A stretch of DNA of 17,031 nt from Candidatus Undinarchaeota archaeon. GTDB lineage: Archaea; SpSt-1190. Under the pieces are notes generated by a model. The model worked only from the letters and a program-made list of their open reading frames with translations, was not told where the DNA came from and ran no database searches. This document shows positions 1 through 17,031 of the stretch, in pieces (within the stretch, counting starts at the first letter, position 1; each line of letters begins with the position of its first letter). The translations under genes were made by a program, and so were the position numbers. The DNA lies in contig CAYVAH010000014.1 of assembly GCA_964449215.1 (NCBI GenBank), positions 1 to 17,031 on the forward strand, in the 5' to 3' direction.

Positions 1-19
1 TTCATACCACCCGGGTGAA

Positions 20-110
20 TCAGCTAGCGAAATTCTCATCACCGAAAGGGGCTGCGCCCCTTTTCAAACCCCCGAGTTTGGGGGGTTTCAGAGTAACTGT
101 GATTCATCCC
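20..110 (-). ncRNA. Box C/D 2'-O-methylation guide sRNA (double guide) with structured insert between D' and C'
   Basis: Minus strand: box C GGGATGA (110-104, one mismatch to RUGAUGA), 12-nt guide ATCACAGTTACT (103-92), box D' CTGA (91-88), 45-nt insert (87-43), box C' GTGATGA (42-36), 12-nt guide GAATTTCGCTAG (35-24), box D CTGA (23-20). The D guide pairs 11 bp with the conserved 23S sequence UAGCGAAAUUC; the D' guide is complementary to the H69 loop GUAACUNUGA. Confidence 0.85.
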
Positions 111-125
111 GAAAAAAGTTGTTGG

Positions 126-878
126 TCAGGGTTTATCAATCTGTGCCTCTCCGAGGTCCCGCCACTCACCGCTGAATATGTACCCGGCGAGCTGGTTTAT
201 GGACGCGAGTTTTGGGAGGACATGCCTCTCCAGGCTTGCGGGACCTTTCGGAATTACTTTGAGAACCTCCGGCTCAATAACGAATGAACCTGCCGATATG
301 AGATAGCTCTCGGACCTTGATGGTTTTTCCCTGAACCCCACCACTCTTGTTCCCCTCATTTCCGGGACGCCGAACTTCTGGGGTTCCTTCCACGTTGTGA
401 GGGCAACAGTTGCCATGACATTCTGGCTGAAGTGGAACCTGTAGAAATCCAGGTAGTCAATGCTCGAGATGGTGTCTCCATATATCAAAAAGAAGCTGTC
501 CTTCAGCAGGTGGGAGGCTTCCCTGAGAGCTCCGCCGGTCCCGGAGCCTTCGTCGTCTATGAACTTGAGTTCCAGTTCCGTTTCGAGCTTTTCCTTCAGG
601 GATCCCGCGTTTTTACCTATGAATACAACGCGCTTGACCCCTACCGGGGCAAGTTTCTCGAGGTGAATGTCCACGGCCCTTTTTCCCCCAAACTCTTTCA
701 ATATGGTGTCTCCGGATCCGGTGAGGATGACTGCGGTTTTTGGCGTGGTTGTCAGGAAGGCCCTTTCGAGGAGCTTTTCAAAAACACCGGAGCGGCTTTC
801 CGATAGGTGTCCCACAAGCCGGTCAGCCCTCTTCAGAAGGCTCTCCTCAAGGGTGAGGCTGATGCGCCTTTTTGTCAT
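126..878 (-). CDS. Ribbon-helix-helix domain fused to a sugar-1-phosphate nucleotidyltransferase-like domain (degenerate active-site signature)
   Basis: N-terminus KRRISLTLEESLLKRADRLV...SRSGVFEKLLE is RHH/CopG-like. The rest has NTP-transferase motifs AVILTG, GTGGAL, YGD, FGV, FREKP, ISAG, SLE, WRDLG. ATG at 878. Confidence 0.85.
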   Translation of the reverse strand: MTKRRISLTLEESLLKRADRLVGHLSESRSGVFEKLLERAFLTTTPKTAVILTGSGDTILKEFGGKRAVDIHLEKLAPVGVKRVVFIGKNAGSLKEKLETELELKFIDDEGSGTGGALREASHLLKDSFFLIYGDTISSIDYLDFYRFHFSQNVMATVALTTWKEPQKFGVPEMRGTRVVGFREKPSRSESYLISAGSFVIEPEVLKVIPKGPASLERHVLPKLASINQLAGYIFSGEWRDLGEAQIDKP

Positions 879-898
879 ACAAAATAATACCGCGAGGC

Positions 899-909
899 TT
901 TATATTTTC
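899..909 (-). promoter_or_regulatory. Putative BRE/TATA box for the RHH-nucleotidyltransferase gene
   Basis: Minus strand GAAAATATAAA overlaps the cmk stop and ends about 20 nt before ATG 878, the spacing expected for a leaderless archaeal transcript. Confidence 0.5.
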
Positions 910-1424
910 AGTGCAACCCTGACAGGCTTTTCAACGAGCATCAGCACCTCACCTATGTCGTAGAACTCCGTGTTCAAAACGAGGTCATAGATGTCAAGCC
1001 TTTCAAGGTCCAGTCCATAAACATCCTTGAAGATTCTTTTGTGTTCTTCCTCTCTTTCCACCACCCTCTTTCTGGCTTCCTGAAGGCTGATGTTGTTTCT
1101 TCCCGCGATCCTCTTCGCTCTGACCTCCAGGGGTGCTGTGAGGTAAATGCGGTAGTCTGCATGGGAGGCCATATACCCCACGAGCCTTCCTTCTATGACT
1201 ATGTTCCCCTTCTTGGAAAGCTCATCTACATGGCTGTCTGCTTCGAGGTGGAATTCCTTCGGTGCTTTTTCGGTGAATTCCTTCACGTCCATCCCGGCTT
1301 CCCTGGCTTTCTGCCTGAAGAAATCCCCAATAGAGTAGTAGCCCACCCCAAGTTTTTTTGCGAGGAGCTTGGCTATGGTGGATTTCCCGGAGCCCGTTGG
1401 TCCGCTGATTGTGACGACAACCAT
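900..1424 (-). CDS. cmk: Cytidylate kinase, archaeal type
   Basis: VVVTISGPTGSGKST P-loop, GDFFR, VIEGRL, IYLTAPLEVRAKRI, YDLVLNT. Start placed at ATG 1424 (GGTGG upstream, 1 nt after the aglB stop) rather than 1460. Confidence 0.92.
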   Translation of the reverse strand: MVVVTISGPTGSGKSTIAKLLAKKLGVGYYSIGDFFRQKAREAGMDVKEFTEKAPKEFHLEADSHVDELSKKGNIVIEGRLVGYMASHADYRIYLTAPLEVRAKRIAGRNNISLQEARKRVVEREEEHKRIFKDVYGLDLERLDIYDLVLNTEFYDIGEVLMLVEKPVRVALKI

Positions 1425-1425
1425 A

Positions 1426-3666
1426 TCAACCACCAAACCTGAAGGTCTTGCACTCCCCATTATTCAGCAGCTCTTCAAAATCTGTGTTGTACCCGTCGAA
1501 GAACCACAGCCGCACGAATGTGGAGTGCATGGAAGCCCTATCCCCAAGGACTGCGAGCTGCCTAGGGAAGACTATGACGGACTGATTGAGGCGGGGAAGC
1601 TTGCCAACACTGGCACTCTGGCAGTAACCTATCGGGTCACAGGCGATGACCCCCTGGTTTGAAAGGCGGGCATATTCATCAATAATCCCGATCCACTTCA
1701 CAGCACCCCCCGTTATGGTCCCGAGTATGTAGGTGGGTTGCTGCCCGATTGTCAGTTCCCCAACAGCCACCGGTCCGTAATCATCTGACACCCCTGTGTA
1801 AACATCAATCATCCCAAACTCGGTCGGAAGCTGTTTATAATACCTTATCTGGTTCAGCACGTTGCTTATGCCCCCGAGTGTGGAGTAGGCCCAGAACTTT
1901 GGCAGCATCTGTGCGTCTATGGTGAAATATGTGAGATTCCAGTCCTCTGCCCAGGCCGTTGCATTTTCATAGTCATCCGTGGCGAAAAAGTGACCTGTAT
2001 ACCAGTTTATTTTCTGTCCCGGCCCCACGTTTCCACCATCTCCGAGGCTCACGGTATTGCCGAGTGTCTGAATCCAGTATCCATAGTCCCACCAGGTTGT
2101 TACCGGCTCGCCCCTGGGAACGTTGAACTCCATCCACTTCGCATTTTCGAACCACGTTGTGGTCAGGCTGGACCCGCCGAGGCTTGCTCTGTAGCCTATT
2201 GCTGAAGGGTAAATCTGGTAGAATGCGTAAAACACGAGGGCGCATCCCACAAGACCAACGACGATGTCCTTGTTCTCGAGGAGGTATTTCATGAAATATG
2301 AGGAACCTATGACCACCCCCACCGACCCGAATATGAAGAGCCGGACTACCGAGAATGTTGAATACATTGAGAACGCCACGATGGAGATGGCGAGGAGTTC
2401 TCTCAAGTCCTCCCTTTCAAGGAGGTCGGGTATCCCGAGCAGGAAAAGTATGACTGGTGTTTGCGTCGGGAAGTCTATGAGGAGTTTGATAGTGGCGAGG
2501 ACAAGTGCCCCGGCATAAACATAGTCCTGTGCGTATGCCCCCGGGTTGGTTGCGAGTTTCCACGCCTTCCGGAGTATGGGAAGCACGAGAAGTGCGATGG
2601 CTATGAAGAAGAAGCTCCCGAACTGGGAGAAAAATTGGTTCCCCTCGAGATCCCAGGTCCACACCGGTCTCTGGTTCTCTGCCACAGTCTGGAAGTGGCT
2701 GATGCTTTTTCCGACTCCCGTTGGGTTGCCGTAACGTGCAATTACGTGCTCTACCACATAGAGCGGACGTCCAAATGCGAGCCATGAACCCGTAGCCACC
2801 ACGATGGCTCCAAGGCCGACAGCGATGAGCAGCCGTTTCCTCCCGTATTTTTTCAGCAGCTCCAGACGATATACGCCGTGAAGAATAAAGCCGAAGAGGG
2901 CGACTCCCAAGACTGCCAATGATACGGGATCCTTGTAGAACATCCTGTATCTCGGTATTGCGATGTGCATGGCTATATATGTGAGATATGAGGAGGATAC
3001 CACCGCGACCTTTTTTGTGTCTTCCCGGAGGGCGAGCAAAACTATCAAAGGGGCAAGTGCGAGGGCGAACAGGATTTTTCCTCCCCATACAGCCGCTATC
3101 ATTCCGAGCGTCAGTCCGGAGTAAATCGCTGGCAGGTAACTCTCCTCCTCAAGTGCCACCGCTGCGAAATACCACCCGAGTATCCCCAGGAAAAACGCAA
3201 GGGGTTCCTTGTCCGCGAAGCCCTGGCTCGTTCTGTACATATACGCGGGTATCATTGTCAGTGCAAGGCTGCTTATCCCGGACATTCCCAGCCTTCTCCC
3301 GAGGAGCCCCATGGCGATGACACTCAGGAGCCCGAAGAGGGCCGGGTAGAACTTCACAGCGGCCTTCAGGTCGCCTGCGAGTTTTCCCAGATAGACCATT
3401 GTGTATGGCAGGGCAGGGGTTAGCTCTTCGGAGGCCCATCCAAATGGGTAATACCTCAGGGGGTCAGGCCCGGCCCAGAACCCGTTCTTCCAGATGCCCT
3501 CCGCAACTCTCCAGAAAAAGTAGGGGTCGAATGCTTTAATGTATGGATTGCCGAGACCAAAAAACCGCGTGTAAACCATTACCACAACTGCCAGCCCTAT
3601 GAGGAGGCTGGAGTCCCACCACCGGAGTGAAAGGAACTTTTTCACCCGCGCTGAGAACGAGTCCAT
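1426..3666 (-). CDS. aglB: Oligosaccharyltransferase AglB (STT3 family)
   Basis: Multi-TM N-terminal part with FDPY, FADKE and TVAE motifs; soluble domain with WWDYG and DK-type DAQMLPK motifs. Start placed at ATG 3666. Confidence 0.95.
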   Translation of the reverse strand: MDSFSARVKKFLSLRWWDSSLLIGLAVVVMVYTRFFGLGNPYIKAFDPYFFWRVAEGIWKNGFWAGPDPLRYYPFGWASEELTPALPYTMVYLGKLAGDLKAAVKFYPALFGLLSVIAMGLLGRRLGMSGISSLALTMIPAYMYRTSQGFADKEPLAFFLGILGWYFAAVALEEESYLPAIYSGLTLGMIAAVWGGKILFALALAPLIVLLALREDTKKVAVVSSSYLTYIAMHIAIPRYRMFYKDPVSLAVLGVALFGFILHGVYRLELLKKYGRKRLLIAVGLGAIVVATGSWLAFGRPLYVVEHVIARYGNPTGVGKSISHFQTVAENQRPVWTWDLEGNQFFSQFGSFFFIAIALLVLPILRKAWKLATNPGAYAQDYVYAGALVLATIKLLIDFPTQTPVILFLLGIPDLLEREDLRELLAISIVAFSMYSTFSVVRLFIFGSVGVVIGSSYFMKYLLENKDIVVGLVGCALVFYAFYQIYPSAIGYRASLGGSSLTTTWFENAKWMEFNVPRGEPVTTWWDYGYWIQTLGNTVSLGDGGNVGPGQKINWYTGHFFATDDYENATAWAEDWNLTYFTIDAQMLPKFWAYSTLGGISNVLNQIRYYKQLPTEFGMIDVYTGVSDDYGPVAVGELTIGQQPTYILGTITGGAVKWIGIIDEYARLSNQGVIACDPIGYCQSASVGKLPRLNQSVIVFPRQLAVLGDRASMHSTFVRLWFFDGYNTDFEELLNNGECKTFRFGG

Positions 3667-3687
3667 TGACCTCCCTAAATACAACGG

Positions 3688-3724
3688 TTTAAAAACTTCC
3701 CCTCACAAAGGAAAGACCTTAATA
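3688..3724. promoter_or_regulatory. Back-to-back TATA boxes of the divergent aglB and topA genes
   Basis: Minus GAAG-TTTTTAAA (3695-3688) ends about 21 nt before aglB ATG 3666. Plus GGAAAGAC-CTTAATA (3718-3724) ends about 21 nt before topA GTG 3746. Confidence 0.55.
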
Positions 3725-3745
3725 CGCCCCGCGACCCAGTTTTTT

Positions 3746-5710
3746 GTGAAACTGATAATCGCCGAGAAGCCGAAGGCTGCCAGGAAGATTGCAGAGGCTC
3801 TTGGAGATGTGAAAACGCAGAAAAGTGGTGAGGCTTATTACTACCGGGTTGGGGGGGTCGTGGTCGCCCCTGCGGTCGGGCACGTTTATGGTCTTGTTCC
3901 CGCGAAGGAGGGATGGAGTTATCCTGTGTTCGATGCGGTCTGGGAGCCAAAATACAAGCAAAAAGGGTTTGAATACACCCGGTCCTACATAAAGAACCTG
4001 AAGGAACTCGGCAAGGAGGCAGATGAGATAATCATTGCCACGGACTATGATGTCGAGGGTTCCGTGATAGGATTCAATATTTTGAAGCACGCCCTCGGGA
4101 TTGAGAACCTGGAACGCGTTAAGAGGATGAAGTTCTCGACGCTCACACCGGGTGAGCTACGCCGTGCTTTCAATGAGGCTCACCCGCACAACCCATTCGA
4201 GGTTGGGATGGTTCGCGCCGGACTGATGAGGCATTATCTCGATTGGTACTGGGGAATAAACCTCAGTCGTGCCCTCACTCACACACACCGGACAGGGGGG
4301 AATTTCAGGGTGCTCAGCACCGGAAGGGTTCAGGGGCCGACTTTGAAAATACTTGTGGACAGAGAAAAGGAGATACGCCGTTTTGAGAGCAGGTATTTTT
4401 ACAGGCTTTTTGCCATGGTCAGGGGGTTCCTGGCTGAGGGTCCGGAAGAGGAGGACGTGAAAAAAGCAGTTTCGGTTTTTTCCTCTCTGAAGCCTCCAGC
4501 TGTGGTTAAGGCAGTGGAGAAGAAAAGGACAAAGATTGATCCTCCTGCACCTTTCAACCTCACGGACCTCCAGACCGAAGCCAGCAGGGTTCTGAGATAC
4601 ACTCCAGCCCGGACCCTCCAGCTGGCGCAGAAGCTCTATGAGGACGGTCTCATATCCTACCCCAGAACATCAAGCCAGAAACTGCCAAAGGAACTTGATC
4701 TGGACGCCATTCTGAAAAAACTTTCTTCCGCTTATCCCTTCGCCACAAAGTTCCTTGGAAAGAAGCCAAAGGAAGGGAAGAAGACGGACCCCGCCCACCC
4801 GGCCATTTACCCCACCGGGGAGTCTGCAAGGGGGAAAGAGGGTCCAGAGGCGAGGCTCTATGACCTTATAGCACGCAGGTTCATGGCGAGTTTCGGGGAG
4901 CCTGCTGTGAGGGAGAGCACCCGGGTTTTCCTGGACATATCCGGTGTGGAATTTTTGATGGAAGGCCGTCGCACCGTGGTCAGGGGGTTCACGGAGTTCT
5001 ACCCGGCGAAGCTTGAAGAGAAGGAAGTGCCGCAGGTGAAGGAAGGGGACACCCTGCCGGTGGAGTATTTCCAGCTTAACAGGGAGCAGAAAAAGCCCCC
5101 CAAGAGGTACACAGCAGCAGGGCTTCTCAAACTGATGGAGAAGCTCAACATAGGCACGAAAGCAACCCGGGCCGGGATAATTGAAACCCTGTACAACCGT
5201 GGCTATATTGAAGGGAAGAGCATCAGGGTGACGGAGCTCGGACAGGCTGTGATTGAGATGCTCGAGTCCACAGCACCCGACGTGGTTTCCGTTGAGCTGA
5301 CCCGCGAGTTTGAGAGTAAGATGGAATCCGTTCACAACGGGGAAAAGGAAATGGAGGAAATTCTGGAGGAAGCGAAGGAGCGGCTGTCTTCCATACTTGA
5401 GAAATTCAAGTCTGCTCCGAAGACCTCCATAACGGCCGGGGCTGTTTCGCCCCCCAGGAAGGCGAGTGGTATGTTCAAGGGAGCGAAATATGCTGGTGAG
5501 TGCGAATGTGGGGGGAAGATATATGCCCTCAAGTCCAAGAATGATAAGAGGTATGCCCGCTGTTCAGGGTGTGGTAAGACCTGGGGTCTCCCACAGAGAG
5601 GGAAGATGAAAATACTTGACGAGACATGTAAGAGGTGCAAGCGCCGTCTGATTGAGATAACGCGAAAGGATGCCCGGTTCCGGCTGTGCATGGAGCACGG
5701 CTTTGATTGA
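3746..5710 (+). CDS. topA: DNA topoisomerase I (type IA, archaeal) with C-terminal zinc ribbons
   Basis: KLIIAEKP TOPRIM start, ATDYDVEG, STGRVQGPTL, catalytic ISYPRT, DPAHPAIYPT, IGTKATRA; C-terminal CECGG...CSGC and CKRC...CMEH. Start placed at GTG 3746 because the longer ORF overlaps aglB. Confidence 0.96.
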   Translation: MKLIIAEKPKAARKIAEALGDVKTQKSGEAYYYRVGGVVVAPAVGHVYGLVPAKEGWSYPVFDAVWEPKYKQKGFEYTRSYIKNLKELGKEADEIIIATDYDVEGSVIGFNILKHALGIENLERVKRMKFSTLTPGELRRAFNEAHPHNPFEVGMVRAGLMRHYLDWYWGINLSRALTHTHRTGGNFRVLSTGRVQGPTLKILVDREKEIRRFESRYFYRLFAMVRGFLAEGPEEEDVKKAVSVFSSLKPPAVVKAVEKKRTKIDPPAPFNLTDLQTEASRVLRYTPARTLQLAQKLYEDGLISYPRTSSQKLPKELDLDAILKKLSSAYPFATKFLGKKPKEGKKTDPAHPAIYPTGESARGKEGPEARLYDLIARRFMASFGEPAVRESTRVFLDISGVEFLMEGRRTVVRGFTEFYPAKLEEKEVPQVKEGDTLPVEYFQLNREQKKPPKRYTAAGLLKLMEKLNIGTKATRAGIIETLYNRGYIEGKSIRVTELGQAVIEMLESTAPDVVSVELTREFESKMESVHNGEKEMEEILEEAKERLSSILEKFKSAPKTSITAGAVSPPRKASGMFKGAKYAGECECGGKIYALKSKNDKRYARCSGCGKTWGLPQRGKMKILDETCKRCKRRLIEITRKDARFRLCMEHGFD

Positions 5711-6394
5711 TCACCTGAAAAACAGGAAAGCCAGGCCGAGCAACCCCACAAAGAGGACGCCAACCATCATTGTGTAGGGTGTGAATCCCAGTTGCACCGG
5801 GGGTTGCGGTTCTTCCTGGGTGCTGTTGCTCAGGGTGCTGTTTGTTTCTTCCATGGGGGTGGTTTCATTCTTTTGTTTTTTACCGTTCTCTTCACCAGTC
5901 TGATTGTTTGTTCCGGTGGTGTTTGTTGTGCTTGCTGTGCTTGTGGTCTGCGTTGTCTCCGGGATTATTGTGGTGCCGCCGGGGCTGCCACCTCCAGAAC
6001 TGCTTCCTCCACCACTTGAACCTCCCCCCGAGCTTCCTCCACTGGGAGGGGGAGCAGGCACGGTGTATTCTGCAGGGGTGCCTGAATTGTTGGCCAGGTC
6101 GAACGCTATGACATTGAAACTGTCACCGACCTTTGCATTGACAGTATAGGATGTCCGGGAAGTCCTGTTCAGGAGGGCATCATTCCTGTAAATCTCATAG
6201 TAAGCTATGCCGCTGCATTCCGGGCTGTCTTCTGCTTCATTCCACTGGAGGGTGCTGCCGACAAGTGTCAGTCCGGTTGGTGCCTCCGGGCTTTTGGTAT
6301 CAATGCAGATTGGCAGGCCGTCCGTTCCTTCGGCCGTTGCACTCGCCAAGATAGAGCAGAGGAACACGGCAGAAAATAAAATGACATGCTTCAT
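5711..6394 (-). CDS. Secreted, C-terminally membrane-anchored surface protein: one FN3/Ig-like module, Gly/Ser and Thr/Asn-rich stalk, TM helix
   Basis: Signal peptide MKHVILFSAVFLCSILASATA; module DTKSPEAPTGL...LQW...SGIAYYEIYRN...VIAFDLANNS; low-complexity linker; terminal hydrophobic helix ending in R. SD GGTGA before ATG 6394. Confidence 0.8.
   Translation of the reverse strand: MKHVILFSAVFLCSILASATAEGTDGLPICIDTKSPEAPTGLTLVGSTLQWNEAEDSPECSGIAYYEIYRNDALLNRTSRTSYTVNAKVGDSFNVIAFDLANNSGTPAEYTVPAPPPSGGSSGGGSSGGGSSSGGGSPGGTTIIPETTQTTSTASTTNTTGTNNQTGEENGKKQKNETTPMEETNSTLSNSTQEEPQPPVQLGFTPYTMMVGVLFVGLLGLAFLFFR
5975..6043 (-). repeat. Gly/Ser linker repeat (SGGSSGGGSSGGGSSSGGGSPGG)
   Basis: Low-complexity coding repeat read from the translation. 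Confidence 0.8.
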
Positions 6395-6411
6395 CGGTGT
6401 CACCCTGAACC

Positions 6412-9400
6412 TCAGTCTTCCCCATACATCTCGGCACCATGCTGGCTTATCATCCGGCAGTGCATCGCGGTCCTGCTGTTGCCCATATCGAAACCGAGTT
6501 CCGTGTCAGGTTCAGGACGATACAGCGGGTCGCATCCAACCGCATCGAACACATACCTGCCTTCTCCGCTTATGCCATACTCGGTAACGTTTATGGTTTC
6601 TTCATACCAGTTGCCTTCCTCACTGTTGAGGGCTACCCATCCTGTGTCTTCACACATCCCGAACAGGCAGAACAGGTTTCCGACCGCCGGTATTTCCATC
6701 ACCCTGAACTTAACGGTTTCCGGTGCGATTCCCGTTCTATCGTCAAGATACAGCGACACTGGCAGCATTTCGTTGTATACTCCGCCTGTTTGTGGGCTTG
6801 CCACCTCCATGCTGGGTCTGTCATTATCCACCATCATTGTTGTGGATGCCGTCCCTATGTTGAACTGTTCGTCCCGTGCGTGGACCATCAGGTAGTAGTT
6901 GCCGGATTCCAGTCCTTCCGGGAGCGGGCCGTTTATCTCGCAGAGGTTGTAGTCCAGTGCGGTTCCCGGGATATCATATCCGGTGTCCCCACCCGGTTCA
7001 CCCTCATTATCGGTGTAGATGTCGGCCCAGCAGTCATCAAATCCAGACTGGTATTCATCCACTTCAGCCTGCAGGCTCACGGTGTCACCTTCTGTCAGGG
7101 GACCCTCAAGTGTTCCGATATCTGTTATGAACACTCCAGGCCCTTCGTTATCCATGTTCATGGTTATTGGGCTGAGCCACGGGTTCAGTGCCAGCCAGCT
7201 ATACTTGTTGCCCACGTTGTCCACTATATCAACCCACAGAAAGACGGTGTCATTCAAACCGCTATCCTCCGGTATGGTCAGCTCTCCCTTGCAGATTACT
7301 TCATTGCCTTCGACCACTGCGTCAAGTGTCCCGAGCTCGACGACCTTCGGGTTTATGCCCATCTTGTAGAGCTCCTCCAGGTAGTCCCAGAGGTCCTTCA
7401 CGTTGGACTGATTTATTCCCTCAAAGTTGTAGTCCACGGCGTAGAAGGTGCATTGGTCCACACCACTGGCAGGGCAGTCATGGTTGTCGAACATGCAACC
7501 AACCTGATCCAGTATGCAGTCACTCTCGCAAGTGTTGCCCCCAAAGTCGATCACGGGCATATAGACGTAGAAGGGCTTGCCATCCCTGTAATACTGTCCG
7601 GCATGCGGATTCAGCACTTCACCGATCGGTGAGGTGTTGTCAATCAATATTTCCAGTCCGTCTGTCCATTCTGCTTCATTCCCGAGATAGTCAGTGGCTG
7701 TGACCTCGAAGTGCCACCTTCCACATTCTTCATACTGTGCTTCTCTTTCGAAGCAGTAGGCCTGCTCTTCTTCGTCCCAGGGCATTTCCGGGTCGTCAAG
7801 CTCAGAGGTTCTTCCATGGACCGTCCAGACCCCGACTCCCGGGTCGTCCGTCTGCTTCACGTCACGGACACGGGCGCAGAACTTGACCCTGTCGTCACCA
7901 CCAACATAAACATCTCCTTCGTATATGGGTTCCCCGCCATTTACGCGGACATATTTTTCAATCTCTGGCGGTGCAGTATCGACATTATCGACTTCCGTGT
8001 GAATTTCTTCCTTGTTCCCGAACCTGTCCATGCAGTAGTATTGCAGCGTGTGAACAGAGTCCTCGCCAAAGCGGATCGGCCCGTCATATTCCATCCAGCT
8101 TGTGTACCCTTCCCCATCGACATCATACCTGTAGTATATCTTGTAAGCTCCACTCGGGTGCGGATAAACATCCTCACAGTCAAGGGATATGGGTGTATCC
8201 TGGGTTATCCAGTAGTCATATTCATCCTCTCCAATGTACTGGGGTTCACAGACCTCCTTGTCAGTTTCGGGTGGGTCGAGGTCCACGGCATCTGTTTCAA
8301 AGTGGTGTTTCTCTTCATTTCCAAGTGCATCCACACACCAGTATTCTACCTGGTGATAGGACGACTCGTCGAAGCTGATGGGTTCTTCATAGATTGCTGG
8401 TTCTGACCACTCGGTCCACTCCTCCCCATCTCTGCTCCATCTGGTGCTCCAGTACACTGTCACATCATCAACCGGGTGTGGTTCCGGGTCCTCGCAGGTC
8501 AGCACTATCTGTGCTTTATCGTCTATTAGATAGTCCACTCCTTCCTCCGGGCCGGGTATCACGTTTTCACCGATGACATCCTTTTCAGTTTCAGGCGGCT
8601 GCGAATCCACTATATCCAGCTCATAGTGGACCCGCCCGGTGTTCCCGAGCGCATCCACGCAGTAGTAGTAGAGCTCGTGGTAGCTGTCCTCCCCATATGA
8701 GAACGGTCCCGGATATTCCTCCCAGCCTTCCATTGCCGGTTCTCCGTTCACAAAGTACATGTAATAGATGGTCTCGTGGTCAACTGGATGCGGTTCCGGG
8801 TCCTGGCAGTTCAGGTATATGGGCGTTTGCTGTGTGATGTACCAGGCTCCATCATAGACCTCATACTCTCCGGAGGGTTCGTACTGAACTTCCCCTGCAG
8901 GGACCTTCGGGTCACCCAGTTCCTTCTCAACTTCCGGCGGGGTGTCATCTACAAAGACGCACTGCTTTTTCACGTCTTCAACCTTGCCCACGCCATCCAC
9001 ACTGTAATACTCAATAAGGTGACAGCTCTCTTCATCCTTTGTGAACGGTCCCTCATAGACATTCCAGTCCCCGTATCCTTCCGCCTCCTGGCAGAGTTCC
9101 TGGTCCCAGCAGTATCTCTCATCAACCAGGGAGTTCCTCCAGTAGGTGACCCTTATGCCGCTCTCATGCGGTCCTGCGTCATCACTTGCCTCCAGCACAA
9201 CCGAGGTGTTAGTTTTAATCCACTTCGGGTAACCTCTGGAGGGGAACTGCTCGCCTTCGTACCATTTTTCGGTCACAGGTGGGGTTTTATCCACTATGAA
9301 GATTTCCGGGCCATCATAAACTTCATTTCCAAGGGCATCCCAGCACCTGATAAAGAGTGCATGCACGGACTCCTCCGGGAAGTTTATGTCGAATGGTGGT

Positions 9401-11058
9401 GTGGCTTCCCCACCTCCACCGCCTTCGGTGTCCAGCAGCTCATATCTCCACTCACACTCCACGTTATCAACGGGATGCGGTTCGGGGTCCAATGCCTCAA
9501 CATGTATGGCTGTGTTGCCATCAATCTGGCACCATTCCTCACTGTCAGGTTCGGGTGGACAGTCACCAAAATGTTCCCCGACCACAGTCTTTTTGATGAC
9601 CGGCGGGGTGTTGTCCACGGCATGCTCCTGCACATGCAACTGTTCCTTGTTTCCGAGTTTATCGACAGCATACCACCTTATCTCGTGGACTGACTCCCTG
9701 TCGAAGCTGTATTCCACGTGGCCATCCTTGTCCATGCCACTTTCAAGTAAGGTGTCTTCGTATGCTATGCCATCGCCGTCGCTGTCCCACCATATTTCAT
9801 ACCAGAGATAGTCAACCCCCACGGGGCAGTCCTCCGGGAAGTCCTCAGCATCCAAGATAACGGTGGTGCCAACGGTGACATAGTAATTATCCCCCGTGAC
9901 TCTGTCATAGGTTGGTCCATCAAAACTCTTTGTGGTTTTTGGTGGGGTGTCATCTACGTTGTCTATCTGTATGTGATGATGCTCTGTGTTTCCGATAAGG
10001 TCGACGGCCCAGTATGTCAGGTTCCGGCCGCACCCTTCAGGGAGGGTGAACGGCCCGGTGTATGTGTGTATGGTGCCACCATCTATCTGATAGTAAATTT
10101 TGTCCACGCCTATACCGCAAGGATTCCCGTATTCATCAATTTCTTCTGCTGATAGGCTGAACTCTGTGGCGGATGTCACGAACAGATGGCAGTTAAATGG
10201 GTCCTCTTCCTCACAGACAACATATGGCTCTCCCCATTCCTTGGTTGTGACCGGTGGAGCATTGTCTATACCAAACTTGTTGGTGTCTGAGCATTCATTA
10301 CCAGTCCAGTCCTCAGCCCATATACGGACGTTTGAAAATGCACACAAAGTGTAGTTTGGGGAAGGCCAGTAACGTTCATAAAAGCCACTTACGGGGTTGT
10401 AGGTCATTTCATACCTGTATGGCGGGTAATCAGGGGCGAACCACAAACCGAACTGGTCGGACACCTGTGTGGTGACGTTTTTCACACCGCTTCCGGGCCA
10501 CGATTCTGTTGCGACCCCTTTGATGAGTATGCTACCGTAATACCAGATGATGGGGTCATTAGCTGCTGGGTTGATAACCTCCACATCGGGGCATTCATCA
10601 TCATAAAGGTAATTGAGAGTGATCACCACATTTGGTTCATCATCAAAACAGTTTAAGGTGACTGTTGCGTAATCTTCGGTTATTACAGGCGACTCGTCAC
10701 CATCAACGGTGTACCTGTTGAAGAAATAGCTGTCAGCGATATACTGGGCATTGCTTATATTGACAACTGCACCATGGCAGCAGTAGAAAGTTTGCTCGGT
10801 TGTGAATGTTCCGCTTGTCACGGATGTCTCGTTCGGGAACCAGCATTCGCCTTCCAAAACTTCAAAATCGAAGGTTCCACCCTGAGCGGCTTCGGGACTT
10901 GCAGTCACGAGGAGCTCCTTCTCCTCGCACTGGTCGATGGCCCAAGCGCTAGAGCTTACGCTAACAATGATGAGGGACATGAAAAACGCCCGAAGAACAC
11001 CCGAAAGATTCATAATAGGTTGTCCAGTTCGCGAGGCCTGCCCCTTTTTGTATATCAT
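6412..11058 (-). CDS. Giant secreted acidic, Cys-rich protein made of about 12 tandem Ig-like beta-sandwich modules
   Basis: Signal peptide ...RAFFMSLIIVSVSSSAWA; modules start D-x-x-P-P-x-[TVI]-x-K and end H-x-[LIV]-x-Y-[YW]-[CAS]-V-D-x-x-G-N; no C-terminal TM helix. Start is 11058 or 11013. Confidence 0.85.
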   Translation of the reverse strand: MIYKKGQASRTGQPIMNLSGVLRAFFMSLIIVSVSSSAWAIDQCEEKELLVTASPEAAQGGTFDFEVLEGECWFPNETSVTSGTFTTEQTFYCCHGAVVNISNAQYIADSYFFNRYTVDGDESPVITEDYATVTLNCFDDEPNVVITLNYLYDDECPDVEVINPAANDPIIWYYGSILIKGVATESWPGSGVKNVTTQVSDQFGLWFAPDYPPYRYEMTYNPVSGFYERYWPSPNYTLCAFSNVRIWAEDWTGNECSDTNKFGIDNAPPVTTKEWGEPYVVCEEEDPFNCHLFVTSATEFSLSAEEIDEYGNPCGIGVDKIYYQIDGGTIHTYTGPFTLPEGCGRNLTYWAVDLIGNTEHHHIQIDNVDDTPPKTTKSFDGPTYDRVTGDNYYVTVGTTVILDAEDFPEDCPVGVDYLWYEIWWDSDGDGIAYEDTLLESGMDKDGHVEYSFDRESVHEIRWYAVDKLGNKEQLHVQEHAVDNTPPVIKKTVVGEHFGDCPPEPDSEEWCQIDGNTAIHVEALDPEPHPVDNVECEWRYELLDTEGGGGGEATPPFDINFPEESVHALFIRCWDALGNEVYDGPEIFIVDKTPPVTEKWYEGEQFPSRGYPKWIKTNTSVVLEASDDAGPHESGIRVTYWRNSLVDERYCWDQELCQEAEGYGDWNVYEGPFTKDEESCHLIEYYSVDGVGKVEDVKKQCVFVDDTPPEVEKELGDPKVPAGEVQYEPSGEYEVYDGAWYITQQTPIYLNCQDPEPHPVDHETIYYMYFVNGEPAMEGWEEYPGPFSYGEDSYHELYYYCVDALGNTGRVHYELDIVDSQPPETEKDVIGENVIPGPEEGVDYLIDDKAQIVLTCEDPEPHPVDDVTVYWSTRWSRDGEEWTEWSEPAIYEEPISFDESSYHQVEYWCVDALGNEEKHHFETDAVDLDPPETDKEVCEPQYIGEDEYDYWITQDTPISLDCEDVYPHPSGAYKIYYRYDVDGEGYTSWMEYDGPIRFGEDSVHTLQYYCMDRFGNKEEIHTEVDNVDTAPPEIEKYVRVNGGEPIYEGDVYVGGDDRVKFCARVRDVKQTDDPGVGVWTVHGRTSELDDPEMPWDEEEQAYCFEREAQYEECGRWHFEVTATDYLGNEAEWTDGLEILIDNTSPIGEVLNPHAGQYYRDGKPFYVYMPVIDFGGNTCESDCILDQVGCMFDNHDCPASGVDQCTFYAVDYNFEGINQSNVKDLWDYLEELYKMGINPKVVELGTLDAVVEGNEVICKGELTIPEDSGLNDTVFLWVDIVDNVGNKYSWLALNPWLSPITMNMDNEGPGVFITDIGTLEGPLTEGDTVSLQAEVDEYQSGFDDCWADIYTDNEGEPGGDTGYDIPGTALDYNLCEINGPLPEGLESGNYYLMVHARDEQFNIGTASTTMMVDNDRPSMEVASPQTGGVYNEMLPVSLYLDDRTGIAPETVKFRVMEIPAVGNLFCLFGMCEDTGWVALNSEEGNWYEETINVTEYGISGEGRYVFDAVGCDPLYRPEPDTELGFDMGNSRTAMHCRMISQHGAEMYGED
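7981..10266 (-). repeat. Seven closely related ~110-aa tandem modules within the giant protein
   Basis: Module starts DNAPP, DDTPP, DNTPP, DKTPP, DDTPP, DSQPP, DLDPP (next is DTAPP at 7980). The peptide DPEPHPVD recurs at 8467-8490, 8779-8802 and 9466-9489 with synonymous changes. Confidence 0.85.
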
Positions 11059-11091
11059 TTATGACAACTCATTACCTTGCAAAGCAGTGGG

Positions 11092-11107
11092 TTTTTATAA
11101 CTGTTTC
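11092..11107 (-). promoter_or_regulatory. Putative BRE/TATA box for the surface-protein operon
   Basis: Minus GAAACAG-TTATAAAAA in the AT-rich gap, ending about 33 nt before ATG 11058. Confidence 0.5.
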
Positions 11108-11137
11108 TATTTGGCAGGAGAATAATCGGAATAAATG

Positions 11138-11521
11138 TCATGCTTTTTGGTTCTTTGCACTGAGCCTGAGCTTCAGTTCGAGGTTTTTCTGTGCCATGAG
11201 GTGGAAGAGTTGCATTATGTCGTTGGTCACATTTTGCAGCTCCCGGATTTCTACTGTTATTGGTTCTGTGGACTCGAAGACCACGGCTGTGGGGGCGAAC
11301 CCCATAAGTGCGGCGAAGAATGCCTCGAAGCTCTTTGTTTTTATGCCGACATCCGCCAGGGCCGAGAACAGTTCTTCCACCTTCTCGGTCGGTTCGAACT
11401 TCACATCATAGACCTCCACACCCTTCATCATCTTCATCTGCTCCACATGTTTTTTCAGCACGTTCTCAACATCATTCTTCTTGTTTCCCTGAGTTTCAAT
11501 TATGAATCTCGCTTGAATCAT
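11138..11521 (-). CDS. Hypothetical protein, alpha/beta pattern with C-terminal coiled-coil-like helix
   Basis: Fills the gap after amrS on the same strand; SD GGTGA precedes ATG 11521 (alternative start 11533). It resembles an uncharacterised archaeal family, but I cannot name it. Confidence 0.75.
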   Translation of the reverse strand: MIQARFIIETQGNKKNDVENVLKKHVEQMKMMKGVEVYDVKFEPTEKVEELFSALADVGIKTKSFEAFFAALMGFAPTAVVFESTEPITVEIRELQNVTNDIMQLFHLMAQKNLELKLRLSAKNQKA

Positions 11522-11526
11522 GTCCT

Positions 11527-12546
11527 TCACCATCCCGAGGATTTAATTATCTTTCCAATCACCTTGATTTGTTGCCCGCACACGGGGCATTTATTCCTCT
11601 TGAGGTTCACCCTGCCGAGGCGGAGCCCCACCCTTTCCATGACCCTTGTTCCGCATCCCGGGCAGTATGTCGATTCGGCTTCGCTCCCCGGGACATTTCC
11701 GGCATAGACATAGCTGAGCCTCTCCTTTGCGATGCTGACTGCTCTTTCCACTGTTTTTACCGGGGTTGGCAGGCGGTCCTTCATCTTGTAATACGGGAAA
11801 AAGCGGGAGAAGTGCACGGGCATCTCAGGGTCCAGTTCCGCCACAAAATCCACCACTGTTCTAATGTCCCCCTCGGAGTCGTTCAAGCCTGGGATCAGCA
11901 GGTTCGTGACCTCCACCCAGACCCCTCGCCTGTGAAATTCTTTTACGGCATTCAGCACCGGCTGAAGCCCCACACCACCAGCGAACTTCCTGTAGAACCG
12001 GTCATTCCCCTTTATGTCAATGTTTATGGCGTCCACCAGCTTTGATATCTCGCGTATCGGCTCCGGGTTTATCATACCGTTGCTCACCCACACATTGTAC
12101 AGCCCCTCCTTTCTGGCGAGCTTCGCCGTGTCGTGACAGAACTCGTAGAACACCGTGGGTTCCGTGTAGGTGTAGGCTATCCCCTGACAGCCGGTCTTCA
12201 GTGCCTCTTCAACTATGGTTTCCGGTTCAACAGACCATTCAGGAAACTCATAAACCTGGCTTATCTGCCAGTTCTGACAAAAGGCACAGTGGAGATTGCA
12301 TCCGGGGGTTGATATGCTGAAAACCCGGGAGCCGGGCCAGAAATGAAACAGCGGCTTTTTTTCTATGGGGTCGATGTTCTGGGCCACGATTTTTCCATAG
12401 CTCAGGCTTACGAGTCTTCCCTCCACGTTTTTCCGCACCCCACAGCCCCCTGTTTCTCCGTCCATCAGCACGCAGGCCTGGGGGCAGAGCTGACACACCA
12501 CTTGTCCCTTCCAGGGTTTCCACCACCTCGCTTCATGCAGTTTCAT
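11527..12546 (-). CDS. amrS: AmmeMemoRadiSam system radical SAM enzyme (PflA-like family)
   Basis: CQLCPQAC...CGVR, IDPIEKKPLFHFWPG, radical SAM GCNLHCAFCQNWQISQ, IAYTYTEP, NIDIKG, HFSRFFP, YVYAGNV, TYCPGCG...CPVCG. Confidence 0.9.
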   Translation of the reverse strand: MKLHEARWWKPWKGQVVCQLCPQACVLMDGETGGCGVRKNVEGRLVSLSYGKIVAQNIDPIEKKPLFHFWPGSRVFSISTPGCNLHCAFCQNWQISQVYEFPEWSVEPETIVEEALKTGCQGIAYTYTEPTVFYEFCHDTAKLARKEGLYNVWVSNGMINPEPIREISKLVDAINIDIKGNDRFYRKFAGGVGLQPVLNAVKEFHRRGVWVEVTNLLIPGLNDSEGDIRTVVDFVAELDPEMPVHFSRFFPYYKMKDRLPTPVKTVERAVSIAKERLSYVYAGNVPGSEAESTYCPGCGTRVMERVGLRLGRVNLKRNKCPVCGQQIKVIGKIIKSSGW

Positions 12547-12547
12547 G

Positions 12548-14182
12548 TCAATCACTTATGAATATCAGCTCCAGCGGCCTTCTCCGGTCTATGCGTGCGA
12601 ATCCCACCCTTTCCATCTGGACGAACTCTCCCTTGTAGGAGCCAAGTCCCCTTTCTGCCAGCACCCGCTTCCTCTTAACCTTCTGGAGTTTTCCATTCCC
12701 AAAGAGCTTTCCTGCCACCACAAGCGTTGCCTCCGCGGGGTCGCTCACCCAGTGCACTATCGGGCGGATAAGCTCATTACCCGCATACACGGCCCGCTTT
12801 TTTTCTATGCGGATGTTGTATGCACCTTTGAGCCGCAGGGTCTTCCCGTCCTTGTAGTCGCTCCTGTCTATGAAAACACGCTTCGCTAGTTTCACCTTCC
12901 TTTCTCCCTTGGCTTCCGGGTGTAACGGCAGCTTTGCCACGACCTCGGGCCCATCGAGTTTCAGCTCCACCGGGTCAACCACGACAAAAAATCTCCCCGC
13001 TATCGGGTCTATGTTCTTGCGGTTAAGCCCCAGCAGGAGTTCCCAGGTGATTGTGCTTTTTCCAAGGTAAGGTCCCGTGGCTTTGGCGAGGTCCTCAAAG
13101 GTCTTGGGGTGAATACCCCTCCTTCGCAGGGCCATAAGGGTTGCCAGGCGCGGGTCATCCCACCCTTCCACCTTGCCATCCTCCACGAGAGGCCTGATGA
13201 GCCGCTTGCTGGTGGGTGTCCCTTCCATCTCGAACCTGCCGTAGTGAACATAGACCGGTGGCTTCATACCCAGGGACGAAATTATCGCCCTGTGAAGCTC
13301 CGCGCGCATTAAGAACTCCTCACTCCTCAGCACATGGGTGATTCCCAGCAAACCGTCGGTGACAGCACTGGCGAAATCGTATGTTGGGTAGACCACGTGA
13401 TTCTCCCCAGTCCAGGGATGCTTGACGTCCAGAACACGGTAAAGAGTTGGATCCCGGAGCACGGAATTCTTCGCCTTGGGGTCCCCTTTCCACCGCAGCA
13501 CGAACCTCCCACCGGCGAGCATTTCTTCCCAGAGCTCCATGTTCTTTGCCTTATCGTTGTTTCTGCAGGGGTCGGCTTTCAGCTCCCTCCTCCCCTTGCT
13601 TGCCTCTTCACCCGGGCAGGTGCAGACATACGCCCTGCCAAGCTCGATGAGCTTCTCCGCACCCTTCCGCAGTTCCCTGAAATGCTCGGAGAGCACGAAT
13701 TTCTCATCCCATTTTATCCCCAGCCACTCTATGTCCCGTTCTATGGCCCTGTAGTATTCTTTTTTCTCCTTCAGGGGGTTCGTGTCTTCGAATTTTAGCA
13801 CCAGCTTCCCTTCATATCTGCTCGCATAGAGGTAGTTCAGATAAAAGCTCAAAGCGTGACCCATGTGCAGGTAGCCGTTCGGCTCCGGTGGCAGCCGTAA
13901 CTTCACACCATCTTCCACCCCCTCCAAAGGTGGCAATTCCTTTACTTCTTCACGTTTCTCCTTGTGGAGAAGTTCGGGTGCCAGCTCCAGAAGCTTTTTT
14001 TCCACGGTTCTGGCGGACATCCTGTTGACCTCTCCAACAACCTTCCTGACCTTCTCGACAACAGCCCGGGCATTTTTTTTCAGTTCCGGCTGTTCGCCGA
14101 AAACCTTGCTCACAACAGCCTTGAAGTCTGCCTTTCCGTAGCGGTGGGCATTTGCTAGGGCGTGCTTGAGTATCACATCCAT
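12548..14182 (-). CDS. gltX: Glutamate--tRNA ligase, archaeal type
   Basis: HALANAHRYG N-terminus, PPEPNGYLHMGH (HIGH), FEDTNP, YVCTC, YPTYDFA, THVLRSEE, TSKR, GWDDPRL, QMERVGFARID. Confidence 0.96.
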   Translation of the reverse strand: MDVILKHALANAHRYGKADFKAVVSKVFGEQPELKKNARAVVEKVRKVVGEVNRMSARTVEKKLLELAPELLHKEKREEVKELPPLEGVEDGVKLRLPPEPNGYLHMGHALSFYLNYLYASRYEGKLVLKFEDTNPLKEKKEYYRAIERDIEWLGIKWDEKFVLSEHFRELRKGAEKLIELGRAYVCTCPGEEASKGRRELKADPCRNNDKAKNMELWEEMLAGGRFVLRWKGDPKAKNSVLRDPTLYRVLDVKHPWTGENHVVYPTYDFASAVTDGLLGITHVLRSEEFLMRAELHRAIISSLGMKPPVYVHYGRFEMEGTPTSKRLIRPLVEDGKVEGWDDPRLATLMALRRRGIHPKTFEDLAKATGPYLGKSTITWELLLGLNRKNIDPIAGRFFVVVDPVELKLDGPEVVAKLPLHPEAKGERKVKLAKRVFIDRSDYKDGKTLRLKGAYNIRIEKKRAVYAGNELIRPIVHWVSDPAEATLVVAGKLFGNGKLQKVKRKRVLAERGLGSYKGEFVQMERVGFARIDRRRPLELIFISD

Positions 14183-14202
14183 GCCTATAAGTGGTGGCGA
14201 AG

Positions 14203-14210
14203 TTTATTAG
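14203..14210 (-). promoter_or_regulatory. Putative TATA box for gltX
   Basis: Minus CTAATAAA ends about 20 nt before ATG 14182. Confidence 0.4.
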
Positions 14211-14250
14211 TGTTGTTTAGTGGTGTCAAAAGGGCAAATGAATTATAATC

Positions 14251-14265
14251 CGAAATTGTTATAAA
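14251..14265 (+). promoter_or_regulatory. BRE/TATA box of the DUF5320-DUF134 unit
   Basis: CGAAATTG-TTATAAA, followed by SD GAGGTGA (14287-14293) and ATG 14299. Confidence 0.65.
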
Positions 14266-14270
14266 CTGAA

Positions 14271-14286
14271 ATGAATATATATTCAT
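14271..14286. promoter_or_regulatory. Perfect 16-bp palindrome, candidate operator
   Basis: ATGAATATATATTCAT is its own reverse complement and lies between the TATA box and the SD. Confidence 0.65.
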
Positions 14287-14298
14287 GAGGTGATGTAT

Positions 14299-14541
14299 AT
14301 GCCAAGAGGAGATAGAACTGGTCCGCTGGGTCGAGGACCCATGACAGGACGTGGTCTGGGATACTGCGCTGGTTACGATGCCCCTGGATTCATGTTTGGC
14401 AGGGGCTTCGGGAGAGGCAGGCGCTTTCCGGCACCGGCTCCGGTGAAGCTTTCAAAGGAAGAGCAGATAAAGGTGCTTGAAGCTCAGAAGAAGGCCCTGG
14501 AGAAGAGGCTTGAAGAGCTGAAAGGCGATGCCAAGGCGTAG
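14299..14541 (+). CDS. DUF5320 family protein
   Basis: MPRGDRTGPLGRGPMTGRGLGYCAG, Gly/Arg-rich middle, C-terminal coiled coil; SD GAGGTGA. Confidence 0.88.
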   Translation: MPRGDRTGPLGRGPMTGRGLGYCAGYDAPGFMFGRGFGRGRRFPAPAPVKLSKEEQIKVLEAQKKALEKRLEELKGDAKA

Positions 14542-14845
14542 AAAGAGATGCTGGGTTGGGGGGATGCCCCGGGTGAGATATTTCAAGCCCCAGGGTATCC
14601 CTGTTTCTTCTTTACAAGAGGTGGTGCTGACTGTGGAGGAGCACGAAGCGTTGAAGCTCGCTGATCTGCAGGGTTTGCCACAGAAAGAAGCGGCGGAGAA
14701 GATGGGAATTTCACAGCCCACATTTTACCGGTTGTTGAAGTCGGCACGCAGCAAGGCTTCCATGGCCATAATAGAGGGGAAGGCCATCCGCATAGAAGGG
14801 GGGAGCTACGTTGTGGGTGGCAGGGGCAGAAGGATGCGGGGCTAG
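14528..14845 (+). CDS. DUF134 (UPF0251) predicted HTH DNA-binding protein
   Basis: MPRRRKRC...YFKPQG...LTVEEHEALKLADLQGLPQKEAAEKMGISQPTFYRLLKSARSK...IIEGKAIRIEGG. Confidence 0.92.
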   Translation: MPRRRKRCWVGGMPRVRYFKPQGIPVSSLQEVVLTVEEHEALKLADLQGLPQKEAAEKMGISQPTFYRLLKSARSKASMAIIEGKAIRIEGGSYVVGGRGRRMRG

Positions 14846-15450
14846 TGTTGCGGGGAGGGCGGTGCCGTGGCGGTATCCAGGTGGTTTCTGTAATGTGCCA
14901 GTAGCCTGTATAGCTGCTGCTCCACCGTGATTTTTCCCTTGTATTTTCGAAGCATTTTCTTGATCTCCCTGTGGATTTTCTCCTTTTTGTTTCCCCCGAC
15001 GGCCTGGTAAATGTCCAGAAGGTTCCTGGAGCTCGCATACCAGCGGTGGTCCCTCTCCTCCTCAAGGTGTTTTTTCAGGTGCTCCAGCACCTCTTCCTTG
15101 CTATGTCTTTCCGCTATTCGGGATACCCAGCGCCGGTAGAACTCCTTCAGTTCCTTTCTGTTCATCTGCAATTTGTGTATGAAAAAGCGGGTGTTGTGCC
15201 AGGCGCACCGCTCTTCAGACAGCCCGTTGCATGTTGTGGGGGTCCTGAAGCCATCATCACAATACTTCTTGAATGGGTCCTCCGCAGAGAGGTCCACTGA
15301 AAAATAAGGACAGGTGATCCCTGCTTTGTATATGACATAATCAAGTTCGGGTCCCCCGAGGAACGGGTGGTTGCTGTAGAGCCAGAGTAGCTTCTCGTCC
15401 CGTGGTCCCTCTCGTCGCTTCAGCTCTTTTGCGATTGCGTCCAGTTCCAC
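14842..15450 (-). CDS. Hypothetical protein with four Cys and a charged helical C-terminus
   Basis: 202-aa ORF fills the gap, K/E/R-rich like its neighbours; TTTTATT (15477-15471) lies about 20 nt before GTG 15450; stop overlaps the DUF134 stop (CTAG). Confidence 0.7.
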   Translation of the reverse strand: MELDAIAKELKRREGPRDEKLLWLYSNHPFLGGPELDYVIYKAGITCPYFSVDLSAEDPFKKYCDDGFRTPTTCNGLSEERCAWHNTRFFIHKLQMNRKELKEFYRRWVSRIAERHSKEEVLEHLKKHLEEERDHRWYASSRNLLDIYQAVGGNKKEKIHREIKKMLRKYKGKITVEQQLYRLLAHYRNHLDTATAPPSPQH

Positions 15451-15516
15451 TGCAGGTTTGTGGGAGGCACAATAAAAGGATAATGCTTAAATTCTACTCA
15501 TGGGTAAAAAGACCAT

Positions 15517-15578
15517 GCGGGGGTGTTCCCAAACACGGCTGTGAATGGGAACAGCCACTGCTCTGGAGGTGTTCTGGG
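15517..15578 (+). promoter_or_regulatory. Structured thrS 5' leader
   Basis: TATA-like GCTTAAAT at 15485-15492. TGTTCCCA (15524-15531) pairs with TGGGAACA (15546-15553), with an inner CAC/GTG stem and an outer extension, ending 3 nt before SD GGAGGTG (15565-15571). Confidence 0.55.
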
Positions 15579-17031
15579 TGAAAATTGAAGAGGTCTTATC
15601 CAAATTAGGTAAAGTGCTGGACTCCGGGAAGCGGGAAGAATTTTTGTGGTTTGATGTTCAGACAACACCCCTGACAAGGGAGGACTATGCATCCCTGGAA
15701 GAACGTTTCGAGAAAGCAGGGCACCACGTGAAGGTTCTGAACGCAGGCTCGGCGCTCAACAGGGTTACAGGGGAGGAAGTGCAGCGGGTCTGGCTGGTGG
15801 CTTTCAGGAGCAGGAAGGAACTCGAGCAGTGGATGGAGGAGTTTGAGGAGCGGAAAAAGAAGGACCACCGGTACATCGGGGAGCAGCTGGATTGGTTCCA
15901 CGTGCAGGAGGACATCCTCGGGCCGGGTCTGCCCTTGCTTCATCCAAAGGGTATGGTGATCCGCAATTCCCTCATAGAGCTTATGCGGGAGGTGAATTCC
16001 CGCCTGGGTGCGCAGGAAGTGTGGACGCCCCATATTGCCAAAGCGACGCTGTGGAAGATGAGCGGGCACTACGACCACTACCGTGACAAGATGTTCATAT
16101 GGGAGCAGGATGGTGAAGAATGGGGGATCAAGGCTATGAACTGCCCGATGCACATACAAATCTATCGCTTCCGTCCGCGGAGCTACAGGGAGCTCCCCAT
16201 CAGATATGCGGAGTTCGCCACCGTTTATCGCAAGGAGCAGTCCGGTGAGCTCCACGGTCTTTCCCGTGTCTGGTCCCTGACACAGGACGACCATCACTTC
16301 ATTGTTCGACCGGACCAGATAAAGGGCGAGGTGGTCCGGATACTCCGCGCCGCTCAGGGCGTGTATGAGCTGTTCGGGTTCCCATACAAGGTGAAGCTTG
16401 CCACAAAGCCTGATGATGCCATGGGCGACCCGAAATTGTGGGAGGAAGCGGAGCGGGGGTTGAAGGAGGCCCTGAAAGTGGCGGGTGTGGAGTATGAGCT
16501 CAAGCCCAAGGATGGAGCTTTCTACGGTCCAAAGATAGACATATACGTGAAGGATTCTATGGGCAGATGGTGGCAGCTCACCACAATACAGCTCGATTTC
16601 TTCATGCCGGAGAACTTTCACATGAGCTATGTTGATGCCAGTGGGAAGCGAAAACAGCCCGTTATCATTCACTTTGCCATCCTCGGCTCTCTGGAACGGT
16701 TCATGTCTGTGATAATTGAGCACACCGCCGGGAGGCTTCCTTTCTGGCTCGCCCCTGATCAGGTGCGTGTCTTGCCGGTGAGTGAGAGGCAGGCGGATTA
16801 TGCGCGGGAGGTAGTGAATGAGCTCCGGGGCCTTGGGGTGCGGGCGGAGCTGAGCGCAGGGGGGACTTTGAGCAAGAGGGTATTGCAGGCAGAGACTGAG
16901 AAGGTGGCTGTGATTGCCGTCGTCGGTGAAAAGGAGAAGCAGGCGGGCAAGGTCAGCATCAGGGGTGGAGAGACACTGAGCCGCGAAGAATTCAAAGAAA
17001 GGCTTTTGTTGGCTGTGATGGAGAGGAAGAT
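15578..17031 (+). CDS. thrS: Threonine--tRNA ligase, bacterial-type catalytic core with short N-terminal domain (3' end just outside the window)
   Basis: Translated by hand, since it is absent from the ORF track (no stop in window): KKDHRYIG, GPGLPLLHPKG, LWKMSGH, KAMNCPMH, RSYRELPIRYAEF, YRKEQSGELHGLSRV, QDDHH, GAFYGPKID, TIQLDF, IIHFAILGSLERF, PFWLAPDQV. GTG 15578 follows SD GGAGGTG; ATG 15545 is an alternative start. Confidence 0.96.
   Translation, partial: MKIEEVLSKLGKVLDSGKREEFLWFDVQTTPLTREDYASLEERFEKAGHHVKVLNAGSALNRVTGEEVQRVWLVAFRSRKELEQWMEEFEERKKKDHRYIGEQLDWFHVQEDILGPGLPLLHPKGMVIRNSLIELMREVNSRLGAQEVWTPHIAKATLWKMSGHYDHYRDKMFIWEQDGEEWGIKAMNCPMHIQIYRFRPRSYRELPIRYAEFATVYRKEQSGELHGLSRVWSLTQDDHHFIVRPDQIKGEVVRILRAAQGVYELFGFPYKVKLATKPDDAMGDPKLWEEAERGLKEALKVAGVEYELKPKDGAFYGPKIDIYVKDSMGRWWQLTTIQLDFFMPENFHMSYVDASGKRKQPVIIHFAILGSLERFMSVIIEHTAGRLPFWLAPDQVRVLPVSERQADYAREVVNELRGLGVRAELSAGGTLSKRVLQAETEKVAVIAVVGEKEKQAGKVSIRGGETLSREEFKERLLLAVMERK

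What the first reader, a model, noticed from the sequence alone, without database searches (positions are those of the whole stretch)
20..110. Double-guide box C/D sRNA aimed at 23S rRNA helix 69 (A1913) and C1934
Seen: all four boxes in canonical order with two 12-nt guides. Established: archaeal C/D RNAs methylate the base paired to the fifth nucleotide upstream of D or D', and both guides often hit nearby sites; 23S contains the conserved stretch GUAACUxUxAC...AAGGUAGCGAAAUUCC. Inference: the D guide (11 bp) targets C1934 and the D' guide (about 10 bp) targets A1913 (E. coli numbering), 21 nt apart. A1913 contacts the decoding centre and corresponds to yeast Am2256. The D' guide also predicts an uncommon loop sequence, GUAACUGUGA (G at 1916), in this organism.
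Basis: partly seen in the sequence, partly recalled or inferred. Interest (0 to 1): 0.75.

Follow-up and report, generated by a model that had tools for sequence, protein, structure and literature searches.

The report
Methylation guide RNA with repeat insert
This is a real archaeal small-RNA gene that should direct sugar methylation at two neighbouring sites of the large ribosomal RNA; that job is ordinary, but its central loop carries a piece of a dispersed hairpin repeat and one of its two target sites overlaps the junction of a self-splicing intron.

Summary
Confirmed as a box C/D sRNA gene on the minus strand, 110-20, in a small DPANN archaeon that encodes fibrillarin, Nop5 and L7Ae. The D' guide pairs with the host's own 23S helix 69 (10 Watson-Crick + 1 G-U; target A1913), and the predicted G1916 loop is real. 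The D guide targets C1934, but with 9 contiguous pairs, not 11: contigs 99.5-99.9% identical to the host 23S have A1940. Both sites already have predicted guides in other archaea, so the core finding is ordinary. Expression, methylation and the repeat's mode of movement are untested.

The parts
104..110 (-). C box GGGAUGA (U2->G; the same variant opens the host's C12 sRNA)
92..103 (-). D' guide, pairs 23S G1909-A1919 (10 WC + 1 G-U); N+5 base = A1913 in the helix 69 loop
   Evidence: host 23S C5:25675-25685; duplex -15.5 kcal/mol
88..91 (-). D' box CUGA
43..87 (-). 45-nt D'-C' linker folding into two GC-rich hairpins; 72-46 is repeat module B, shared with a second C/D sRNA linker (C5) and with three sites behind tRNA 3' ends
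   Evidence: fold; copies
36..42 (-). C' box GUGAUGA
24..35 (-). D guide, pairs U1931-U1939 of spliced 23S (9 WC; 8 in the intron-containing precursor); N+5 base = C1934; same guide core as the first guide of Rfam sR39
20..23 (-). D box CUGA
129..139 (-). Weak TATA-like element inside the 3' end of the upstream ORF, ending about 21 nt before the C box, the spacing seen in most other host sRNAs (inferred promoter, unproven)
   Evidence: read by eye
126..878 (-). Upstream gene, nucleotidyltransferase (PF00483), stop 15 nt before the C box; marks the orthologous locus in relatives

Best explanation
A functional double-guide box C/D sRNA (about 91 nt). It is transcribed from the minus strand (own weak promoter or read-through from the AglB - CMP kinase - nucleotidyltransferase operon; inferred), binds L7Ae, Nop5 and fibrillarin (genes shown, binding inferred) and directs 2'-O-methylation of 23S A1913 and C1934 by the N+5 rule (pairing shown, methylation inferred). 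Its D'-C' loop has taken up a fragment of a dispersed hairpin repeat (shared sequence shown; insertion inferred from syntenic orthologs with 8- and 22-nt loops), which loops out as two hairpins and is tolerated. In strains with the group I intron at 1931 the two target sites lie 434-742 nt apart in the precursor, and C1934 lies in the intron's P10 pairing, so D-guide methylation most likely follows splicing (inferred).
For: Boxes, spacing and nulls. The D' guide fits the lineage's own G1916. Machinery present. The A1913 D' guide is found in 5 of 9 family genomes by DNA search and a variant in a sixth (G007). At the same locus the second guide points to the same rRNA neighbourhood in G009 (U1926, 8 WC, second-best hit) and probably G004 (related guide core). 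It is the only A1913 guide found in this 95%-complete assembly. Intron: 3 of 7 metagenome hits are 99.5-99.9% identical to the host 23S and all 3 have the intron (Rfam RF00028 63.8 bits on L087); G001 has one too (58.2 bits). Repeat: 4 of 34 family sRNA loci I picked have loops of 45 nt or more and all 4 hold a repeat module; 0 of the other 30 do (L115 was mis-parsed there, its loop is 3 nt).
Against: No expression or methylation data. The linker gives no clear canonical stem next to C'/D', so K-loop formation and D'-guide activity may be impaired; the free MFE fold also buries boxes and guides. The D duplex is at the usual 9-bp threshold and alone arises in 6% of shuffles. The D target and the intron were read from other contigs, not from this assembly; 3 of the 7 hits (81-91% identical) lack the intron. 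G004's D guide has better matches elsewhere on the host 23S (9 WC at model positions 225 and 490) than at C1934, G009's best D match is also elsewhere (9 WC + 1 G-U), G007's fits nothing well, and their own 23S genes are not assembled. Invariance across runs is weak support: coding positions 126-203 are invariant too.
Confidence: 0.75

Rival explanations
1. A half-disabled sRNA: the gene is real, but the repeat fragment disrupts the C'/D' K-loop, so only one guide (most likely the D guide) or neither still methylates.
For: No canonical stem flanks C'/D' in the constrained fold; the C box is non-consensus; reviews state that the internal box motifs forming K-turn and K-loop are essential for maturation (PMC7994747 passage).
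Against: All of D', C', D are perfect and both guides still fit targets 21 nt apart; the same kind of insert lies in 3 other family sRNAs whose conserved guides remain intact; no other A1913 guide was found in the assembly; halophile sRNAs have 19-21-nt loops (PMC2584109 passage).
Confidence: 0.17
2. The linker is not a mobile insert but a functional RNA or DNA module (stabilising hairpin, terminator, promoter or protein-binding site) that stable-RNA genes in this family share by gene conversion between the two sRNAs and tRNA flanks.
For: Copies cluster at stable-RNA genes: 9 of 17 module B and 17 of 30 module A copies lie within 150 nt of a called tRNA or C/D gene; no TnpA or TnpB found in the genome; no direct repeat flanks the window copy; the 42-nt match to the C5 sRNA runs through the C' box.
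Against: Patchy presence at two syntenic loci, opposite orientation of module A in G000 and G009 at the same locus, 12-23-bp direct repeats beside 10 of 17 module B copies and 10 bp beside two more, and copies away from any called RNA gene point to insertion.
Confidence: 0.2
3. Two unrelated single-guide RNAs, or chance boxes around a terminator-like repeat.
For: The long linker would allow the halves to be read separately; Rfam matches only the 3' half (sR39, 23 bits, below its cut-off of 50).
Against: Syntenic orthologs with the same D' guide are single compact sRNAs; both guides hit sites 21 nt apart (0 of 3000 shuffles).
Confidence: 0.04

Closest known systems
Archaeal double-guide box C/D sRNAs (Lui et al. 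2018 PMC6009581; Dennis et al. 2015 PMC4644070; Breuer et al. 2021 PMC7994747; passages read, plus a search of Dennis's supplement)
   Same: Box order, 12-nt guides, N+5 rule, two targets within 100 nt (about 45% of Pyrobaculum sRNAs), helices 68-71 as a hotspot. Dennis's table lists Ignicoccus sR91 at alignment A2179 and Methanopyrus sR43 at C2200, which I equate with 1913 and 1934 from their A2178 = E. coli A1912.
   Different: 91 nt instead of about 50; a 45-nt two-hairpin loop instead of 4-10 nt (19-21 in Halobacteria, PMC2584109); target crossed by a group I intron junction.
Rfam sR39 (RF01122)
   Same: Same guide core for C1934; a true sR39 in G022 (73 bits) pairs with that genome's own 23S at the same site.
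   Different: There it is the first (D') guide, here the second; the partner guide differs; the window scores 23 bits against a cut-off of 50.
Yeast snR63 / Am2256 (PMC2794176, passages read)
   Same: Same helix 69 loop adenosine.
   Different: Eukaryotic snoRNA; no sequence relationship tested.
MITE-like sRNA elements of Pyrobaculum calidifontis (PMC6009581, passages read)
   Same: Link between C/D sRNAs and short non-autonomous repeats.
   Different: There inverted repeats flank a whole sRNA-like unit with degenerate D'/C'; here the repeat sits inside the D'-C' loop of sRNAs with intact boxes and conserved guides, and the same repeat lies at tRNA ends.
Subgroup IB4 group I introns at LSU 1931 in DPANN archaea (Nawrocki et al. 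2018 PMC6125680, table passage read)
   Same: Same insertion site, same superphylum.
   Different: A search of that paper's text for C/D, snoRNA or methyl terms found no discussion of guides; subgroup assignment here is by site only.

Membership tests
Archaeal box C/D sRNA | C, D', C', D boxes in order | tested here: met
   one deviation in the C box
Archaeal box C/D sRNA | Guides of about 10-12 nt before D' and D | tested here: met
   12 and 12 nt
Archaeal box C/D sRNA | At least 9 contiguous Watson-Crick pairs to host rRNA/tRNA around N+5 | tested here: met
   D': 10 WC + 1 G-U on the host's own 23S; D: 9 WC on 23S completed from a 99.9%-identical contig
Archaeal box C/D sRNA | Host encodes fibrillarin, Nop5, L7Ae | tested here: met
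   PF01269 C2:44962, PF01798 C2:44121-44714, PF01248 C6:2296
Archaeal box C/D sRNA | Expressed, bound by L7Ae, directs 2'-O-methylation | not testable with these tools
   no RNA holder listed
Compact Pyrococcus-type C/D sRNA (subtype) | Short K-loop (about 4-10 nt) between D' and C', total 50-60 nt | tested here: not met
   45-nt loop, 91 nt total; typical rather than defining for the class
Rfam sR39 (RF01122) | Score above gathering threshold over the whole model; both guides shared | tested here: not met
   23 bits vs 50, only the first half of the model aligned
MITE (for the linker) | Terminal inverted repeats and target-site duplication | tested here: not met
   window copy: longest flanking direct repeat 6 bp and no terminal inverted repeats in the 45 nt; other copies do have 12-26-bp direct repeats
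MITE (for the linker) | A related autonomous transposase | tested here: inconclusive
   PF01797 and PF07282 not found in this 95%-complete assembly; other transposase, integrase or casposase families not searched
Group I intron at 23S 1931 (in the target) | Rfam Intron_gpI above threshold, U before the 5' splice site, terminal G, P1 pairing | tested here: met
   L087 63.8 bits, G001 58.2 bits, junctions and P1; L086 (long ORF inside) did not reach the threshold; the intron itself is not in the host assembly

The most novel reading that the evidence does not exclude
This DPANN family carries an undescribed class of short, modular hairpin cassettes that home on stable-RNA genes (tRNA ends and box C/D sRNAs), copying 12-26 bp of the target as they insert, with no IS200/IS605 enzyme in the genome. 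The D'-C' loop of C/D sRNAs is a safe harbour hit repeatedly and independently, and the shared cassettes give recombination handles that swap guide halves and flip sRNA genes, which would explain the fast guide reshuffling seen here. The window's sRNA would be a live product of that process, and also a guide that must wait for a group I intron to splice.
Probability: 0.3. Interest if true: 0.68.

Novelty: new variant of a known kind. Interest (0 to 1): 0.38.

Why it matters
The guide pair alone adds one more archaeon to a known methylation hotspot. The extras are more useful. Repeat-bearing loops of 45-89 nt would be missed by compact-sRNA models (Rfam finds only half of this gene), so DPANN sRNA counts may be underestimates. 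Two syntenic loci with short-loop and long-loop alleles offer a natural test of how much the archaeal K-loop tolerates and of how guide halves get reshuffled. A guide whose duplex crosses a self-splicing intron junction, with its target base in P10, gives a simple way to order splicing and methylation in archaeal ribosome assembly.

Tried and rejected
Expression: no RNA holder listed among 12 runs; this is no evidence either way. Reading the 3' half as the 5' half of an sR39-like RNA running off the contig edge: rejected, because orthologs join it to the upstream A1913 half. Other targets for the D guide: next best 8 WC in 23S, nothing better in 16S or 29 tRNAs; 5S rRNA, four intron-containing tRNAs and mRNAs were not in the target set. 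The guide would fit the U1940 type of 23S seen in G022, G045 and G013 with 11 bp; I considered transfer from, or action on, another archaeon, but one base (1-in-4 chance) is no support. Reciprocal exchange between the window sRNA and the C5 sRNA at their shared 42 nt: attractive, since A1913 + tRNA-Met is the pairing in G001, G006 and G008, but the A1913 guide also sits at the window's locus in G004, G007 and G009, so no exchange is needed. IS200/IS605 origin of the linker: no TnpA or TnpB; Rfam names no family for it. The first null run used a D guide shifted by one base and was redone; one search was killed; one search found nothing because the pattern was too strict. One search scans bacterial promoter types and is uninformative. 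Linker survey limits: loops of 56-69 nt were not searched, the patterns need a UGAUGA C box (they miss the window gene itself), one search returned loci for only part of its 43 matches, and I dropped 7 long-gap matches (L091, L093, L095, L096, L099, L101, L121) as poor-box or outside-family before counting. Literature searches for a description of the repeat or of repeats inside the D'-C' loop and for guides crossing group I intron sites found none in this library, which lacks most subscription papers; palindromic repeats of Methanocaldococcus (MJRE) are recalled from memory and were not found. P. abyssi sRk48/52 repeats (PMC3124441, section 8 read) were not compared by sequence. PMC11602168 (passages) reports high MITE density in some DPANN genomes but I did not search its supplements, which may hold this repeat.

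Full report
Setting. The window is the start of contig C14 of a 788-kb, 95%-complete archaeal genome. Public records that carry the same guide sequence are labelled Ca. Altiarchaeota, Ca. Undinarchaeota or Nanobdellati, so the host is a DPANN archaeon; the runs that hold half or more of the window's first 3 kb are hydrothermal-vent metagenomes. The feature lies 15 nt after the stop of a nucleotidyltransferase gene, the last of a same-strand run with AglB/STT3 and cytidylate kinase.

Observation. On the minus strand: C 110-104, guide 103-92, D' 91-88, linker 87-43, C' 42-36, guide 35-24, D 23-20. A four-box pattern gives 7 match starts in the genome and none in 20 shuffles. My scan listed 7 candidates of 14 raw matches, with loops of 3, 3, 3, 10, 14, 45 and 89 nt. 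Contigs of 4 of 4 runs laid on the window show no difference inside the gene.

Targets. The host 23S gene is on C5 and breaks off at the contig end. The D' guide pairs over 11 positions (10 WC, 1 G-U) and its fifth base faces A1913; it has no other hit at 7 WC or more in the target set. The contig ends at U1931, so the D target is not assembled. A scan of metagenome contigs with the last 30 bases gave 7 hits; three are 99.5-99.9% identical to the host over 1.2-1.5 kb. All three read A at 1940, so the D guide makes 9 contiguous pairs (U1931-U1939), a mismatch and one more pair, with N+5 at C1934. Shuffled guides reach the D score in 193 of 3000 trials, the D' score in 31, and both within 100 nt in none. 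Fibrillarin, Nop5 and L7Ae are encoded.

The guides are not new. A pattern for an A1913 guide gave 55 hits in GTDB species genomes, 48 in records titled as archaea (33 Bathyarchaeia; counted by hand); 41 of 55 read C at 1916 and 9 read G, 7 of those in this family. Dennis et al. list predicted methylation at the equivalent positions in Ignicoccus (sR91) and Methanopyrus (sR43) and call helices 68, 69 and 71 hotspots. The C1934 guide core is that of Rfam sR39, but the window gene is not an sR39 member. Yeast Am2256 is the same adenosine. G1916 also occurs in G001, G011 and G013.

The intron. The three near-identical contigs carry an intron right after U1931: 434 nt with a LAGLIDADG remnant in two, 742 nt with a 172-codon LAGLIDADG frame in the third. 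Rfam scores L087 as a group I intron; G001, the only other family genome of 9 with an assembled 23S, has a 289-nt one at the same site. A fourth hit (90% identical) also enters an intron; the three remaining hits (81-91%) have none. Such introns at 1931 are known in DPANN. The host contig's ending at this base fits an intron that varies in the population, but no intron sequence is in the assembly, so its presence in this strain is inferred. In the precursor the D guide pairs 8 bp instead of 9 (-10.2 vs -11.2 kcal/mol), and exon bases 1932-1934 can pair with the intron's guide sequence as P10. I infer that double-guide binding and C1934 methylation follow splicing; the energy gap is small, so this is a hypothesis.

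The linker. It folds into two GC-rich hairpins. Its 3' 27 nt (module B) occur 5 times in the genome: here, in the 89-nt loop of a second C/D sRNA on C5, 4 and 76 nt behind called tRNA genes, and behind a tRNA 3' fragment at a contig start; 1.7% of the genome lies within 150 nt of a tRNA or C/D gene. Module B was found in 6 of 9 family genomes and 1 of 51 others. A second module (A), present in the C5 loop but not in the window's, was found in 6 of 9 family genomes and 6 of 51 others. Of fetched copies, 9 of 17 (B) and 17 of 30 (A) lie within 150 nt of a called tRNA or C/D gene; the rest do not. Many copies are bracketed by direct repeats of 12-26 bp, often the tRNA end; the window's copy is not. 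No TnpA or TnpB was found.

Orthologs. The nucleotidyltransferase gene marks the locus. Among 7 family genomes with that gene, G004, G007 and G009 have an sRNA with the A1913 guide at its 3' end, on the opposite strand and overlapping the reading frame, with loops of 8, 22 and 87 nt; G001, G003, G006 and G008 and the 7 out-of-family genomes show none there. The window gene is therefore inverted relative to all three and free of the frame; direction of change is not established without a tree. At the C5 locus, syntenic in 8 genomes, the D guide for the tRNA-Met wobble C is constant, the D' guide varies, and loops are 3, 3, 3, 13, 19, 22, 78 and 89 nt; module A points in opposite directions in the two long ones, which argues for independent insertions. 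Of 34 family sRNA loci that I selected, 4 have loops of 45 nt or more, all with a module; none of the other 30 has one in the loop, and 4 have one within 80 nt after the D box.

Mechanism and odds. Shown: boxes, pairing, machinery, repeat identity, synteny, intron in near-identical contigs. Inferred: transcription, RNP assembly despite the long loop, methylation, mobility of the repeat, order of splicing and methylation. I put 0.75 on a working double-guide sRNA, 0.17 on a partly disabled one and 0.04 on unrelated halves or chance; separately, about 0.2 that the linker is a shared functional module rather than an insertion.

Earlier notes of this scan (unchecked AI notes) describe hairpin inserts with duplicated tRNA ends in this genome, cassettes behind or inside C/D sRNAs in other small archaea, and an ordinary A1913 guide in a Thorarchaeon. 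They agree with my reading but are not independent support; they do show that the repeat theme is already on this scan's record.

Verdict. A genuine C/D sRNA with known kinds of target: ordinary in function, a modest new variant in anatomy. Interest 0.38.

Noticed in passing
G000:C5:10408-10540 (L002, L106): Second C/D sRNA with an 89-nt repeat-filled loop; its D guide fits the wobble C of tRNA-Met(CAU) (10 WC + 1 G-U) and is conserved at this locus in 8 genomes, while the D' guide differs. Present in all 4 runs.
   Followed up: yes
G000:C5 23S end; L086, L087, L089, L084, L083: Group I intron at 23S 1931, polymorphic for its LAGLIDADG frame: long in L086, internally deleted in L087 and L089, absent in G001.
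   Followed up: partly
G000:C2:10394 minus strand: C/D sRNA whose D guide pairs 12 of 12 with the 16S 3' end at the anti-Shine-Dalgarno region, with the D' guide at 16S position 1355.
   Followed up: no
G000 C1:70030-70400, C7:21180-21460, C19:9740-9960, C31:7870-8192, C44:3500-3737, C46:1-260: Repeat cassettes bracketed by 12-26-bp exact copies of tRNA ends; the C7 copy is in reverse orientation.
   Followed up: partly
G000 C3:38300-38480 minus and C16:1-200: Module A follows two similar GC-rich non-tRNA stretches that Rfam does not name at E 0.5; possibly an unannotated structured RNA. A related stretch precedes module A in G001 (L182).
   Followed up: partly
G001, G006, G008 (L018, L020, L021, L024-L026): Each has two sRNAs with the same A1913 D' guide joined to different D guides.
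   Followed up: partly
L029-L082 (Bathyarchaeia records): A widely shared sRNA with the A1913 guide in the D position and a degenerate D' box; L075, titled as a bacterium, carries near-identical DNA to L052 and may be mis-binned.
   Followed up: no
window 6412-11058 and 5711-6403, minus strand: A 1548-aa acidic, cysteine-rich repeat protein with only a weak Ig-like Pfam hit in the part scanned (C-terminal 1162 aa), followed by a 230-aa Thr/Gly-rich anchored protein with no Pfam hit; likely surface proteins.
   Followed up: no
window 14290-14845, plus strand: DUF5320 and DUF134 genes in tandem.
   Followed up: no
window 15545-17031, plus strand: ORF that by eye resembles a bacterial-type threonyl-tRNA synthetase with a short N-terminus (recalled resemblance; not scanned).
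   Followed up: no

What the first reader, a model, noticed from the sequence alone, without database searches (positions are those of the whole stretch)
43..87. 45-nt twin-hairpin domain in place of the C'/D' K-loop
Seen: between D' and C' lies AACCCCC-CAAACTC-GGGGGTT-TGA-AAAGGGGC-GCA-GCCCCTTT-CG, two strong GC hairpins, closed by a well-formed C'/D' kink motif (CUCUGA with UGAUGAG). Established: archaeal C/D sRNAs are usually about 50-60 nt with only a short loop here. Inference: this ~91-nt RNA has an extra domain forming a three-way junction. It may be a protein-binding or rRNA-chaperone module, or a captured REP/MITE-like element (GGGGGTTTG..GGGGCGCAGCCCC resembles dispersed palindromic repeats) that was domesticated in, or seeded, the guide RNA.
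Basis: partly seen in the sequence, partly recalled or inferred. Interest (0 to 1): 0.7.

Follow-up and report, generated by a model that had tools for sequence, protein, structure and literature searches.

The report
Mobile hairpin cassette inside guide RNA
A small RNA gene of an uncultured archaeon, predicted to guide methylation of two sites in the ribosome, carries in its middle loop a 45-base twin hairpin whose 3' part is a repeated DNA cassette also found behind tRNA genes; relatives have a short loop or a different insert there, so it is likely a tolerated insertion rather than a conserved domain.

Summary
On the minus strand, 110-20 is a box C/D RNA gene with two 12-nt guides and a 45-nt twin hairpin (87-43) between D' and C'. 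The D' guide pairs with this genome's own 23S helix 69; the D guide likely targets the adjacent helix 70/71 segment.

The insert is not conserved. Orthologues at the same locus have loops of 8, 14, 39, 45 or 87 nt, and the 87-nt one is a different sequence. Its 3' part is a dispersed cassette: 5 copies in this genome, all in or behind stable-RNA genes. Six of 14 copies outside C/D RNAs carry 18-27-nt target duplications. A second C/D RNA here holds the whole 89-nt cassette. In the family, 4 of 53 C/D RNAs have loops over 25 nt, all built from these repeats, at the same two loci in two non-sister genera.

The junction has k-junction topology, and the cassette adds a decoy D'-like UUGA; both are untested. 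No mobilising enzyme was found. This scan has already noted repeat-filled C/D loops in other genomes.

The parts
104..110 (-). box C (GGGATGA, one mismatch)
   Evidence: sequence; orthologues have the consensus box here
92..103 (-). D' guide, 12 nt, complementary to 23S helix 69; predicted target is the second A of the loop (E. coli A1913, numbering recalled)
   Evidence: 11 bp with one G-U to G000:C5, target at 25679; 3 of 300 shuffled guides score as well
88..91 (-). box D' (CTGA)
   Evidence: invariant in 5 of 5 aligned locus orthologues
67..87 (-). hairpin 1 of the insert (7 bp, 7-nt loop); the right arm is cassette sequence; would be the third (T) helix of a k-junction
   Evidence: shortened on both arms in strain L046
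64..67 (-). UUGA in the cassette: a D'-like decoy that could form a canonical K-turn with C', using hairpin 2 as its stem
   Evidence: pair listing; not tested by experiment
45..63 (-). hairpin 2 (8 bp, GCA loop): the cassette's terminal G-rich hairpin
46..72 (-). core shared with the dispersed cassette: copies at G000 C5:10488 (inside a second C/D RNA), C19:9904, C30:2501 and C46:97 (behind tRNA genes)
36..42 (-). box C' (GTGATGA)
24..35 (-). D guide, 12 nt; likely targets the C in the 23S helix 70/71 segment (E. coli C1934, numbering recalled)
   Evidence: own 23S is cut off just before the site; relatives' 23S gives 9 contiguous bp; rival 11-bp match in own 16S-23S spacer
20..23 (-). box D (CTGA)
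126..878 (-). nucleotidyl transferase gene ending 15 nt upstream of box C on the same strand; likely the co-transcribed host gene, and the synteny marker
   Evidence: (PF00483)

Best explanation
This is a double-guide box C/D RNA gene, predicted to direct ribose methylation at two neighbouring 23S sites, whose D'-C' loop holds the 3' half of a small gene-less hairpin cassette that likely inserted there and is likely tolerated rather than needed. Shown: boxes, guides, complementarity to own helix 69, cassette copies at tRNA ends, target duplications at other copies, short-loop orthologues. Inferred steps: (1) cassettes move at stable-RNA genes by an unknown, trans-acting route that often copies 18-27 nt of the target; (2) inside a C/D RNA only the D'-C' loop can take extra sequence without changing guide spacing, so insertions survive there; (3) a full cassette like the 89-nt one in the C5 RNA eroded to 45 nt here and 39 nt in a strain, while copying between the two RNA genes kept their 3' ends alike; (4) the folded insert stays out of the way of the guides, so L7Ae, Nop5 and fibrillarin still assemble.
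For: Cassette: 5 of 5 copies in G000 lie in or just 3' of stable-RNA genes on the same strand. One search placed 4 of 5; the fifth, C46, begins with the tRNA-Gly end that overlaps C44. About 1.6% of the genome lies in such zones. 16 places in 7 of 10 family genomes, 0 in 7 other class genomes, reversed control 0. Duplications of 18-27 nt at 6 of 14 non-C/D copies versus 1 of 150 random sites. Full architecture (AT-rich clamp, linker, G-rich hairpin, often a duplication) at 6 distinct places including the C5 RNA. Orthologues beside the same gene have loops of 8 (G004), 14 (L049), 39 (L046), 45 (L051) and 87 nt (G009). Census of 53 RNAs: 37 loops up to 10 nt, 12 of 11-25, 4 over 25. G000 and G009 are not sisters, and G003 and G007 between them have 22 and 13 nt at the second locus. 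Against strain L046: 0 changes in 46 nt of boxes and guides, 7 changed positions in the insert, 21 of 162 third codon positions changed. Fibrillarin, Nop5 and an L7Ae-family gene are present. This is the only helix-69 guide of its type in the assembly.
Against: No 18-27-nt duplication flanks either C/D copy (best 9 and 11 nt), so direct insertion into the loop is inferred. 8 of 14 other copies also lack one. No mobiliser was found. The 28-nt cassette core is unchanged between strains (chance about 0.02 at the third-position rate), and hairpin 1 lost one pair from both arms, which hints at constraint. L7Ae did not fold two tested k-junctions (PMC10573300), so tolerance of this topology is not a given. 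That the same two loci are filled in two genera (about 1 in 15 by chance) may mean one old insertion with later turnover, or a benefit. No expression data are in hand.
Confidence: 0.7

Rival explanations
1. The insert began as a cassette but has been domesticated: hairpins 1 and 2 form a k-junction on C'/D' that stabilises the RNA, tunes activity or binds a partner.
For: The topology matches the k-junction definition, a third helix on the non-bulged strand (PMC4005666; pairs). The near strain keeps both hairpins with a two-armed shortening. The same two RNAs are long in G000 and G009. G009's inserts close with 8 and 5 pairs directly on the true D'.
Against: Sequence and fold differ between G000 and G009 (no insert pair across genomes scored 30 in local alignment). 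49 of 53 family RNAs manage with 25 nt or less. The two double-sided changes in hairpin 2 come from copies outside C/D RNAs.
Confidence: 0.13
2. The insert partly cripples or switches the RNA: L7Ae binds a decoy K-turn formed by the cassette's UUGA, hairpin 2 and C', so the helix-69 guide is out of register in that fold and only the D guide works reliably.
For: The decoy has a 7-8-bp canonical stem in the window, in L046 (3-nt bulge) and in the C5 RNA, against 0-2 bp for the true D'. Opening two A-U pairs of hairpin 1 costs only 1.6 kcal/mol. L7Ae did not fold tested k-junctions. Both C/D copies read TTTGA where most other copies read TTTAGA.
Against: The true D' gives the stronger non-canonical stem (C-G, U-A, C-G versus U-G, U-A). 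The D' guide and box are unchanged between strains and identical to G004 and L049. One tRNA-linked copy in G002 also reads TTTGA, and the two C/D copies are not independent.
Confidence: 0.12
3. There is no single long RNA: either two separate half-RNAs with an intergenic spacer, an insert removed during maturation, or an assembly error at a contig end.
For: 15 of 30 long-spacer loci inspected in other archaea were tandem RNAs read across their spacer. The element lies 20 nt from a contig end.
Against: No partner half lies upstream or downstream. The same two guides form one short RNA in G004 and L049. Contigs of 3 of 4 laid runs span the element without a joint; the fourth does not cover it. 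I saw no bulge-helix-bulge at the insert ends (by eye only).
Confidence: 0.05

Closest known systems
Archaeal double-guide box C/D sRNAs targeting 23S helices 68-71 (PMC4644070, PMC6009581, PMC7994747; passages read)
   Same: C, D', C', D boxes; two 12-nt guides; N+5 rule; two targets close together at a known methylation hotspot near E. coli A1912; gene directly behind a protein gene.
   Different: 91 nt instead of about 50; the K-loop is replaced by two helices derived from a dispersed repeat.
MITE-like sRNA elements of Pyrobaculum calidifontis (PMC6009581; passages read)
   Same: A non-coding mobile-type repeat tied to C/D RNA genes, proposed to help shuffle their modules.
   Different: There the inverted repeats flank a degenerate sRNA-like body. 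Here the repeat sits inside an intact, conserved guide RNA and its other copies lie behind tRNA genes.
k-junction (PMC4005666, PMC10573300; passages read)
   Same: Tandem G.A pairs, a bulged strand, and a third helix on the non-bulged strand.
   Different: The passages name riboswitches, rRNA and DUF-3268, not a box C'/D' motif; two tested k-junctions were not folded by L7Ae, which this site has to bind.
Mitochondrial double-hairpin and repetitive hairpin elements, yeast GC clusters (PMC2800124, PMC4478555; passages read; the Allomyces paper seen only as a reference)
   Same: Short, gene-less, GC-rich, modular palindromes of uncertain mobility route that stay in transcripts and are absent from structurally important parts of genes.
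   Different: Organellar; no homology tested; long target duplications at tRNA ends are not described in the passages read.
REP/BIME repeats with RAYT, and tRNA-targeted integrative elements (recalled, not read here)
   Same: Mosaic palindromic modules with GNA-type loops; duplication of tRNA 3' ends.
   Different: No Y1 transposase in G000 and no tyrosine recombinase in 5 genomes; cargo under 100 bp; duplications also at non-tRNA sites.

Membership tests
Archaeal box C/D guide sRNA | Boxes C, D', C', D in order with 10-12-nt guides | tested here: met
   one mismatch in box C
Archaeal box C/D guide sRNA | Guide pairs 9 or more nt with rRNA or tRNA, Watson-Crick at the fifth position | tested here: met
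   D' guide 11 bp (one G-U) to own 23S helix 69
Archaeal box C/D guide sRNA | Second guide has a target | tested here: inconclusive
   own 23S truncated at the site; 9 bp with relatives' 23S; 11-bp rival in own spacer
Archaeal box C/D guide sRNA | L7Ae, Nop5 and fibrillarin encoded | tested here: met
Archaeal box C/D guide sRNA | Short K-loop between D' and C' | tested here: not met
   45-nt two-helix insert; typical rather than obligatory, since family loops run 3-89 nt
Archaeal box C/D guide sRNA | Expressed, bound by L7Ae, directs methylation | not testable with these tools
   no RNA run listed
MITE | Terminal inverted repeats bounding the element | tested here: not met
   full cassettes have different 5' and 3' modules (read by eye)
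MITE | Fixed short target duplication and a cognate DDE transposase | tested here: inconclusive
   duplications 18-27 nt and variable; DDE families not searched
REP/BIME with RAYT | Y1 HUH transposase in the genome | tested here: not met
   PF01797: 0 of 1 genome, 95% complete
REP/BIME with RAYT | Many dispersed palindromes in mosaics | tested here: met
   clamp module at 84 places in 10 of 10 family genomes, control 0; mosaics at tRNA ends
k-junction | Third helix on the non-bulged strand of a K-turn with tandem G.A pairs | tested here: met
   secondary structure only
k-junction | Folded geometry: third helix stacked on the C helix, cross-strand hydrogen bonds | not testable with these tools
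   needs FRET, probing or a structure

The most novel reading that the evidence does not exclude
Hairpin cassettes that colonise stable-RNA genes in tiny archaea remodel guide RNAs from inside. They turn the C'/D' K-loop into a k-junction with a built-in decoy D' box, giving a guide that can switch its helix-69 activity, and shared cassette ends act as recombination handles that swap guide halves between RNA genes.
Probability: 0.15. Interest if true: 0.78.

Novelty: new variant of a known kind. Interest (0 to 1): 0.48.

Why it matters
It gives natural filled and empty versions of one guide RNA, so two questions become directly testable. First, how much structure the archaeal C'/D' site can carry and still bind L7Ae, given that published k-junctions were not folded by L7Ae. 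Second, whether small repeats help reshuffle guide halves. It also explains why Rfam misses such RNAs. The cassette family has no identified mobiliser, and my paper searches found no description of it; this scan has already noted it in other genomes.

Tried and rejected
Rfam: no match. H/ACA RNA, hammerhead ribozyme or riboswitch: considered by eye and dropped once both guides matched neighbouring 23S sites.

Tandem half-RNAs: no partner halves.

Mobiliser searches: Y1 transposase 0 of 1 genome; Cas1, tyrosine recombinase and reverse transcriptase each 0 of 5; TnpB 0 of 5 over cut-off, with weak hits in 2. These are incomplete assemblies. DDE, IS110, HNH and GIY-YIG families were not searched.

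Viral contigs: 2 matches to the G-rich hairpin and 26 to the clamp. None of the 26 lay near a tRNA or had the G-rich hairpin downstream. I read ORFs only at the first two and saw no obvious mobiliser.

Expression: no RNA holder listed, which is no evidence either way. Run X5 did not cover the element.

Lineage: a GluRS search returned one distant record and did not place the organism. The sigma-70-type promoter and terminator scan found nothing at the RNA and does not suit archaea.

D-guide target: no family genome gave an uninterrupted 23S site.

The GNA loop of hairpin 2 was partly built into my search pattern, so its conservation is weak evidence. Target duplication of a whole C-guide-D half was considered and rejected, because the two guides are unrelated.

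Papers: searches listed no paper whose title or abstract start describes a repeat inside an archaeal D'-C' loop; the library lacks most subscription papers. PMC1289080 and PMC2802039 are not held. No supplements were read; the sRNA tables of PMC4644070 and PMC6009581 may list long-loop RNAs.

Full report
WHAT IS THERE. The element is on the minus strand at the start of contig C14 of a 788-kb, 95% complete archaeal assembly. Runs holding it are hydrothermal-vent and sediment metagenomes. A DPANN placement comes from earlier scan notes and from Atlas neighbours of the adjacent protein; I did not test it. Read 5' to 3': box C 110-104, 12-nt guide, D' 91-88, 45-nt insert 87-43, C' 42-36, 12-nt guide, D 23-20. 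It starts 15 nt after a nucleotidyl transferase gene on the same strand. A four-box scan finds 7 distinct RNAs in the genome with loops of 3, 3, 3, 10, 14, 45 and 89 nt; Markov controls gave 0, 0 and 1 matches. Rfam misses it.

THE GUIDES. The D' guide pairs over 11 bp (one G-U) with this genome's own 23S at C5:25679, in the helix-69 loop; 3 of 300 shuffled guides do as well. By the fifth-nucleotide rule the target is the second loop A, E. coli A1913 (numbering recalled). Helices 68-71 are reported methylation hotspots, densest around A1912 (PMC4644070, passages). Own 23S ends at the contig edge just before the likely D-guide site. In G010, G016 and the exon junction of G001 the site reads so that the guide makes 9 contiguous pairs centred on C1934 (recalled numbering); G011, G013 and G015 differ by one base inside it. 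A rival 11-bp match lies in own 16S-23S spacer (7 of 300 shuffles). Fibrillarin, Nop5 and an L7Ae-family gene are present. Against strain L046 there are 0 changes in 46 nt of boxes and guides while 21 of 162 third codon positions next door differ (P about 0.002 at that rate, 0.09 at the overall coding rate).

THE INSERT IS NOT CONSERVED. RNAs with the same D' guide beside the same gene have loops of 45 (L051), 39 (L046), 14 (L049), 8 (G004) and 87 nt (G009); the first four also share the D guide. Of 9 metagenome matches to the D' half, 6 have 3-nt loops, mostly at other loci and with other D guides. G009's insert is a different sequence. For the family census I paired the perfect halves and added pairs with one imperfect box. 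One search covered 27 fetched regions, not every unpaired half; 9 gave no pair, and I left out one 118-nt pairing whose second half already had a short partner, and one 126-nt G000 match judged chance. Result: 53 RNAs in 10 genomes, 37 loops up to 10 nt, 12 of 11-25, 4 over 25. The four are G000's 45 and 89 and G009's 87 and 78, at the same two loci. An RpoB tree places G003 and G007 between G000 and G009 (support 96/91 and 97/98), and they have 22 and 13 nt at the second locus. In 401 archaeal genomes a strict long-loop pattern matched 31, control 0. Of 30 loci inspected I judged 15 tandem RNAs, 6 doubtful and 9 plausible single RNAs with loops of 25 nt or more. Long loops are therefore uncommon but not unique; the pattern misses both G000 cases.

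THE INSERT IS A PIECE OF A CASSETTE. Window 72-46 recurs at C5:10488, C19:9904, C30:2501 and C46:97. C5 is inside the second long C/D RNA (36 of 38 nt identical, running into box C'); the others follow tRNA-Gly, tRNA-Thr and tRNA-Gly ends on the same strand. The motif occurs at 16 places in 7 of 10 family genomes and in none of 7 other class genomes. Six of 14 copies outside C/D RNAs are followed by an 18-27-nt copy of the sequence upstream, against 1 of 150 random sites; the C/D copies have none. A second module, an AT-rich clamp, occurs at 84 places in 10 of 10 family genomes; of 30 loci fetched, 21 were tRNA-linked and 2 C/D-linked. Clamp plus G-rich hairpin makes the full cassette, seen at 6 distinct places including the C5 loop. 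The window's insert is its 3' half. Both G009 inserts contain the clamp in reverse orientation and share their C'-proximal ends with each other. Hairpin 2 pairs in 99% of cells over 15 distinct copies, with 2 double-sided changes (10 of 500 shuffles; copies were chosen by a pattern, so this leans high), both from copies outside C/D RNAs. The pairing belongs to the cassette. No Y1 transposase, Cas1, tyrosine recombinase, reverse transcriptase or TnpB over cut-off was found in G000.

HOW IT MOST LIKELY WORKS. Shown: the anatomy, targets on paper, cassette origin and loop lability. Inferred: cassettes land at stable-RNA genes; inside a C/D RNA only the D'-C' loop accepts them; they then erode, and copying between RNA genes keeps their ends alike within a genome. 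The RNA would go on guiding both methylations with the hairpins looped out (0.7). This parallels mitochondrial hairpin elements, which stay in transcripts and are absent from structurally important parts (PMC2800124, passages).

WHAT IS STRUCTURALLY ODD. The true D' has a good non-canonical stem but no canonical stem. Hairpin 1 sits on the non-bulged strand and hairpin 2 precedes the bulge, which is the k-junction topology (PMC4005666, passages). L7Ae did not fold two tested k-junctions (PMC10573300, passages). The cassette also brings UUGA at 67-64, which with hairpin 2 and C' makes a K-turn with a 7-8-bp stem in the window, L046 and the C5 RNA. G009's inserts instead close properly on the true D'. 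Whether G000's D' guide works fully is thus an open, testable question (rivals at 0.13 and 0.12).

RESULTS AGAINST MY READING. No duplication flanks the C/D copies. The cassette core is unchanged between strains (P about 0.02), and hairpin 1 shortened on both arms. The same two loci are filled in two genera (about 1 in 15 by chance). Guide halves are shuffled widely in the family, five partners for the helix-69 guide, but mostly in RNAs with 3-nt loops, so shuffling does not need a cassette.

NOVELTY. The RNA is a member of a known class on sequence criteria; the cassette is not a MITE or REP by the features tested. My searches found no paper on repeats inside archaeal D'-C' loops (titles and abstract starts only). 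The closest is the P. calidifontis MITE-like sRNA (PMC6009581, passages). This scan has already reported repeat-filled C/D loops and tRNA-end cassettes in other genomes; those notes are unchecked and not counted as evidence. What this locus adds is filled and empty orthologues, parallel filling of two loci, and the k-junction versus decoy test. Verdict: real, a new variant of a known kind, interest 0.48.

Noticed in passing
G000:C5:25697 and L030 (G001 23S): Own 23S breaks off at the contig end exactly where G001 has a 289-nt insertion that looks like a group I intron (exon ends in U, insert ends in G). The D guide would span that exon junction.
   Followed up: partly
window 20-110 versus L003 and L005: The RNA gene follows the nucleotidyl transferase gene on the same strand in G000 and L049, but faces it on the opposite strand in G004 and G009: an inversion in place.
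   Followed up: no
window 10-21 and 101-112: The 3' flank can pair with box C and the start of the guide (-14.2, -8.5 and -11.3 kcal/mol in G000, L049 and G004, with different sequences). It may be a precursor duplex or related to the inversion.
   Followed up: partly
window 44 and 111: Strain L046 lacks the same single base before box C' and before box C, so the two sites match each other within each strain; this suggests copying between them.
   Followed up: no
window 1-5, L046 and L051: The two strains have different genes directly downstream of the RNA, with the switch at the window's first base, which may be why the contig ends here.
   Followed up: partly
G000:C5:10408-10540: Second C/D RNA with an 89-nt full cassette in its loop and more modules after box D; its D guide fits the anticodon C of tRNA-Met at C12:735-813.
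   Followed up: partly
G000 tRNA genes on C2, C3, C10, C12, C19, C27, C31, C36, C43, C44: Many tRNA genes are followed by mosaics of hairpin modules, and several contig ends and gaps fall in them.
   Followed up: partly
L106, L107, L211-L236: Both cassette modules also occur in viral contigs, several labelled as giant-virus bins, sometimes in tandem and without tRNA linkage.
   Followed up: partly
L079 (G219:C2): An archaeon outside this class has a 69-nt structured D'-C' loop and a clamp-like hairpin after box D.
   Followed up: no
window 6412-11058 (-) and 14842-15450 (-): A 1,548-aa acidic, cysteine-rich repeat protein with a likely signal peptide (not scanned), and a 202-aa ORF without a Pfam match.
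   Followed up: no
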